From a virus (Duplodnaviria; Caudoviricetes), in the IMG/VR virus record IMGVR_UViG_3300021399_000113, positions 1 to 64,000 of that record: a stretch of 64,000 nucleotides of DNA. The stretch is one strand, 5' to 3'. A program made the translations under genes and the position numbers. Numbering within the stretch: the stretch's first letter is position 1; the number at the start of each line of letters is the position of its first letter. The notes under the pieces are model-generated. The model was not told where the DNA came from. It did no database searches and saw only the letters and a program-made list of their open reading frames with translations. This document shows, one piece after another, positions 1 to 64,000 of the stretch.

Positions 1-150
1 TAATTCGGTAGTAAAGTATATGCCACAATCGTACTCACAATTCTCAGCAATAGCACGTTTGGCATATTTCATTACATCTTTAGGCTTAATATTTCTATGA
101 CGTTTAATCCATGAAAATGTTCGATAGAAAAATCTTCTTATATAAAACAT
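1..150 (-). CDS. hypothetical protein, partial (runs off left edge)
   Basis: ATG at 150-148 with AGGAGG RBS and own promoter; frame open to position 1 (MFYIRRFFYRTFSW...). Confidence 0.7.
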   Translation of the reverse strand, partial: MFYIRRFFYRTFSWIKRHRNIKPKDVMKYAKRAIAENCEYDCGIYFTTEL

Positions 151-173
151 TGTATAAGTCCTCCTTTGTGAAC

Positions 174-202
174 AGTATAGCATAGAAAATAAAATTTGTC
201 AA
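174..202 (-). promoter_or_regulatory. sigma70/sigmaA-type promoter
   Basis: TTGACA-N17-TATACT on minus strand, with TG extended -10. Confidence 0.8.
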
Positions 203-265
203 TATTGTATAATATCGTATAGGAATGAACATTAGTTTCTTTATATTAAAGAGGATTAAAATAAA

Positions 266-3200
266 ATGTCAATCGTAAACCCAACAACAAATATAAGTTA
301 TACAAATAAGGATTTTGAAACAATCTACCCAGAATTATTAGATTTGGTTTCAAAATTATCCTTGACTTGGAATCCATCTATAAGTAATGAATCGGATGCT
401 GGTGTTGTTTTACTTAAAGTCATGGCACTTATGGGGGATAAAGTCAATTATAATATTGATAAAAATATCCTTGAAACATTTCCAACATCGGTGACCCAAG
501 ACAAGAACGCTTGGGCTTTATTTGAGCAACTTGGATATAATATGCACTGGCTGTTAAGCGGTACAACAGATGTATCATTTAAATACATCGGTGAGGATGA
601 AGGTACAACAGTTAATATCCCAAGATTTACAATGGTATCAGATATTGAAACTGAACACATCTATACACTCATAACACCGCTTATTTTTACAACAGGGGAG
701 GATACCAACAAAGCATTTACTGTTCCAGCAATTCAAGGAATTGCTACTAAATTTGAAGTAAATGGTGAAACCCTTATAACACCACAATATATTGATGATA
801 AAAATAGAGTATATTTTGCTGAATCAAATATTGCTGAAAATGGTATATTTATTAACAATAGCGGATATGAAAACTACGATGAATGGGTAAAGGTTGATAA
901 CTTATCAGTTCAAGCCCTTAATACAAAATGCTATAAGTTTGGTGTAGATATATCTACTGGTAACTGTTATATTGAGTTTCCATCTGACTATTCCACATTG
1001 TTTGACGCAGGAATAAATATTACTTATATTAAATCAGACGGACAGAATGGTAATATTGCGCCTTATGTTATCGAACAGTTCTATAATTTAGGAGAGACAG
1101 ATGTTGAGCTGAACACTGATACATATAGACTCGCTAACTTATCCGCAGTACAAAATGGTCAAAATAGCGAGACTATTGAAGATGCTTATAAGGCATATAA
1201 AAAGACCATTGGAGTATTTAACACTCTGAACTCATTAGCTGATTACACTAATTATATCACATCATCTAACCTTGTGTCAAATGGGTTTGTTACCGATAGA
1301 ACATGTGATATACAAGACAGTTATTATATTGTCACAGATGATTTAACTGGTATCAGTGGAAAGAAGTTGGTAATTGCTGAGAATAGCGGAACACCTAAGA
1401 TGCTCCCATTTGATTTAAAGATGTACCTCACGCAGTATGTACCTACAATAGATACAAAGACCAACTTTGATAAGACCTTTGATATTGTGTCTGCTAAGCC
1501 TCTGCAATCTGTACTGTCCTATATTGATTTAGTTAAGAATGTACAGCACAACTTTATTGATATAGAATCAAACAGATTGGTTATGCTGAAAAATAAATAC
1601 CCAATTTCTGTTAAAATTATTCCTCAGTACACACTTACTGAATTACAGATGTCAGAAATCAGAGAGAATATTAAGACATCATTATATAATTATCTCAATG
1701 CTAATAACATTGAATTTGGACAGCAAGTAACGTTTGATGATGTGTATGATATAATCACGAACAGTGATGAACGTATTAAAGCCATTGTGCTTGATGATTT
1801 AACATATTCGACAGTGGCTGTGTATTATGATGGAACGAATTTTAATGAAATTGATTTTAATGAAATTGATTTGAATAATAAGGACTTGATGAATGAGATG
1901 TACGCTAAATCTGTATTGTCAGGTCATACTCAATTATTACAGCCAGATAGGACATTTAATTATAGTGTTGAGCAGTCATCAAATGGTATAATTGAAAACA
2001 TTAGAACACTTGATACAAACGTTGATATAACATTATTTGCACCAAATGACCAGTCAAGTACATCTGCTAACTACACACTTAAAGAAAATGAAAACATACA
2101 GTTCTATGCTCCAAACCTCATTGATATGAATGAGTATAGCAACTATATTAAATACGAATATGTCAATACTGCTGACCCTACTTCAACACTTGCAAAAGAT
2201 GTTGACCACATGTTGTTATCGACAGAATCAGTAGCACTTTATTGGAAGACAGAAGACAGTGAAGATGCATATTATCATTATGCTAAGTACACTGCTGGTA
2301 GTATCCTTAAGCCATCATTTGTTATTGAGCAAGGTACAAATTATGGGGCAACTCTTCCACAAGGAGAGGGAGTAATTACAGACCCTACATTAAATGCACA
2401 TATTGCGAATGATGTAGAGCAATTACTTACTGCAACACGTACTCTCACCTATCGTGAGATTAATAACCATGTATTAGATAATGCTTATAATTATTGTTAT
2501 TGGATTACAAACAAGACAGTAACAATCAATGGGGCTACAAAGTATCAGTTATTCACTGACACAACAGATGAATATATTCTGCAATCTGGAGAATATTTTA
2601 TCTTCACGAATGCAGGTTATAGTGAATTAAACATCTTAGGGTCTGGTACAAAAATCACCCGTAACAGAATTGGTTTAACCCCTTGTGAACCTTGGTATGT
2701 AGATGCTATTGACTATTCGAAGATTTTATCTGAGGGTATTTCAGTATTCTCTGATGAAAGTTGGAAAGTGTTCAGAGGGGCAGATGTAACCTTAGACGTT
2801 ACAGAAATGCAGTTTATTAATTTGGGTAAAGGTACAGAATTACTTGTAACTCGTACTGATACTACAAAGCCTCTTGCATTTAATAACAGCGGTCTTGTTT
2901 ATAACACTTCTGTATTGGCTGATTTTAATATCACATATAGATTAGTTGACAGCACAACCTATGAATATCTTCCAAGCATTGTTAATAGTAGCATTGCATG
3001 GAGTGGTAGGTCAGTATTAGACGTTTCAATGTCGAGTGAATCTGCACAAAATCTTTATGTAAATCAAAGTATTGTAGCACATTTAGTTGACGGAACGTCC
3101 GAAACCTTAACGGGTATAGGTACAACAGTAGCAGACTGTTTAAGGATTATTCCTAACGTTACCCTTGATTTATCTGGTGGTATTGGTATTCCTACGGACA

Positions 3201-3826
3201 TTACAGATATAAATGGAAATGTTAGTTACCTTAAGCTGTATTCGTTTAATCTGGCAACGAGAAGTGATGAGACTAATGTTAAGTTTATGGCAAGTGGAAA
3301 TGTTGATGTTGTGTTCACAACATCAACAACTTATGATATTATATTTACTTTACCAGTAGGTGATTACTTACTTCCATTAGTAAATAACACAAATGTATTA
3401 TCCCATCTTACATTAAAGGGTGGTCACACAAATACAACACAAGCAACACTGTTTGACATTACAGCAACTGAATCAGATTTTTCAGCTCAGAAGACGCATT
3501 ACATTAAGTTATCAATAACAGACGATGGAGTGCCATATAAATTATCGGTTGTAATAACTCGTACAAGTGGTTCTTCAAGTCAAAAGATAACTCTTAAAAA
3601 TGCCATTAAGTATACAGTTCCTACAGAAGTTGTATACGCTGATATTATGGATAAAATCAGAGAGCTTGATACAGATAATATATTTGATTACTCATATGAG
3701 GTGGCAGAGGCTGATTTAGTAGAAAATCCATTCATTGCCGCATCATACTTCTCTGATGACCACATATATAATAAGTATTGCATTTGTCAGTTGTCAGACT
3801 TATCAATATCAATAATTAACAGGTAA
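266..3826 (+). CDS. baseplate wedge protein (T4 gp6/baseplate J-like N-terminus)
   Basis: YTNKDF...W...ESDAGVVLL...YNID..ILE.F and G...ETIE motifs typical of baseplate wedge proteins; 1186 aa. Confidence 0.8.
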   Translation: MSIVNPTTNISYTNKDFETIYPELLDLVSKLSLTWNPSISNESDAGVVLLKVMALMGDKVNYNIDKNILETFPTSVTQDKNAWALFEQLGYNMHWLLSGTTDVSFKYIGEDEGTTVNIPRFTMVSDIETEHIYTLITPLIFTTGEDTNKAFTVPAIQGIATKFEVNGETLITPQYIDDKNRVYFAESNIAENGIFINNSGYENYDEWVKVDNLSVQALNTKCYKFGVDISTGNCYIEFPSDYSTLFDAGINITYIKSDGQNGNIAPYVIEQFYNLGETDVELNTDTYRLANLSAVQNGQNSETIEDAYKAYKKTIGVFNTLNSLADYTNYITSSNLVSNGFVTDRTCDIQDSYYIVTDDLTGISGKKLVIAENSGTPKMLPFDLKMYLTQYVPTIDTKTNFDKTFDIVSAKPLQSVLSYIDLVKNVQHNFIDIESNRLVMLKNKYPISVKIIPQYTLTELQMSEIRENIKTSLYNYLNANNIEFGQQVTFDDVYDIITNSDERIKAIVLDDLTYSTVAVYYDGTNFNEIDFNEIDLNNKDLMNEMYAKSVLSGHTQLLQPDRTFNYSVEQSSNGIIENIRTLDTNVDITLFAPNDQSSTSANYTLKENENIQFYAPNLIDMNEYSNYIKYEYVNTADPTSTLAKDVDHMLLSTESVALYWKTEDSEDAYYHYAKYTAGSILKPSFVIEQGTNYGATLPQGEGVITDPTLNAHIANDVEQLLTATRTLTYREINNHVLDNAYNYCYWITNKTVTINGATKYQLFTDTTDEYILQSGEYFIFTNAGYSELNILGSGTKITRNRIGLTPCEPWYVDAIDYSKILSEGISVFSDESWKVFRGADVTLDVTEMQFINLGKGTELLVTRTDTTKPLAFNNSGLVYNTSVLADFNITYRLVDSTTYEYLPSIVNSSIAWSGRSVLDVSMSSESAQNLYVNQSIVAHLVDGTSETLTGIGTTVADCLRIIPNVTLDLSGGIGIPTDITDINGNVSYLKLYSFNLATRSDETNVKFMASGNVDVVFTTSTTYDIIFTLPVGDYLLPLVNNTNVLSHLTLKGGHTNTTQATLFDITATESDFSAQKTHYIKLSITDDGVPYKLSVVITRTSGSSSQKITLKNAIKYTVPTEVVYADIMDKIRELDTDNIFDYSYEVAEADLVENPFIAASYFSDDHIYNKYCICQLSDLSISIINR

Positions 3827-3832
3827 TTATAG

Positions 3833-4414
3833 ATGTCAAAATTATTAAGACTACAAGATAATATTTGTTCTATTTATTGTGAACAGTCAAGAGATTTTCA
3901 GTTATTGTGTAGGCTCATTGATTGCATATATAATGGTAATAAAAATGATTGTGATGAAATTGTGCAATCATTGTTCACTAAGGACGTTAGTGGAACTTTA
4001 TTACCATTATTGCAATCAAAACTTGGATTTTTTACAAACAAAGCTATAAACAATAACTCAATGCGTGTAATTCTTGATGCTTTCCCTACAATTATGAAAT
4101 ATAAAGGGTCAAAGCAAGGAATTATATATGCAATAAACACATTTGTTAAGATTGAACACATAACTTCACCAATTTTCGTACAAATAGTAAATACTCAAAT
4201 GGTCAATGGTGAATTGGAGTATTTATATAAAATTAAAATTGGAGTTAAAGAAGAAGTGCGTAATTCTTACATATTAGAAGAATTATTAAAATATATAATT
4301 CCAACTGGGTATATAGTAGAGTATGTACCCTATGACACACTTACAAATCTTAATACTAAAGTATTATTTGATAGTTCGACAGTAACAATAACGGCAGGAC
4401 CAGAAAGTGAATAA
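3833..4414 (+). CDS. baseplate protein (P2 gpI/gp53-like)
   Basis: LLPLL..KLG, KYKGS..GI and IIPTG motifs; follows wedge gene. Confidence 0.6.
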   Translation: MSKLLRLQDNICSIYCEQSRDFQLLCRLIDCIYNGNKNDCDEIVQSLFTKDVSGTLLPLLQSKLGFFTNKAINNNSMRVILDAFPTIMKYKGSKQGIIYAINTFVKIEHITSPIFVQIVNTQMVNGELEYLYKIKIGVKEEVRNSYILEELLKYIIPTGYIVEYVPYDTLTNLNTKVLFDSSTVTITAGPESE

Positions 4415-4901
4415 AATGAAAGATGCATTTACTTACCACGGCAAAGTTAAGATAAGCTATAAGATAAATGGAAAGACCTATGAGATTCCAGCTCATAATT
4501 TAGGTACTCAGAACTTGTTTAAATTTCTGTGCCGAAGCTTATGTGGAGCTAATGTTATCAATGATAGACCAATACAGATAGATATAAGAACAAGTACACA
4601 GAGTTCTTTCCTTTATTCCGAATCAATACTTATTGATAAACTTGCTGTATCGACTACATACATAGATGATATTTCTGTTGGTTGGATGGCAAAATTCACA
4701 GCAGAATTAAAATATAATAATCTAAATATGGATATAAGCCCATTAGAGCAAAACTATTTTAGATTATATCTTCAAAATAGTAGTGAAGAGGACTTTGCTT
4801 ATGTTGGTGTAGATTATTTAACCTTAGCCCAACTGCAAGCGGGAACTCAGTTACAGATTGACTGGTGCTTGTATTTCGACAACATTGGACAACAATCATA
4901 A
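4407..4901 (+). CDS. hypothetical protein, probably structural
   Basis: Coupled to baseplate genes; G.V.I...HN..T N-terminus. Confidence 0.6.
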   Translation: MNKMKDAFTYHGKVKISYKINGKTYEIPAHNLGTQNLFKFLCRSLCGANVINDRPIQIDIRTSTQSSFLYSESILIDKLAVSTTYIDDISVGWMAKFTAELKYNNLNMDISPLEQNYFRLYLQNSSEEDFAYVGVDYLTLAQLQAGTQLQIDWCLYFDNIGQQS

Positions 4902-5036
4902 CCTTACTACATTTGTAGTAAGGTATACCTTTTTGGTATACTATAATATAAATATATACATAATATATGTATAATATAAAAATATACGTATATTATGTAT
5001 ATTATAAATAGTATTAAGGGATTTTTGGAGCAAAAT

Positions 5037-5375
5037 ATGAAATACATTAAAAAGAAAAAGTTACCAATTATTACTTGTCCTTCTTGTGGATATGAATACT
5101 TACCAGAAGAAATATATATTCCGATGTTTGTGTTTGGTAAACCTCAAGGGATTATTAGAGATGAGAATGGTAAGATAGAATATTTCTTAGACCATACTAT
5201 GAATTTATCGGAAGATTTCATTTGTCACAAGTGTGGTAAAAAGATTGCAGTTACAGGTACGGTGCAATTTTCAACAAAAGAAGTAGTTAAAGAACAGATT
5301 GAATCAGAATATACCACAAGCAGATATAGAGATACAGATAAATATAATCTATCAGAATCAAATAAGATATTATGA
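5037..5375 (+). CDS. zinc-ribbon protein
   Basis: CPSC and CHKC pairs; GGAG RBS before ATG 5037. Confidence 0.7.
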   Translation: MKYIKKKKLPIITCPSCGYEYLPEEIYIPMFVFGKPQGIIRDENGKIEYFLDHTMNLSEDFICHKCGKKIAVTGTVQFSTKEVVKEQIESEYTTSRYRDTDKYNLSESNKIL

Positions 5376-7045
5376 TAACTATTGAAGAACGTAAAAGCAT
5401 AAAGTGTCCAACTGATACATCATTATTTGTAAGTTTTAATTATAATCAAAATATAGTTGCAGTTGTCAAAAATTTAGGCTTTTCTATTTATAATGCTAAA
5501 ACAAAAGAGTGGGAAGTAGGATTACAATACCTCTCAGACCTTATCACTAAATTATCAATGTATGATGAAATTACGTTGAATATACTGCCTACCAATTTAA
5601 ACGAGGATAGGGCTGATATTGTTTATCCCATAGAGGAAATTAAAACACCTTTATTTGATTATCAAAAAGATGGTGTGCAATTTGGATTAAATCATGACAA
5701 GTGGTTATTATTAGATGCTACTGGTTTAGGAAAATCCCTCACAATGATTTCCCTTGCGTATAATCTTAAAATGCAAGGAAAGATTAATAAGGTTTTAGTT
5801 ATATGTGGTATCAATGCCTTAAAGACAAACTGGAAGAAAGAGATAGAAAAGCACAGCGATTTATCTTGTCGAATACTCGGAGAGTATAAGAACAAAAAGG
5901 GAAACCTTGCAGTAGGTGGTGTTAAAGACAGACTTGCACAACTGCAATCTCCAATCAAAGAGTTCTTCACTATAACTAATATTGAGACATTAAGAGATGA
6001 TAATATTATCAAAGAATTAACAAAGAAAAAGGCTGTTAATAAATTTGATATGATTATTGTTGATGAAATCCATAGATGCAAAGATGCTGGGTCTGTTCAA
6101 GGGGCTAACTTATTAAAATTGCAAGCGCCTTATAAAGTTGGAATGACTGGTACAATTATTATGAACAATCCCTTAGATGTGTATGCGCCTTTGGAATTCA
6201 TAAATAAAGTCCACAAAGATTCCCTTACTGCTTTTAAACAATATTTTTGTAATTATAATAGTTTTAAACAGATAATAGGATTTAAGAATATATCTACTCT
6301 AAAGGATATATTAGGGGAGTGTTCGTTAAGAAGAACGAAAGATTTACTTCAGTTACCGCCCAAAACAATTATAAATGAATATGTTGATATGGATGCTAAA
6401 CATCAACAATTTTATCAACATATTGTAGATGGAGTTGTAGATGAAGTGGATAAGGTAAAAATATCAACTGCTTCTTTATTGGCAATGGTAACAAGGCTGA
6501 GACAAGCCACGGCACTTCCTTCTATATTAACAACGGAAAACATTCCTCCATCAAAAGTTAATAGATGTGTAGAATTAGTAAATGAGTTGGTAGAGAATGG
6601 GGAAAAGGTTGTTATCTTCTCTACTTTCAAAGATACTTGCTATGAGATTAGTAAGCAGTTACCATTTAAACATGTACTGTGTACAGGAAATGAAAAGGAT
6701 TTGATGCCCTATGCTGACCAGTTCCAAAATGATGATGAGTGTAAAGCTTTTATCGGAACATGGCAGAAGTGTGGTACTGGTATTACATTAACTAAAGGTA
6801 CATCAATGATATTTATTGATACTCCTTGGACAGATAGTGATTACTTACAAGCACAAGACAGAATCTATAGAATAGGTACAAATAAATCTGTTACTATTTA
6901 TAATTTGATTTGTACTGGGACAATAGATGAGCGTGTGTTACAGTTAGTAACAAGTAAAGGTGCTATATCAGATTACATTGTTGATGATAAAATCTCAGCA
7001 AACACATTGAATAGTTTAAGACAATATATAGAAGATTTAAAATAA
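5372..7045 (+). CDS. SNF2-family DEAD/DEAH helicase
   Basis: DATGLGKS, DEIH, TGT and QAQDRIYRIG motifs. Confidence 0.92.
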   Translation: MITIEERKSIKCPTDTSLFVSFNYNQNIVAVVKNLGFSIYNAKTKEWEVGLQYLSDLITKLSMYDEITLNILPTNLNEDRADIVYPIEEIKTPLFDYQKDGVQFGLNHDKWLLLDATGLGKSLTMISLAYNLKMQGKINKVLVICGINALKTNWKKEIEKHSDLSCRILGEYKNKKGNLAVGGVKDRLAQLQSPIKEFFTITNIETLRDDNIIKELTKKKAVNKFDMIIVDEIHRCKDAGSVQGANLLKLQAPYKVGMTGTIIMNNPLDVYAPLEFINKVHKDSLTAFKQYFCNYNSFKQIIGFKNISTLKDILGECSLRRTKDLLQLPPKTIINEYVDMDAKHQQFYQHIVDGVVDEVDKVKISTASLLAMVTRLRQATALPSILTTENIPPSKVNRCVELVNELVENGEKVVIFSTFKDTCYEISKQLPFKHVLCTGNEKDLMPYADQFQNDDECKAFIGTWQKCGTGITLTKGTSMIFIDTPWTDSDYLQAQDRIYRIGTNKSVTIYNLICTGTIDERVLQLVTSKGAISDYIVDDKISANTLNSLRQYIEDLK

Positions 7046-7073
7046 GAGACTGCAAAGGTCTCTTATTTTTTTT
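7041..7073 (+). terminator. rho-independent terminator
   Basis: AATAAGAGAC/GTCTCTTATT hairpin followed by T run. Confidence 0.85.
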
Positions 7074-7078
7074 AACTA

Positions 7079-7107
7079 TTGACAAATTCATTTTTTTGTG
7101 GTATTAT
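7079..7107 (+). promoter_or_regulatory. sigmaA-type early promoter
   Basis: TTGACA-N17-TATTAT. Confidence 0.8.
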
Positions 7108-7134
7108 CTCTGTGTGAAAGAGAGGTAATGAAGT

Positions 7135-7281
7135 ATGGACATCACAGTACGCATTAAGGAATACAGAAAGTATCTTGAAGGGTTACTGAAAGAGGCTGAG
7201 CGAAATTACGGTGAAGATTCAAATGAGTATGAGTACATGAAGGATGCTCTTGATGAGTTCAACAGAAACTTCGAGGTGTAA
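7135..7281 (+). CDS. small hypothetical protein (48 aa)
   Basis: GAGAGGT RBS directly after promoter; MDITVRIKEYRKY...; below ORF-track size cutoff. Confidence 0.7.
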   Translation: MDITVRIKEYRKYLEGLLKEAERNYGEDSNEYEYMKDALDEFNRNFEV

Positions 7282-7286
7282 TAACT

Positions 7287-7463
7287 ATGAATGAGTCATT
7301 TGCTATTGTAAGTGAGTTATATAAGAAATTAGATGAACTTACCAAGGTATACGATATTGTGAAGGATTGGGCATGTTATGCAGACGATAATCATGCAAAC
7401 GATAAAATGATAGAGCTGTGCCACATTCTTGGAATATCAGTAGGTTGGAGGTTTGATGAATGA
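7287..7463 (+). CDS. small hypothetical protein (58 aa)
   Basis: Fills gap, ATGA overlap with next gene. Confidence 0.6.
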   Translation: MNESFAIVSELYKKLDELTKVYDIVKDWACYADDNHANDKMIELCHILGISVGWRFDE

Positions 7464-7747
7464 GCCTTGTAGCACAAGAGTTTGATTTAAGTAGAGTAGT
7501 AACAGATGATTATGGAGAGTTGGAGTCATTTACTGGTAACTCAGTAATGACTTTTGTTGCTATTTATGACCCCAAAAAATATAACCCAAAGAAATTGAAA
7601 AAGGAAATAGATACGTTTTGTGAAGCAGACGCTGACCTCAAGGTGTATACGCCAGATAAGGACGTGGTAATCATGCTTGCAGGTGAGTGGAAGAAGTTGC
7701 AAAAGATGCTTGAAAAGAATTATAAAATTACCCCAAAGGAGAAGTAG
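7460..7747 (+). CDS. hypothetical protein
   Basis: GGAGG RBS, tight packing. Confidence 0.7.
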   Translation: MSLVAQEFDLSRVVTDDYGELESFTGNSVMTFVAIYDPKKYNPKKLKKEIDTFCEADADLKVYTPDKDVVIMLAGEWKKLQKMLEKNYKITPKEK

Positions 7748-7749
7748 CC

Positions 7750-8043
7750 ATGACAGTAATGCAAGTCCTTATAATGTTTATAGCATATATTGTTCTGTTA
7801 TCCCCACTTTGGATTGCACTTATTTATGCTTTTCTGTTAAAGAAGTATGTTTGTGCAGTAAACAGAGAAGATGGGTATAACCTTATAGGGGTTGTAGCCT
7901 TTACAGAGAAAGGTATAGAAAGAAAGCTCGATAAGTTACATAATAAATATGGATGGGGAATAGAAACACGATTTGGTAATAATCGTTATGTAACTCATTT
8001 CCCAAATTACTTATCGCCAATGAACATTTATTGGTTTGTATAA
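7750..8043 (+). CDS. hypothetical membrane protein
   Basis: Hydrophobic N-terminal helix. Confidence 0.65.
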   Translation: MTVMQVLIMFIAYIVLLSPLWIALIYAFLLKKYVCAVNREDGYNLIGVVAFTEKGIERKLDKLHNKYGWGIETRFGNNRYVTHFPNYLSPMNIYWFV

Positions 8044-8057
8044 AAGGAGAAGTTGGT

Positions 8058-8246
8058 ATGACATTAAAATACAACAGAATTGCCCTTATTCCTCATACTT
8101 GTAGTATATGTGATAGAATATTCTGGCTTGAGCCTTATAGGTGTAACTTAGATGACCATTTAATTGCTACATTTGTAGAACCCATCTGTAAAAAGTGTGT
8201 AGACAATTATGTAGATAAAACGGAGGTTACTATAAATAATGATTGA
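8058..8246 (+). CDS. small Cys-rich hypothetical protein
   Basis: AGGAG RBS; CxxC pairs. Confidence 0.6.
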   Translation: MTLKYNRIALIPHTCSICDRIFWLEPYRCNLDDHLIATFVEPICKKCVDNYVDKTEVTINND

Positions 8247-8487
8247 GTGTAATAGATTATGTAAGCAATTCCTTAGAGAAGACACATGTAAAATGTGTCA
8301 GAATGAATATATTGTTAGCGACACATTTTACACTGGAAAAAGACCAATGGGCGACTATACTGTTATTGGGTATCTTGTGCGCTCAAAGGATAATGGAAGT
8401 ATCGTAGGTATTCTTAACAAGAATACCTATTTTAAGGAACTGGCTTGGGTAGAGGCGAATAGTGTAAGAGAGGTGGATAATGTATAG
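8239..8487 (+). CDS. hypothetical protein
   Basis: GGAGG RBS, overlapping neighbours. Confidence 0.6.
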   Translation: MIECNRLCKQFLREDTCKMCQNEYIVSDTFYTGKRPMGDYTVIGYLVRSKDNGSIVGILNKNTYFKELAWVEANSVREVDNV

Positions 8488-9502
8488 TATAAGATTACCT
8501 AAAAAGGTTACTCTTGTTGTATCTGAAATACATACAGTAAAATTAGGAGATAGAACACTACAAGAAGCATATGTAGTGTTTGATAATGACAGCACTGCGT
8601 CTGCAATGAGTTGGGCAAAGTCATGGAAAACTGAGTCAAAGCCCACAATCTATGAATTTGAAGATAACCCCACATTTACATTAAAGTTGTTACGCTCTGC
8701 GTCTGGAAGTTCACAAGGTGGAAAGTTGTCATTTTGGAGATGTGAACTTATTAAAGATGATATTGATGTTGTTGTTGGAATAAATCAAGATATTCTCCTT
8801 GAATTGTTACAGCAGACTAATTTTAATCATGGAGTATGTCAGAGTCCAGTAGTATTCATTAGAGAAGATGCACAAACTGGTGTAGTAGCAATTGACTCAG
8901 ATGCATATAAATCAGCAGTTGAAGCCATGCAATATAAAGAGTCGGTAGCAAAGCAGAAGAAGACTACGAAGTGGGAGCGTGGGCATAAGTATACCACTTT
9001 AACACTCGCTGACGTTTACGTGGGAGACACATATGAACACGTATCTGTAGATAGCAGACGTTGGGGACAGTATACGTTTACGATAAATCCTCATAAAAAG
9101 GTTCGTATGATAGCAACTGAGGATAACTTAAAAAGATATTTTGATAATAAAGATTGGTACTGTGCGTCATATATAGATAAATTTCCATCAAGAAGTGACT
9201 CTGGCGATGCTGGGTATTCCAAAGCAAAACTTGATAAGTTTGCATCAGGTTACTTGGAGAAATTTGCGAATACAGAATTTTGGGTTGATATAGAATTTCT
9301 CTTTAAGTCAGTAAATGATTATATTACTGAAGAGACAGTAGACAGAATTCTTAATTTAGCTAAGAGCCAAGATAAAAATAACAGATGGTATACCTTTACT
9401 TATAGTGTTAAGTACAACGGGGAAGAGAAAGTGTTTAACTATGCGAATGAGGCAATGATTTATGTTATTGACATTTTAAGGGAAGAGAGCGTTATAAGGT
9501 AA
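8480..9502 (+). CDS. hypothetical protein
   Basis: 340-aa ORF with RBS. Confidence 0.8.
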   Translation: MYSIRLPKKVTLVVSEIHTVKLGDRTLQEAYVVFDNDSTASAMSWAKSWKTESKPTIYEFEDNPTFTLKLLRSASGSSQGGKLSFWRCELIKDDIDVVVGINQDILLELLQQTNFNHGVCQSPVVFIREDAQTGVVAIDSDAYKSAVEAMQYKESVAKQKKTTKWERGHKYTTLTLADVYVGDTYEHVSVDSRRWGQYTFTINPHKKVRMIATEDNLKRYFDNKDWYCASYIDKFPSRSDSGDAGYSKAKLDKFASGYLEKFANTEFWVDIEFLFKSVNDYITEETVDRILNLAKSQDKNNRWYTFTYSVKYNGEEKVFNYANEAMIYVIDILREESVIR

Positions 9503-9744
9503 TGACAATACAAGAGTCCTATGAAGTGGCAGATAAAAATGAAATTGCAAAGTCAGTATTATTGCTCGATGCATTTACAAAAATCTTTTGTAGATATAGT
9601 TATGATTATGCACGATTTGGGGATTTAAAGTTTCGTTGTAGTGAGTGCCCCTTTCAAAGAGAGAATGGCGATTGCATAGTAAAAGAATTTAAGAATAGGT
9701 ATGCGTCAGACTACAAAGACTTTGGCAGTATGGGAGATTTATAA
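9502..9744 (+). CDS. hypothetical protein
   Basis: TAATG coupling. Confidence 0.65.
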   Translation: MTIQESYEVADKNEIAKSVLLLDAFTKIFCRYSYDYARFGDLKFRCSECPFQRENGDCIVKEFKNRYASDYKDFGSMGDL

Positions 9745-9953
9745 TGATAAAGATTGTTGCTGATACAATTGACGAACTCACTACTATTAACAATGTAGTT
9801 ATTTCTGGGGTATTAAACATTTCTTGTGCATACAGTAAAAAGAATCCACCGCCCGTATCAAATATTGAGGTGGAGTATAGTTTATCGTCTGGAGACACTC
9901 TGTTGTACAATGAATATAATCGAATAGTAGGAGTTAAGAGTAAAAATGATTGA
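9744..9953 (+). CDS. hypothetical protein
   Basis: TAATG coupling. Confidence 0.6.
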   Translation: MIKIVADTIDELTTINNVVISGVLNISCAYSKKNPPPVSNIEVEYSLSSGDTLLYNEYNRIVGVKSKND

Positions 9954-10542
9954 AGTAAAAGAAATAAAGGAAAATGTGTATGATGACACATATGACAAGA
10001 AATTAAGAGATGAGCTTATTGACGAATCCCTTGCAGGTATTTCATCTCTTAGAGAGAATTTTAATAAGATGTATGGAATTGGGCAGAAAGCTGGACTTGA
10101 AGCTGGACGTGCAGAGGCTTGGGATTGTGCAAGAAAGCTGATACTCTCACCTTGGGATTGTGACGGAGCACTTGGTATAAGTACAGTTCATAAGTTCTTT
10201 AATGGACTTGCCCCATACGATGTACTTATGGAATACTCGGCAAAAGATGTTAAAATCCTTATAGATATGCTTAATGAGAAAGGTAAGGACATAAATGCCC
10301 CTACCAAAAAAGATGTTGCCATTGGTGACGAAGTTAGAGATTTATGGGGGACAGTCGGAATAGTTGTCGGAGTACCATCCAAAGATAATCCCAATTATTC
10401 TGTGGCATGTTGGGATACTGAGAAATGTTGGTATTGCACAGATGAGTGGACACGTGATGAATTTGTTCTCACCCAACATTGTCTGGACAACAAGGAGAAT
10501 GCGCTATCATCAATAATGGTGGATAAGATTAAGGAGAAATAA
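9946..10542 (+). CDS. hypothetical protein
   Basis: AGGAG RBS, 198 aa. Confidence 0.75.
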   Translation: MIEVKEIKENVYDDTYDKKLRDELIDESLAGISSLRENFNKMYGIGQKAGLEAGRAEAWDCARKLILSPWDCDGALGISTVHKFFNGLAPYDVLMEYSAKDVKILIDMLNEKGKDINAPTKKDVAIGDEVRDLWGTVGIVVGVPSKDNPNYSVACWDTEKCWYCTDEWTRDEFVLTQHCLDNKENALSSIMVDKIKEK

Positions 10543-10733
10543 TGATAAAGGAGCAGGTTTTCAATCAAATCATTTCAGAGATAACTGAAAAATTTTCTTA
10601 TTGTGACATTTGCGAGTGGGAAGAAAACTACGACTGGGAAGAGAATAATATCTCAAGTTACAGAGTAGTCGGAAGTGTTAATGATATTATAGATATTATT
10701 AAGAAATATATGGAGATTACTACAGATGATTAA
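10542..10733 (+). CDS. hypothetical protein
   Basis: RBS and TAATG coupling. Confidence 0.6.
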   Translation: MIKEQVFNQIISEITEKFSYCDICEWEENYDWEENNISSYRVVGSVNDIIDIIKKYMEITTDD

Positions 10734-10763
10734 CAATGTAGTAAAGGGAGGAATGTCAATAAA

Positions 10764-10979
10764 ATGATACAGATAATTAAAAAGGGCACAAGAACAAAAG
10801 TGACTTGTGAAGAGTGTGGGTGTGTATTCTCTTATGAAGAGGAAGACATAGAAAGTAGAACACATTTATTTTATGGGACACCTGAAACATTTATTAGATG
10901 CCCTCAGTGTGAATGTATTAAAATGCTTACACAACCAAGGGGCTTTACTATTGGCGGTGCGGAGGTTACCCCATTATGA
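10764..10979 (+). CDS. zinc-ribbon small protein
   Basis: CEEC and CPQC. Confidence 0.7.
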   Translation: MIQIIKKGTRTKVTCEECGCVFSYEEEDIESRTHLFYGTPETFIRCPQCECIKMLTQPRGFTIGGAEVTPL

Positions 10980-11251
10980 AAAAGAAAATAATTATTTTTA
11001 TTACTTGCTTGCTATTGATTTTATCGTTTGCTGGATGTAAGGTAACAACAACAAAGTATTCTGACGATGGGCATTGTGTCTATAGCAGATTTGTGGTGGT
11101 TGAAAAGTCTGAGAATCCCATTTCTGGAACTACATTTGTAGTATATGATGAGGATACAAAGGTGATGTACTATATCATTGATAATTACAATCAATGTGGC
11201 ATCACACCCATCTATAATTCAGATGGCACTATAAAAATCTACAAAAAGTAA
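10976..11251 (+). CDS. putative lipoprotein
   Basis: MKKK + hydrophobic signal + LSFAG-C lipobox. Confidence 0.7.
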   Translation: MKKKIIIFITCLLLILSFAGCKVTTTKYSDDGHCVYSRFVVVEKSENPISGTTFVVYDEDTKVMYYIIDNYNQCGITPIYNSDGTIKIYKK

Positions 11252-11256
11252 TCCTA

Positions 11257-11285
11257 TTGACAAATCTATTATTTTGTTATATAAT
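11257..11285 (+). promoter_or_regulatory. sigmaA-type promoter
   Basis: TTGACA-N17-TATAAT upstream of tRNA. Confidence 0.85.
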
Positions 11286-11306
11286 ATCTCTATGAAGTAG
11301 AGATAT

Positions 11307-11380
11307 GGGAATGTACCGCAGTTGGTGAGAGGGCTGGTCTTATAAACCAGTGGTCATGAGTTCGAGTCTCATCATTCCCA
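11307..11380 (+). tRNA. tRNA-Ile (anticodon UAU)
   Basis: Acceptor GGGAATG/CATTCCC+A; anticodon stem CTGGT/ACCAG, loop CT-TAT-AA; T arm ATGAG-TTCGAGT-CTCAT; no encoded CCA after discriminator. Confidence 0.92.
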
Positions 11381-11455
11381 TTTACGTTGGGTATCGTGAA
11401 TCCCTTTGCTGTGTTTTAAGACACTTGGTTGATACCCAATTTGGTGAGGTGTTGA

Positions 11456-11665
11456 ATGAAAAAAGATGAGTTGATGTCCCTTGTTGGTAAATGGGTGAAA
11501 GTATATTTTAAAGATGGTGATACAGCCACTGGTAAATTAGGATTTACATCAGAGTATAGCGGTTGGTTTGACTATCGTAAACCTAATTATTTTACAGTTA
11601 ACAATTGGGACTTTAAGGTGAGCCATATAAAGAAGGTTGAAGTAATTTATGGAAATAAATATTAA
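11456..11665 (+). CDS. hypothetical protein (Sm/SH3-like small beta protein?)
   Basis: GAGG RBS; VGKWVKVYFKDG...G.L pattern. Confidence 0.65.
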   Translation: MKKDELMSLVGKWVKVYFKDGDTATGKLGFTSEYSGWFDYRKPNYFTVNNWDFKVSHIKKVEVIYGNKY

Positions 11666-12065
11666 TGAATCCTTAAGATGTGTATGTGGTGGAACTATAA
11701 ATCCTATTACACATAAATGTGAGTATTGTGGGACAGATTATCGAAATAGATTTGTTAAAGATATATCGTATGTTCCGTATGATATAAATGTTGTAAAACT
11801 GAGTAGTAACGTAAAATTACCAGACCTATCACAGATGAGTGAGGCACAGTGTAGAGACGCTGTTTATAAAGCAATAGAGGCTATATCATTGGAATTAGCA
11901 CATAAGTTGTTGCCTTATATAAATTGGGATACACAAACTATGTTTGAAACATTTTCTGTCAAAACAGTGTTAAGTGGTGAATTAACCGCACACATTATGA
12001 CTGATATTAATAAGAATTATCATAAAGTATGTGATAAACTTATTAAAGATGAATACTACTATTGA
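11649..12065 (+). CDS. zinc-ribbon hypothetical protein
   Basis: CVCGG...CEYCG. Confidence 0.7.
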   Translation: MEININESLRCVCGGTINPITHKCEYCGTDYRNRFVKDISYVPYDINVVKLSSNVKLPDLSQMSEAQCRDAVYKAIEAISLELAHKLLPYINWDTQTMFETFSVKTVLSGELTAHIMTDINKNYHKVCDKLIKDEYYY

Positions 12066-12074
12066 GCTTTCATA

Positions 12075-12103
12075 TTGACAAATTGATTTTATTGTGATAT
12101 ACT
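12075..12103 (+). promoter_or_regulatory. sigmaA-type promoter
   Basis: TTGACA-N17-TATACT. Confidence 0.85.
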
Positions 12104-12137
12104 ATATCCATAAGTTAAAGATTTGGAGGTACTCACA

Positions 12138-12431
12138 ATGACAACAAGACATTATACGGCAGATAGGTCGGCAAGAGAGCAGTTTATTCAGAGTATTGGT
12201 GAAGGAAAAGTTATTCTGAAGAAGGTTGTTGATAAAGGTCACCCCAATGGTGCAGAAATTCACTGCATCACAGACAATGGAATTATTATTGTCTACAATG
12301 AAAGAACCAAGAGATTGGTTACAAAGTTGATTGCACGTCCTGCACAACTTCAGCGTTATTTCAATGTTGTTCCCAAAGAGTTATATGCTAAGGCTTTGGA
12401 GCACCAGAGATTGGGGTACAATTTGATTTAA
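12138..12431 (+). CDS. hypothetical protein
   Basis: GGAGG RBS before ATG 12138; own promoter and terminator. Confidence 0.8.
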   Translation: MTTRHYTADRSAREQFIQSIGEGKVILKKVVDKGHPNGAEIHCITDNGIIIVYNERTKRLVTKLIARPAQLQRYFNVVPKELYAKALEHQRLGYNLI

Positions 12432-12442
12432 GTATTAAACTT

Positions 12443-12473
12443 GAGCCACCATGAAAATGTGAGGCTCTTTTTT
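12443..12473 (+). terminator. rho-independent terminator
   Basis: GAGCC...GGCTC hairpin + T6. Confidence 0.7.
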
Positions 12474-12496
12474 GTAAGATATGGAGGAAATTAAAT

Positions 12497-13285
12497 GTGT
12501 TAGATGATATTTATAAAAGTTATAAAACCTCAGCCCAATTTATATCAGACTGGAGCACAATGAATAAAAATGATTTGGTCAATGCGTATGTTGATTGCAC
12601 TGATGACATTAAGCGTGAGCATTATATAGGAGCGATAGTATGTAGGTACTGGGGAATGCTGAAAGCAATGTACCAAAAATCCTATATGGCTATGACTGAA
12701 GAAGATTGCTATGATTGCTTTATAAGTGCTTTGCTATATTCTTTAGACCGCCAAGCATGGAGAAACCCAAGTAGCAAATTATATAATGACCCTAATGGAG
12801 CAGATAAGGCTATCAATGTTTGCATAGCAAGTCGAAGAAATACTTTCTTCCAACAGAATAATAGGTATAATCGTAAGATAAATCATGGGCTTGCATCCAT
12901 TGAGCAGTTACAAGAAGAGGCAAATGATGCTTTTATTCCAGCAGTTGACACTGTATCTGCATATAAGTCAAATGATACAAGCGATTTAGTTTGTAAGGTC
13001 TATGATGAGGGGAATAATATTTTTGCAATAATCGTTGACAAGATTTTTAATGATGATAATGTATTTGATTATTTCAAAGATACGTCAGAGAGTCAATTTA
13101 ATATTGATAAATTGATTAAATCTATCCGAGAAATGGGAGACGATTATTATACCTATTTTGCCGAAACCTACGGATATGATTTTGATGCAGTCAAGCGCAA
13201 TTTTTCGATTTATGCGGGAAAGCCTAAGTCCCTCATTAAGTCAGAAGTTGAATTTTGGATAAACACGTTAAATTATAAAAGGTAG
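12497..13285 (+). CDS. hypothetical protein, possible divergent sigma factor
   Basis: Weak region-2-like segment (IVCRYWGML..MYQK...EEDCYDCFISALL); CDS certain, function tentative. Confidence 0.4.
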   Translation: MLDDIYKSYKTSAQFISDWSTMNKNDLVNAYVDCTDDIKREHYIGAIVCRYWGMLKAMYQKSYMAMTEEDCYDCFISALLYSLDRQAWRNPSSKLYNDPNGADKAINVCIASRRNTFFQQNNRYNRKINHGLASIEQLQEEANDAFIPAVDTVSAYKSNDTSDLVCKVYDEGNNIFAIIVDKIFNDDNVFDYFKDTSESQFNIDKLIKSIREMGDDYYTYFAETYGYDFDAVKRNFSIYAGKPKSLIKSEVEFWINTLNYKR

Positions 13286-13288
13286 CTT

Positions 13289-14014
13289 ATGTTATTGGAT
13301 TTATTATCACCAAACAATCAAAAAACTTTTAATATTAAGCTTGCAAAGAAGATTGGGCTTATAGCCAGTATCTACATAAACGAATTGCTTGATATAAATG
13401 ATAAGGCATATCGAAAGAATACCATTGTTGATGGCTTTATTACTGTTGACAGAAAGTATATTGAAGACCAAATAACAATCTCAGCCAAAGAGCAATATGA
13501 GATTGATGACAATCTTGTTAAGTCTAAAATTCTGTGCATAAGTGATGACAATAAGGATTGTATCAAGTTGGATATGGAGATGCTTTGCGCTGTCTGTGAG
13601 TTTGATGCTAATACTACAAAAGAACTTGCTAAGCAGATGAAGGTGAAATCCAAGAAGACCAAGCAAGAATATAATGTAGACACCCTCATGAATCATGTGA
13701 AGTGTAAAAATACTGAATTACGTACTGCATACTTTAACTGGCTTACAGCAGTAGTATTAAAGCATGGCTTACAGACAGTAGCCTTGATAGAATCCACAGA
13801 AAAGAGAATTGATGAGTATTCCCAAATGGATTTAGACGTTGCTTTATGGGTATTAGATAAAGCAATGACAAATCAGTGGAAGGACGTGGATTGGGCGATA
13901 AAAGCACATAAGGAGTTGACAAATCCGACAAGATATGGTAATATAAGAGGAAATAGTCAACAAACAATGAAGAAGAATGTTGCAACTACACAGTTGTCTA
14001 ACGAGGGATTTTAA
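13289..14014 (+). CDS. putative replication initiator (replisome organiser-like)
   Basis: wHTH-like N-terminus (FNIKLAKKIGLIASIYINEL); directly upstream of DnaC/DnaB. Confidence 0.55.
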   Translation: MLLDLLSPNNQKTFNIKLAKKIGLIASIYINELLDINDKAYRKNTIVDGFITVDRKYIEDQITISAKEQYEIDDNLVKSKILCISDDNKDCIKLDMEMLCAVCEFDANTTKELAKQMKVKSKKTKQEYNVDTLMNHVKCKNTELRTAYFNWLTAVVLKHGLQTVALIESTEKRIDEYSQMDLDVALWVLDKAMTNQWKDVDWAIKAHKELTNPTRYGNIRGNSQQTMKKNVATTQLSNEGF

Positions 14015-14706
14015 TGTATAGTGATGAATGCTTTTTAAAGGACAGATGTAAGCGCTACCAAAAGCATAAAGATGAGTGTGAATCCCATACTACGTGTGAG
14101 AAATTACTGAGATATGAAATTCTTTATAATAATGCCTTTTTAACGGAGAATCAGCGTAAACGTATAACTCTATACCCAGATGCGGACGGACGTGATAGAG
14201 AGGCATTTATGACGTTAAAACAGTGGCAAGATAACATCGAACAAGCAGTTAAAGAAAATCATAATCTTTATATCTGGTCGGAATTTGCTGGAAATGGTAA
14301 AACAAGTTGGGCTATTAAGTTAGTGCAAGCCTATATTGATGCCATATGGCATACCACCATTTCCACTAAGGTAATGTTTATAAACGTCCCAAAGTTTTTT
14401 ATAGAACTGAAGAGTAACATATCTGCGGAAAGTGCATATATTAAAAGTATAAATGAAAATATATTCAAGGCTGATTTAGTGGTATGGGATGATATTGGTA
14501 CTAAATCAAGCTCTGCATTTGAGACTGAAAATCTTTATAATCTAATCAATATGCGTACTGACTTGGGCAAAACTAATTTTTATACATCAAATGTTGCCCC
14601 CGATAAGTTAGGAGAGTTTTTAGGTGAGAGATTGGGTTCTCGTGTAGGCACTGGAAGTACATGCATACATCTTGTCGGGTCAGATAAAAGGGGGTTAGGT
14701 AGATAA
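14014..14706 (+). CDS. dnaC: DnaC/IstB-like helicase loader ATPase
   Basis: Walker A GNGKT, LVVWDDIG, TSN, R..SR, G.DKR. Confidence 0.88.
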   Translation: MYSDECFLKDRCKRYQKHKDECESHTTCEKLLRYEILYNNAFLTENQRKRITLYPDADGRDREAFMTLKQWQDNIEQAVKENHNLYIWSEFAGNGKTSWAIKLVQAYIDAIWHTTISTKVMFINVPKFFIELKSNISAESAYIKSINENIFKADLVVWDDIGTKSSSAFETENLYNLINMRTDLGKTNFYTSNVAPDKLGEFLGERLGSRVGTGSTCIHLVGSDKRGLGR

Positions 14707-15986
14707 TGATACAGTGTCAAGTTCTTAATGCGGTTCTTGACAGAAAAGATACTCAGTTATTATCTGCCAATAATATAACTCAAGACTTCTTTTCTGATTA
14801 CAAGGACGAGTACAAATATATTGTTGACCACATCAGCAAATATAATACAGTTCCAGACAAAGAAACATTTTTATCAAAGTTTCCAAACTTTGATATAATC
14901 AGTGTAAATGAAACAAATCAAGCACTGATTGATGCTTTATATAGTGATAAAATATTCCGAACATCTGTCTATAATTTCAATGATATTCGTGATAGCCTTA
15001 ATTCAAAAGATATTCAAGGGCTGTTACATAAATATCAAAGAGCTTATGAACAGTTGTCGAAAACAACAAGCCTTACATTTACCGATATTGTAAGCAATAC
15101 ACAAGAAAGATATGATACTTATTTAGATAAATGTAATAATTTATCATCCTATTATGTAACAACTGGTTTCCCAGAACTTGATAAAGTGATTGGCGGTTGG
15201 GACAGAAAAGAAGATTATGTAACAATTGTTGCCAAGTCTAACACAGGTAAGACGTTTATTCTGTTGAAATCCGCACTCTGTGCTTCAATAGCTGGCTTAC
15301 GTGTGGGTATCTATTCTGGTGAAATGTCTGCTAATAAGGTAGGTTATCGTATTGATACACTTGCTACCAACATTAGTAACTATGGCATAATGCATGGTGA
15401 TATTAATCTCCGTGATTCCTATAAAGATGCATTAGAGGAATTGCAGAAGAAATGTAGAGCACCTATTTTTGTATTGACACCAAAGGATATTGGTGGTCTT
15501 GCAGATGTAAATACTTTACGAGCATTTATTTCAAAGGCTGAGTTGGACATACTTTTTATTGACCAACACTCACTGCTTGAAGATGTTCGTGGGGCAAAAG
15601 ATTCTGTAACTAAAGCAAGTAATGTGTCTAAAGACTTAAAGACACTTCAGAGCACTACGGGTATTCCACTTATCACTGTTTCTCAGCAAAATCGTACTAA
15701 ACTTGATGATGGTGGCAAGAAAACTGATACTATTGCACAATCTGATAGAATTGGACAAGATAGTACAATAGTTATCTTCCTTGAGTATGACAATAACGTA
15801 TTATCAATGATTTTATCAAAATCACGAGATAGCGCAAAGGATTTAACATTGAAGTATGCTTGGGACATTAACTTTGGTAAATTTATTTATATGCCAGAGT
15901 CAGATGATGCTACGGGTGGTGACCAGTGTAATGACCTTAAAAAGCACTTTGACGAATGTGATGGTGAAGATGATACATTCAATTAA
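14706..15986 (+). CDS. dnaB: replicative DNA helicase
   Basis: AKSNTGKT, SGEM, FIDQ, VSQQNR, IGQDS, KSRD. Confidence 0.92.
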   Translation: MIQCQVLNAVLDRKDTQLLSANNITQDFFSDYKDEYKYIVDHISKYNTVPDKETFLSKFPNFDIISVNETNQALIDALYSDKIFRTSVYNFNDIRDSLNSKDIQGLLHKYQRAYEQLSKTTSLTFTDIVSNTQERYDTYLDKCNNLSSYYVTTGFPELDKVIGGWDRKEDYVTIVAKSNTGKTFILLKSALCASIAGLRVGIYSGEMSANKVGYRIDTLATNISNYGIMHGDINLRDSYKDALEELQKKCRAPIFVLTPKDIGGLADVNTLRAFISKAELDILFIDQHSLLEDVRGAKDSVTKASNVSKDLKTLQSTTGIPLITVSQQNRTKLDDGGKKTDTIAQSDRIGQDSTIVIFLEYDNNVLSMILSKSRDSAKDLTLKYAWDINFGKFIYMPESDDATGGDQCNDLKKHFDECDGEDDTFN

Positions 15987-15989
15987 GTA

Positions 15990-16018
15990 TTGACAGATTG
16001 AACGTTTTGTGATATAAT
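15990..16018 (+). promoter_or_regulatory. sigmaA-type promoter overlapping primase ATG
   Basis: TTGACA-N17-TATAAT. Confidence 0.7.
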
Positions 16019-16979
16019 GGAATTACGAATAGGCAATAAGATAATAGATGAAGACATGGAGGTAATTCTTAAAGATTTAAGGAATGAATTACCCTATGGA
16101 TACTTTCGAGATATAAAGAGGGGTGGGCAGAGTTCGTTGCTCGTGTCTTGCCCCTCTCATAAAGGTGGGCAAGAGAACCACGCAAGCTGTCTTTGTTGCA
16201 GTGTGCAAGATGACCCTAAGTTTGAATATGGGGAAATGCACTGCTTAGCATGTGGATATACCAAAAAGTTGCCAGAGGTAATTGCTGACTTATTTGGGTC
16301 TTCTGTGTCTGTGGCAGAGCAGTGGTTGATTGACCATTATGGTGATGTGTTCGTTGAGAAGTCCCAATTCTTTAAGGGATATGAAATAGAAACTTCTAAG
16401 CAGTATGGTGATGAGTCTGAACTTGAAAAGTACAGATACTATCATCCATACATGTATCAACGAAAGCTCACCAATCCCATTATTGAAAAATTTGATATTG
16501 GATATGATAGCGAAACGAATTCCCTAACATTCCCAGTGTGGGATGCTAAAGGGCATTATCTTTTTGTAACTAAACGTAATGTAAGCAACAAACAATTCTT
16601 TATACCAAAGGACGTTGAAAAACCAGTATATCTCTTGAACTTTGTGCTACAAGAGGGATATGATGAGGTCTATGTGTGTGAGTCACAGATTAATGCATTA
16701 ACCTTATGGACATATGGATTGCCTGCAATAGCTCTTTTTGGAACAGGCACATATGAACAGATACAGATATTAAATAAGAGTGGCATAAGGCATTTTATAC
16801 TGTGCTTTGACCCAGATGATGCTGGTCTAAAGGGTATTAACAGATTCCTACATTATGTGAAGAAAGATGCCCTTGTAGACGTTGTGAAGTTCCCAAAAGA
16901 ACGAGATGTAAATGATTTATCTCAGCAAGAATTTATGTATTGCCGAGATAAAGCTCTTAATTCGAATATAACTGTGTGA
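16017..16979 (+). CDS. dnaG: DNA primase
   Basis: CPSH...CLAC zinc domain; TOPRIM VCES and FDPDDAG, DVND. Confidence 0.9.
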   Translation: MELRIGNKIIDEDMEVILKDLRNELPYGYFRDIKRGGQSSLLVSCPSHKGGQENHASCLCCSVQDDPKFEYGEMHCLACGYTKKLPEVIADLFGSSVSVAEQWLIDHYGDVFVEKSQFFKGYEIETSKQYGDESELEKYRYYHPYMYQRKLTNPIIEKFDIGYDSETNSLTFPVWDAKGHYLFVTKRNVSNKQFFIPKDVEKPVYLLNFVLQEGYDEVYVCESQINALTLWTYGLPAIALFGTGTYEQIQILNKSGIRHFILCFDPDDAGLKGINRFLHYVKKDALVDVVKFPKERDVNDLSQQEFMYCRDKALNSNITV

Positions 16980-17059
16980 TAAGCACAGTATATTTTACAT
17001 ATATTAATTTTATATAAATAACCTATTAGATTTTATCAGATTATAAGGAGAAAAACAAA

Positions 17060-17893
17060 ATGTCAAAAGTAAATTCATTTGATGATGTACAGAGTGGTGG
17101 TAATAGTGCTTTTACTGGACTTCCCAATCTTAAGTTGGCTGATGATAATGATTATGCAATCGTTAGAATTATGCACGAAAATATTGATTCCCTTGAGATT
17201 CACAATGTGCACAGTCTTGAAATCAACACCCCTACTGGTAAGAAGTTCTATTCCACAGTAGATTGTCTCAGAGAGGCAAACGAATCTCCAGACAAGTGCC
17301 CTCTTTGCAATGCTGGCTATAAGTTAGCAACACAGGTACTTATTCATTTGCTTGAGTATCAGTCAGATAAACACGGCAATCAGAATTGCGAACCAGTTGT
17401 TTGGGCAAGAACTGCAATTTGGGTAAAGAACAATATTCTTTCACTTTTTGCAACTTATGGCGAGAGCCTTCCCAATGTACTGTTTAAGATAACACGTCAT
17501 GGTAAGAAGGGTGACCAGACAACAAAGTATACCATTGAGGCAATGCCCGAAACACTTGGTGGAAAGCCTACTCAGTGGACAGACGCAAACTATCCGTTCC
17601 CAGAAGAAAATCCTTTTGATGGATATGAAGAAGTTGGTGAACGTTCCAACATTTGCTCTAAATCCTTTGAGGATATGGAGTATTTCTTGCAGAATGGTAA
17701 TTTCCCTTTTGGAAATAATACCAACACATCAAATGCAAATAATGCTGGTGGTGATAGACAGTATATGCAGTCAAATGTAGAGGATGAAGAACTTCCTTTT
17801 GACTCAACACCTACTACTCCAACACCTCCAGCAAATTCACAGCCTTGGAAGAGAACAGTAGGTGGAAACACTGGAGTTCGCAGATACAATTAA
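17060..17893 (+). CDS. single-stranded DNA-binding protein (gp32-like)
   Basis: H...C...CPLC zinc site, KITRHG...T.Y, acidic DEELPF tail; between primase and polymerase. Confidence 0.75.
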   Translation: MSKVNSFDDVQSGGNSAFTGLPNLKLADDNDYAIVRIMHENIDSLEIHNVHSLEINTPTGKKFYSTVDCLREANESPDKCPLCNAGYKLATQVLIHLLEYQSDKHGNQNCEPVVWARTAIWVKNNILSLFATYGESLPNVLFKITRHGKKGDQTTKYTIEAMPETLGGKPTQWTDANYPFPEENPFDGYEEVGERSNICSKSFEDMEYFLQNGNFPFGNNTNTSNANNAGGDRQYMQSNVEDEELPFDSTPTTPTPPANSQPWKRTVGGNTGVRRYN

Positions 17894-17904
17894 ATTGAGG
17901 TTAA

Positions 17905-19443
17905 ATGGAACAACTTAACTTATGGGGGGATGCTTTCAAAATTGAGCCATCCCCTCAATCTGTAAAAAAGATAAAAAATAAAGTTAATAATCCGAAAAAT
18001 CCAAAGGTAGTTACAGAAAAAATAATCAACTCAAAGTCTGTAAGCATATTTGACAAAATGAATTTGGTAGAATCAGAAGTTTACAGAATTTTGGGTAAAT
18101 ACAGAGAAAATACCAGAATAATAGATAATTATGATGATTTTGTAAAGTATTGTGATGCTATTATTAAAAATGGTATTTGTGCGATAGATACAGAGACTAA
18201 CAACTCTCTTGATTATCTCACATGTAAACTGATGGGATTATGTCTTTATATTCCATCAGATAAGAACGTTTATATCCCAGTAAATCACTGTCGATTAGAC
18301 CAGTACGCTAAAGATTATCAAGGTGAGCGTTTACCTTGGCAAATTACTGAGGAACAAATCAGAATACAGTTACAGCGATTAGTTGATAATCATGTAAAGT
18401 TTATTTTCCACAATGGAAAGTTTGACTATCAAGTAATTTGGTGTACGTGTGGTATCAAGTTACCAATATATTGGGACACTCTGATAGGCGCTCGTATGCT
18501 CAATGAAAATGAGCCAGCGGGTCTGAAAGTACAGTACATCGGAAAGATAGACAGTTCAATCGAAAAGTATGATATTGAGAAGCTTTTCGCAAAACTTCCT
18601 TACGCAATTTTTGACCCTAAACTCTTCGCATTATATTCAGCAACAGATGCATTTATGACCTATAAGTTATATCTGTATCAGTTAGAGCAGTTTATGAGAC
18701 CAGAAAATGCAAAACTTTTCAAGTGCTTTATGGACGTTGAGATGCAATGTGTAATTCCGTTTGCAGAAATGGAGCTGTATGGTGTAGGGGTTGATTTTGA
18801 ATATGCTAAGGAATTGAGCAAGCATTATCATCGACTGTATGATGATTTAACGTTTGAGACTGAGGGAGTATTAAACAAGTACCAAGATGAAATCTATCTT
18901 TGGAGACAAAAGCCTTCTGCTACTTATAAGCCTTGGATTTTTATGAATACCCATAAAAATGCTGATGGCAAGGCAGAAATAGCCACTATAAATGGGGTAA
19001 AGTGTAAGTGGTCTACATATCCAGAACAGTCACCTATGACCATTCCTTCCAATCTGTCATTAAAATTTGCAAAATCAAAATCAGAGCAATTATCTGACCC
19101 AGTTACAGTTGATTCCTTAAATAGCCCAACACAGTTAGCAATCCTTTTGTATGATGTGCTTGGGGTGGAAGAGGGAGCTGGTGATGAAGAGGCTGATAAA
19201 AAGAAAAAGGATTATGTACCATCAAGAAGCACTGGTGAAGAAGCCTTAAAGAAAATAGATGATAAATATAGTCTTCCAATTCTTAAACAAGTGTTAAAAA
19301 TGCGTGAATTAAATAAGTTAATTAACACTTATATTGAGAAGATACCGAGTTCTGTATCAGTTGTAGATAATAGAGTACACACCCACTTTAATCAGTTAGG
19401 GGCAGATACTGGAAGAACGAGTTCAAGTGACCCGATTAACCTT
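17905..19443 (+). CDS. polA: family A DNA polymerase, exon 1 (3'-5' exonuclease to TGRTSSSDPINL)
   Basis: DTET, FHNGKFD, YSATDA exonuclease motifs; NSPTQL; TGR.SS. Confidence 0.93.
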
Positions 19444-20727
19444 TAACTTTGGAGGCATACAACAGTGATGTTGTATGACAAAACCCCGTTAATTCATGGA
19501 ACGGATTTAGGATTAAAAGTCCCAATCATGAGCCAAGCCGTAAAGAAATATTACGGAAAGGTGCAACGACTACCTACTGAGGGATAAAACCAATAACTGT
19601 AGGCACGAAAGCGGGGCAACTTTATATAACAGTTGTAAATTGGAATTTTCTATAACATTGTATATATTATTATAAGGAGAATGTATATAATGAGAAAGAT
19701 TATAATTCCAAAAGATACTTTAATCAATAGAATTCAAATCGAATGTAAAACTTTTAAGGACGTAGCTGATGAGTTCAATACAATACCTTCGGTGGTGTCA
19801 AGGTTGTGTAAATCCTATGGTATCTCTAAGCCACATGGGTGGAAATATGGTAAATCATTTATCACAAACCATACTGAAATCACATCTGATTGGCTCATGG
19901 AACATTGGGTTAACACATCGTTAAGTTTACATGAATTATCAGAAAAATTTAATGTTTCAGAATCTTTACTGGAATTTCGTACAAAGAAATTTGGACTTAC
20001 GAAAAAATATAAACATCGGTTTAATACTGAGAAATTATATGATTTATCAGACCCTCACGTATTCTATCTTGCTGGTTTAGTAGCCACTGATGGATATTTA
20101 AACAAGGGAAAAAATTCAATAGAGATTGATTTAACTGGTGACTCTGAAAAGGATTTATTAGTTGACATTAAAGATTATTATGAGATGTCTGCTGAGGTTG
20201 TAACCTATAATAAATCCAATAGGTTAAGATTTGCTGAAGAATCTCTAACAGAATTTTTTAGAGAAAATTTTAATATATCAGATGGGGCTAAAACATTTTC
20301 TGTTGGAACTATTCCTAACTTTACATCAGAAAATTTAGCCAAAGCCTATGTGCTGGGTTGTTTTGACGGTGACGGGTCAATTTCTTGGTCTACACAACAA
20401 AACCGCCACCACCTTACCCATTACTTAAATGTTCAACTTTGTACTGCATCATACGATTTTGTGTATGGGTTAAAGCAGATAATTGATAAATATACTGATT
20501 TGAATATAAGTTTTACAACTGTTGGAGATAAATATTATAGAATATCAGCATCCTATAGAAAAGCACAAAAACTATTAGGTTGGATGTATTCGGTTGATAA
20601 TTGCTTTTCATTAAGGAGAAAGCGTGATATTTATTTATCTCATAAAGTTGATGATATAGTCTAAACTGTAGTGAAATCCTAAATAACTACAGAGGATAGG
20701 ATAAAGAGCCTATCGTTAATATGATTG
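19444..20727 (+). mobile_element. group I intron in polA, endonuclease ORF in L8
   Basis: P1 CCTT/GGAGG with U-G at splice site; P10 CAAA/TTTG; P3 CCCCGTT/AGCGGGG; P7 GACTA/TAGTC; terminal G; splicing restores DPINL|QNIP. Confidence 0.92.
19681..20664 (+). CDS. LAGLIDADG homing endonuclease (two motifs, N-terminal HTH-like repeats)
   Basis: YLAGLVATDG and YVLGCFDGDG. Confidence 0.92.
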   Translation: MYIMRKIIIPKDTLINRIQIECKTFKDVADEFNTIPSVVSRLCKSYGISKPHGWKYGKSFITNHTEITSDWLMEHWVNTSLSLHELSEKFNVSESLLEFRTKKFGLTKKYKHRFNTEKLYDLSDPHVFYLAGLVATDGYLNKGKNSIEIDLTGDSEKDLLVDIKDYYEMSAEVVTYNKSNRLRFAEESLTEFFRENFNISDGAKTFSVGTIPNFTSENLAKAYVLGCFDGDGSISWSTQQNRHHLTHYLNVQLCTASYDFVYGLKQIIDKYTDLNISFTTVGDKYYRISASYRKAQKLLGWMYSVDNCFSLRRKRDIYLSHKVDDIV

Positions 20728-21012
20728 CAAAACATACCATCCCATGTACATAGCGTTAGACCTTTGTTTAAGGCAAAAGATGGATATGTGTTTGTTGGGT
20801 CAGACTTTTCGGCACAAGAACCAAGATTATTAACGTACTATTCAAAGGATGCAAGTATGTATGAGGCATACAAAAATGGTAAAGATTTGTATGCGGTTAT
20901 TGGTTCTATTGCCTTTAAGAATAATTATGAGGACAATCTTGAGTTCCGAGATGGAGTGCTTTATTCTGAGGGAAAACGAAGAAGAAGTCAATGCAAGTCC
21001 ATATTATTGGGT
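20728..21012 (+). CDS. polA: family A DNA polymerase, exon 2 (motifs A and B)
   Basis: QNIP, DFSAQEPR, DLY, R..CKSILLG. Confidence 0.93.
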
Positions 21013-22173
21013 AGACGTTAGTTATGCCCCTTTATGCAGTGATGCATATCGAAAACAACGTGAACCGCATTTCAAAGCGGGTGTGAGTCAGCAATGACTT
21101 GCTAAAGGTAGAAGTTAAATATTTAAAAATGTAACCCGTGAATGGGAGAATACACTTCGTAAGAGAGTCTACGGTCTATGTTCATAGATAGCAGATAATA
21201 CCTTGCTAAAATTGATATTATTTTAGGTGTTATGTATGGTATATTGTATAGTATTGTTGAGAGGTGTCAAGATGAAACTATATCAATTATATTTAATTAC
21301 TAACACAATAAACAATAAAAAATATGTAGGACAGACAATACAATATTCAGAGAACAGTTATTTACAGAGATTTTTACAACATGTACACTCAGCATATTCT
21401 GAGATAAAGTCACATAATAATTGCATACTTCATAGAGCAATTAAAAAATATGGTGAGAAATCATTTTCAATTAAGTTACTTATGCATAATATTCCAGAGC
21501 ATGACATAAATAGATTAGAAATGCTGTGGATTAAGAAGTTGCACACATACTATTATGAACGTCTTGGTTATAATATGACTTTGGGTGGTAGTGGAGTAAT
21601 AGGGCATATTCGCACAGAGGAATCAAAACGTATCGCTGGCGAGAAAATGCATTTATGGTGGGAGCAATTGAAACAAGAAAATCCACAAAAGTATGAGTTA
21701 TTCTGTAAAAATAGAAGTGAGCGTGTTCGTGGAATAAAGCGGTCAGAGCATACACGAAAACTGTTGTCAAGTTGTGCATCAAAACGAATAAGTGAAAAGA
21801 ATCCGTTTTATGGAAAACATCACACTGAGCGAACAAAGCAGTTAATTTCTGAAGCCAATAGTGTTGGGGTTGTTGCAGAAGATATAAAAACTGGAGAAGT
21901 TTACACATTTCCAAGTGTCTTAGAAGCAACTAAATGGTTACTTAATACAGAAAGAACAAAAAATAAATCTGCAAGTTCTCGTATATGTAAGATTTGTCGT
22001 GGTATTGATAAATCAGCCTATGGTTTTTATTGGAAATATCAATGAAGTATATCGACTAAATTGATGAATAAAGTTCATCAGAGAGGATGGGTATTGTACC
22101 ATCCGTAGTGCGTTGCATCTCATAATTGAGATGAAGAGATAGTCAGCCTTAATGGAAACATTAAGATTAAGTG
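21013..22173 (+). mobile_element. group I intron in polA motif B
   Basis: P1 GGGT/GCCC with U-G; P10 ATAA/TTAT; P3 CAACGT/GCGTTG; P7 GACTA/TAGTC; terminal G; splicing restores KSILLG|IMYG. Confidence 0.92.
21272..22045 (+). CDS. GIY-YIG homing endonuclease with NUMOD repeats
   Basis: QLYLITN...KYVGQT, GYNMTLGG, NPFYGKHHT; GAGGTG RBS before ATG 21272. Confidence 0.92.
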   Translation: MKLYQLYLITNTINNKKYVGQTIQYSENSYLQRFLQHVHSAYSEIKSHNNCILHRAIKKYGEKSFSIKLLMHNIPEHDINRLEMLWIKKLHTYYYERLGYNMTLGGSGVIGHIRTEESKRIAGEKMHLWWEQLKQENPQKYELFCKNRSERVRGIKRSEHTRKLLSSCASKRISEKNPFYGKHHTERTKQLISEANSVGVVAEDIKTGEVYTFPSVLEATKWLLNTERTKNKSASSRICKICRGIDKSAYGFYWKYQ

Positions 22174-23082
22174 ATAATGTATGGACGTGGCATTAACTCT
22201 ATCGCAGAACAGTTAGGATGCTCTTTGGATGAAGCCCAAGAGATTTTGGATTCATTCTACAAAGGCTTTCCAGCAGTTAAAAAGTGGATTGATGAAACAT
22301 ATTCATTTGTAAGAAAGAACGGATATGTAGAAGATTATATGGGCAGACGTAGAAGATTACCCGATGTTAATCTCCCTAAGTATTCTGTTAGCCTTGCAAA
22401 GAAGAGTGTTGGTCTTGATTTTAATCCATTACTTTTATGCAAGGGAATTATAACTAAAACTGTTGACCCTAAGATTGCTAAATATCAAGAACTATTAAAA
22501 AAGGCATCTTATAAAGATATAAAAGATATAATGGCTAATGCCAAAAAAGATGGAGTAGTAATCATCAATAACAGTGGATTGATTGCACAAGCAGAAAGAC
22601 AGTGCGTTAATGCACGTGTACAAGGTGGTGCGTCTACTCTTACTAAACTTGCTACCATTAAAATATTTAATGATGAAGAAATGCAGAAGTATGATGCTCA
22701 CCTTGTTATTAATGTACACGATGAGTTATTGATGGAATGCAAAGAGGAATACGCTGAAGAGTGTGCTAAGAGATTAGCCTACGATATGATTTCAGTAGCT
22801 CCAGAAAATGGAATTGATGTCCCAATGAAGTGTGATGCTGATTCATTTAAGTGGTGGTATCAAGACCAGCTTATTGGTGATGTGGGTGATGAAATGTGTG
22901 GTATCAAGATTGATAAGAACACTGGTAAAACACTTTCAGTTAATCCTAAAACGTTTGAAGAAGTAATGTTTAACTATACCTATCTTACTACTGATTTAAT
23001 AGCAACGATAAGGTCTCATATAGATATGAATGAACTAAATGATAGAATAGCTAAGGCAAAGGAAAATATGATAGGGGGTTGA
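22174..23082 (+). CDS. polA: family A DNA polymerase, exon 3 (motif C)
   Basis: MYG, GRRRR, N.RVQG, VHDEL. Confidence 0.93.
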   Translation: MMYGRGINSIAEQLGCSLDEAQEILDSFYKGFPAVKKWIDETYSFVRKNGYVEDYMGRRRRLPDVNLPKYSVSLAKKSVGLDFNPLLLCKGIITKTVDPKIAKYQELLKKASYKDIKDIMANAKKDGVVIINNSGLIAQAERQCVNARVQGGASTLTKLATIKIFNDEEMQKYDAHLVINVHDELLMECKEEYAEECAKRLAYDMISVAPENGIDVPMKCDADSFKWWYQDQLIGDVGDEMCGIKIDKNTGKTLSVNPKTFEEVMFNYTYLTTDLIATIRSHIDMNELNDRIAKAKENMIGG

Positions 23083-23107
23083 CAATCTCAGCCCCTTGTG
23101 GTATAAT
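23079..23107 (+). promoter_or_regulatory. sigmaA-type promoter
   Basis: TTGACA-N17-TATAAT. Confidence 0.8.
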
Positions 23108-23131
23108 GTATAGTGCGGAGGATTATACTAT

Positions 23132-24253
23132 ATGCAAATAAAACTTGATACACTAAAATCCGTTTGTAGTAAGATACTGCCAGCGGTAGACACTTCGGAA
23201 CTTTCGAAGTTGTCAGACACCTTACAGATTAAAACCAATGATGGAAATCTTGTAATGCGTGTCAGCAATAGAGAATATGTGGTAGATGTTAAGATACCAG
23301 TAGGGGATGATGTAGAACTCAACGCAACTGTTAATGCCTCACTGTTCCTTAATCTTGTCAATAATTTCACAACAGAATATGTGGAGCTGAAGACAGATGA
23401 CACCACACTTTATGTAAGTGCGAATGGAGATTATAAGTTCCCACTTATCTATGATAATGACACATTGTTGGATATTCCTGACATTACTTTTGATGCTGTA
23501 ACAATCACTGGCAATATTAGTTCTAACACCCTCAGAAGTATATTACAGTACAACAGTAAAGAGATAGCGAGTGCAAAAGGTGTAACAGCATCTCAGCCAG
23601 TACAGAATATGTACTATGTTGATAATAAGGGTTGTATTACTTTTGCTAACTGCTCTTGTGTAAACTCATTCACCTTGGACAGTGACGTAAAACTTCTGTT
23701 TACTGATAAGTTTGTCAAACTGTTTAAACTGTTTGATGCAGACGAGGATGTTGCCTTTGATTTCGGATTTAAGAATTTCTTTAACGCTACAAATCAGTCT
23801 GTAATCAAATTAACAACTGCTAAGGTGTCTATGACTTTTGTATTAGCAAACTCTGATACATTGTTCAGCTCAATTCCCGCTGACTCTATTCGTGGAATTG
23901 CTACAACACCTCTTGAGTATTCAGTTACTGTTAATAAGACCGAAATGCTGTCAGCCCTTAAGAGATTATCACTGTTCAGCAAGAGCACAAAGGGTATTTA
24001 CTACTCAATAACATTTACAGACAGTGGTGTTACAATCACTGATGCTGATGGTGAGAATACTGAGGAAATCATGGTACTCAACAATGCAGAGCCTTTTGAA
24101 TATCAGACTTATGTATTGGTAAATGATATTAGGTCTGTACTTGAGTCCACTGAATATGAGACAGTAACCATTAACTGCGGAAATAAGCGTACCCTTATTG
24201 TCGTGCGTAATGATATTATTAACATTATTCCTGAAGTAGTACCTCGTGGCTAA
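23132..24253 (+). CDS. dnaN: DNA sliding clamp (Pol III beta-like)
   Basis: 373 aa, three-domain beta-clamp pattern (EMLSALKRLSLF, C-terminal IIPE), replisome context. Confidence 0.75.
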   Translation: MQIKLDTLKSVCSKILPAVDTSELSKLSDTLQIKTNDGNLVMRVSNREYVVDVKIPVGDDVELNATVNASLFLNLVNNFTTEYVELKTDDTTLYVSANGDYKFPLIYDNDTLLDIPDITFDAVTITGNISSNTLRSILQYNSKEIASAKGVTASQPVQNMYYVDNKGCITFANCSCVNSFTLDSDVKLLFTDKFVKLFKLFDADEDVAFDFGFKNFFNATNQSVIKLTTAKVSMTFVLANSDTLFSSIPADSIRGIATTPLEYSVTVNKTEMLSALKRLSLFSKSTKGIYYSITFTDSGVTITDADGENTEEIMVLNNAEPFEYQTYVLVNDIRSVLESTEYETVTINCGNKRTLIVVRNDIINIIPEVVPRG

Positions 24254-24713
24254 GACATCATTAGGAAAAAAGTTTGAGACTAAACTTAGGGAAGATTGGA
24301 ACAACTTAGAAGATTCTTTGATTATTAGGATAAATGATAATTTTAATGGCTATAAAAATATCTCTGGAATATCAGATTTTATAGCCTATCATTATCCTAA
24401 TATCTTTTTCATTGAATGTAAGGAGCATAAAGGCAATACATTCCCTTTGGTAAATCTCACACAATATGACAAACTTATGTCGGTACAGGGCATAAAAGGT
24501 GTAAGGTCTGGAGTAGTATTATGGTTTTCTGAGAAAGATACTGTGGTATATGTTCCAGTTAAAACTTTCAAAAAACTCAAAGAAGATGGAAAAAAGTCAC
24601 TTAATATCAATGATATAAATAATTATGAATTAATTGTTGTACCAAGTGTTAAGAAACGTACATTCCTTGATTCAGACTATTCTGTGCTGTTTAACATGGA
24701 AGAAGGGTGGTAA
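24246..24713 (+). CDS. recU: Holliday junction resolvase RecU-like
   Basis: GKKFE...DF...IECK...Q motifs. Confidence 0.8.
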   Translation: MAKTSLGKKFETKLREDWNNLEDSLIIRINDNFNGYKNISGISDFIAYHYPNIFFIECKEHKGNTFPLVNLTQYDKLMSVQGIKGVRSGVVLWFSEKDTVVYVPVKTFKKLKEDGKKSLNINDINNYELIVVPSVKKRTFLDSDYSVLFNMEEGW

Positions 24714-25324
24714 AATTGTCAGAACTCAACGAAACATATTTATCAAATATTGACAAGAAGAAGATGTCAGAACTTTTTAGCGAAACTGAGTCTAATGTTG
24801 CATATTTTGATGAAATAATCAACACAACAGTAGAAAATTATACGTCACATCTTGACGAGATAATGACTACAATCTATGATGAACTTGTAGAGAAAGAAGA
24901 CATTCCGATAGAAATTATCGAAAGACAGTTTGTTAAATTAACCAATACAGTCTATTTTATTGGTTCGACTCTTGAATCTCTTGGTATTCGTGATGATTTA
25001 TCTGAGGCAATGTATAAAGAGGTGTACAATAAAGAATATCTTGACCAGCAGAACATTCAGCGTGATAAGAAATTAACACAAGCAACACTGCAAGCCCTTG
25101 CTGATAATAAAGCCCTTTATGAAAATACCCTTAACATGATTTATGCCAGAGCTTATAAAATCATGAAGTTCAAGATTGACAGTGCGAATGAAATGATTAG
25201 AACACTTTCAAAGGTAATGTCAAGAAGAATGCAAGAGTCACAGTTGGTAGCATCTGCTGATAGACGTGTAGAGACAAGTTTTTCACAGCAAGACAACAGA
25301 GATAAACAAATATTATTTGAATAA
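24707..25324 (+). CDS. helical protein, possible UvsY-like recombination mediator
   Basis: Coiled-coil character, upstream of recA; function tentative. Confidence 0.45.
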   Translation: MVKLSELNETYLSNIDKKKMSELFSETESNVAYFDEIINTTVENYTSHLDEIMTTIYDELVEKEDIPIEIIERQFVKLTNTVYFIGSTLESLGIRDDLSEAMYKEVYNKEYLDQQNIQRDKKLTQATLQALADNKALYENTLNMIYARAYKIMKFKIDSANEMIRTLSKVMSRRMQESQLVASADRRVETSFSQQDNRDKQILFE

Positions 25325-25333
25325 GAGGGTTAA

Positions 25334-26539
25334 ATGGCAGAGAAAGAAACTATTCTCACTGTGGCTGAAATAGCCAAAAAACTTAATAAACAATTTAAAA
25401 CCGATACTTTAGCCATGTTTGCTGATAAAACACCTACTTATGGTAGAGTGGGCATTTCCGATATGGGATTTGATTTTCCGCTGTTTGGTGGACTCCCAGA
25501 GGGAAGAATTGTTACAATTTCTGGAAGACAGCATAGTGGTAAAACACTTGGAGCTTGTGCTTTAATATCCGCATATCAACGTAAATACCCAGATAAGGTA
25601 TGTGTGTATGTTGATGTGGAGCACTCACTTGATAAGACATTTGTAGCACACATGACTGGGCTTGATTTAACAAGGCTGTTATATATCAATACACAAGGTA
25701 TGGCTTGTGAAGATATATTTGCAATGGTTCTTGAGTTACAGCAATCTTCAGATATTGGAGTAATTGTTATTGACTCTCTTGCTTCAATGGTGAGTGGGGC
25801 TGATATGGACAGTGACTTCGAAAAGGATAATGGAATGCGTGGGTCTATTGCTAAACCATTACACAAGTTCTGTCGTATGATAAATCCGATGTTGTTTGAG
25901 AAAAATAATATTTTGGTATTTATCAACCAAGTTAGAATTGCGGGAAAGACCTTTACTGGTGCTAACATTTATTCAGAACCTGCTGGAGATGCACCCAATT
26001 ATTACTCATCAGTAATGATTAGATTTGGTACACGTAAGTTTACTAAGGGTGATAAATATGATGTTACTGATGGAGAAGGTGTTGATGGCATAAGATTACA
26101 GTTTGCTATCATGAAAAATAAGACTGCAAACGTATCACGTGGTGGTGGATTTATCACTTTCCGATATGATACAGGAATGGATTGGAAGACAGACCTTCTT
26201 GAAGTTGCACTCAAATATGATTTTATCAAACGTCCTACCACACAGTCTTATGTATTATGGGATTTGGTTAATGACAAAGCCTATACCAATGCAGATGGTT
26301 CTGAAAAGAAGTTTGTGGGTCGTGCAAAGCTGTTGGAGTATCTTGATAGTGATATAGCCTTTCAGAATGAATATATTAAGATGCTGTATGATTATATCGC
26401 AGAAACCAGTAAGTCCTATGGTTCACTTCTTGATGAAAGAGAACGTGAAGAACTCGTTAGACAGCAGAAGTACCTTGATAATGAGATAGATGAAGATGAA
26501 AAGGTAATAGCAGAGGAAGTATCAGATGCGCTTGAATAG
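25334..26539 (+). CDS. recA: RecA/UvsX recombinase
   Basis: GGLPEGRIV..SG..HSGKT, DVEH, VIDSLA, FINQVR, KNK. Confidence 0.95.
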   Translation: MAEKETILTVAEIAKKLNKQFKTDTLAMFADKTPTYGRVGISDMGFDFPLFGGLPEGRIVTISGRQHSGKTLGACALISAYQRKYPDKVCVYVDVEHSLDKTFVAHMTGLDLTRLLYINTQGMACEDIFAMVLELQQSSDIGVIVIDSLASMVSGADMDSDFEKDNGMRGSIAKPLHKFCRMINPMLFEKNNILVFINQVRIAGKTFTGANIYSEPAGDAPNYYSSVMIRFGTRKFTKGDKYDVTDGEGVDGIRLQFAIMKNKTANVSRGGGFITFRYDTGMDWKTDLLEVALKYDFIKRPTTQSYVLWDLVNDKAYTNADGSEKKFVGRAKLLEYLDSDIAFQNEYIKMLYDYIAETSKSYGSLLDEREREELVRQQKYLDNEIDEDEKVIAEEVSDALE

Positions 26540-26882
26540 ACTGACACGTGTAAATGATGATAAACCAACACGTTATTATAGTCATAGACAAGAAAAAAGG
26601 ACAGCCAAGGAGTTAGGGGGTCGTGTACAACCTAACTCTGGGGCTACCAAGTTCGCAAAGGGTGATGTAGTTCTTGAAGATTTCCTATTGGAAAATAAAA
26701 CAAGAACTACTGATTGTGAGTCAATGTCAATTAAAAAAGAGTGGTTGGAGAAGAATGAAAAAGAAGCCCTCTTTATTGGGAAGAAGTATTCAGCCCTTTG
26801 TTTCAACTTCGGACCTGCTGATAACAAGAACTATTATATAATTGACGAATACCTCTTTAAAGTACTTACCGAAAAGTGTTGA
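26526..26882 (+). CDS. PD-(D/E)xK nuclease / Holliday junction resolvase-like
   Basis: QE...A..LGG...PNSGA...KGD...ENK. Confidence 0.7.
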   Translation: MRLNRLTRVNDDKPTRYYSHRQEKRTAKELGGRVQPNSGATKFAKGDVVLEDFLLENKTRTTDCESMSIKKEWLEKNEKEALFIGKKYSALCFNFGPADNKNYYIIDEYLFKVLTEKC

Positions 26883-26907
26883 CAATTAGATAATTATATG
26901 TTATTAT
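26879..26907 (+). promoter_or_regulatory. sigmaA-type promoter
   Basis: TTGACA-N17-TATTAT. Confidence 0.8.
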
Positions 26908-26932
26908 ATATCTCGAAAGAGAGGTAGATAAC

Positions 26933-27280
26933 ATGCTGTACAATGAATTTATTGAAGGAACTGGTTGTCGTGATAACGATTACAATTACAAGGTGTATAA
27001 AGACCTTGAGGTTATGTACACCAACAGTGACCTTACCAAACAGCAGATTTATGAGTATGGCAAGAAGCTTGTCAACAATGACAAGCCAAAAGAGCAGATT
27101 GCCTTTGAGAATGAAATCAAGGCAGAAATTGCAGACTACACACAGCGTATACTTGACTACAAGAGATGGGTTGAGTATTACAAAGAAGTTGGTAATAAGG
27201 AAATGGTCAAGTTCAATAATAACGAGATTAAACGTTGCAGACAGAAAATCGCTGGATTAAAGTGGGTTCTGGAGGGCTGA
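26933..27280 (+). CDS. hypothetical protein
   Basis: GAGAGGT RBS after promoter. Confidence 0.8.
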   Translation: MLYNEFIEGTGCRDNDYNYKVYKDLEVMYTNSDLTKQQIYEYGKKLVNNDKPKEQIAFENEIKAEIADYTQRILDYKRWVEYYKEVGNKEMVKFNNNEIKRCRQKIAGLKWVLEG

Positions 27281-27282
27281 GA

Positions 27283-27477
27283 ATGTGCACAGTTGCTGAT
27301 ACCAAACTTTTTGAGGAACGTTTATCAGAATTACAAGCAGAAGAAAAATCCTTAGTTGAGTGCTTATCAAACTCATCCTTTGAGGATTTTGAGGATTATG
27401 AAGACTTAATCATAAAGAATAGACATAAACAATCGAGGTTAAAACTTGAATACGTACATAAATGCCTAATAATATAG
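27283..27477 (+). CDS. hypothetical protein
   Basis: GGAGG RBS. Confidence 0.6.
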   Translation: MCTVADTKLFEERLSELQAEEKSLVECLSNSSFEDFEDYEDLIIKNRHKQSRLKLEYVHKCLII

Positions 27478-27485
27478 GAGGCACA

Positions 27486-28277
27486 ATGAAATTTAAACTT
27501 ACTGAAAACGATGTTAAACGTGCTATATATGGGGATTACCGCAAGAAGATATTTACCTTTGCTACATTCTCTGCTGAAAATCCAATGGCTGTACCTTTTC
27601 CACCCACGTTTAATAATAAAAGAACCGAAAGTTTAAAGCGAGAGTTTTCATTTCTTGGGCTACAGTACAAACCATTGCTCGGAAAATTTGACGTTTTAAG
27701 CGACCCCCATATAACTCAGAATTATGGTGATACTCGCTATGATAAAGATAATATTAGAGCAGAGCATAGTTTTATAGTTTATAATATAAATATTAACCAA
27801 GCCAAGGCATTATGCAAGAAGTATGGGCAAAAAAGTTTCTTCTTTGGTTATAATTTTGGGGGTGATAAAGAGGATATTGTTCCTACTGATACATGGGCAA
27901 AACCAGAAGATTCCGAATACGTGAAGAATATTAAAAGTGTAACGACTTCACGTTTACAATATTGGGAAGTTCCAGAAGAAGAGTCTGAGGCATATGTTGA
28001 GTGGGTACACAATGGTATGCAAGGGAAAGCCCCAAATATTGAGTACAAATTGGTGGAAGAAACCAGACGCATAGACAATGCTAATGATTTTGACAATTTC
28101 TTTTCCCGACATAAGGACTATAAATATTCCGCATACTTAAAAGTATTCAATGAGGGGTATGATGAACTAAAATTTGTTACGAACCCATCCTTATTGATGG
28201 AACTTCTTGACGAATCCTATAGTGAAATGTACACTGGATATAGACAGAAGATACGAAGTGTGTACGAAGTGAATTAA
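27486..28277 (+). CDS. hypothetical protein (DUF3293-like motifs)
   Basis: SAENP, EHSFIV, KYGQ.S; GGAGG RBS before ATG 27486. Confidence 0.65.
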   Translation: MKFKLTENDVKRAIYGDYRKKIFTFATFSAENPMAVPFPPTFNNKRTESLKREFSFLGLQYKPLLGKFDVLSDPHITQNYGDTRYDKDNIRAEHSFIVYNININQAKALCKKYGQKSFFFGYNFGGDKEDIVPTDTWAKPEDSEYVKNIKSVTTSRLQYWEVPEEESEAYVEWVHNGMQGKAPNIEYKLVEETRRIDNANDFDNFFSRHKDYKYSAYLKVFNEGYDELKFVTNPSLLMELLDESYSEMYTGYRQKIRSVYEVN

Positions 28278-28284
28278 AAATTTG

Positions 28285-28314
28285 AGGGTGGGATAAATAA
28301 TATCCCACCTTTTT
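28285..28314 (+). terminator. rho-independent terminator
   Basis: GGTGGGATA/TATCCCACC + T run. Confidence 0.85.
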
Positions 28315-28322
28315 ATTATCTA

Positions 28323-28351
28323 TTGACATATTTTAATTATTATGATATAAT
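28323..28351 (+). promoter_or_regulatory. sigmaA-type promoter
   Basis: TTGACA-N17-TATAAT. Confidence 0.85.
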
Positions 28352-28480
28352 GCTCTTGTAATCAAGAAAGCCTTGGTGACCTAAGTGAAAGAAGTAGACC
28401 TTGTGACTGTGCTTTGCGCCAGCCATGGGGCTGAAAAGTAACAAGACACCAACACAACCTATTCAGTAGGAGGTAGAAAT

Positions 28481-28771
28481 ATGGCAAGAGAATGGACAGT
28501 GGAAGAAATCACAAACCTTATTCAGACAAATGATAAGGTGCTTTATGGTGCTCTCAAGAAACTTTACGCTTGTCAGACATCTGATGAGCAGTCAATGGGT
28601 GTTACTTCTGAAAACAATGGTGTTGGGTTCAATGGGGTAGATGGGGAAATAATGAGCAGTTTTGCTGTATTTCTTCTGGAACATGGTTTCCTTTCAAAGA
28701 AGCAGAAAGAAATTGCTCGTAAGAAACTTTACAAGTATCGTAAGCAGTTAACACGTCTGGCAAATGCCTAA
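28481..28771 (+). CDS. hypothetical protein
   Basis: AGGAGGT RBS; QT.DEQ...NGVGF...D...LS.KQ pattern. Confidence 0.8.
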   Translation: MAREWTVEEITNLIQTNDKVLYGALKKLYACQTSDEQSMGVTSENNGVGFNGVDGEIMSSFAVFLLEHGFLSKKQKEIARKKLYKYRKQLTRLANA

Positions 28772-28826
28772 ATAGCCAAAGTTGGCAAGTTATCCAAGAA
28801 AAAGCCATTAAATAGCCAAAGTTGGC
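28769..28826. repeat. 18-bp direct repeat with internal palindrome
   Basis: TAAATAGCCAAAGTTGGC at 28769-28786 and 28809-28826. Confidence 0.9.
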
Positions 28827-28847
28827 TAATTAAGAAAGAGGGACTGT

Positions 28848-29126
28848 ATGAAAACATTTAAGTTATCAGAGAGAACCACAGTAGCAGATTATGTACGCAC
28901 AGTAAGTGATAAAGCCTATGAAGCACATCTGAACAGTGTAGTACAGATTGCATTGGATTCCATCTCAAGTGATGTAGTGGTAACATATGCATACTTCAGC
29001 GAGTTTGCAGACGCAGAAGAATTCTTCAATCATCTTGTAGACGTAAAGTTATCCTATTGTGTTTATCAGATTTATTTGAATGATGTGTTCGTTAATTCTG
29101 ATGAAGGGTTTGATTGGGTTGATTAA
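28848..29126 (+). CDS. hypothetical protein
   Basis: GAGGG RBS. Confidence 0.7.
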   Translation: MKTFKLSERTTVADYVRTVSDKAYEAHLNSVVQIALDSISSDVVVTYAYFSEFADAEEFFNHLVDVKLSYCVYQIYLNDVFVNSDEGFDWVD

Positions 29127-29174
29127 ATTATTGGCAATTTTTTAATTTTTTGCCGATTTATAGGAGGATTTGGC

Positions 29175-29381
29175 ATGAGTAAATATTTCGTTGTTTTCAC
29201 AACAAATGGAAACAATGTCTATGTTGGCGACACATTTCATGGCATTTTTGGGGTTCACAATGGCATATTAAATTGCGAGGGAGAGTTCCCCACAGAAGAT
29301 GAGCTGAACAGATTTAGACAAGTATCAGATTATGGGATATATAAATACAACATACTGTTCATGCAGAAATTAGCAGATTAA
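29175..29381 (+). CDS. hypothetical protein
   Basis: AGGAGG RBS. Confidence 0.65.
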   Translation: MSKYFVVFTTNGNNVYVGDTFHGIFGVHNGILNCEGEFPTEDELNRFRQVSDYGIYKYNILFMQKLAD

Positions 29382-29394
29382 AGGAGGATATTAA

Positions 29395-30377
29395 ATGAAA
29401 ATTGTAAACACACACACTGGTAAGATTTTGTAGACACAGAAAGGCAGTTGGAGTTTCTGACTGTTGGTGACTATGGAAAGGAAAACAACATTAAGGCAGA
29501 CTTCTTGGGGTTGACCAAGGAAATTTATGGTGTTAAGAACGACACTGTGGATTTGAGCAAGAAGTGGGTAGCCACTATCTCTACACAGAAGGGATGTAGC
29601 ATGAAGTGCGCTTTTTGTGATTGTCCTAAGTATGGTTTCCACGGAAACGTTGGGCTTGACGAATTGGGGTATGAGATTGAAACAATGCTGAAAGAGTTCA
29701 GCGATATTAAGCACACTGAGAGATTTAATGTGCATTTTGCTCGTATGGGTGAGCCGACATTTAATCCTAATGTACTTATTTTTGCAGAAACGAACCTCAG
29801 ACCTCTGGTAAATAAGTACATTACAGCAGATACTATACACCCAGTGGTATCAACAATGTTGCCTAAAAACAACAAAAATCTCAGAAAGTTTTTACAGATG
29901 TGGTGCTACATCAAGAATGAGGTGTACAAGGGTGAGGCTGGATTACAGTTCTCCATTAACAGCACAGATGACGAGCAGAGAAATAAGGGGTTCAATGGAA
30001 TGAGTCTGTCGCTTGAAGAGATTAGCGAGATTGCAAAGGAACTTCCTAATCCAGTTGGACGAAAGTACACACTCAACTTTGCGGTGACAAAAGACACCAT
30101 TCTTGATGCAGACAGGTTGAGCGAACTGTTTGATAAGGATAAGTGGATTGTTAAAATCACTCCTATTCATGAGACCCATTCAGCAGTAGCTAATGGTTAT
30201 GATGTAGGAGATACATATACCGATTATAATGTGTATCGGAAGTTTGAAGAGCCTCTTTTGGCAAAGGGATGGGATGTGATTGTATTCGTTCCTTCCAAAG
30301 AGGAAGACAGTGATAGGATTACTTGCGGAAATGCATTGATTTCGGAGGAAGGAAATGAGAACATTTTCAAATCTTGA
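29395..30377 (+). CDS. RlmN/Cfr-like radical SAM protein (needs -1 frameshift near 29425-29430)
   Basis: ISTQKGCSMKCAFC, RMGEP, C-terminal TCG; RBS+ATG at 29395 lies in a different frame from the body. Confidence 0.8.
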
Positions 30378-30630
30378 GTTGAAGCTACTGCAAAAGGATA
30401 TAGAGCATAAAGCTCTTATATGTGATAAGATTATGCAGTTGGTTATGGATAAGGCTGACAGTGATGGAGTAAGTCATATCACTGTCAAGGGGAGTGGCAC
30501 AGAGTTATCCGTTATCCCCTATAAAGAAAAGCCCACAAAGACATACTCAATTAAGGCTGATGGCACAGTTGTAGCCGAGAATTTGCCTATTGTGGCAGTG
30601 GTTGATTATATCTATAAAAAGTACATGTAA
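30355..30630 (+). CDS. hypothetical protein
   Basis: GGAGG RBS. Confidence 0.65.
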   Translation: MRTFSNLELKLLQKDIEHKALICDKIMQLVMDKADSDGVSHITVKGSGTELSVIPYKEKPTKTYSIKADGTVVAENLPIVAVVDYIYKKYM

Positions 30631-30638
30631 ATAAGGTG

Positions 30639-30667
30639 TTGACAAATAATAATTATTATGATATAAT
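30639..30667 (+). promoter_or_regulatory. sigmaA-type promoter
   Basis: TTGACA-N17-TATAAT. Confidence 0.85.
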
Positions 30668-30722
30668 CTTTCATGTAAGGTAAACAAACAAATCACATTT
30701 CACATTTTTGGAGGTATTGATT

Positions 30723-31703
30723 ATGACAAAAGCAAGTATTCCTTGGACAACAAAGCAGATTGTTAAGATGGCAGAGAATGGTTCTCTCACTTTTGAGAAC
30801 GCTGTACAGCGTAATCTCGTATGGGATGTGAAGAGAAAGTCACTTCTCATCGACAGCATTCTGAGAAATTACCCTATCCCTCCCTTCTACACAATTCGTA
30901 CAGATGAGAAGATTGAGACCGCAAAGGGTTCTGTTACAGTTTATGACTGCCTTGATGGAAAGCAGAGATGCAACGCTATCGTGGCATTTAAGAAGAACGA
31001 GTATCGTCTTGAGGGTCTTGAGACTATCGTTTCAGAAGAGGGCGAAATTGACCTCAATGGTCTTACCTATGAAACACTCCCCGAAGACCTTCGTGACACA
31101 TTTGATTCCTACACCCTCTCTGTTTATTCTTTCACAGACGCAACAGACGAGGATGTTGTAGAAATCATGAGAAGACTTAACAACGGCAAGCCTCTTTCCG
31201 CAATTGACCTCACAAGAATTAAGGCAGTTGACCTTGCTGGTCTTACAAGACTTGCTAATCACCCTTTCTTTGCAAACCTTTCTGCAAAGGCAATTGAGGG
31301 AAGACACCCCGAAGACATCATTGTTAAGTTTGTTGCACTCCTTAACAACAATGGTGTTGCCAGCCTTGACAACAAGGACATTAAGAAGTATTACGAAGAG
31401 ATTGTCTACACAGAGGAACTTTCCAAGGCAATCACAACCACTCTTGACAGCGCAATTGAAGTGGTAGAACACATCACTCCCAAGTATGTTAAGAAGTTCC
31501 TTTCTAAGACCACTCTCATCTCCATGCTGTACTTCCTGTACGCAAATCCTTCTGAGGGTAGCGGATTTGTGGATGCATTCTTTGACAGCGAAGAACTTGT
31601 TGCTAAGTTCAAAGAGTACAACACAAATGGTAGCAACCATCTCGGTAACGTAGAGGGCAGATTCAACGTCCTCAACGATGCACTTGTAGAGTTCAGTAAG
31701 TAA
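30723..31703 (+). CDS. DUF262 (GmrS/ParB-Srx-like) domain protein
   Basis: QR..VW...KSLLIDSILRNYPIP, DGKQR, RLNNGKPL. Confidence 0.85.
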   Translation: MTKASIPWTTKQIVKMAENGSLTFENAVQRNLVWDVKRKSLLIDSILRNYPIPPFYTIRTDEKIETAKGSVTVYDCLDGKQRCNAIVAFKKNEYRLEGLETIVSEEGEIDLNGLTYETLPEDLRDTFDSYTLSVYSFTDATDEDVVEIMRRLNNGKPLSAIDLTRIKAVDLAGLTRLANHPFFANLSAKAIEGRHPEDIIVKFVALLNNNGVASLDNKDIKKYYEEIVYTEELSKAITTTLDSAIEVVEHITPKYVKKFLSKTTLISMLYFLYANPSEGSGFVDAFFDSEELVAKFKEYNTNGSNHLGNVEGRFNVLNDALVEFSK

Positions 31704-31712
31704 GATAGAGAG

Positions 31713-31743
31713 TTAAGAGCCACCCATCTTGGGTGGCTCTTAA
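31713..31743 (+). terminator. terminator hairpin
   Basis: 13-bp perfect stem TTAAGAGCCACCC/GGGTGGCTCTTAA. Confidence 0.8.
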
Positions 31744-31750
31744 TTAACCA

Positions 31751-31779
31751 TTGACAAATCTCTATTTTTGTTATATAAT
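31751..31779 (+). promoter_or_regulatory. sigmaA-type promoter
   Basis: TTGACA-N17-TATAAT. Confidence 0.85.
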
Positions 31780-31817
31780 GTACTTACAAAGTTCAAAATA
31801 CCAAGGGGGTACACATT

Positions 31818-32117
31818 ATGACAAATGAAATGATTAATCAGAAGGTTATCGAAAGAGAAGCATTACAGGCACAGATTAAGGCACTCACCGCAGAGATGGA
31901 CAAGATTACTGCGGAACTCAAGTCTGAATTGGACAGCAGAAATGCTGACTCAATTGTGACAGACACGTTCAATCTTTTCTACCTTCTTCAGCAGAAGAAG
32001 TCCTTTAACTCTAAGAAGTTTAAGGCAGACCATCCCGAAGACTATGCACAGTATTGTGATGAGAAGGTAAATACTTACTTCACAATCACAAGAACAGTTG
32101 ATGCAAAGGGGGTTTGA
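31818..32117 (+). CDS. hypothetical coiled-coil protein
   Basis: FNSKKFKADHPEDY motif; RBS. Confidence 0.75.
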   Translation: MTNEMINQKVIEREALQAQIKALTAEMDKITAELKSELDSRNADSIVTDTFNLFYLLQQKKSFNSKKFKADHPEDYAQYCDEKVNTYFTITRTVDAKGV

Positions 32118-32301
32118 TTATGTACAGGGGCTATAAGATTTCTCATAGAGGCTACTGCTGGGTTGTAACATCACCCAGTGGTAAGGTATGGACAGAGGAT
32201 ACCCTTGACGATGCGTATAACGCTATTGACGAGGATATTGTTAATGAATGACATAAACACCTAAAGGTGATTATGATATAATTTTTCGGAGGAAAATTAA
32301 A

Positions 32302-33315
32302 ATGATTGTTGTTGGTATTATTTGTGTACTTGTTGCGCTCATTGCGCTCATTGTTGCTGTAGTTGCACGTAAGGAACGTAGTGAAGAATGTAGAGAGGTT
32401 AGTGCAGTTAGTACAGTTATTGCTGTAGTTGCATTGGTAATCGGACTTTTGTTAGGTGGGCTTTCTTTCTTTACCACAATCCCCACTGGGCATACAGGTA
32501 TTGTCACTTTGTTTGGTAAGGTTGAAAATTATACCTTACAGTCGGGTATTCACACTGTAAACCCTTTTGCACGTGTAATTGAAATGGACAATCGTGTTCA
32601 GAAGAAGACAATTGAACTATCTTGTTTCTCATCTGACATTCAAGAGGTAAAGTGTTCTTATACACTTAACTATCAGATTTCCAAGGAAAATGCACAAGAG
32701 ATTTACAAGTCAATTGGTAAGGATTATTATGACACTGCTATCTCCCCTAACATTGCGGAAAGTGTAAAGACCATTGTAGCTCATTACAATGCAGAGGAAC
32801 TTGTAGCAAATCGTGATAAGTTGGCAAGCGAGATTGAGACGCTTCTTAAGCAGAAGCTTACCGACTATTACATTGAAGTAGTAAGTACCGCAGTAGAGGA
32901 TTTGGATTTCACAGACGCTTTCACAAATGCAGTAGAAAGCAAACAGGTTGCTGTTCAGAATAAGTTAAAAGCACAGACCGAACAGGAACAGAAGACAATG
33001 GAAGCAAAGCAAACAGCGGAACGTGCAAAGATACAGGCAGAGGCAGACAAAGAAATTGCACGAATTAAGGCAGAAGCAGACGCAGAAGCCTCTCGCATTA
33101 ACGCTGAGGCTGACTTAAAGGTACAGCAGATTAATGCCGATGCCACTGAGTATGTTGGACAGAAGGAATCCGCAAAGAACAAGGCGATTAGTGAAAGCCT
33201 TACTGATGAACTTCTTCGTTACTACTTTATAACACAGTGGGATGGAAAGTACCCCGACTATTATGTAGGTTCTGATAATATCAGCACTATTGTAGGACTT
33301 CCCACTGGTCAGTAA
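32302..33315 (+). CDS. SPFH/Band 7 (prohibitin-like) membrane protein
   Basis: Two TM helices, IPTGHTGIV..FGKV, A/E/K-rich coiled coil, WDGK.P. Confidence 0.9.
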   Translation: MIVVGIICVLVALIALIVAVVARKERSEECREVSAVSTVIAVVALVIGLLLGGLSFFTTIPTGHTGIVTLFGKVENYTLQSGIHTVNPFARVIEMDNRVQKKTIELSCFSSDIQEVKCSYTLNYQISKENAQEIYKSIGKDYYDTAISPNIAESVKTIVAHYNAEELVANRDKLASEIETLLKQKLTDYYIEVVSTAVEDLDFTDAFTNAVESKQVAVQNKLKAQTEQEQKTMEAKQTAERAKIQAEADKEIARIKAEADAEASRINAEADLKVQQINADATEYVGQKESAKNKAISESLTDELLRYYFITQWDGKYPDYYVGSDNISTIVGLPTGQ

Positions 33316-33350
33316 CACTTTATTAAAATCTAATAGCATAAGGAGATACC

Positions 33351-33824
33351 ATGAGCACAAAAACACAGACACAGATGAAGAAACATGGTGAAAGAATTGC
33401 ATCTACTAAGAGAGTTAGGGAGCGTCAGAAGAGGATAGCAGAAATACAGTCACAATGGTGGAATCCCAATTACTATCTTCAGAATTACAGGTACACTTCT
33501 GATATTGTTGAGGTGGTAAATCCCGCACACTATTACACTGAGTATCTGTTTGAAAACAGATATGATGCAACGAAGGGGTGTGTTAGACCAGTTATTGTAG
33601 CCACAGAGGTATTTGTTCCCGAAGAGACTGTGACAAAGCACATTAATCATAGGAGAGTGGATATAAAACCTTATGTGAAGAGATTGTACAAGCCTTGGAA
33701 GAAGAGGTTAAAGGATGACTCGCACCGCAGAGAACGTAGATTCTATAGAAATATTAAAGAGACAGACGAGGACAAGCCTTTACTTCACAAGAAGAATTTT
33801 GGTGACGCTTGGGAGTGGGATTAA
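33351..33824 (+). CDS. basic hypothetical protein
   Basis: AGGAG RBS. Confidence 0.7.
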   Translation: MSTKTQTQMKKHGERIASTKRVRERQKRIAEIQSQWWNPNYYLQNYRYTSDIVEVVNPAHYYTEYLFENRYDATKGCVRPVIVATEVFVPEETVTKHINHRRVDIKPYVKRLYKPWKKRLKDDSHRRERRFYRNIKETDEDKPLLHKKNFGDAWEWD

Positions 33825-33831
33825 ATAACTA

Positions 33832-33860
33832 TTGACATAATTTAAGTCATGTGATATAAT
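33832..33860 (+). promoter_or_regulatory. sigmaA-type promoter
   Basis: TTGACA-N17-TATAAT. Confidence 0.85.
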
Positions 33861-34059
33861 GCTTATGTTCGGAGGTAGAAGAATATGAGCATTATATCTA
33901 TTGATAAGAGAAGTAAAAAGGCACAGAGAGCATATTATGCATCCATGCGTGTACTTCATGGATTTAATACTGGTACACGTACTATGAAGGATAATAAGCA
34001 TAAATCAAGAAACCGCCTTAAGGCTGAGTTAAGGCGAGACCTAAATGGGAGGTAAATGT

Positions 34060-35295
34060 ATGTTAAATAAGGATGGCATTAGAGAATTAGCCTATGTGGT
34101 AACTATTGATGCTATTGAGCCTATTGTTGGCTCTGACAACTGTGAGTCAGCCGTAGTTGGTGGATGGCATTGCATGGTAAGAAAGAATACTCTCAAGGCG
34201 GGTGATAAGGCTGTATATTTTGAGATTGATTCTCATCTTGATACGACAAAGCCAGAGTTTGCCTTTCTCGAAAAGAAGCACGGCAATATTAAGACACAGA
34301 AGTACACCTTTGGTGGCAAGAACGAGGGGTATTTCTCACAGGGTCTGATTATGGGCTTTGAGGATTTAAACCTCAATGCAGATGAGTACGAGGTTGGGGA
34401 TTTCCTCACTGCTACACTTGGGGTAACTTATGCGGAAGTGGAAGATAATAGTCGTAAGGCTAAGTCTGACCCCGATGCAAAGTACAAGACTGTACTGCGT
34501 AGACATCCTAAGTTAGCCAAGAAATTTGGTAAGTTCATTATGTCTCACACATGGGCAAAGAAGCTTATGTATTTCTTCTTACATAAGAAGAATGATAAGA
34601 AGAGCGAATTCCCTTCTTGGGTAGTTAAGACAGATGAGGAACGCATTCAGAACTTGTCTGGTCGTATTCCAGAGTTCAGACAAGAGCGCTGGGTTGCCAC
34701 TGAAAAGGTAGATGGGACATCTACAACATTCTCTCTTAAGAAGAACAAAAAGGGATTTGATTATTACGTATGTTCTCGTAATGTAGTAATGAAGAGTCCT
34801 TCTATGTACAACACCAAGAAGAAGTGCTATTATGACACAGCCACAGATGATGGCAATGTATACCTTGAGATGGATAAGAAGTACAACATGGAAGACAAGA
34901 TGACCAAGATGTTTAAGAATGAAGCTGTCATAGAAGACAACTTAGACTTTCTTACTGTTCAAGGGGAAACTTATGGTGGGAACATTCAGAAGCGTAAGTA
35001 CGGAACAGAGCATAATCTGGCAGTCTTCAATGTAATCTTTGGATATACAGATGGAAAGACAAAAAGGCTTAATCCTTTTGAGATGCAGGAATTCTGTGAT
35101 TATTATGGACTTCCTACTGTTCCAGTACTCACAGAGATTGAACTTCCAGATTCTGTAGATGGAATTCTCGCCCTTGCTGGCGGTGAGTCAGTAATTGATG
35201 GTGGTATGCGTGAGGGTCTTGTATTCAGAACACTTGATGGCAAAAAGTCATTTAAAGCAGTTGATAATGAGTTCCTTGCCAAGTATCATGGCTAA
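34060..35295 (+). CDS. RNA ligase (Rnl2/DRB0094-like)
   Basis: YFEIDS, KTDEERIQN, TEKVDGTS, QGE.YG, REGLV, SFK. Confidence 0.9.
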   Translation: MLNKDGIRELAYVVTIDAIEPIVGSDNCESAVVGGWHCMVRKNTLKAGDKAVYFEIDSHLDTTKPEFAFLEKKHGNIKTQKYTFGGKNEGYFSQGLIMGFEDLNLNADEYEVGDFLTATLGVTYAEVEDNSRKAKSDPDAKYKTVLRRHPKLAKKFGKFIMSHTWAKKLMYFFLHKKNDKKSEFPSWVVKTDEERIQNLSGRIPEFRQERWVATEKVDGTSTTFSLKKNKKGFDYYVCSRNVVMKSPSMYNTKKKCYYDTATDDGNVYLEMDKKYNMEDKMTKMFKNEAVIEDNLDFLTVQGETYGGNIQKRKYGTEHNLAVFNVIFGYTDGKTKRLNPFEMQEFCDYYGLPTVPVLTEIELPDSVDGILALAGGESVIDGGMREGLVFRTLDGKKSFKAVDNEFLAKYHG

Positions 35296-35307
35296 TTAAA
35301 TAAAGTA

Positions 35308-35336
35308 TTGACAAACCCTCTGAAATGTTATATAAT
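35308..35336 (+). promoter_or_regulatory. sigmaA-type promoter
   Basis: TTGACA-N17-TATAAT. Confidence 0.85.
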
Positions 35337-35368
35337 ATGTTATATAACAGAGTAGGAGGATTTTTGAT

Positions 35369-35875
35369 ATGACTTTATATGTACTTTGCGGAGTTAGTGG
35401 CAGTGGTAAATCTACATATGGAAATTGGCTTGCAAAAGAGAAGGGTGCTTGCGTAGTTGCTACTGATGATATAAGAGAAGAATTATTTGGAAATGCAAGT
35501 GTGCAGGATAATCCTAAGCTCGTGTTTGATACTGCTTATGCGAGGGTAAGGGGATTGTTGGAAAGTGGGAAAGATGTGGTATTTGACGCTACTAACCTTG
35601 ATAAGTACAGAAGAGCGATTATTAAGTATTGTAGCGATTTGAACAGTGTTAGGTATGAGTTACATATTATCCCTGCTACCTATGAACAGTGTGTTTATAG
35701 GCAGTCATTAAGGGGACGTAAAGTTCCTGTTGATGTTGTTTATAGACAGTGGGAAAAGTTTAATCGCAATGATTTTAAGGCAGAGTATAAGTTAGGCAAG
35801 TGGGACAGAATCATTGCAGTGGAAAAGACTAATGATGGGTACAAAGTTATTACAGATTATTCGGAGGAAAATTAA
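35369..35875 (+). CDS. polynucleotide kinase-like P-loop kinase (AAA_33)
   Basis: GVSGSGKST, D.IR, DATN, R.VP. Confidence 0.85.
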   Translation: MTLYVLCGVSGSGKSTYGNWLAKEKGACVVATDDIREELFGNASVQDNPKLVFDTAYARVRGLLESGKDVVFDATNLDKYRRAIIKYCSDLNSVRYELHIIPATYEQCVYRQSLRGRKVPVDVVYRQWEKFNRNDFKAEYKLGKWDRIIAVEKTNDGYKVITDYSEEN

Positions 35876-36583
35876 GTGCTTAATAAGGAACAAATAGAAG
35901 AGAATAAAGCCAAGTTTCTTGAATTACTTGAAAAGATAAAAGAGTACAGAACTGGTGTTGATTGGGATAAGTTAACAAACTATCTTGAAACGTCTGGATT
36001 TTTTACTGCACCTGCAAGTAGACTTCTCCACTCAGCCTATATGGGTGGGCTGTGTGAACATTCACTCAATACTTATGAGGCTATGATGGTGTTGGTGGAT
36101 ATGACATTTCCAGATGAGGTTGTCACTGAGGAAGATGGCACAGTAAAGAGTAACCCTACGTGCCCTTATGCTTGGAATGTGCTGGCTACTGTTGCTCTGC
36201 TCCATGACATTGGAAAAGCAAACTTGTATGAAGCATCAGTGCGAAATAAAAAGGTGTACAGTGCATCGGGCACTAAGTATGACCAGTTAGGCAAATATGA
36301 TTGGATAAGTGAGCCAAGTTGGGAAAAGCGTGAGCTTGACCAGCGATTTATGTATGGAAATACTGAAGAGAATTCAGTGTTCAAATTACTTGAGTTTATG
36401 AAGCTCAGTAAAGAAGAGACAGTCGCTATTCTTCATCACAGCGGTTATTTCGCAGATAACTATGAACGCACCATAGAGTATGCCTATGCTTACTCTAAGT
36501 CTCCACTTTGTGCACTTCTACACCTCGCAGATGAATATGCAATGTATTTAATGGAGTGCAACGATTTAGTTAATTATGAATAA
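35876..36583 (+). CDS. HD-domain phosphohydrolase
   Basis: APAS...H...GGL.EHS, LLHDIGK, HH, AD. Confidence 0.85.
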   Translation: MLNKEQIEENKAKFLELLEKIKEYRTGVDWDKLTNYLETSGFFTAPASRLLHSAYMGGLCEHSLNTYEAMMVLVDMTFPDEVVTEEDGTVKSNPTCPYAWNVLATVALLHDIGKANLYEASVRNKKVYSASGTKYDQLGKYDWISEPSWEKRELDQRFMYGNTEENSVFKLLEFMKLSKEETVAILHHSGYFADNYERTIEYAYAYSKSPLCALLHLADEYAMYLMECNDLVNYE

Positions 36584-36950
36584 AACAATAAAAGAGCAGT
36601 TGGACAGAGTGAGTGGGTTACCGCCTTATGACGATAACACCACCACTCTGCATATAGATTGTAAGTCATCAAATCAATCAGCCTATACTGTAGGCAGAAT
36701 GTATATATTACAGCTTGCTAACTATCTCACAAACCCACCCGCTGGCTTTATGTTAGCATCACAGTGGAATAAAGGAATATCCCCACAATCTGAGTATATT
36801 AGATGTGAGGTCTTACAGATTATGGGCAAAATGATACGAGTTGGTGCTATTGGGTTTGATGTAGCTAACAACAGAGATAAAGATGATGTGTATGAGTCTT
36901 TGTGGTTACCTGTCAGTGGACTTAAAATAATAAGATATTTAGGAGCATAA
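36576..36950 (+). CDS. hypothetical protein
   Basis: Coupled ORF. Confidence 0.7.
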   Translation: MNKTIKEQLDRVSGLPPYDDNTTTLHIDCKSSNQSAYTVGRMYILQLANYLTNPPAGFMLASQWNKGISPQSEYIRCEVLQIMGKMIRVGAIGFDVANNRDKDDVYESLWLPVSGLKIIRYLGA

Positions 36951-39053
36951 ATGGAATCATTAGCAGTAAAATACAGACCTCAGACTTTGGAAGAGATTGT
37001 CAGCCAAGAGAGTGTTACAAAAATTCTTGCACGACAAGTATCTGAGGGTAAAATAAAGAATTGCTATTTATTTACAGGTGCGTCTGGTTGTGGAAAAACT
37101 ACAACTGCACGTGCATTAGCAAGGTTGATTAATGGCAATTCTAATGGGGTGATTGAGGTAGATGGTGCTTCAAACAATGGGGTAGACAATATTCGTGCCC
37201 TTATCACTTCCGCTTCAGAACGTGCTATTGGGGCAGAATATAAGATTATAATCATGGATGAGTGCTTTACCGAGAACACTAACATCATCACCTCTGTAGG
37301 CAATAAGGCGATTAAGGATGTGCAAGTGGGCGATTTAGTCCTTACATTAGATGGATTTAAAAAGGTTGTTAAGACTTTTAATAAAGAAATTGATAGTAAC
37401 CGTCTTGTGTCCGTTAAACTTAATAATTCAAAAAAGGTTGATGTTACAGACAACCATTTGTTTTTAACAGTGAATGGTTGGGTAAAAGCAAAAGACTTGA
37501 GAGAGGGCGATGTTTTAATTGACAATCAAAGTGTGTCCCGTTTGTGGCAAGGAATATCAGACACGGAACACAACTTGTTCGATGGAATGTGGACGAATAC
37601 TTCAGTGGCAACAGAGGCACAAAAAGTATTCTCCCAAAAAGTACACGCATACTTGTGTAATTTGTGGAAAGATGTGGGAAACAACACACAGAAGAACACC
37701 GCAGACCTGTTCAATGGAATGCTATTCGACACTGCTTACAAAAAGGCAGAAGGAGCAATATGCCTCCGAACTTGGGATGGAACGCAAGAAATTAGCATCA
37801 GAAAATGCGAAGAAGTGTCTGATACAGACACCCGAAATGAGGCTAAAGAGTTCAATCCGAATGAAGCTGTACAATCCAATGGCAAACAGTACATCAATAC
37901 AAAAGATGCTACAGACGAAGAATACTCATGGAACACTTCATTGTTGGACAGGACAGCGTGGGGGGAATGGACATTATACACACCAACAGTTGATTTTGAA
38001 AGAGAATTTGGGGAGTGCTTGGGAGTTGGAATATCCAATAGCAACGGGGATAACAAGGGCAAACAACCTAAACAAATATCCTACTTGTTACAAGTTAGAC
38101 CTTGCTTGTCCCGAAAAAATGATTGGGATAGAGGTGGATGGCAAAACTCACTTGCGGAAAGAACAACAATACAGAGACTTGAAGAAGACAAACTTTTTGG
38201 AACAGTTAGGGTGGAAAGTGTTGAGGTTTACCAACGCACAGATAGACACAGAATTGAAGAGGGTATTAGAAACAGTACAAGGGTATATGATTTAGCGGTA
38301 GAAGATTGCCCAACATATTTTGCAAACGGGGTGTGTGTACATAATTGCCATATGATAACAGTGCAAGGTTGGAATGCCTTTCTCAAAACGTTGGAAGAGC
38401 CTCCGAAATACACTATCTTTATGTTCTGCACTACAAACCCAGAGAAGATACCGATTACAGTTCTTAACCGATTACAGAGGTTTAATCTTCAGCGTATTCC
38501 AGCAAACAAGATAGAAGAGAGGTTAAATTTTATTTGTAAACAAGAATTGTTTACAAATTATAAAGAGGCTTGCGCTTACATCTCAAAGATTAGTAATGGA
38601 CAGATGAGAGACGCTATTACTGCCCTTGATAAGTGTGCAAGTTATGACACTGATTTGTCTATTGATAAGGTACTGTTTGCTTTGGGAAACTTCTCCTATG
38701 ATATGTTCTTTGATTTACTCAACGCTATCATAGATGATAATGAGGGGGCAGTACTACAGATTATCAACAGTATTTACTATGATGGTAAGGATTTAAATCA
38801 GTTTATAATCAGTTTCACAGCTTTTATTCTTGATGTAACCAAGTATCTTATTTTTGGAAACTTTGATGTTCTTCAGATACCTACATCATACCAGAATGCG
38901 TTGGACAATGTAATTAAGATAGAAAACGTGCAGTTATATTATAATTATCTAATTGATATGTTGTACAAGCTGAGAGAGGCAGTTAAGTTTGACACTGACA
39001 TTAAATCCACTTCGGAAATTTTATTCTTAAAGATGGCAAGGAACATCGAATGA
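36951..39053 (+). CDS. dnaX: clamp loader ATPase (Pol III gamma/tau-like) containing an intein
   Basis: KYRP, GASGCGKTT, DE|CHM after splicing, NAFLKTLEEPP, G.MRDA. Confidence 0.93.
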   Translation: MESLAVKYRPQTLEEIVSQESVTKILARQVSEGKIKNCYLFTGASGCGKTTTARALARLINGNSNGVIEVDGASNNGVDNIRALITSASERAIGAEYKIIIMDECFTENTNIITSVGNKAIKDVQVGDLVLTLDGFKKVVKTFNKEIDSNRLVSVKLNNSKKVDVTDNHLFLTVNGWVKAKDLREGDVLIDNQSVSRLWQGISDTEHNLFDGMWTNTSVATEAQKVFSQKVHAYLCNLWKDVGNNTQKNTADLFNGMLFDTAYKKAEGAICLRTWDGTQEISIRKCEEVSDTDTRNEAKEFNPNEAVQSNGKQYINTKDATDEEYSWNTSLLDRTAWGEWTLYTPTVDFEREFGECLGVGISNSNGDNKGKQPKQISYLLQVRPCLSRKNDWDRGGWQNSLAERTTIQRLEEDKLFGTVRVESVEVYQRTDRHRIEEGIRNSTRVYDLAVEDCPTYFANGVCVHNCHMITVQGWNAFLKTLEEPPKYTIFMFCTTNPEKIPITVLNRLQRFNLQRIPANKIEERLNFICKQELFTNYKEACAYISKISNGQMRDAITALDKCASYDTDLSIDKVLFALGNFSYDMFFDLLNAIIDDNEGAVLQIINSIYYDGKDLNQFIISFTAFILDVTKYLIFGNFDVLQIPTSYQNALDNVIKIENVQLYYNYLIDMLYKLREAVKFDTDIKSTSEILFLKMARNIE
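37263..38345 (+). mobile_element. intein (361 aa) inserted in Walker B of DnaX
   Basis: Starts CFTENT after DE; block B VTDNHLF; block F VYDLAVE; ends VHN followed by extein Cys. Confidence 0.95.
37519..38295 (+). CDS. Zn-repeat + Vsr/DUF559 (EDxHD-type) endonuclease, nested in +1 frame inside the intein
   Basis: CPVCGK...TCSMEC twice; EY, YKLDLA, IEVDGKTH, RD...L..LGWKVLRFTN; TTG start. Confidence 0.85.
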   Translation: MTIKVCPVCGKEYQTRNTTCSMECGRILQWQQRHKKYSPKKYTHTCVICGKMWETTHRRTPQTCSMECYSTLLTKRQKEQYASELGMERKKLASENAKKCLIQTPEMRLKSSIRMKLYNPMANSTSIQKMLQTKNTHGTLHCWTGQRGGNGHYTHQQLILKENLGSAWELEYPIATGITRANNLNKYPTCYKLDLACPEKMIGIEVDGKTHLRKEQQYRDLKKTNFLEQLGWKVLRFTNAQIDTELKRVLETVQGYMI

Positions 39054-39841
39054 TTAAGTTTCAAGATGATATTATCAACAAAATAGATACTACTGAGTTA
39101 AAAGATTTCCCCCACACATTGCTTTTGTTGGGGGATAGAGGCTGTGGAAAACACACTGTGTCCAACTATGTCTCTGAGACTAAAGGATTGCCTCTGTTTG
39201 ATATTACAGAAAGCCTTGACCTTGATACTCTTAATGGGATATACACAAATACGACATCCGCTATTTATCTGATAAATGCAGACAGCATTACAATAAAAGA
39301 GCAGAATGTTATATTGAAGTTCTTGGAAGAGCCATCAGACCTTATTTACATCATTCTATTATGTTCAAATAAGGCTATGCTGTTACCGACAATAACAAAT
39401 AGATGTGCAGTATGGGAGTTCCATAAACATACAAAAGAGGAACTTAAAGAATTTACTAATGATGAAAATGTGCTGGCTCTTTGTACAACAGTGGGACAGA
39501 TATTGGATTGTCAGACATTTGACTTAGTAGAAATGCAAGCCTATTGCACTAAGATATTTGAATGTATAAATCGTGCCAGCGTTCCCAATATTCTCTACGC
39601 TCTCCCCAAACATATAGCGTGGAAGGGTGAAAAAGATTTATACCCTATTGACATATTGTTCAAAATATTATATAATACAGTGTGCGATATGGTAATTAGT
39701 GGATATAATTGTTTTGATATGTGGGAACTTACACATAAATTCATTAATGATTTAAATATCCCAAACATTGACAAGAAACAGCGATATGAGAAATATTTGA
39801 TAGATTTACAGAATTGGTATAAGTATAAGGATGAGCATTGA
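39050..39841 (+). CDS. holB: clamp loader delta'-like subunit
   Basis: HTLLLLG.RGCGK, QNVILKFLEEP, LLPTITNRC. Confidence 0.8.
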   Translation: MIKFQDDIINKIDTTELKDFPHTLLLLGDRGCGKHTVSNYVSETKGLPLFDITESLDLDTLNGIYTNTTSAIYLINADSITIKEQNVILKFLEEPSDLIYIILLCSNKAMLLPTITNRCAVWEFHKHTKEELKEFTNDENVLALCTTVGQILDCQTFDLVEMQAYCTKIFECINRASVPNILYALPKHIAWKGEKDLYPIDILFKILYNTVCDMVISGYNCFDMWELTHKFINDLNIPNIDKKQRYEKYLIDLQNWYKYKDEH

Positions 39842-40751
39842 GGAATTAAAGCAGACAATTGAAAAGGGGAGCTGTCCATATCATGCTTTGATATTTGATT
39901 GTTCAAAGAGTGGGACGTTTATTGCAGAGCAATACATCAAGCAGATTGCTTTATTATTAAATAAAGACGTTGTTGGAATAGATGACCTTTCAGTTGTAGA
40001 ATCTGTCAACGACATGTTTTATGTGTCAGATAATAACGTACATGTGTATCATACAGATAACCTTGAAAAGTTGGACTATACAGATGCAGAGTTGTCGGAT
40101 TACTTTGTCTACATCATCGCAGATAAGGTGGATAAGACTATCAAAGAGCATTCAATCTATGTAGCACTTCCAGAATTAGAAGAGTGGTGTTTAAAGGATT
40201 TATTGTTCTCTTGCTGTGAGGGGGCAGATGAAGATGACCTTGAAAAACTTTTTAATCTGGTAAAAGCTAATCCTTTTAGAGTACAGCAAGAGATAGATAG
40301 GTTGTCCCTATTTCCTTCAGTTGAGCGTAAATACACGCTTAAAAGTTTTCTGTCCGATGGAATATATGATGATTTAAACACAGACACCACATTTGAGTTG
40401 GTCAATGCAATCTTACATAAAGACCGAAAAAAGATTGTGGTGATGCTTAAAAATCTTGATAAGATGGATATAAATGGATTTGGTTTGGCAAGTTTATTGT
40501 ACACACAATTTCGAAATGTAATTCTGGTGCAGTTATCCAAGACAAAAACAACAGAAGTTACTGGGTTACCATCAAATCAGATATACGCAATAAATAAATA
40601 TTCCACTGGGTACTACTCAAAAGACCAATTATTAAGTATATTTAAGCTGTTAACAGATGTACCTACATTGGTTAAGATGGGTAAACTTCCAGCGGAAGAT
40701 ATGATAAATTATATAATTATAAAAATAATGTTAATCGGAGGAATGACATAA
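39831..40751 (+). CDS. holA: clamp loader delta-like subunit
   Basis: QEIDRL, FELVNAIL..D, VKMG C-terminus; position after dnaX-holB. Confidence 0.7.
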   Translation: MSIEELKQTIEKGSCPYHALIFDCSKSGTFIAEQYIKQIALLLNKDVVGIDDLSVVESVNDMFYVSDNNVHVYHTDNLEKLDYTDAELSDYFVYIIADKVDKTIKEHSIYVALPELEEWCLKDLLFSCCEGADEDDLEKLFNLVKANPFRVQQEIDRLSLFPSVERKYTLKSFLSDGIYDDLNTDTTFELVNAILHKDRKKIVVMLKNLDKMDINGFGLASLLYTQFRNVILVQLSKTKTTEVTGLPSNQIYAINKYSTGYYSKDQLLSIFKLLTDVPTLVKMGKLPAEDMINYIIIKIMLIGGMT

Positions 40752-40880
40752 TGGCTGTGAATGAAGGACGTCTGATAACACATATTTTAAACGATATGAA
40801 GATTTTAATTTAGAGGAACAAACTCTAATAAAAGAAAAATTTACAGAATATTTTAATTAAGAAAGGAGTTATATATAGTC

Positions 40881-41661
40881 ATGTCAGTACGTGATAATTT
40901 AGGAACACGGCTTAAGACTAATTATGAGTCAGTGCCAAAAACTAAGTTAATGAAAAGAACGCCAGTGGCTATACGTCTTTGACGGCAAAGCCTTCCACAC
41001 CTTTACAAGAGGTATGAGAAAGCCATTTGACGCTATCCTTATGAATTCAATGCAGACAACTATGAGGTATTTGTGTGAACACATCCAAGGTTGTGTTTTT
41101 GGATATACTCAGTCAGATGAAATTACTTTGATTTTAACTGACTATGATAAGTTGACTACAGATGCTTGGTTTGATTATGAAGTACAGAAAGTGTGCAGTA
41201 TTTCAGCTTCTATGGCAACGATGATTTTTAATAAAGCTTTCTCTCAAGCAGTACGAAATTATTCTCTTATGGATTACATTGACATTGATGATAATTATTA
41301 CGATGCATTGTGCAAAGCTGTTAGTGCAGGTGCAATGTTTGATTCTCGTTGCTTCAATATTCCTAAAGAAGAAGTTGCAAATCTTGTGTGGTGGAGGGTG
41401 ATTGACGCTGTTAGAAATTCTATTCAGATGGTGGGTCAGGCAAATTTCAGTCACGCAGAATTGCAGAATAAAAGTCAGAATGATATTAAGCAGATGCTGT
41501 TGGAACAGAAGAATATCTGTTGGGAAGATTTTACCAGTGACTGTAAGAATGGTCTTTGCTATGCTAAGCTTGCAGATGGTTGGACAAGGATTGATACACC
41601 TTTTACACGTGTAGAATTAGGAGCATTGATTGACCCATTGGTATTTAAAGGAGAGCAGTAA
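40881..41661 (+). CDS. thg1: tRNA(His) guanylyltransferase Thg1-like (needs +1 frameshift at CTT-TGA, 40977-40982)
   Basis: Joined frames give RLDGKAFHTFT; QSDEI, FDSR, DA.RNS; AAGGAG RBS before ATG 40881. Confidence 0.85.
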
Positions 41662-41894
41662 TGCAGAACCTCATTGAAATATGGCAACCACGTTATCACG
41701 ATAAGAAAGTCCTCATTGCCACCTTTAAGGTGTGCAGTGGGGATAATTATATCAAGTTCACTAAGGATAAAAGACTTGCTGGGAAAGTATACAAATGCAG
41801 TGGAGATGTAATTCGTAAATGCCCTATAGAGAGCAATGGGAAGATAGCGTGTTTTGCTGTCCCTATGGAAAATCTTGAATTGGAGTTAGTATGA
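41661..41894 (+). CDS. hypothetical protein
   Basis: AGGAG RBS, TAATG coupling. Confidence 0.7.
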   Translation: MQNLIEIWQPRYHDKKVLIATFKVCSGDNYIKFTKDKRLAGKVYKCSGDVIRKCPIESNGKIACFAVPMENLELELV

Positions 41895-42898
41895 AGTTTG
41901 CTGTAATCGGAGATGTGCATTGGAGCACATATTCATCTATTGTAAGAGGACGTGGAGAGAAATATTCCAAGCGTTTGGAAAATCTTATTGACACAATAAA
42001 TTGGTGTGAATCTGAGGCTGAAAAGAGAAAGGTCGATGCTGTTGTATATCTTGGAGATTTCTTCGATAAAGCAGAATTGACAAGTGAAGAAATCACAGCC
42101 CTCAAAGAAATTAACTGGAGCAATCGAAACAATTTGGGTAAGACAGAACATCTGTTCCTTGTAGGAAATCATGAGATTGGATTACATGACAACTCTTTCA
42201 GTACTTGTGAACTGTTTGGGCTTTTATTCTCTGAGGTTATGGATAAACCCATGACTATAAAGGCAAGTAATGGAACAGTTATGGGATTCTTGCCTTATGT
42301 TTCCGAAAGTGACAGATTACCTTTAACAGAACTGTTTCCAGACAGATGTGATGTTATATTTTCCCATAACGATTTAATCTGTCAGTATGGAATGTACAAG
42401 TCTACTGTTGGATATGACCCAGCAGATATAGAAAAAGTCTGCGGTTTATTTATCAATGGACACATCCATAACTATAATGAGATGGGAAATATTATCAATC
42501 TTGGTAACATTACTGGACAGAATTTCAGTGAAGATGGAACAGTCTATCCACATCATATGATGTTTTTAGATACAGTCGAAAAGAGCGTTGAGTTCGTAGA
42601 GAACCCTCATGCGCTGTATTTTTATAAAGTTGATTTTGATGGGTCTGATTATGAACCTTTTGATAATCACAGCGTAGTTACAGTTAAGTGTTCATTAGAG
42701 AATGTAGAGAAGGCGAAAGCTCTTGTAGCAAATGCATTAGCATCAAGAATAGTGATTACAAGGGATGAAGCTGTATCTGATGTATCAATAACAGAGTTGC
42801 AGACTGTTGACCATTTACAGAAGTTCGCAGAATTTGTACATCAGACTGTTGGTACAAGTGAAGCTGTTGACGAAGAGTTAAAGAGGGTACTTGCGTGA
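41891..42898 (+). CDS. sbcD: SbcD/Mre11-like nuclease (T4 gp47-like)
   Basis: GDVH, LGDFFD, GNHE, GHIH. Confidence 0.88.
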   Translation: MKFAVIGDVHWSTYSSIVRGRGEKYSKRLENLIDTINWCESEAEKRKVDAVVYLGDFFDKAELTSEEITALKEINWSNRNNLGKTEHLFLVGNHEIGLHDNSFSTCELFGLLFSEVMDKPMTIKASNGTVMGFLPYVSESDRLPLTELFPDRCDVIFSHNDLICQYGMYKSTVGYDPADIEKVCGLFINGHIHNYNEMGNIINLGNITGQNFSEDGTVYPHHMMFLDTVEKSVEFVENPHALYFYKVDFDGSDYEPFDNHSVVTVKCSLENVEKAKALVANALASRIVITRDEAVSDVSITELQTVDHLQKFAEFVHQTVGTSEAVDEELKRVLA

Positions 42899-44874
42899 AT
42901 ATAAGATTTAAGAAGATACATCTATATAATTTTCAGTCCTTTCACGAGGCAGATGTTATTTTAGATAATCAAAATTACACAATAATCAATGGTATAAATA
43001 ACAGCCTTGTTGATAATGCTAAATCAAATGGCAGTGGTAAGTCTACTATATTTTCTGCCATCTCTTGGGTATTAACAGGTGAGACAGTAAATGGGGCAAA
43101 AGACATTTGTAACAAAACCTATGCAGATGAGGGATGTTTAGTCAGCCTTGACCTTGTAGTTGATAACAAAGAGTACACAATTACAAGAACAAAAGACCAT
43201 AAAGAGTACAAGACCAATCTGTTTATTTATATTGATGGTGAAAATAAGTCTGGTAAGGGTATTAGAGATAGTGAGAAGTTATTAGCAGAATATCTTCCAG
43301 ATTTAACGTCTTCATTGATTGGGTCAGTAATTATCCTTGGGCAAGGCTTGCCTCAGAAGTTCACAAATAACACTCCAAGTGGAAGAAAAGAAGTTCTTGA
43401 AAAGTTATCTAAATCAGATTTCATGATAGAGGATTTAAAGGCTCGTGTAAGCACGAGAAAGGCAGAATTAGCCAGTGAACAGCGTAACTTGGAAGATTGT
43501 GTACTTAAATCTAAGACACGCTTAGAAATGCAAAATAAACGCATTGCAGAGGCAGACGCATATTTAAATAATCCTCAAAATAAATCCGAAATTCAATCTC
43601 AGATAGCTGAAGAGGAAGAAACCCTTAAGAAACTTGGTACAGAGATTGATGATAAGGTAAATGGAAATAACTGTTTGCGTAACTCTTTGAACGAAGCATA
43701 TTCTCAGTATAATGAATTTTTATCACAGATAAACACTAAACAGTCAGAGATACATGATAAATATGCTGAACAGATGGATGGTGTAAGAAGCTCTTTTGCT
43801 GAGAAGAAGCAATCAGCCACGAATGTAGTTAACGAGCAGACCGCAATATTAAGTCAGTTAAAATCTGAATTATCTGTAAAGCAATCTGAATTTGTAAAGT
43901 TGGTACGTATTACAGATGTATGTCCAGTATGTAAGCAGAAGCTAATTGGGGTTGAGAAGCCAGATACAACTGCAATTAAATTAGAGATTGATGATTTGAA
44001 AGACAAGATTGATAAACAGACCACAGTTGTTGATAGAGCAAAAGAGGCAAGCAACTTGTTTGTACAGTCTGAACAAACAAGTTTAAATGAGATTAAGCAG
44101 AAAGAAACCGAAGAATTAAATAATTATAAACAATCCATAGCGGAGCGTGAGCAAGAGTTTAACACCATAATCAAAGAGTTAAACACTAAAGTAAGTAATA
44201 GCACCGATGAGATAAACGCATTACAGAAATCTAAATCCAAACTGACTGATGAGATAAACAAATTAAAGACTGTATTAAGTAGCATTGACTCTCAGATTGC
44301 ATATTACACACAGATGAAGACTGAGGCTGAGGCAGACGTTAAGGCTATCACTGATGAGATTGAAACAAAGAACGCAGAACTCACACGTGTTGCTGAATCT
44401 GTCCAAATTAATTCTAAGTTTAATACTTTGTTGACCAGAGATTTTAGAGGATATTTACTTTCTGATATAATCACATATATTGATAACAAAGCAAAAGAGT
44501 ATTGTCAGATTGTGTTTGATAATAAAAACCTTAAAGTATATCTGAACGGAAATAACATAGATATTGAGTGCCAAGGAAAAGAGTATGCATCATTATCTGG
44601 TGGCGAACAGCAAAAAGTTGACTTGATTATACAGTTTGCCATAAGGGATATGTTGAGCACATATCTCAACTTCTCGTGCAATATCATAGCACTTGATGAG
44701 ATTATGGACTTTGTAGATGCAGTTGGCTGTGATAACATTATCAATCTTGTACAAGAGGCTTGCAAAGATGTATCAAGTATATTTATTATCACACATCATA
44801 CAGAACTTAATTTGCCATGTGATAACACAATTTCCATTGTAAAGAGTGCTGAGGGGATTAGTTCTATACAATAA
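42895..44874 (+). CDS. sbcC: SbcC/Rad50-like ATPase (T4 gp46-like)
   Basis: NGSGKS, coiled coil with CPVC hook, LSGGE, LDE, ITH. Confidence 0.92.
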   Translation: MNIRFKKIHLYNFQSFHEADVILDNQNYTIINGINNSLVDNAKSNGSGKSTIFSAISWVLTGETVNGAKDICNKTYADEGCLVSLDLVVDNKEYTITRTKDHKEYKTNLFIYIDGENKSGKGIRDSEKLLAEYLPDLTSSLIGSVIILGQGLPQKFTNNTPSGRKEVLEKLSKSDFMIEDLKARVSTRKAELASEQRNLEDCVLKSKTRLEMQNKRIAEADAYLNNPQNKSEIQSQIAEEEETLKKLGTEIDDKVNGNNCLRNSLNEAYSQYNEFLSQINTKQSEIHDKYAEQMDGVRSSFAEKKQSATNVVNEQTAILSQLKSELSVKQSEFVKLVRITDVCPVCKQKLIGVEKPDTTAIKLEIDDLKDKIDKQTTVVDRAKEASNLFVQSEQTSLNEIKQKETEELNNYKQSIAEREQEFNTIIKELNTKVSNSTDEINALQKSKSKLTDEINKLKTVLSSIDSQIAYYTQMKTEAEADVKAITDEIETKNAELTRVAESVQINSKFNTLLTRDFRGYLLSDIITYIDNKAKEYCQIVFDNKNLKVYLNGNNIDIECQGKEYASLSGGEQQKVDLIIQFAIRDMLSTYLNFSCNIIALDEIMDFVDAVGCDNIINLVQEACKDVSSIFIITHHTELNLPCDNTISIVKSAEGISSIQ

Positions 44875-44939
44875 ACATATATAGGTTATGCTCTATGAGT
44901 TGTATATATTTATATATAACGAAATAGGAGCATAACTTT

Positions 44940-45734
44940 ATGTACTTTGAACCAGTAAGGGGAATGACAATAACAGATATGTGTATTTGGGTGGATGCCC
45001 ATATGCACGACAAAGATTGTGATGATGACCTTTTATTCAAATATTTATATTTTATTTGTGTAGGGACATTCTGTAAACAAAAAAGCTTTCAAACAAAAGA
45101 GTTGTTCGAGGATTTCTGTTTTTATGACGCAACAAAGATTTGGGAGAGGATACGAAATAAAGACCTTCCAAAATTTGATAGGTCAGTGTTAAATTATATT
45201 AAGGCAACTTTTGTAGCCCATAAAGCCCAATTTTTTAAAGAAGTGCTTTATGATACACAAACGTTGGTTTCTATTGAAGACTTGCAATCTAAAGGAATAG
45301 AACTGTATCGACCCTCTTATACACAGACACAGACCGATTTTAGATTAACACTGGAGAATATTTCTAACATTGTTAAATCTCATTTGAAGTATCGGGTTAA
45401 GCATAAATACTTGTGGAATGATATTTATATCTCATGTTTGGCAAGTTTAATATCAGCGATTACACCACATAGTATTAGAGAGAAATCATATTCAAATCTT
45501 ATAAATAATAATTATCCATATAGTGTAGATGGGTTAGCACGTATCTACGAGCAAGAAGAAAGTGAGATAGTACTGTTTAGGTTAGATGAATCTTATCGTG
45601 GGTACATCAATGTTTTAGTTAAAGAATTGAAACGTAAGATAGCAAAAGAGTTATCACAATGTGTCGATTGTAGTATTGACTATGATTATGGAACAGCACA
45701 CCTTGTAACAACGGAGCACAGTGAAGATGAATAG
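44940..45734 (+). CDS. hypothetical protein, possible sigma-like regulator
   Basis: Solid ORF; function tentative. Confidence 0.5.
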   Translation: MYFEPVRGMTITDMCIWVDAHMHDKDCDDDLLFKYLYFICVGTFCKQKSFQTKELFEDFCFYDATKIWERIRNKDLPKFDRSVLNYIKATFVAHKAQFFKEVLYDTQTLVSIEDLQSKGIELYRPSYTQTQTDFRLTLENISNIVKSHLKYRVKHKYLWNDIYISCLASLISAITPHSIREKSYSNLINNNYPYSVDGLARIYEQEESEIVLFRLDESYRGYINVLVKELKRKIAKELSQCVDCSIDYDYGTAHLVTTEHSEDE

Positions 45735-46089
45735 AAAACTATTAGAAAAAATGTCATCCAATGACGTGTACAATTTTTTGTTGTTTGGGTTATCTATGAT
45801 TAAAAACGACCCAAATTATTGTACATTGGCTGAGATGATTTATATATTGGACAAGAACACTTTGCTTAAATTGCTTGAATATTATGGTGGGCAAACAATC
45901 ACCATTCCAACAATAGATGAGATGGAGGAACTGCTTTGTGCTCTTAATATATATCAGCAAGTGTCTTTTGAAGGTAGTGACTTTGATACAGAATTAACAA
46001 AAGTTCCAAACTATGTAAGCAAGAAAAATGTTACAGAGCTTTACAAAAAGTTGGAAATTGTTTTGCAAAATTACAGATTTAAGAGGTAA
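45721..46089 (+). CDS. Mor/C-like transcription regulator
   Basis: KLLEYYGGQTITIP resembles Mor L...GG..IYIP motif. Confidence 0.5.
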   Translation: MKMNRKLLEKMSSNDVYNFLLFGLSMIKNDPNYCTLAEMIYILDKNTLLKLLEYYGGQTITIPTIDEMEELLCALNIYQQVSFEGSDFDTELTKVPNYVSKKNVTELYKKLEIVLQNYRFKR

Positions 46090-46264
46090 CATAAAAAATG
46101 AATAGTAACATAAAAGATGTTATTAATGAATTATCTCGTTACCATCGTAATAAAGATGAATTGTATGTAATGTATGTACAAGAGCGATTAAATACATCTG
46201 TTAAAAATTATGAGCATGACTTGAACTTATTGCTTAAAACAGTTAGCATAAAGGAACTGATAAA

Positions 46265-46597
46265 ATGACTGATACAGTTGATATTTTGAAAGAAAGTTTA
46301 CCACTTACTACAATGTCCTCACGAAGTATGGATAATATAGTAAGTATCATAGAATATTGTATATGTAATAATATTGCCACTAAATGTAATCACGATGAGG
46401 ATATTATTCACTGTGACATTGGGCTTGGGATGCTACATATACAGTGGGATAAAGACAATTTAAAAATGAATTTTTCGCCTAATGGAACATTTGAGTCTTA
46501 TATCAAAGACGCTATCAATGGTGATGACGCATTGGTAAAAGCACTTGAAAATTCCCTTAATAGCAAGATTATTCGTGTATATAAGGAATTGATGTAA
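46265..46597 (+). CDS. hypothetical protein
   Basis: AAGGA RBS. Confidence 0.7.
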   Translation: MTDTVDILKESLPLTTMSSRSMDNIVSIIEYCICNNIATKCNHDEDIIHCDIGLGMLHIQWDKDNLKMNFSPNGTFESYIKDAINGDDALVKALENSLNSKIIRVYKELM

Positions 46598-46598
46598 T

Positions 46599-47132
46599 AT
46601 GGAAGAACCGATTAGTAATGTTATTGTAGAGGATTTATCAGAAGATAAGTTGCTGGCTGACACTTTATCGGAAGTTGATGTAGATAAAACACGACAGTTA
46701 GTTAATCTGTTTAATGCGAATGAGTCCAAGAAGAGCATGGTTAGGCTTAATAAGTTAAACACGCTCTATGATAATATTACTACTCAAATGATTAAACGAT
46801 TTGACAATGTGCCAGATAATTTTAGCAATGACGATTTAGTTAAATTCCTTAAAGTAACACAAGATGCAATAGAGAAAACTACAAATCTAATGAATAAAGT
46901 TAATGACGCTCCAGAAATTCAGCTTCAGCAGAACAACCAAGTTAACATTACTGTTAATAATAATGGTGGGCAAGAAGGATTGGACAGAGCATCAAGAGAC
47001 AGAATATTAGATGTTGTTAAAAATATATTGAAACAGAACCAATTACAAACTGTACCAAAATCTGATGATGAAGAAATTGATGATGATGTGTTGTCTGAGG
47101 ATTTATACAGAATTGAAGAGGATGATGCATGA
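46599..47132 (+). CDS. hypothetical protein, possible terminase small subunit
   Basis: Two helices then QQNNQVNITV strand, a TerS-like layout; no TerL nearby. Confidence 0.4.
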   Translation: MEEPISNVIVEDLSEDKLLADTLSEVDVDKTRQLVNLFNANESKKSMVRLNKLNTLYDNITTQMIKRFDNVPDNFSNDDLVKFLKVTQDAIEKTTNLMNKVNDAPEIQLQQNNQVNITVNNNGGQEGLDRASRDRILDVVKNILKQNQLQTVPKSDDEEIDDDVLSEDLYRIEEDDA

Positions 47133-48376
47133 CAATAAACGAACAAGATTACTTTAAATTAATGCCAAACGAAAGTTTGTCATCTTTTTGGGAGCGTATT
47201 TATGACTATAAAGATGAGTACGATTTAACATGGTTTGACATTGCTAAAAAGATTACCGCCTATACTGATAGGGAATATAACTCAGAGCAGTGCAGAAAGC
47301 AGTGTGCATACTGGAGAGCAAAATCTGCAAATGATATAATCATTCCAGAGTTCCTTGGAAAAGAACGTGCAGAGGCTTTACACGAGAACACTACAGAGGT
47401 TAATGAATTGTTTGAACAGCAGTTAGCCTTAAAGAAGTTGAAAGTACAGATTTCAGACGAGCGTAATCAGACTAATGCATATATCAGACAGTTATCAAGA
47501 GAAGAGACTTTAAAGGATATTGCAAAGGCATATGCTGAGACAATGGAATTAAGAAAACCACTGCCATTAGAGTTTATGCCACACACAATACAATGTGGTG
47601 ATGAAGCAATCCTTTTAATATCTGACTGGCATTTTGGCATTGAGATAAACAATAGTTGGAATATCTATAATCCAGAAGTTGCACGAAAAAGAATAAATAA
47701 CCTTATTGACAAAGTGGGAAACTTGTGTTATAATAGGGGTGTACATAAGTTACATATAGTTAATCTTGGTGACTTAATCTCTGGTAGAATTCATATGCAA
47801 TTACGAATAGCTAACAGAGAGGATATTATACAACAAACAATGGATGTCGCAGAAATCCTTGATAGTATGATTTGTACATTCGTATCATCTTACGGATTAT
47901 CTGTATCATATTACGACTGTTTAGATAACCATAGTAGAGTGGAGTCAAACAAGAAAGAATCACTTGACCTTGAATCTATGGTTAGAATAATTAAGTGGTA
48001 TCTTAAATCTCGTTATAAAGATGTTGATGATTCTGTCGTTGAGATTGTTGATAATGAGTTTGCAGAAGATATAATCTCCTTTAATTGTATGGGTCATAAG
48101 ATTGGTGGTGTACATGGAGACAAAGACAGTGTAAGTAAAGTTATTAGCAACTTAACACTGTTGACAAAAGAACCTTTTGAGTTGATTGTATCAGCACACA
48201 TACATCATTTTACCTGTGATGAACAAAATGGGTGCATTCTGATAGTTAATCCATCTCTTATGGGTGCAGATGATTACGCTTTATCATTAAGATGTAATAG
48301 CAAGCCTGCTCAAACACTCATATTCCCAAGTAAAGATAACGTGTGTGAGTGTATATATAAATTAGATTTATCATAA
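47129..48376 (+). CDS. calcineurin-like metallophosphoesterase
   Basis: SDWH, LGDL, NH, HGD, AHIH. Confidence 0.85.
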   Translation: MTINEQDYFKLMPNESLSSFWERIYDYKDEYDLTWFDIAKKITAYTDREYNSEQCRKQCAYWRAKSANDIIIPEFLGKERAEALHENTTEVNELFEQQLALKKLKVQISDERNQTNAYIRQLSREETLKDIAKAYAETMELRKPLPLEFMPHTIQCGDEAILLISDWHFGIEINNSWNIYNPEVARKRINNLIDKVGNLCYNRGVHKLHIVNLGDLISGRIHMQLRIANREDIIQQTMDVAEILDSMICTFVSSYGLSVSYYDCLDNHSRVESNKKESLDLESMVRIIKWYLKSRYKDVDDSVVEIVDNEFAEDIISFNCMGHKIGGVHGDKDSVSKVISNLTLLTKEPFELIVSAHIHHFTCDEQNGCILIVNPSLMGADDYALSLRCNSKPAQTLIFPSKDNVCECIYKLDLS

Positions 48377-48468
48377 GTTCAATTCACATAAAATACAAAA
48401 TAACAAATAATTGAGAGTCCAGCGGTAAGTCCCATAGAGGTAAGACGTTGGTAAGACAAGGAGAACAC

Positions 48469-48888
48469 ATGAAGTATTACAGTGAAATTTTAAACAAGAA
48501 TTTTGATTCTGAAAAGGAATGTCGTAAGGCAGAGGAAGATTACAAGAAGAATCAGTATCAGCAGAAAGCATCAAGAAAGCTGTATGCTGACAAGATTGCA
48601 GTAGCAGAGGGAAAGATTGCTGACGCTAAGAAGTTTCAGAATGAAGCAAAAGCAAAGATTGAAGCAATTCAGAAAGAGGCTTTGCTTGAGATTGCTGAGG
48701 TTAAGGATGAAGTAAATCAGAAACTTGCCGATGCTTACGATGAGTACAATAAGGCTTTGAAGGAGTTCACAGACAAGTTCGGAACTTACACAAAGACCTA
48801 TACAGGCAAGGATGCAGAGAATTATATCCGCAATACCTATGGAGACCTTAACACTCTGCTTGATGCATTTGTTTCGCATCTGTATTAA
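48469..48888 (+). CDS. coiled-coil hypothetical protein
   Basis: AAGGAG RBS before ATG 48469. Confidence 0.75.
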   Translation: MKYYSEILNKNFDSEKECRKAEEDYKKNQYQQKASRKLYADKIAVAEGKIADAKKFQNEAKAKIEAIQKEALLEIAEVKDEVNQKLADAYDEYNKALKEFTDKFGTYTKTYTGKDAENYIRNTYGDLNTLLDAFVSHLY

Positions 48889-48944
48889 TTAAGAAAATAA
48901 ATCGTGAATGAACTTATGACTAATAATTTGATGTGAAATAATAT

Positions 48945-48978
48945 GGTGCACAATGGTTAGTCGTTGTGCACCTTTTTT
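48945..48978 (+). terminator. rho-independent terminator
   Basis: GGTGCACA/TGTGCACC + T6. Confidence 0.8.
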
Positions 48979-48989
48979 GTGAGGAAAGT

Positions 48990-49325
48990 ATGTCAGTTAA
49001 ACATGTAAAAGAATATTATGACACAATGTGTAGTCAGTACCATGAGTTGTGTGATGGTTTGAGGGAGTTCGAGGAATTATGTGACAGCAATATAATTTCT
49101 CCAGAGCGTCTTGAAAATATGAAGAAGATGGTAGAGCCATTAAGAAACAATTATCAAACTCTATCATATATTATGTATTTGCTTAATATGCCGAACAGAA
49201 AAGAAAGGCAAAAGAAATACGAGAAAATGCATAAGAAGTTTCTTGGGATGATAGATGACGCTAACACAAAGCAAGGCAAGATTGATGAAAATAAAAAGGT
49301 GTTAAAGGATTTAAAGGACGCATAA
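48990..49325 (+). CDS. hypothetical protein
   Basis: GAGGA RBS. Confidence 0.7.
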   Translation: MSVKHVKEYYDTMCSQYHELCDGLREFEELCDSNIISPERLENMKKMVEPLRNNYQTLSYIMYLLNMPNRKERQKKYEKMHKKFLGMIDDANTKQGKIDENKKVLKDLKDA

Positions 49326-49591
49326 TGGAAGAGTTTTTAGAGAGCATAGGTATCTATGACATCGGAGAGTATGATAAAAAGAACACTTATGTTATTGATA
49401 TAGATAATTCTAATGAGTATGACAAGATGTTAAATAAACTTGAAAAGTCTGACAAGTTAGATGTAGATGATGAGAGTTGTCTGATGACTATACATAATGC
49501 AAGTACACAATTTACTTCTGATGATTATATCGTCACAATTTTAGCTAACTTTGATGATGATACATACAAATTAACAGTTAAAGAAAGGTAA
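49325..49591 (+). CDS. hypothetical acidic protein
   Basis: TAATG coupling. Confidence 0.7.
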   Translation: MEEFLESIGIYDIGEYDKKNTYVIDIDNSNEYDKMLNKLEKSDKLDVDDESCLMTIHNASTQFTSDDYIVTILANFDDDTYKLTVKER

Positions 49592-49594
49592 TTT

Positions 49595-50287
49595 ATGAAA
49601 GAGATTATAACTATTACTGGTCTTGATGATGAGAAAGTTGGACTTCTTGACAAGATGTGTGACCGCCTTGATACAAAGAAGAAAAACGCTTTGATGAGAG
49701 AGTGTATTCTGGAATTAAAATCTACTATGGAGCAGAATGATTTAGTATCGTTATCAGCCCCTCAGATTGGTTATAATTGCAGAATTTTCTGTGTTAAACT
49801 TGATGATAGGATTAAAGCATTTATTAACCCTATGATTACTAAGGCAACTGGATTGCAGTTGTCAAGAGAGACATGTTCAAGTATTCCTAATAAGACCTAT
49901 ATTAGAATACGTCATCCTCAGATTGAACTGCACTATGAGAACCCTCTTGGTAGAGTAGAGTGTGCCACCTTTGTGGGTAAATCAGCAATGGTTGTACAGC
50001 ATTGTGTAGACCATCTTGATGGATTACTTCTCCCAGATGTAGGTCTTGAGATTGACGCTGATTTTGACAACGCAACAGATGAGGAACGTGGAGAGGTTAT
50101 TGATGCATATCTTAGTGCTCTTGACCTGAAACGTGCTGAAATTCATAAGGATATTGAATCAGATGCCGAGGCAAAGAAAGTCTCAGATGCTATGAAATTT
50201 ATGACTGCTGTAGAAAATGGAGAAGTAGTTCTTTCGGATGAAACTGTAACTGTAACGAGGGCAGTAGACGATAAGGATGAGGAATGA
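49595..50287 (+). CDS. def: peptide deformylase-like protein, degenerate active site
   Basis: LSAPQIG, FINP, ETCSS, QHCVDHLDG. Confidence 0.8.
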   Translation: MKEIITITGLDDEKVGLLDKMCDRLDTKKKNALMRECILELKSTMEQNDLVSLSAPQIGYNCRIFCVKLDDRIKAFINPMITKATGLQLSRETCSSIPNKTYIRIRHPQIELHYENPLGRVECATFVGKSAMVVQHCVDHLDGLLLPDVGLEIDADFDNATDEERGEVIDAYLSALDLKRAEIHKDIESDAEAKKVSDAMKFMTAVENGEVVLSDETVTVTRAVDDKDEE

Positions 50288-50789
50288 AGTCTATTTAAGA
50301 GGAACAATTTGTGATATTCAGCCATCCCATCTCTTTGATGGGGTGCAATACTACAAAGCGTTCCTTAATGTTGTAAACTCTTCTAATCGTATTCCAATAG
50401 TATTTAAGAGGGATTGTGTAGAAGAGGGGCAAGAGGTTTCTATATATGGCAATATAAGAAGTCATACACATCAAGTTAATAATCGCAAGGTTACTGATGT
50501 GTACGTCTATACAGATTTTGTTATCCAAGAAGATTGCAACAATTTTATTTATCTTGAGGGGAATATTTGTAAGGTTAATTCACCTAAAGTAGATAGTAAA
50601 GGCAATAAATTTCAGACTTTCATTGTTGCTAATAATCAATTCCCTAATAATCGCAAGGTTAACAATTATATCCCATTTATTGTTTACGCTGGCAGTGCGT
50701 GTTATGATGCCTTGGAAGTTGGGGATGTTGTTGGTCTTAGTGGTGAATTGACAACCAAAGGAAACTGGTGCGAGGTTCAATTGGCATGA
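50277..50789 (+). CDS. tandem OB-fold SSB-like protein
   Basis: NEVYLRG and NFIYLEG.I repeats. Confidence 0.65.
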   Translation: MRNEVYLRGTICDIQPSHLFDGVQYYKAFLNVVNSSNRIPIVFKRDCVEEGQEVSIYGNIRSHTHQVNNRKVTDVYVYTDFVIQEDCNNFIYLEGNICKVNSPKVDSKGNKFQTFIVANNQFPNNRKVNNYIPFIVYAGSACYDALEVGDVVGLSGELTTKGNWCEVQLA

Positions 50790-51139
50790 ATTTTCCATAT
50801 TTAATACAAACAACTGCGACAGCAGATATTGAAATTGAAAATATAGGTAATGTCTGTTTATGCGCCAATAATGACGTTGCAGAAGAATGGTATTTATATA
50901 TTCACACAGTTCTTGGCAGAACAACAATTATTGAGTTCGGACCTGTTGAGTCAGATATAGATGAACTTCCAGATTTTGTTAGTTTTACCTATAGCAAAAT
51001 TGATTTTAATGAGAAAAAACTTGATGGGATTATTGATAAATTTTTAAATAATCCCAAACGAGTTATAACCCAAGTAACAGAGATTGACGCAGAAACCTTT
51101 AAGAGCAGAATCAAAGATATTAAAAGGTATATCGTATGA
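50786..51139 (+). CDS. hypothetical protein
   Basis: ATGA overlap, GAGG RBS. Confidence 0.7.
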   Translation: MNFPYLIQTTATADIEIENIGNVCLCANNDVAEEWYLYIHTVLGRTTIIEFGPVESDIDELPDFVSFTYSKIDFNEKKLDGIIDKFLNNPKRVITQVTEIDAETFKSRIKDIKRYIV

Positions 51140-51360
51140 GTGAAGTAAAAGTAATGAATTTTAAGCGACAAGTTATTGGCTATATTGATACCAGACCAGA
51201 TGGCACAAAAATAGCCAAAGACTTCTATCGCAGAAAACTTGGTGAGTATTCACCACGTTCAGATGTAACAAAGGACTTTTATGGTCACATTGTGGCACAT
51301 GGTGACCAAACTGCTATGCTAATCAATATGCAGTATGCAGAAACCCACAAGACAAACTAA
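51136..51360 (+). CDS. hypothetical protein
   Basis: ATGA overlap; repeated KDFY. Confidence 0.7.
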   Translation: MSEVKVMNFKRQVIGYIDTRPDGTKIAKDFYRRKLGEYSPRSDVTKDFYGHIVAHGDQTAMLINMQYAETHKTN

Positions 51361-51372
51361 CTTGGAGCGTAT

Positions 51373-52206
51373 ATGAATTATTTACTATACAACAAAGATT
51401 GCTTTGATGCTATGGCTGATATGGTAGCTAATGATACAAAGGCAGATATTATCCTTACATCACCTCCCTACAATACTGGTAGACCTTCTACATCTGAAAA
51501 GTCAAGAAATAACCATGAGGGTCGCTATGATATGCATCTTGACACAATGACCCAAGAAGAATACATTAAGTGGAGTGTTGATTTATTTAAATCCTTCGAT
51601 ACTGTATTGCAAAAAGATGGAGTAATACTATATAACATTTCGTATGGTTCAGATGGCACAGTCAACAGTAGTAGTGTTGGATTACTTTGGTTGGTAATTG
51701 CTGATATTATTCGAAACACTGACTTTACAGTTGCAGATAGAATTGTTTGGAAAAAGAAATGTGCCCTTCCTAATAATGTCAGTAAAAATAAACTAACGAG
51801 AATCTGTGAGGATGTTTTTGTTTTTGTTCGCAAAGATGAGTATTCAACATTTAATTGCAACAAAACCATTAGTGGCACAAGTGAAACTGGACAAACCTTT
51901 TATAATAATATAAATAATTTTATCGAAGCTAAGAATAATGATGGTTCATGTGATTTAAATAAGGCTACATTCTCAAGTGAGTTGGTACAAAAATTATTAT
52001 ATATATATGCACAGCGTGGGATGTTGGTTTATGACCCTTTTAATGGGACTGGTACAACAGCCGTTGGATGTTATTTATATGGCTGTGACTGTATTGGCAG
52101 TGAACTTAGCACAGCACAATGCAACTATTCGGTTGATAGATTGTCAGAAATTTCCAGCGGGATGAATGGACTGCTTTATGGAAATGTAACAACAATTGTA
52201 AAGTGA
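51373..52206 (+). CDS. DNA methyltransferase, beta class (probably N4-cytosine)
   Basis: TSPPY then DPF.GTGTT. Confidence 0.88.
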   Translation: MNYLLYNKDCFDAMADMVANDTKADIILTSPPYNTGRPSTSEKSRNNHEGRYDMHLDTMTQEEYIKWSVDLFKSFDTVLQKDGVILYNISYGSDGTVNSSSVGLLWLVIADIIRNTDFTVADRIVWKKKCALPNNVSKNKLTRICEDVFVFVRKDEYSTFNCNKTISGTSETGQTFYNNINNFIEAKNNDGSCDLNKATFSSELVQKLLYIYAQRGMLVYDPFNGTGTTAVGCYLYGCDCIGSELSTAQCNYSVDRLSEISSGMNGLLYGNVTTIVK

Positions 52207-52247
52207 ATTGTATAGTTAGATACTACATATTGAAGGAGATTGTCTTA

Positions 52248-52469
52248 ATGACACAAACAGTAGATTTTTATACCACTGGTTGCCCTAAATGTAAAGTGTT
52301 AGAGGCTAAACTTACTGCAAAAGGGCTACCTTACAACATAATATCAGATGAGGAACTTGTGATAAAAAGAGGGGAAGAGTTAGGTGTCTCTTCAGCCCCA
52401 TTCCTCGTAGTTAATGGGAAACTTTTAGATTTTAATAATGCAATAAAATGGATTAATGAGGGGAAGTAA
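52248..52469 (+). CDS. nrdH: glutaredoxin-like NrdH
   Basis: CPKC, SAP; AAGGAG RBS before ATG 52248. Confidence 0.85.
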   Translation: MTQTVDFYTTGCPKCKVLEAKLTAKGLPYNIISDEELVIKRGEELGVSSAPFLVVNGKLLDFNNAIKWINEGK

Positions 52470-53175
52470 ATGAAAGTTCTGATTGGTAACGTTGCTGTTG
52501 ACAGCAGATTTGAGAAGAAGTATAGAGAATTATTAACTAAATATGGTGAGAACATCTGTCGATTAAACGGAGTATCAGCGGAACAATTAAACTCAGACAA
52601 TTTTTTAGTTAGTGTTGGAGATTGTGACACCATTGCAGATATATCTATTGATGGGTCAGCAAATGTAACAAATAAAGATATTACTACTATTCTTGGGGAA
52701 ATGCATAAATCCGAGAATAAGCTGACTTGCCTTAATAAGATATATACAGAGATTATTAAATTATCAAATAAGGCAGTAGCAGATAAATGGCTTGAGTCAG
52801 AGTGGGTGGGATATTTATATCTTCACGATGGGAACACTTCTTCCTACGTCCCATATTGTTATGCTCACGATTTAAAGGAGCTTGCAGAACACGGCTTATT
52901 TTTTGTAAATAATGTTACTGCTGTTCCTCCTAAACATTTAGGAACATTTGTAGATTTTGTTAAAGAATATATTAATTTTGTAAGTAATCGACAATCTGGA
53001 GCAGTCGGATTGCCCAACTTAATTCCATATATGTATTACTTCTGGAAGAAAGATGTTGATAATCAGTATATGGGGCTTACAGAAAAGTATCATGAGGCAT
53101 TTGCTAAACAGCATATTCAGAGGTTTATATTTGCTGTAAATCAGCCTTATGTAAGAAATGGAATACAATCAGCAT
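52470..53175 (+). CDS. nrdD: anaerobic ribonucleotide reductase, exon 1
   Basis: YLHD, PYC, PPKH, QSGA. Confidence 0.9.
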
Positions 53176-53569
53176 TGAAGTAAGTGCCTTTGTGGGGTGA
53201 CCCACATCGAAAACCATGTGAATTGCTGAAATGAACTTTAGTTTATTATGAAAAAAATTCATAATAAACATATAAAGTCAATTAGCAACCAAGTTAATTA
53301 CTAAATGTAATTAAAAGGTTCAGAGACTATCGAAAACTAAATATCCCCGTTTCAAGAAATTGATAAATGTTTTATAACAGGGGGATTGAATATAAGGTGT
53401 GTACGCACACGAAGCGAGTAGAGTAGAGGTCAAGTGACCTCGAAGTGCATGGGTTCTTAATTATATGGTAACAGTATATTAAGAATGTGATATAGTCCAC
53501 TCTCTATGGTGACATAGAGAAGTTCAAAAGAGAACTGCATAACTGTAACGAAGTTATGTGAATATTTGG
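53176..53569 (+). mobile_element. group I intron without ORF (394 nt) in nrdD
   Basis: P1 GCAT/GTGC with U-G; P10 TTAC/GTAA; GGTTCAGAGACTA and GATATAGTCC core; terminal G; restores QSAF-TN. Confidence 0.92.
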
Positions 53570-54786
53570 TTACAAACACAAGTATATTTGACCATGAGTA
53601 TTTAATGGCACTCTTTGGTGGAGCAACATTCCCAGATGGCTCATTTATGGTTGATGAGATTGAAGGAATTATGACATTTCAGAAGTGGTTCATGGAAGAG
53701 ATGTCAGAAATAAAAAAGACAAATATGTTCACATTCCCAGTCAACAGTATTTCAATGCTTAAGACAAAAAAAGGTGAACTTGTAGATGAAGAGTTCTGTA
53801 AGTGGGCTATTGAGCATAATATGAAATGGTCAGACAGTAATCTTTTTGTTGATACATCTGTTAATTCATTGTCTAACTGTTGTCGCCTTAAATCAGATAT
53901 TAACAATCTTGGTTTCTTCTCATCTATTGGTGGTACAGCATTGTCAGTCGGAAGTGTTAAGGTGTCCACGATTAATCTTGCTCGTATTGCTTATGAAAGT
54001 AGTTCTGAGGAAGAGTATTTAGAGAAGTTAACAGAAATTACAAAGATTAACTGTGAAGCACTTAATGCAGTACGTCATGTAATTCAGCGTAATGTTGAAA
54101 AGGGATGGCTTAAAAACTTTACATATAAACTTATGGACTTCAAACATCTTTATAACACTATTGGTATTATAGGTGTTTACGAAACATTTAAATCATTTGG
54201 ATATGTAACATTTGATGAACTTGGAGATTGTTACTACACAAAGCAAGCTGAGGACTTTGGCAAGCGCATTTTTGAAACAATCAATAAGGTCAAAGATGAA
54301 TATGCAAAAGATAAAGACTATATAATCAATATTGAGCAAATTCCAGCAGAAAGTGCATCTGCTAAGTTGATGAAGAAAGATGAATATTTCTGCAATAATG
54401 TAGTAAATGATTTACCGCTTTATGGTAATCAGTTTGTACCTTTGGGAGTTAAAGCTACGTTAGCAGAAAGAACAAGAGTTGCATCATTGTTTGATAGCTA
54501 CTGTAATGGTGGTTCAATTCTTCATATCAACATTGATTCACCTTTCACCAATTTTGACCAAGCATGGAAGATGTTTAAGTATGTTGTAGCGCAGAATGTA
54601 ACTTACTTTGCGTTTAATACCAAGATAAACGTTTGTAAGAATAGACACTCATTCTATGAGAGTAAGTGTCCAGAGTGTGGTGGTAAGGTTACAGATACCT
54701 ACACGAGAATTGTAGGGTTCTATGTTCCAGTATCTTCATTTAGTGCAGAAAGAAAAGCAGAATATAAATTAAGACAGTGGGCTTAA
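53570..54786 (+). CDS. nrdD: anaerobic ribonucleotide reductase, exon 2
   Basis: TFP, NCCRL, PAE, C..H/CPEC zinc site, RIVGF glycyl radical motif. Confidence 0.92.
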
Positions 54787-54790
54787 TATT

Positions 54791-54824
54791 TAAGAGTGGT
54801 TATGAAAATGACCACTCTTATTTT
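54791..54824 (+). terminator. rho-independent terminator
   Basis: TAAGAGTGGT/ACCACTCTTA + T run. Confidence 0.85.
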
Positions 54825-54833
54825 AATGAACTA

Positions 54834-54862
54834 TTGACAATTTTATTTTTCTGTGTTATAAT
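54834..54862 (+). promoter_or_regulatory. sigmaA-type promoter
   Basis: TTGACA-N17-TATAAT. Confidence 0.85.
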
Positions 54863-54889
54863 GTCCTTACAAACTACGGAGGTAGAGAG

Positions 54890-55072
54890 ATGAGAAGACT
54901 TACTGGACTGTTTACAAATTATGAATATGGCTATTTCAATGAGACAGAAGCTGATAAGGATTACTACAAGAGACTCTACAAGAATTACGGACGCAAGAAC
55001 ATTAAGGTTAAGAGAGTAGCAAGCGATACCAAGGGACTTAAGATGTACGAAGTTACTTATGATATTGTGTGA
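54890..55072 (+). CDS. hypothetical protein
   Basis: GGAGG RBS. Confidence 0.7.
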   Translation: MRRLTGLFTNYEYGYFNETEADKDYYKRLYKNYGRKNIKVKRVASDTKGLKMYEVTYDIV

Positions 55073-55082
55073 GGTGTATATT

Positions 55083-55313
55083 ATGAAGATTGTAGAAAAG
55101 AGTTTAACAGTAACTGTAAAAGTGGAGAGTATCGCCTATGGAGATGTCTTTCGCTACAGCGATGGCTGTTATATGAGAATTGCTGACGAAACATATGATG
55201 AAACAGAAGAGGAAAAGTGCCCTGTGGTGGATTTATCTACTGGGGATGTTTATCATTTTCCGTTTGATAAGAGTGTTACTCCTGTCGATAAAGCAAAACT
55301 CGTAATCGGTTAG
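55083..55313 (+). CDS. hypothetical protein
   Basis: GAGGTG RBS. Confidence 0.7.
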   Translation: MKIVEKSLTVTVKVESIAYGDVFRYSDGCYMRIADETYDETEEEKCPVVDLSTGDVYHFPFDKSVTPVDKAKLVIG

Positions 55314-55317
55314 AAAT

Positions 55318-55584
55318 ATGAATAAGAGACAATGGAAAAAACGTAAAATAAATACATATAAGTGTTGCAAATGTGGGAGGGTCGTAGGATTCCTCCCTAA
55401 GTCTCTATGGAATATTGGATTTCAGCACCCATTCTGCGTCTGCCCAAATTGTAGACCCTTTGTAGATTTTGCGTATCATCCAGTGGTACTAATAAATCCA
55501 CCCATAATAGATTATACACAGTCTCCATTAAGGTTTACAAGAGGTTCATTTAATCCATTAGTAGTATTGAAATACGTCCCTTAA
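55318..55584 (+). CDS. Cys-rich hypothetical protein
   Basis: CxxC pairs. Confidence 0.55.
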   Translation: MNKRQWKKRKINTYKCCKCGRVVGFLPKSLWNIGFQHPFCVCPNCRPFVDFAYHPVVLINPPIIDYTQSPLRFTRGSFNPLVVLKYVP

Positions 55585-55593
55585 CATTAAATG

Positions 55594-55622
55594 TTGACAT
55601 ATCTCCAATTATGTGGTATTAT
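55594..55622 (+). promoter_or_regulatory. sigmaA-type promoter
   Basis: TTGACA-N17-TATTAT. Confidence 0.8.
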
Positions 55623-55647
55623 AGTATCAGAAAGAGAGGTACTGAAT

Positions 55648-55905
55648 ATGAATATTACAGAGAACACAAAAGTTTGGGAAATTGAATCACAGAGTGTAAA
55701 CCATTTTGACCTTGATGCAAGGTTTGACAGTCGTAAGTCTTTCTATGGCAAGGCAAAGGTTTACGTAATGAAAGATGGAACACAGGTTCTGGTTTCTTAT
55801 TCAACCATTGTTTCCATCTATAAGGATGGTAAGGTAACACATTTTGGAAAGTGGTCACAGACCACGACACGACATCAGAGAGAGTTTGAAAGGCAGTACG
55901 CATGA
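55648..55905 (+). CDS. hypothetical protein
   Basis: GAGAGGT RBS; KSFYGKA...SY.T...SQTT.RH..EF. Confidence 0.75.
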   Translation: MNITENTKVWEIESQSVNHFDLDARFDSRKSFYGKAKVYVMKDGTQVLVSYSTIVSIYKDGKVTHFGKWSQTTTRHQREFERQYA

Positions 55906-55906
55906 C

Positions 55907-56365
55907 ATGAAATTAACACACATATCTGACTATGATATAGTCAATTATAAAAAAATATCAATGTTCTTGTCCACATATAAATGCAACATGAAATGTGGGC
56001 AAGAATGTCAAAACAAAGAACTGTTGGAATATGCTGTTAAAGATATTCCCAACAGTCTTATTGTTAAATCTTTTGTGGCAAACCCACTAACAGAGGCAGT
56101 GGTTATTGGTGGGTTAGAGCCACTTGATGATAAAGAGGATGTTTTTGAATTTATTAAGGATTTTAGAAAGTATTGTGATAATGATATTGTTATCTATACA
56201 GGCTATACAGAAGAGGAAGTATCTGCTACTGTATTAGCCTTGAAGTGCTTTAAAAATATTATTATTAAATTTGGAAGATACATCCCAAGAACAAACAAGA
56301 GATTTGATGAAGTGCTGGGGGTAACTCTCGCCAGCAAAAATCAGTACGCAGTGAGGATAAGTTAA
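55907..56365 (+). CDS. nrdG: anaerobic RNR activase
   Basis: Three-Cys radical SAM motif, GGLEP, IYTGY, LAS.NQ. Confidence 0.85.
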   Translation: MKLTHISDYDIVNYKKISMFLSTYKCNMKCGQECQNKELLEYAVKDIPNSLIVKSFVANPLTEAVVIGGLEPLDDKEDVFEFIKDFRKYCDNDIVIYTGYTEEEVSATVLALKCFKNIIIKFGRYIPRTNKRFDEVLGVTLASKNQYAVRIS

Positions 56366-56641
56366 ATGACAGACAAAGAGAAAGCAATTATGCACTTAAA
56401 GACTATCCTAAAGCATAAAAAGGAAGTTGCTAAGTGTTGTTTTAAGATGGGTATTCCGTGGCAAGGAGTAACCCATGATTTATCTAAATTCACTCCAAGT
56501 GAGTTTGGAATTTATAAGTATTATGATGGGTCAAGAAGCCCTCATGAAGTAGCCAGAGAAGTATTAGGGTACAGCCCTTATTGGATGTTTCATAGAAATC
56601 GCAACAAACATCATTGGGAATTTTGGTTATCTAAGGGGTGA
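56366..56641 (+). CDS. DUF5662/HD-like protein, N-terminal part
   Basis: HK..V, HDLSKF.P.EF, NKHHWEFW. Confidence 0.75.
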   Translation: MTDKEKAIMHLKTILKHKKEVAKCCFKMGIPWQGVTHDLSKFTPSEFGIYKYYDGSRSPHEVAREVLGYSPYWMFHRNRNKHHWEFWLSKG

Positions 56642-56670
56642 TTTAAATATCTATAAATAGAAGTGAGTTA

Positions 56671-57423
56671 TTGCATTTAGGAATCTTCATTGATAATGAA
56701 GCCTTTAATGCTTATTGTGATATTATTGATAAAAATCGTGATAATGGGGTTTTCATAAAAGACACAGAGAAGCATCATATAGTTCCACGAGCCTACTACA
56801 AACTCAATCAATTACCAATTGATAATTCAGTAGATAATCTTGTAGTATTATCTCATTTTGACCATTGTTTATGTCACTATTATCTGTGTGATTGTCTTGT
56901 GGGCACACTAAAATATAAGAATATACATGCTTTTATGCGAATGGTAAAAATACATAGCAGATTTGAGTTAAATTTTGATGAATTTTTATCGCTTGCTCCA
57001 AAGTTCAATGATATTTATAAACAATTCATTGAGAATCAGTCAAAATTAAATGCTACATCGGCAGAAAAGCGTGGTGGCGGCCCGACTAAAGGTAGGCACT
57101 CTTATACAAATGGAATCACTAATGTGTTTACTACATCTTGTCCAGAAGGTTATTGGGCTGGAAGAACTGTTAAAAAGTTTTCAGATACAACCAGAAAGAA
57201 GATGTCCATAAGTGCAAAAAGACGTTCAACTGCGGGGTATAAATCAAAGATGAAAGAACGACTCACTGAGTATTATGCAAATCATTCTGGAAGTGCAACT
57301 GGCAAGATTTGGATAACTGATGGTAAGGTATCCAAGTACATGCAAAAAGATGCTGAAATCCCAAACGGATGGAGAAAAGGAAGGACGATTAAAAGGAAAT
57401 GTGGTATAGAGGAAGAAAAATAA
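56671..57423 (+). CDS. HNH homing endonuclease with NUMOD-like repeats
   Basis: EKHHIVPR...NLV.L...H...H; W.TNG...P.G.W..GR repeats. Confidence 0.85.
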   Translation: MHLGIFIDNEAFNAYCDIIDKNRDNGVFIKDTEKHHIVPRAYYKLNQLPIDNSVDNLVVLSHFDHCLCHYYLCDCLVGTLKYKNIHAFMRMVKIHSRFELNFDEFLSLAPKFNDIYKQFIENQSKLNATSAEKRGGGPTKGRHSYTNGITNVFTTSCPEGYWAGRTVKKFSDTTRKKMSISAKRRSTAGYKSKMKERLTEYYANHSGSATGKIWITDGKVSKYMQKDAEIPNGWRKGRTIKRKCGIEEEK

Positions 57424-57431
57424 ATAAGCAC

Positions 57432-57755
57432 ATGGTGGAGTACTGGATGGATAATGAGAAAAAGGACGATTGGACACCTATTAAGATACCCTATAAGTAT
57501 GTTATAGAGATGTTCTGCGATTTTGTGGGGGCTGGAAAGGCATATCAGAAAACTAAGTGGACACTTGCAAGCGCATGGGAATATCACTCAAGATGTAAAG
57601 CAAACAGACTTTTTGAAGCACACACTTTATATCTTATCGAAAAATTACTTTGGAACTTAAAAGAAGCAAGTTCTGAAGAGGCTTTTTATGCTTGGTACAA
57701 GCAGGCAAAACACTATCTGAAGAACTGCTATGAAGATAATATATTAGATTATTAA
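57432..57755 (+). CDS. DUF5662/HD-like protein, C-terminal part
   Basis: EYW...IP.KYV.EM.CD..GA..AY continues the family pattern. Confidence 0.7.
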   Translation: MVEYWMDNEKKDDWTPIKIPYKYVIEMFCDFVGAGKAYQKTKWTLASAWEYHSRCKANRLFEAHTLYLIEKLLWNLKEASSEEAFYAWYKQAKHYLKNCYEDNILDY

Positions 57756-57767
57756 AAGGAGAGAATT

Positions 57768-58643
57768 ATGTCGCATTTTACGGTCGGAGTTATCACGAAG
57801 GGAAGACCATCAGAAGAAGCACTTGAAGAGCTTTTAAGTCCCTATAGTGAAAATTTAGAAGTAGAGCCTTATGTCGATAAGACTAAACAACAGATTATTG
57901 ATGAAGCTATTGATGACTATAAAGCATTGGAGGCTTATAGGGCTGGTCAGACAGAGGATAAACCTTGGTTTATCGGAGAAGACAAGGAAGTAATGACGTC
58001 CAGTAAGGAAAGAATTGCATTAGGTCGTAAGGCTTCAATGAGGGTTGATATATCTGATGAGGACATGATTGGGTATCTCAGAGCGAATGGATATGAAAAA
58101 TATGAGATTGATTCACATGGCAACTTATTAACCACTTATAATCCTAAGTCTAAATGGGATTGGTGGGTAATTGGTGGCAGATGGAATCGTGAGATTCCAC
58201 TTAAGGATGACATTGAGGATGAAGACTTGAATGTTTCTTGTGGAAATATGACTCCAATCTCAAATATTGATACTCATAAATATGACAGTTATAGAACACC
58301 TGAATATTATTCTCGTTTCTGGGATATAAACGTAGAGGGTATGCCTTTGGCTGAAGACGAGGATAAAGAAGATTTCTTTACGATGTACAATAAAGAATAT
58401 TATCGTAAGACTTATGGTGATAAAGAGGCATATATTAGATGTATGAATACATTTTATATGTACTCGATGCTTACCCCAGATGGGGAGTGGCATGAACTCG
58501 GTAAAATGGGTTGGTTTGGTTGTTCTGATGAGGAAGATGGGGCGAGAGTTAAGTGGATTGACAATTTTGAAAAGGATTTCATTACCCCTTATGCCAAAGA
58601 GGAAGATGATTACTGGCTTACAGTTGTAGATTGTCACATTTAA
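57768..58643 (+). CDS. conserved phage hypothetical protein
   Basis: MSHF.V, YNP.SKWDWW.IGGRW, TPDGEW, VDCHI. Confidence 0.85.
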   Translation: MSHFTVGVITKGRPSEEALEELLSPYSENLEVEPYVDKTKQQIIDEAIDDYKALEAYRAGQTEDKPWFIGEDKEVMTSSKERIALGRKASMRVDISDEDMIGYLRANGYEKYEIDSHGNLLTTYNPKSKWDWWVIGGRWNREIPLKDDIEDEDLNVSCGNMTPISNIDTHKYDSYRTPEYYSRFWDINVEGMPLAEDEDKEDFFTMYNKEYYRKTYGDKEAYIRCMNTFYMYSMLTPDGEWHELGKMGWFGCSDEEDGARVKWIDNFEKDFITPYAKEEDDYWLTVVDCHI

Positions 58644-58652
58644 AAATTATAT

Positions 58653-58689
58653 AATATCCGCAGTAATTTCAATTTACTGCGGATATTTT
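58653..58689 (+). terminator. terminator hairpin
   Basis: 14-bp stem AATATCCGCAGTAA/TTACTGCGGATATT. Confidence 0.8.
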
Positions 58690-58706
58690 GAAATGGAGGG
58701 AAATTT

Positions 58707-58979
58707 ATGATAAATCCCAATACCAAATTTTATAAGATTTTGACAAAAGGTGGACACTTTGGGAAAGACTACAGAGAGCTACTTTTTTATGTGTGTGGTA
58801 GAGATATATTTGAGGCTATGAACAGAGCTAAGAATATGGCTGGGGTTAAACACGATGCCACTGATTGTATTATTAAATGTACTGAGATAAGCAGAGAAGA
58901 ATATATAGCACAAAAAGTTAGTGGAAGAAGTGCTTACGACACATACAGACAATATGATGAAAGGGAGATTACTGAGTAA
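58707..58979 (+). CDS. hypothetical protein
   Basis: GGAGG RBS. Confidence 0.7.
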   Translation: MINPNTKFYKILTKGGHFGKDYRELLFYVCGRDIFEAMNRAKNMAGVKHDATDCIIKCTEISREEYIAQKVSGRSAYDTYRQYDEREITE

Positions 58980-58981
58980 TT

Positions 58982-59353
58982 ATGATTACCAAAGAATGTT
59001 TTTGTGCAATTCTAAAATCCATTAAAAGTTTATCTGATAGAGAAGAACAATTAATATCTCTTAACTTACTTCCGATAGAGAATGGATGGGGAGATGATAT
59101 TGGTGCGCTCATTACAGCTCTTGGGAAAGAAACAGAGCCAAATCTTGCAGAAGATGTACGCAAGATTTGTGGTTACCTCGTAGATGGATTTATTTTTGAT
59201 TGGGATTGGGGCACTAAATACGCAGAAGATGATTATCTGATAAAAGTAGATGATGTAAAATATACCCCAAAAACGTTTGAAGAATTGTATGATGTAATTA
59301 TGATTGCCAGTAATACAGAGACAACAGATGGAAGAGACAACAACATATCGTGA
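58982..59353 (+). CDS. hypothetical protein
   Basis: Coupled ORF. Confidence 0.7.
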   Translation: MITKECFCAILKSIKSLSDREEQLISLNLLPIENGWGDDIGALITALGKETEPNLAEDVRKICGYLVDGFIFDWDWGTKYAEDDYLIKVDDVKYTPKTFEELYDVIMIASNTETTDGRDNNIS

Positions 59354-59531
59354 CATTATTAATAGTTTATCCAATGAAGATTTAGCAGATATTATAGTTA
59401 ATGGGGATATTATACACATGGCTTGCCTTGATTATTCTTGCACCCCCGATGAAGAAGATACTTGTGAAGGTTGTGTATTGAGATTACTTGAAAGACAAGT
59501 AGATGATGACAATCCACTTATAGTTAGGTGA
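59328..59531 (+). CDS. hypothetical protein
   Basis: Cys-containing small ORF. Confidence 0.55.
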   Translation: MEETTTYRDIINSLSNEDLADIIVNGDIIHMACLDYSCTPDEEDTCEGCVLRLLERQVDDDNPLIVR

Positions 59532-59535
59532 GGGA

Positions 59536-59955
59536 ATGAGATTTCAACTATTAGACGAGGCAGTTTGGTCTATCGAGAAAAATTTAAATAATCATTATCA
59601 TAAACACGTTGCTGGAGACGTGGAGTTTTCAGATAATGAATTTAAACTCATGCGAGAATTTCCAGATGAGGATGCCTATAAAATCAAAAGTGAGGAAATA
59701 TCACTATTGCCAGCACATCACATAGATGTTGATACTCAATTACAGCCACATGTAATTTATGGATTTTTGTCTGAGTATAATGGCAGATACAGAAGAATAA
59801 AAGTGATGCTTAATCCGTTTGTTCATAATCTTGTGTATGTATTAACATACAGCAACGAAGACGATGAGATTATATCTTTTTATAATATGACTATTAGAAA
59901 GATGAAAGATTATTTAAGTACCCACTATGTTCGTGACCTTGAGCCAGACGAATAA
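59536..59955 (+). CDS. hypothetical protein, possible BECR-type RNase
   Basis: L..HY.KHV and C-terminal ISFY; function tentative. Confidence 0.5.
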   Translation: MRFQLLDEAVWSIEKNLNNHYHKHVAGDVEFSDNEFKLMREFPDEDAYKIKSEEISLLPAHHIDVDTQLQPHVIYGFLSEYNGRYRRIKVMLNPFVHNLVYVLTYSNEDDEIISFYNMTIRKMKDYLSTHYVRDLEPDE

Positions 59956-59959
59956 CATA

Positions 59960-59988
59960 TTGACAAATCTTAATTATTGTTATATAAT
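59960..59988 (+). promoter_or_regulatory. sigmaA-type promoter
   Basis: TTGACA-N17-TATAAT. Confidence 0.85.
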
Positions 59989-60014
59989 GTAATCATGAAA
60001 GAGAGGTAATCAAT

Positions 60015-60254
60015 ATGACAATATTTGATTTGACAAGTGGTGTTGTTGAAGTGGTAAATGGATGGTGCACTGGCGCTACGGATGTTCTTGAGTGTGTAGA
60101 CAGAGTTGAAGAGTGGCTTAATGACCACTATGAGCTTACCACTGGTGGTGAATATTTCACTGTCGGAAATCGAAATGAAGATGGTTCTTATAACGTATAT
60201 GAAGATGACCTCTCCACAGATAACAGAGTGCTCAGATTCAGAGTTGTTATGTAA
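60015..60254 (+). CDS. hypothetical protein
   Basis: GAGAGGT RBS after promoter. Confidence 0.7.
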   Translation: MTIFDLTSGVVEVVNGWCTGATDVLECVDRVEEWLNDHYELTTGGEYFTVGNRNEDGSYNVYEDDLSTDNRVLRFRVVM

Positions 60255-60267
60255 GGGGGTATCTGCA

Positions 60268-60840
60268 TTGAACATTTTATATCTTCATGGACTTGGCAGT
60301 TCTGGAAACTCAAATACAGTAAAGCTTCTCAGAGAAGCACTTCCTAACGACACAATCTATGCACCAGACCTTCCTTTTGATATGAAGGATGCAGTGGAAT
60401 ATGTTCGTGAGTTTTATTATAGCCACAGCGTAGATGTAGTTATTGGAACATCTCTTGGTGGGTTTTATGCTTGCCTTTGTGGGGGTGTTTCTAAAATCAT
60501 TGTTAATCCAGCACTTAAGCCTGTCGAGGGTCTTACAAAGGTAGCTGAGAAGAACAATGGGGTATTAACCAATTTTGTAACCAATGAGTCTGTTCCTATT
60601 GAAAAGTATCTTGCTGACAATAAAGTGGCAGACATTGAAAAATATTTCTACGGATTTGTCTTTGATGGTGAACTGATTTCTGAGACGATAGCAGTCTTTG
60701 GTGACCATGATGAATTCTTTTCATTCAAAGATTTCTTTGCTCATTATTCAGATAATTATCATGTAATTAATTGCGGACATCGTATGACTGAAGAGGTCGC
60801 TAAGAAGACAATCCCCAACATTATACAGCATGAAATTTAA
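60268..60840 (+). CDS. YqiA/YcfP-like alpha/beta hydrolase
   Basis: YLHGLGSS, GTSLGG, NPA, D, GH; TTG start after GGGGG RBS. Confidence 0.85.
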   Translation: MNILYLHGLGSSGNSNTVKLLREALPNDTIYAPDLPFDMKDAVEYVREFYYSHSVDVVIGTSLGGFYACLCGGVSKIIVNPALKPVEGLTKVAEKNNGVLTNFVTNESVPIEKYLADNKVADIEKYFYGFVFDGELISETIAVFGDHDEFFSFKDFFAHYSDNYHVINCGHRMTEEVAKKTIPNIIQHEI

Positions 60841-61363
60841 GTTAACAGAGCACTTCATTAATTTAGTTAATGATGAAGATAAAAAGAAACAATATGTCAA
60901 TGAGGTGGTAGACCTTATCAATAAAGCATATGCAAATATAGGTGGGGCAAATCTTAACGTGGCAGAAATCATGGAAGATAACATCATGTGGAAACTGTGT
61001 TATCGTGGTGACCATATATCGGCTCTAACTCTATATAAGGTGTATGAGGGTAATAATCGTAAAGCCTTTATTGGATGTACTGATGGTACACCACAAGGCA
61101 AAGCAGATTTATATATGATAATGCGTGAAGATGCTAAACGTGATGTGTTTGTAGAAGTATCTCACGCAATGGAGCATATGTACACAAAATCTGGTGCGCA
61201 ATACATAGACAATAAAACGGCTGAGGCTATTCTTAAACAGCTCAACAAGAAAGTCATATCTCTTGACGATGATGGAATACATTATACACGTAATATTGGT
61301 AATGTACCAAGAGTCAAGGCTATGGTTGGTAAAATCCCATCTTGGTGGATGGGTTTTGAATAA
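60830..61363 (+). CDS. hypothetical protein
   Basis: 177-aa ORF beginning MKFKLTE. Confidence 0.75.
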   Translation: MKFKLTEHFINLVNDEDKKKQYVNEVVDLINKAYANIGGANLNVAEIMEDNIMWKLCYRGDHISALTLYKVYEGNNRKAFIGCTDGTPQGKADLYMIMREDAKRDVFVEVSHAMEHMYTKSGAQYIDNKTAEAILKQLNKKVISLDDDGIHYTRNIGNVPRVKAMVGKIPSWWMGFE

Positions 61364-61366
61364 GTA

Positions 61367-61395
61367 TTGACAAAAACATAGAGCTGTGATATAAT
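61367..61395 (+). promoter_or_regulatory. sigmaA-type promoter
   Basis: TTGACA-N17-TATAAT. Confidence 0.85.
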
Positions 61396-61423
61396 TACCA
61401 TTGTAATGAAGGAGGTATTGAAA

Positions 61424-61615
61424 ATGCTTACAAAACTTATTATGTTTCTCGTACATTTGCAGTATCGTAAAACACGTGCACGTGGATATGGTATCCATTA
61501 CATCGAAGGAACTGGTAAAGATTTCCCTAAATACCTCATTTACACTGAGGATGAAGCGTGTGCTAAGCTACTGAAAGAGGCTGTAGATAGCTTAGAAGAT
61601 GAGTTAAAATATTGA
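61424..61615 (+). CDS. hypothetical protein
   Basis: AGGAGGT RBS. Confidence 0.7.
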   Translation: MLTKLIMFLVHLQYRKTRARGYGIHYIEGTGKDFPKYLIYTEDEACAKLLKEAVDSLEDELKY

Positions 61616-61648
61616 TAGTATTTCATAAAAACATGGAGGTGCTCGATT

Positions 61649-62017
61649 ATGGCTAAAAAGGAAATTAGATACCATGAGACAAGTTATTTCGTTTCTTTAC
61701 GTGAAGACCCCAGATGTGGGGGTCAATATGCGAGTAGAATGGTTAAAGAAATGCGATGCTCTAATTGTCACACAAAGGTAAGTGCGAGTGCAAGATTTTG
61801 TCCCTCTTGTGGACAGCAGTTTTCTGGTAAAGAAGATTCTTATGCAAGTGGTATGAAAAAAGAGATTGCCAAGGAGAAAAGAAAACTTACTGCTATGAAA
61901 AAGAAGATTACCTGTTATGACAAAAAGGCAGTTAGTGAGATTGAAAAACAAGAAAAACTTGTTGACGAAATGCAACTCAAACTTTGGAATTATGAATTTA
62001 TTCCTGTTGAAAGTTAA
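61649..62017 (+). CDS. zinc-ribbon protein
   Basis: CSNC...FCPSCG. Confidence 0.75.
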   Translation: MAKKEIRYHETSYFVSLREDPRCGGQYASRMVKEMRCSNCHTKVSASARFCPSCGQQFSGKEDSYASGMKKEIAKEKRKLTAMKKKITCYDKKAVSEIEKQEKLVDEMQLKLWNYEFIPVES

Positions 62018-62023
62018 AGCATT

Positions 62024-62145
62024 ATCTTGGTGACGGAATAGGCAGACGTGGACGAGGATGTAATTAGTTAATCACTATCCCTTAATGGTTTGATACGGCT
62101 TACCTTTTGATAAAAGGATTGTAGGTTCAAGCCCTACCCAAGATA
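62024..62145 (+). ncRNA. tRNA-like RNA with enlarged anticodon region
   Basis: Acceptor ATCTTGG/CCAAGAT+A, Leu-type D arm, T arm GTAGG-TTCAAGC-CCTAC. Confidence 0.75.
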
Positions 62146-62159
62146 TTCGACTTTTAATA

Positions 62160-62304
62160 CGGACATGGGCATGGTTCACGCAACTCTTGTGTCTGGATGC
62201 ATACAGATATAAGAGCCGAAGAAGGTCTGAACAATAAGATAGTAAGAGTAGGTCGCTCCTACTAACTGTTATCTTATTTTTGGTTCGAATCCAAGAATGT
62301 CCGC
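62160..62304 (+). ncRNA. tRNA-like RNA with two long internal hairpins
   Basis: Acceptor CGGACAT/ATGTCCG, T arm TTTGG-TTCGAAT-CCAAG. Confidence 0.7.
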
Positions 62305-62325
62305 TTTAAATAGGAGGTTACAACA

Positions 62326-62682
62326 ATGAACATAGAAATTGATGAAAAGAGAGTAGATGAACTTGTAGAAAAGCATATCAATGAACGCATTGATAAAAGC
62401 TTCGATGCCTACATAAACAACGCAGTACAAATGCGTTTGGGCACAATAGCACATCGTATTTCTGAGACAAGCAATGACAGCTATGACTTGATGAAGAAGA
62501 CAATAGAGCGTATAGTGCGGGAAGAAGTGAAAAGACGTTTAGATGAAATGAACTTCTTCACAGAAGAAAAACTTACAGAAATATCAAAAGATATAGCATT
62601 AGATTTATCATGGAAATTGGCACGAGATATAACCGAAATCGTATCTGCTCATCTTGCTCCTGTAGAAGAGGAAGACGATTAA
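62326..62682 (+). CDS. hypothetical protein
   Basis: AGGAGGT RBS. Confidence 0.75.
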   Translation: MNIEIDEKRVDELVEKHINERIDKSFDAYINNAVQMRLGTIAHRISETSNDSYDLMKKTIERIVREEVKRRLDEMNFFTEEKLTEISKDIALDLSWKLARDITEIVSAHLAPVEEEDD

Positions 62683-62706
62683 ATCTCGTTGAGTAAGGGG
62701 GGGGGG

Positions 62707-62735
62707 TTGACAAATCTCTTTTCCTATGCTATAAT
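62707..62735 (+). promoter_or_regulatory. sigmaA-type promoter preceded by G10 tract
   Basis: TTGACA-N17-TATAAT. Confidence 0.85.
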
Positions 62736-62784
62736 ACCTTCAGAGTTGAGATGGTTGACACACTTTCACATAGGAGGTAATTGC

Positions 62785-62955
62785 ATGGTTGCATATAACA
62801 TCAAATATACTTTGAAAAGTGACCCTACAAGAAGAGAGATATTGGTAGAAGCAAGTAACCTTATGTATGCAAAGAAGAAAATTGCTCGTAAGCATGGGTA
62901 CAAAGCAAGTAGGATGGTAACAATCGAAAGCGTTGGTGTCGTTGGATATATGTAA
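62785..62955 (+). CDS. small hypothetical protein
   Basis: AGGAGGT RBS before ATG 62785. Confidence 0.65.
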   Translation: MVAYNIKYTLKSDPTRREILVEASNLMYAKKKIARKHGYKASRMVTIESVGVVGYM

Positions 62956-63171
62956 ATAATCAATTGTGTTGGCGGTTATATGCGAAAATATCAAAAACAT
63001 CACTGGCTTCGAGAGGGTATGAAAGAATCCAGAAAGCATTTTAAACGAGAATGGAATCGCAAAGCAAGGCACACTAAAACCATAATGAACCACTGTTCAT
63101 ACAAGAAACTTGCAAAAATATCCATTTTTCGTTATGTACCTTAACAAAGCGGTGTATTAATTATTTAACAT

Positions 63172-63309
63172 GGGTGACTTCGTAATGGTGCGATTCCCTT
63201 GTCGGCAGATGGGGGACGAAAGCGGTTCGATTCCGCAGAAAAACAGACTCTTGCACGGAGTAGGTTTTGAAGCCTTGGTGGTGAGACGGTTCGATTCCGT
63301 AGTTGCTCT
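63172..63309 (+). ncRNA. tRNA-like RNA with two T arms
   Basis: Closing stem GGGTGACT/AGTTGCTC; two CGG-TTCGATT-CCG arms. Confidence 0.65.
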
Positions 63310-63324
63310 TTGTGCGGTGACGAT

Positions 63325-63737
63325 GAAGTAGATAGGCACACAGACACATAATCAACTTACACTGTAGGTTATGTGATGTGGAGTTCGATAGTGTAAGGTC
63401 GGCTCTCCTTCCTCTCTTCGTACAATAACAAGTCCCCACCTTTGAGGCAATATACCTGCGGTGGTCGGTGAACGTTGATAGTTGTCTGTGTGCCTCCTGA
63501 GGGAGCAACGATGGACGGACAGATGAAATCCGATGGAGATAAAGGCTAATAAACCTCTCAAAACCTCTGTCAAGTGCCTTGACATAAAAATATGGTGCGA
63601 CAGAAGACTTGACTGTCGTTAGAATTAACTGAGGCAAAACGACCTCGAAACTGAAGCATAGACTTCGTATAAGGTTGGGAGTAAACGGACTCATAAGGCT
63701 GAGTAGCACTGAGGGTGTTTCGACTGCACCACTTCCA
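63325..63737 (+). ncRNA. large structured RNA of unknown family
   Basis: 13-bp stem 63334-63346/63483-63495, many hairpins, 3' T-arm-like GGTGT-TTCGACT-GCACC; boundaries approximate. Confidence 0.6.
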
Positions 63738-63849
63738 TTTCGCTCATAATGTAAACATAAGTTTCAGAGATAAGCAGAGATAACATCAATGCCCTTTGAT
63801 AACTTATGAGATGTTGAGGGAGATTGCATCAAAGCAACAGAAATGAGCG

Positions 63850-63989
63850 TTCTCGGTGGCGGAATGGGTAGTCGCTTATAAGCAAAAATCTTCGTGAGGA
63901 TGCAGTGAGTAAGGCTCTCTGAGAACGGCAAACTTGAACGTATGCAGGTTTCGTGAGGCTATGTGAGGTTCGAATCCTCACCCGAGAAA
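63850..63989 (+). ncRNA. tRNA-like RNA with enlarged anticodon region
   Basis: Acceptor TTCTCGG/CCGAGAA+A, D arm GCG-GAATGGGTAGT-CGC, T arm GTGAGG-TTCGAAT-CCTCAC. Confidence 0.75.
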
Positions 63990-64000
63990 GCGGTGCGATG

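Follow-up and report, generated by a model that had tools for sequence, protein, structure and literature searches.

A phage clamp-loader intein overlapped in the +1 frame by a candidate zinc-ribbon and Vsr/DUF559 homing endonuclease gene

We analyzed a stretch of 64,000 nucleotides (hereafter the window; positions 1 to 64,000 of IMG/VR record IMGVR_UViG_3300021399_000113, Duplodnaviria; Caudoviricetes), in which a phage clamp-loader gene is interrupted by an intein and the intein DNA carries a second long open reading frame (ORF) in +1. The source phage is a gut phage. The host ORF matched the Pfam families DNA_pol3_delta2 (73.9 bits), AAA, and DNA_pol3_gamma3, as well as PHROG 5846, "clamp loader of DNA polymerase" (E-value 9.6e-73). 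The insertion point of the intein separates E from C in the Walker B sequence DE/CH. Read in the host frame (frame 0), the locus contains the following features:

36951 to 39053, + strand: host gene, phage clamp-loader large subunit (DnaX-like AAA+); ORF for a 700-aa precursor with intein
36951 to 37262, + strand: N-extein, 104 aa, its last residues the Walker B sequence ...IIIMDE (translation)
37263 to 38345, + strand: intein, frame 0, 361 aa, C1 to H360 N361 (Pfam Intein_splicing), followed by the +1 Cys at 38346-38348
37263 to 37547, + strand: Hint N-terminal splicing part, residues 1-95, blocks A and B (AlphaFold2; PT-HINT, Hint_2)
37548 to 38204, + strand: frame-0 linker, residues 96-314, a read-through peptide without recognizable domain (Pfam, AlphaFold2)
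38205 to 38345, + strand: Hint C-terminal splicing part, residues 315-361, with strand VRVESVEV, block F VYDLAVE, and block G VHN (AlphaFold2)

The frame-0 insertion has the anatomy of a class 1 Hint-domain intein. It begins with CFTENT, carries TDNH as block B and VYDLAVE as block F, and ends in VHN followed by C. Intein_splicing (53.3 bits, cut-off 35.8) and PT-HINT (38.5 bits, cut-off 27.7) both matched, as did Hint_2. The residues that define class 1 inteins are present and conserved across 48 homologous inteins: the block A nucleophile C1 is invariant, the block B TxxH is T62-D-N-H65 with H65 invariant, and the C-terminal His-Asn plus Cys/Ser/Thr takes the form VHN/C, in which N361 never varies and H360 is kept in at least 90%. 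In approximately 99 of 109 relatives, the intein likewise spans C1 to (H/S)N and is followed by C. AlphaFold2 predicted a Hint fold with beta-rich N and C parts and most blocks at pLDDT 91-98. The N part was modeled as all beta (block pLDDT 94-98 over residues 1-90, then 77 over 91-100), and the C part with a strand at residues 315-322 (83, 73, and 71 over residues 311-340, then 97, 97, and 91 to the end).

Between the two splicing parts, the frame-0 linker showed no recognizable domain. The best Pfam match over intein residues 85-300 was no better than E 0.23, most linker blocks had pLDDT 36-58 and two came near 70, and 149 residues of the entire frame-0 model fell below 50. This segment of roughly 220 residues is a hydrophilic, probably disordered read-through peptide. 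It does contain two motif pairs, SRLWQG..LFDGM and CNLWKD..LFNGM, which the first-pass annotation had described as an echo of repeats in the other frame.

The same DNA read in +1 encodes a complete protein, with these features:

37503 to 37521, + strand: likely translation start of the nested gene, with SD-like GAGGG at 37503-07, a +1-frame TAA at 37516-18, and TTG at 37519-21
37519 to 38295 (stop included), + strand: nested +1 gene, a 258-aa zinc-ribbon and Vsr/DUF559 (EDxHD-type) putative homing endonuclease (ORF, DUF559)
37534 to 37590, + strand: zinc ribbon 1, C6-x2-C9 ... C20-x3-C24 (translation; DUF2116 treble clef match)
37654 to 37722, + strand: zinc ribbon 2, C46-x2-C49 ... C64-x3-C68 (conservation in relatives)
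37972 to 38292, + strand: nuclease catalytic domain, residues 152-258 (VIA-align), with E205, D207, H211, and D220 at 38131-38178
38205 to 38292, + strand: zone constrained in both frames, formed by the Hint C strand and loop in frame 0 and by the endonuclease last strand GWKVLRF and C-terminal helices in +1

The nested ORF has 258 codons, starts with TTG, and ends at a TAG within the codons for D343/L344 of intein block F. Its product matched DUF559 at 48.7 bits (cut-off 20.6) and, over residues 6-35, the DUF2116 treble clef at 27.6 bits (cut-off 26.8). Relatives of the product formed 2,964 representative clusters, and all 59 of the relatives compared matched DUF559. In these 59 sequences, the key residues are conserved. 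In the EDxHD motif, IEVDGKTH...RD, D207 and H211 are invariant and E205 and D220 occur in at least 90%; in zinc ribbon 2, C68 is invariant and C46, C49, and C64 occur in at least 90%. DUF559 was found in the +1 frame only, and the first-pass proposals of a 361-aa intein in the DnaX Walker B, a center free of nuclease motifs, and a +1 ORF with two zinc repeats and a Vsr/DUF559 domain that stops inside block F all stand.

Predicted structure places the +1 product in the same superfamily as its sequence does. The model was confident (pLDDT 92.5), and VIA-align of residues 152-258 recovered the DUF559 protein 3HRL (Z 12.6, rmsd 1.3), I-Bth0305I 3R3P (Z 11.2, rmsd 2.4 over 88 residues), and Vsr 1CW0 (Z 10.1). 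These clear Z-scores came from VIA-align; a Foldseek search with the entire model returned nothing at E 0.001 or better. Profile searches against the PDB gave 3HRL at E 1.2e-11 and 3R3P at E 3.3e-4, and the catalytic motif aligned to AIEV.G...DK of 3R3P. I-Bth0305I, the founder of the EDxHD family (Taylor et al. 2011, PMC3239194), shares the Vsr-like fold and the E, D, H, D positions, but it is encoded by a group I intron and carries an N-terminal NUMOD/HTH, whereas the window enzyme lies inside an intein and carries zinc ribbons. The nearest solved relative is 3HRL rather than I-Bth0305I. Because Pfam found no NUMOD module in the +1 product (E up to 1) and two CxxC...CSxxC zinc ribbons are present instead, we file it with a zinc-ribbon branch of the Vsr/DUF559 homing-endonuclease superfamily and not as an I-Bth0305I orthologue. 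The N-terminal zinc ribbons differ from the NUMOD/HTH, and target recognition therefore cannot be read across from I-Bth0305I. By analogy, the enzyme may cleave element-free alleles site-specifically.

Both frames are kept by selection, which acts on openness in the host frame and at the protein level in +1. None of 73 codons before an AA/AG/GA codon ended in T, compared with a background T fraction of 0.41 (P = 1.1e-17). When synonymous codons of the +1 protein were randomized, frame 0 remained open in 0 of 2000 trials, with a mean of 19.6 stops, and three relatives only 35%-40% identical showed the same avoidance of frame-0 stops. This agrees with the first-pass suggestion that frame 0 is held open for the host gene. 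Among all ORFs of at least 150 codons in the window, the runner-up open run in an alternative frame was 107 codons, against 258 for the nested ORF. A stretch this long with both frames open lies well outside what chance would give.

Substitution patterns identify +1 as the coding frame of the overlap. Amino acid identity among relatives in this region was 37%-53% in +1 versus 28%-34% in frame 0, and codon-position variability phased to +1 was 0.39/0.34/0.52, with position 3 the most variable. In a variant strain from sheep gut, all six host-frame substitutions outside the overlap were synonymous and none of the seven inside it were, while three of those seven were synonymous in +1. Beyond stop avoidance, additional selection on the frame-0 linker of the window was not significant under a constrained codon-swap null (z -0.6 to +0.7). 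Family-wide, linkers were slightly low in hydrophobic residues (0.279 vs 0.288), with a P value inflated by relatedness. The sole clear requirement on the linker is the absence of stop codons. In the zone at 38205 to 38292, both predicted models place confident structured elements, and VRVESVE (frame 0, Hint C part) and GWKVLR (+1) are each invariant in four relatives.

The two-frame layout is the prevailing state among relatives, which were obtained through protein searches only; the census describes the closest relatives fetched. Compared with deposited phages by blastn, the host gene gave no match, and a peptide-pattern scan of viral contigs with the frame-0 intein found no relative. Among the closest relatives, the endonuclease lay at +1 within an open host frame in 160 of 165 loci, or 118 of 123 distinct sequences, which answers the first-pass question whether both frames stay open in homologues. 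Hint-N upstream and Hint-C downstream were found together in 109 of the 118 nested relatives, and of 66 complete hosts, 63 matched Intein_splicing and 0 matched DUF559 in the host frame. Because the overprinted form is both dominant and deeply diverged, we interpret it as stable rather than transient, where the first-pass annotation had suggested a possible intermediate toward split inteins. The forms found in L001, L087, and L144 are free-standing. Two relatives carry stops in the host-frame linker, L148 (19 stops, a fractured state) and L121 (a single stop), which suggests that the fractured state can be reached from the overprinted form or can lead to it.

Two other readings of the locus were weighed. 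One is an assembly or sequencing artefact, in which an ordinary in-frame DUF559 intein had its middle shifted by two compensating indel errors. Inteins with Hint and DUF559 in one frame do exist (for example P0015, at L006 2398-4347), but a misframed, non-coding middle should hold about 20 stops and frame 0 holds none; the layout recurs in 118 distinct sequences from independent assemblies; and contigs from an independent sample showed 0 differences and 0 gaps, with the variant strain differing by substitutions only. We therefore do not consider the window layout an assembly error and give that reading a vanishingly small chance. The other is that a once in-frame endonuclease was mutated out of frame and is now a decaying, functionless relic in an intein on its way to a mini-intein. 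Intein endonucleases do commonly decay, as described in the homing-cycle model (bioRxiv 10.64898/2026.09.14.751524). Decay should, however, let +1 stops accumulate, yet both frames remain open in nearly all distinct relatives, the +1 ORF has stayed intact with a coding substitution pattern at the identities given above, and catalytic and zinc-binding residues, start position, and Shine-Dalgarno (SD) motif are conserved. A relic is accordingly very improbable.

Sequence around the proposed start suggests that the nested gene would be translated by separate initiation at TTG 37519. The SD-like GAGGG lies 11 nt from the TTG and coincides with intein G-D codons. Relatives L004 and L005 have ATG at the position of the TTG, and across the family, the start was preceded by GGAG/GAGG/AGGA in 70 of 108 members versus a 12% background, with ATG in 62 of these 70. 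A free-standing homologue, P0004 (no contig on record), begins with MISKTCPICGKEYQT, aligned with the nested gene start. An RNA library yielded two contigs only, covering 37605-38025; these may derive from DNA and so are no proof of expression. Counts in a promoter/terminator scan were at chance level, which therefore lends no support to an internal promoter.

A programmed +1 ribosomal frameshift would instead produce an N-extein-HintN-endonuclease fusion without separate initiation, and one mRNA carrying both frames with no independent promoter signal standing out would suit it. We consider this quite unlikely. A +1-frame stop lies directly 5' of the proposed start in the window (TAA), L003 (TGA), and L004 (TAG), and no slippery motif shared by four relatives was seen at the junction. 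The predominance of ATG at SD-preceded starts and the alignment of free-standing homologues to the same first residue also argue against a frameshift. Overall, as first proposed, the intein is contiguous, and the gene overprinted on its linker encodes an entire endonuclease and has a probable start of its own.

The element occurs in unrelated host genes, and uninterrupted versions of its clamp-loader site exist. Hosts of the nested form are mostly clamp loaders and helicases (SNF2/DEAD), interrupted at DE/C sites, and endonucleases in unrelated host genes are up to 54% identical. The eight closest intein-free clamp loaders have an unbroken KIFIIDE/CHM.. sequence. Their exteins are 48%-56% identical, as near as those of intein-bearing relatives and interleaved with them; a near-identical intein-free allele was not found, and the clamp loaders with the nearest empty sites are about 50% identical. 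Distances between endonucleases, between Hint-N parts, and between exteins were all intercorrelated (Mantel r 0.62-0.68); much of the inheritance may therefore be vertical, and any current homing is putative.

Such co-divergence, together with a layout stable over deep divergence, would also fit long vertical retention of a domesticated nuclease that no longer homes and, for example, cuts clamp-loader or helicase genes of competitor phages or regulates replication. This is improbable, because interleaved intein-free and intein-bearing alleles at similar extein distance, and one element family in clamp loaders and SNF2/DEAD helicases, are what is expected of a mobile element. We also note that cutting the empty site of a competitor is the same molecular act as homing into it.

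The best explanation overall, and one we hold with considerable confidence, is a mobile intein that uses one DNA stretch for two proteins. In frame 0, ribosomes would make the full 700-aa precursor, in which Hint N (1-95) and Hint C (315-361) would assemble, cut out the intein, and ligate the exteins to give a clamp loader of 339 aa. In +1, separate initiation at the TTG behind the SD-like motif would yield the 258-aa endonuclease, whose two zinc ribbons would bind DNA while the Vsr/DUF559 domain cut through its E-D-H-D residues. By analogy to I-Bth0305I, the enzyme would cut intein-free alleles (..IIDE/CHM..) in co-infecting relatives, and repair would then copy the intein and nested gene into the cut alleles.

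Out-of-frame and antisense endonucleases within inteins are an already known layout, so the first-pass description of a new third architecture was overstated. Two later papers credit such arrangements to Gorbalenya 1998 (10.1101/2025.01.02.630785; 10.64898/2026.09.14.751524), and the passages citing it disagree, placing the Synechocystis dnaX endonuclease antisense in one and in a same-strand alternative frame in the other. The cyanobacterial dnaX intein (bioRxiv 10.64898/2026.09.14.751524) resembles the window in being a contiguous intein in a DnaX-family clamp-loader gene, with an in-frame middle modeled at low confidence, a same-strand overlapping ORF with a nuclease fold and SD-like motifs upstream, and frame-dependent selection. 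By its published description, that nuclease is LAGLIDADG-like, in a "+2 ORF" on bacterial chromosomes, whereas the window enzyme is a zinc-ribbon and Vsr/DUF559 protein in +1 in a phage. Compared with inteins of this overlapping kind, the window has the same open host frame, a nuclease in the other frame only, and frame-dependent selection.

Non-canonical actinobacteriophage inteins (bioRxiv 10.1101/2025.01.02.630785) also keep the endonuclease out of frame, and their authors propose that a free-standing endonuclease gene invaded the intein and predict that such cases are under-annotated. There, Vsr-like (EDxHD-like) nucleases are antisense, the same-strand case is endonuclease VII-like in frame 3, and hosts are DNA polymerase, minor capsid, terminase, and thymidylate synthase genes. 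Those architectures were called rare, while here a large clade usually has the +1 Vsr-type. We did not find a same-strand Vsr-type version in the literature searched.

Two further systems are close to the window. In fractured genes (Dassa et al. 2009, PMC2677866), the halves of a split intein are separated by an endonuclease gene that is free-standing and of Vsr-like or GIY-YIG type. They share with the window the endonuclease superfamily, phage DNA-metabolism hosts, a common strand, and an endonuclease 3' end overlapping the C-terminal intein part. In them, the N-half ends at a stop codon, a spacer of 27-51 nt follows, and the C-half has its own start, whereas the window has none of these and its host frame is open for 700 codons; L148 does have the stop. 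The ShiLan insertion in phage methylases (Arsenault et al. 2025, PMC11855218) likewise has an endonuclease overprinted on an in-frame, stop-free insertion. It lacks splicing domains, retains the insert in the protein, and hides an HNH nuclease with no detectable RBS; the window, by comparison, has full Hint domains and an SD-like motif.

We think it likely that the intein and +1 zinc-ribbon/Vsr-type endonuclease form one old, stable composite mobile element that is the normal state of this endonuclease clade, a description not found in the literature searched. Such an element may sit at the DE/CH (Walker B / DExH) codons in two or more unrelated phage ATPase families, clamp loaders and SF2 helicases, with a constant frame offset and a zone, about 30 codons long, where each frame encodes structured protein. 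It may be nearly absent from annotation, and the fractured (split-intein) and free-standing forms may be rare offshoots. As the first-pass annotation had anticipated, standard records pass over the nested gene: for one deposited phage of Vibrio, the record shows only a "putative helicase" there. Culturable carriers of the element may include Vibrio phages such as MN379460.1. P0006 appeared to be a free-standing 430-aa gene and is actually nested in a 1199-codon open host frame, so gene-caller tables are not to be trusted for telling free-standing from nested genes.

Gene callers and annotation rules that allow one frame per locus miss an entire nuclease family. Its compact enzymes, if sequence-specific as analogy suggests, target conserved ATPase motifs and could be mined as tools. 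At about 775 nt, the dual coding is among the longest and best-constrained phage-gene examples found here, with a clean signature of no T before AA/AG/GA. The Hint halves appear to tolerate about 220 residues of essentially unselected insert, suggesting that the splicing domain asks little of what lies between its parts. Natural variants differing in host-frame stops link contiguous inteins to the fractured genes of Dassa. Finally, inteins listed as endonuclease-less or decaying may hide endonuclease genes that are probably active, with consequences for how mobile inteins are judged to be and for the homing-cycle model.

The interrupted gene encodes a phage clamp loader, and ORF, motif and Pfam evidence confirmed both the intein within it and the nested +1 ORF that the first-pass annotation had described:

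36951-39053, plus strand: host ORF, clamp loader, 700 codons
37263-38345, plus strand: intein, 361 residues, inserted between ...IIIMDE and CHMITVQGWNAFLKTLEEPP
37519 (TTG) to 38293-95 (TAG), plus strand: nested +1 ORF, 258 open codons

The ends of the host ORF matched clamp-loader families (Pfam DNA_pol3_delta2, 73.9 bits, AAA and DNA_pol3_gamma3), and the ORF matched PHROG 5846, "clamp loader of DNA polymerase" (E 9.6e-73). The intein starts with CFTENT, contains TDNH and VYDLAVE, and ends in VHN followed by Cys+1, with a Pfam Intein_splicing score of 53.3 bits (cut-off 35.8). Profile searches of both frames gave a DUF559 match of 48.7 bits (cut-off 20.6) in the +1 product, which also matched a treble-clef zinc-ribbon family, and no Pfam family match in residues 85-300 of the frame-0 (host-frame) intein. 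The element is single copy in the 138.6-kb IMG/VR virus record, and the sequencing runs containing the window sequence are animal gut metagenomes. The neighbouring ORFs (35876-36583, 39050-39841 and 39831-40751) keep the same order in the window and in contig loci L003 and L004: upstream of the clamp loader come an HD-domain protein and a small ORF. On the 3' side are two more clamp-loader subunits, one delta'-like (DNA_pol3_delta2) and one delta-like (DNA_pol3_delta_C in relatives), followed in L003 and L004 by Metallophos and SbcC-like genes.

Sequence and predicted structure both place the +1 protein firmly in a nuclease family. An exhaustive search returned 2,964 representative clusters of relatives at E ≤1e-3, nearly all 140-340 aa, and the start of a free-standing homologue, P0004 (MISKTCPICGKEYQT), aligns residue for residue with that of the nested ORF. 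The AlphaFold2 model (59-sequence alignment) had a mean pLDDT of 92.5, and its residues 152-258 resembled the DUF559 protein 3HRL (Z 12.6, rmsd 1.3 Å), the I-Bth0305I catalytic domain 3R3P (Z 11.2) and Vsr 1CW0 (Z 10.1); a profile search with the +1 family found 3HRL at 1.2e-11 and 3R3P at 3.3e-4. E205, D207, H211 and D220 are the counterparts of the EDxHD composite motif defined for the I-Bth0305I family (PMC3239194), with D207 and H211 invariant and E205 and D220 present in at least 90% of aligned sequences. The N-terminal half contains two CxxC...CSxxC zinc ribbons, whereas I-Bth0305I has NUMOD/HTH modules instead.

Assembly or sequencing error, including the compensating indels that the first-pass annotation had named as a possible refutation, was ruled out as the source of this layout. 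Contigs from an independent sample showed 0 differences and 0 gaps over nearly all of the stretch compared, including the whole intein, and substitutions were the only differences from the window in a variant strain from sheep gut and in a contig from an RNA library. Outside the overlap, all 6 changes were third-position and synonymous in the host frame, while each of the 7 inside it altered a host-frame residue; read in +1, three of these were synonymous and the rest were V8I, T18K, T45A and M52V. In this small sample (6 + 7 changes), the selected frame plainly switches at the overlap boundary.

The layout is conserved across divergent relatives. Clamp loaders at L003, L004 and L005 carry homologous inteins with only 35-40% frame-0 identity, and all have a 246-261-codon +1 ORF encoding the same protein. 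Among the best 160 viral and metagenome loci encoding endonuclease relatives plus earlier loci (165 in total), another frame was open across the entire endonuclease gene in 160 (118 of 123 distinct loci), and this open host frame always placed the endonuclease at +1. Hint-N upstream and Hint-C downstream were found in the host frame at 109 of the 118 distinct nested loci (of the remaining nine, six are truncated where the contig stops), and about 99 of these 109 inteins span C1 to (H/S)N|C. Complete host ORFs (n = 66) matched Intein_splicing in 63 cases, DNA_pol3_delta2 in 53 and Helicase_C, alongside ResIII, SNF2 or DEAD, in 11. DUF559 matched none of these 66 in the host frame and all 59 aligned +1 products.

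Several helicase-type hosts (L096:697-3411, L111:1513-3411, L041:889-3360 and the L143 host ORF, 2-3616) have a second Hint-N-like match far upstream, starting PLYSKVLTPNGF or similar and lying near the P-loop in L143; these genes may harbour another intein, one with a residue other than Cys at its start. The in-frame combination of Hint and DUF559 also exists, as seen in P0015 (L006:2398-4347), an intein in an unrelated 649-aa phage protein. On the same contig, the large ORF that follows (5320-7344; NUDIX/DUF5661) had four separate Hint-N profile matches, which suggests several Hint-like inserts or repeats. In 40 deposited phage records, including Vibrio phage Rostov M3 (L168; MN379460.1 19671-22652), tblastn located the endonuclease within CDS features bearing no name other than "putative helicase", "DNA helicase", "P-loop NTPase" or "coil containing protein", and the nested gene was not annotated in the one deposited record inspected.

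Openness of both frames exceeds chance. The next longest alternative-frame open run inside window ORFs of at least 150 codons is 107 codons. A frame-0 stop arises only where a T-ending +1 codon precedes a codon starting AA, AG or GA; T-ending codons occupied 0 of 73 such sites in the window (background T fraction 0.41; P 1.1e-17) and 0 of 80-84 sites in L003, L004 and L005. With the +1 protein fixed and synonymous codons redrawn from the window's codon usage, none of 2000 randomisations was free of frame-0 stops (mean 19.6). Across the overlap in the window and these three loci, +1 products were 37-53% identical compared with 28-34% for frame-0 products, and nucleotide variability at +1 codon positions 1, 2 and 3 was 0.39, 0.34 and 0.52, as expected of a coding frame. 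Overlap G+C (37519-38295) was 41.7%, compared with 36.0% for the exteins and 35.5% across the window, consistent with avoidance of T at +1 wobble positions, with a foreign origin of the element, or with both.

The frame-0 model (48 homologues) was confident for residues 1-95 (block pLDDT 94-98 for 1-90) and ranged from 71 to 97 for residues 315-361. Residues 96-314 scored low (most blocks mean 36-58; 149 model residues below 50). Strand 315-322 of the Hint C-part (VRVESVEV) shares bases with the endonuclease's conserved GWKVLRF strand, so that in the models about 30 codons (38205-38292) are structured in both frames; neither peptide motif varies among the four relatives. Under a null of synonymous codon swaps preserving the endonuclease, codon counts and frame-0 openness, extra shaping of the frame-0 linker was not significant in the window, and family-wide the linker showed only a small deficit of hydrophobic residues. 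The endonuclease sequence thus accounts for most of its hydrophilic character.

Expression most likely proceeds by internal initiation on the host mRNA, given the conserved start, its Shine-Dalgarno (SD) motif and the upstream +1 stop. The start codon position is conserved (TTG, TTG, ATG and ATG in the four relatives) and follows a GGAG or GAGGG formed by the intein's conserved G-D codons; in the window GAGGG lies 11 nt upstream of TTG 37519. A strict SD motif precedes the start in 70 of 108 family members (background rate 12%), 62 of these 70 starting with ATG. Ribosomal frameshifting would also yield the endonuclease from this mRNA, but it is disfavoured by a +1-frame stop directly upstream of the start in three of the four relatives (in the window, a TAA adjoining the TTG) and by the lack of a slippery motif common to the four. 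A promoter scan gave no signal standing out for the nested gene. Part of the overlap (37605-38025) is represented, with 4 substitutions and no gaps, by two contigs of a sheep-gut metatranscriptomic library (run X5), a hint of transcription from a library possibly with DNA carry-over.

The intein is patchily distributed. The eight closest clamp loaders in a C-extein-only search lack it and read KIFIIDE|CHM.., indicating that Cys+1 is native to the extein, and they are as close to the window in extein identity (48-56%) as intein-bearing relatives (≤53%). Distances for the endonuclease, non-overlapped Hint-N and extein were inter-correlated (Mantel r 0.62-0.68), so the parts largely move as a unit and along with their hosts. 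Some endonucleases in helicases share about 54% identity with ones in clamp loaders despite unrelated exteins, which suggests past moves between host families sharing the DE|CH codons.

Sequence, selection and conservation evidence support the core interpretation of a contiguous intein with an overprinted endonuclease. The first-pass annotation's proposal of a new third architecture was not borne out, since overprinting is already known. Dassa et al. 2009 reported split inteins whose halves flank a Vsr-like endonuclease gene, at loci with a stop, then a spacer of 27-51 nt and a new start (PMC2677866); the window does not fit this definition of fractured genes. An actinophage survey reported antisense Vsr-like and frame-3 endonuclease VII-like genes in contiguous inteins, Vsr-like endonucleases being otherwise known from split inteins only (bioRxiv 10.1101/2025.01.02.630785), whereas the Vsr-type gene here is on the same strand at +1. 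A 2026 preprint, which credits the idea to Gorbalenya 1998, reported a same-strand out-of-frame gene in a cyanobacterial dnaX intein (bioRxiv 10.64898/2026.09.14.751524); that nuclease is LAGLIDADG-like, unlike the zinc-ribbon/Vsr type here. The ShiLan element has an overprinted HNH gene without splicing domains (PMC11855218). In the literature searched, we found no paper on the same-strand +1 zinc-ribbon/Vsr-type form at DE|CH in phage clamp loaders and helicases, nor a description of it as the dominant state of a large clade.

Five of the 165 loci were not nested. L001, L087 and L144 are free-standing, lacking Hint flanks. L148 (2-2122) and L121 (1795-3936) each have an intact +1 endonuclease, and their Hint-N and Hint-C share one host frame; the first half of the L148 linker contains 19 host-frame stops, a fractured layout, and the L121 linker a single TAG. 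Both could be fractured or split-intein variants that arose naturally, or else dead hosts, and they place the overprinted and fractured states adjacent in sequence space. From its great majority and deep divergence, we argue that the overprinted form is a stable solution rather than a passing stage, and the element is a striking, clean, widespread and unannotated case of selected dual coding.
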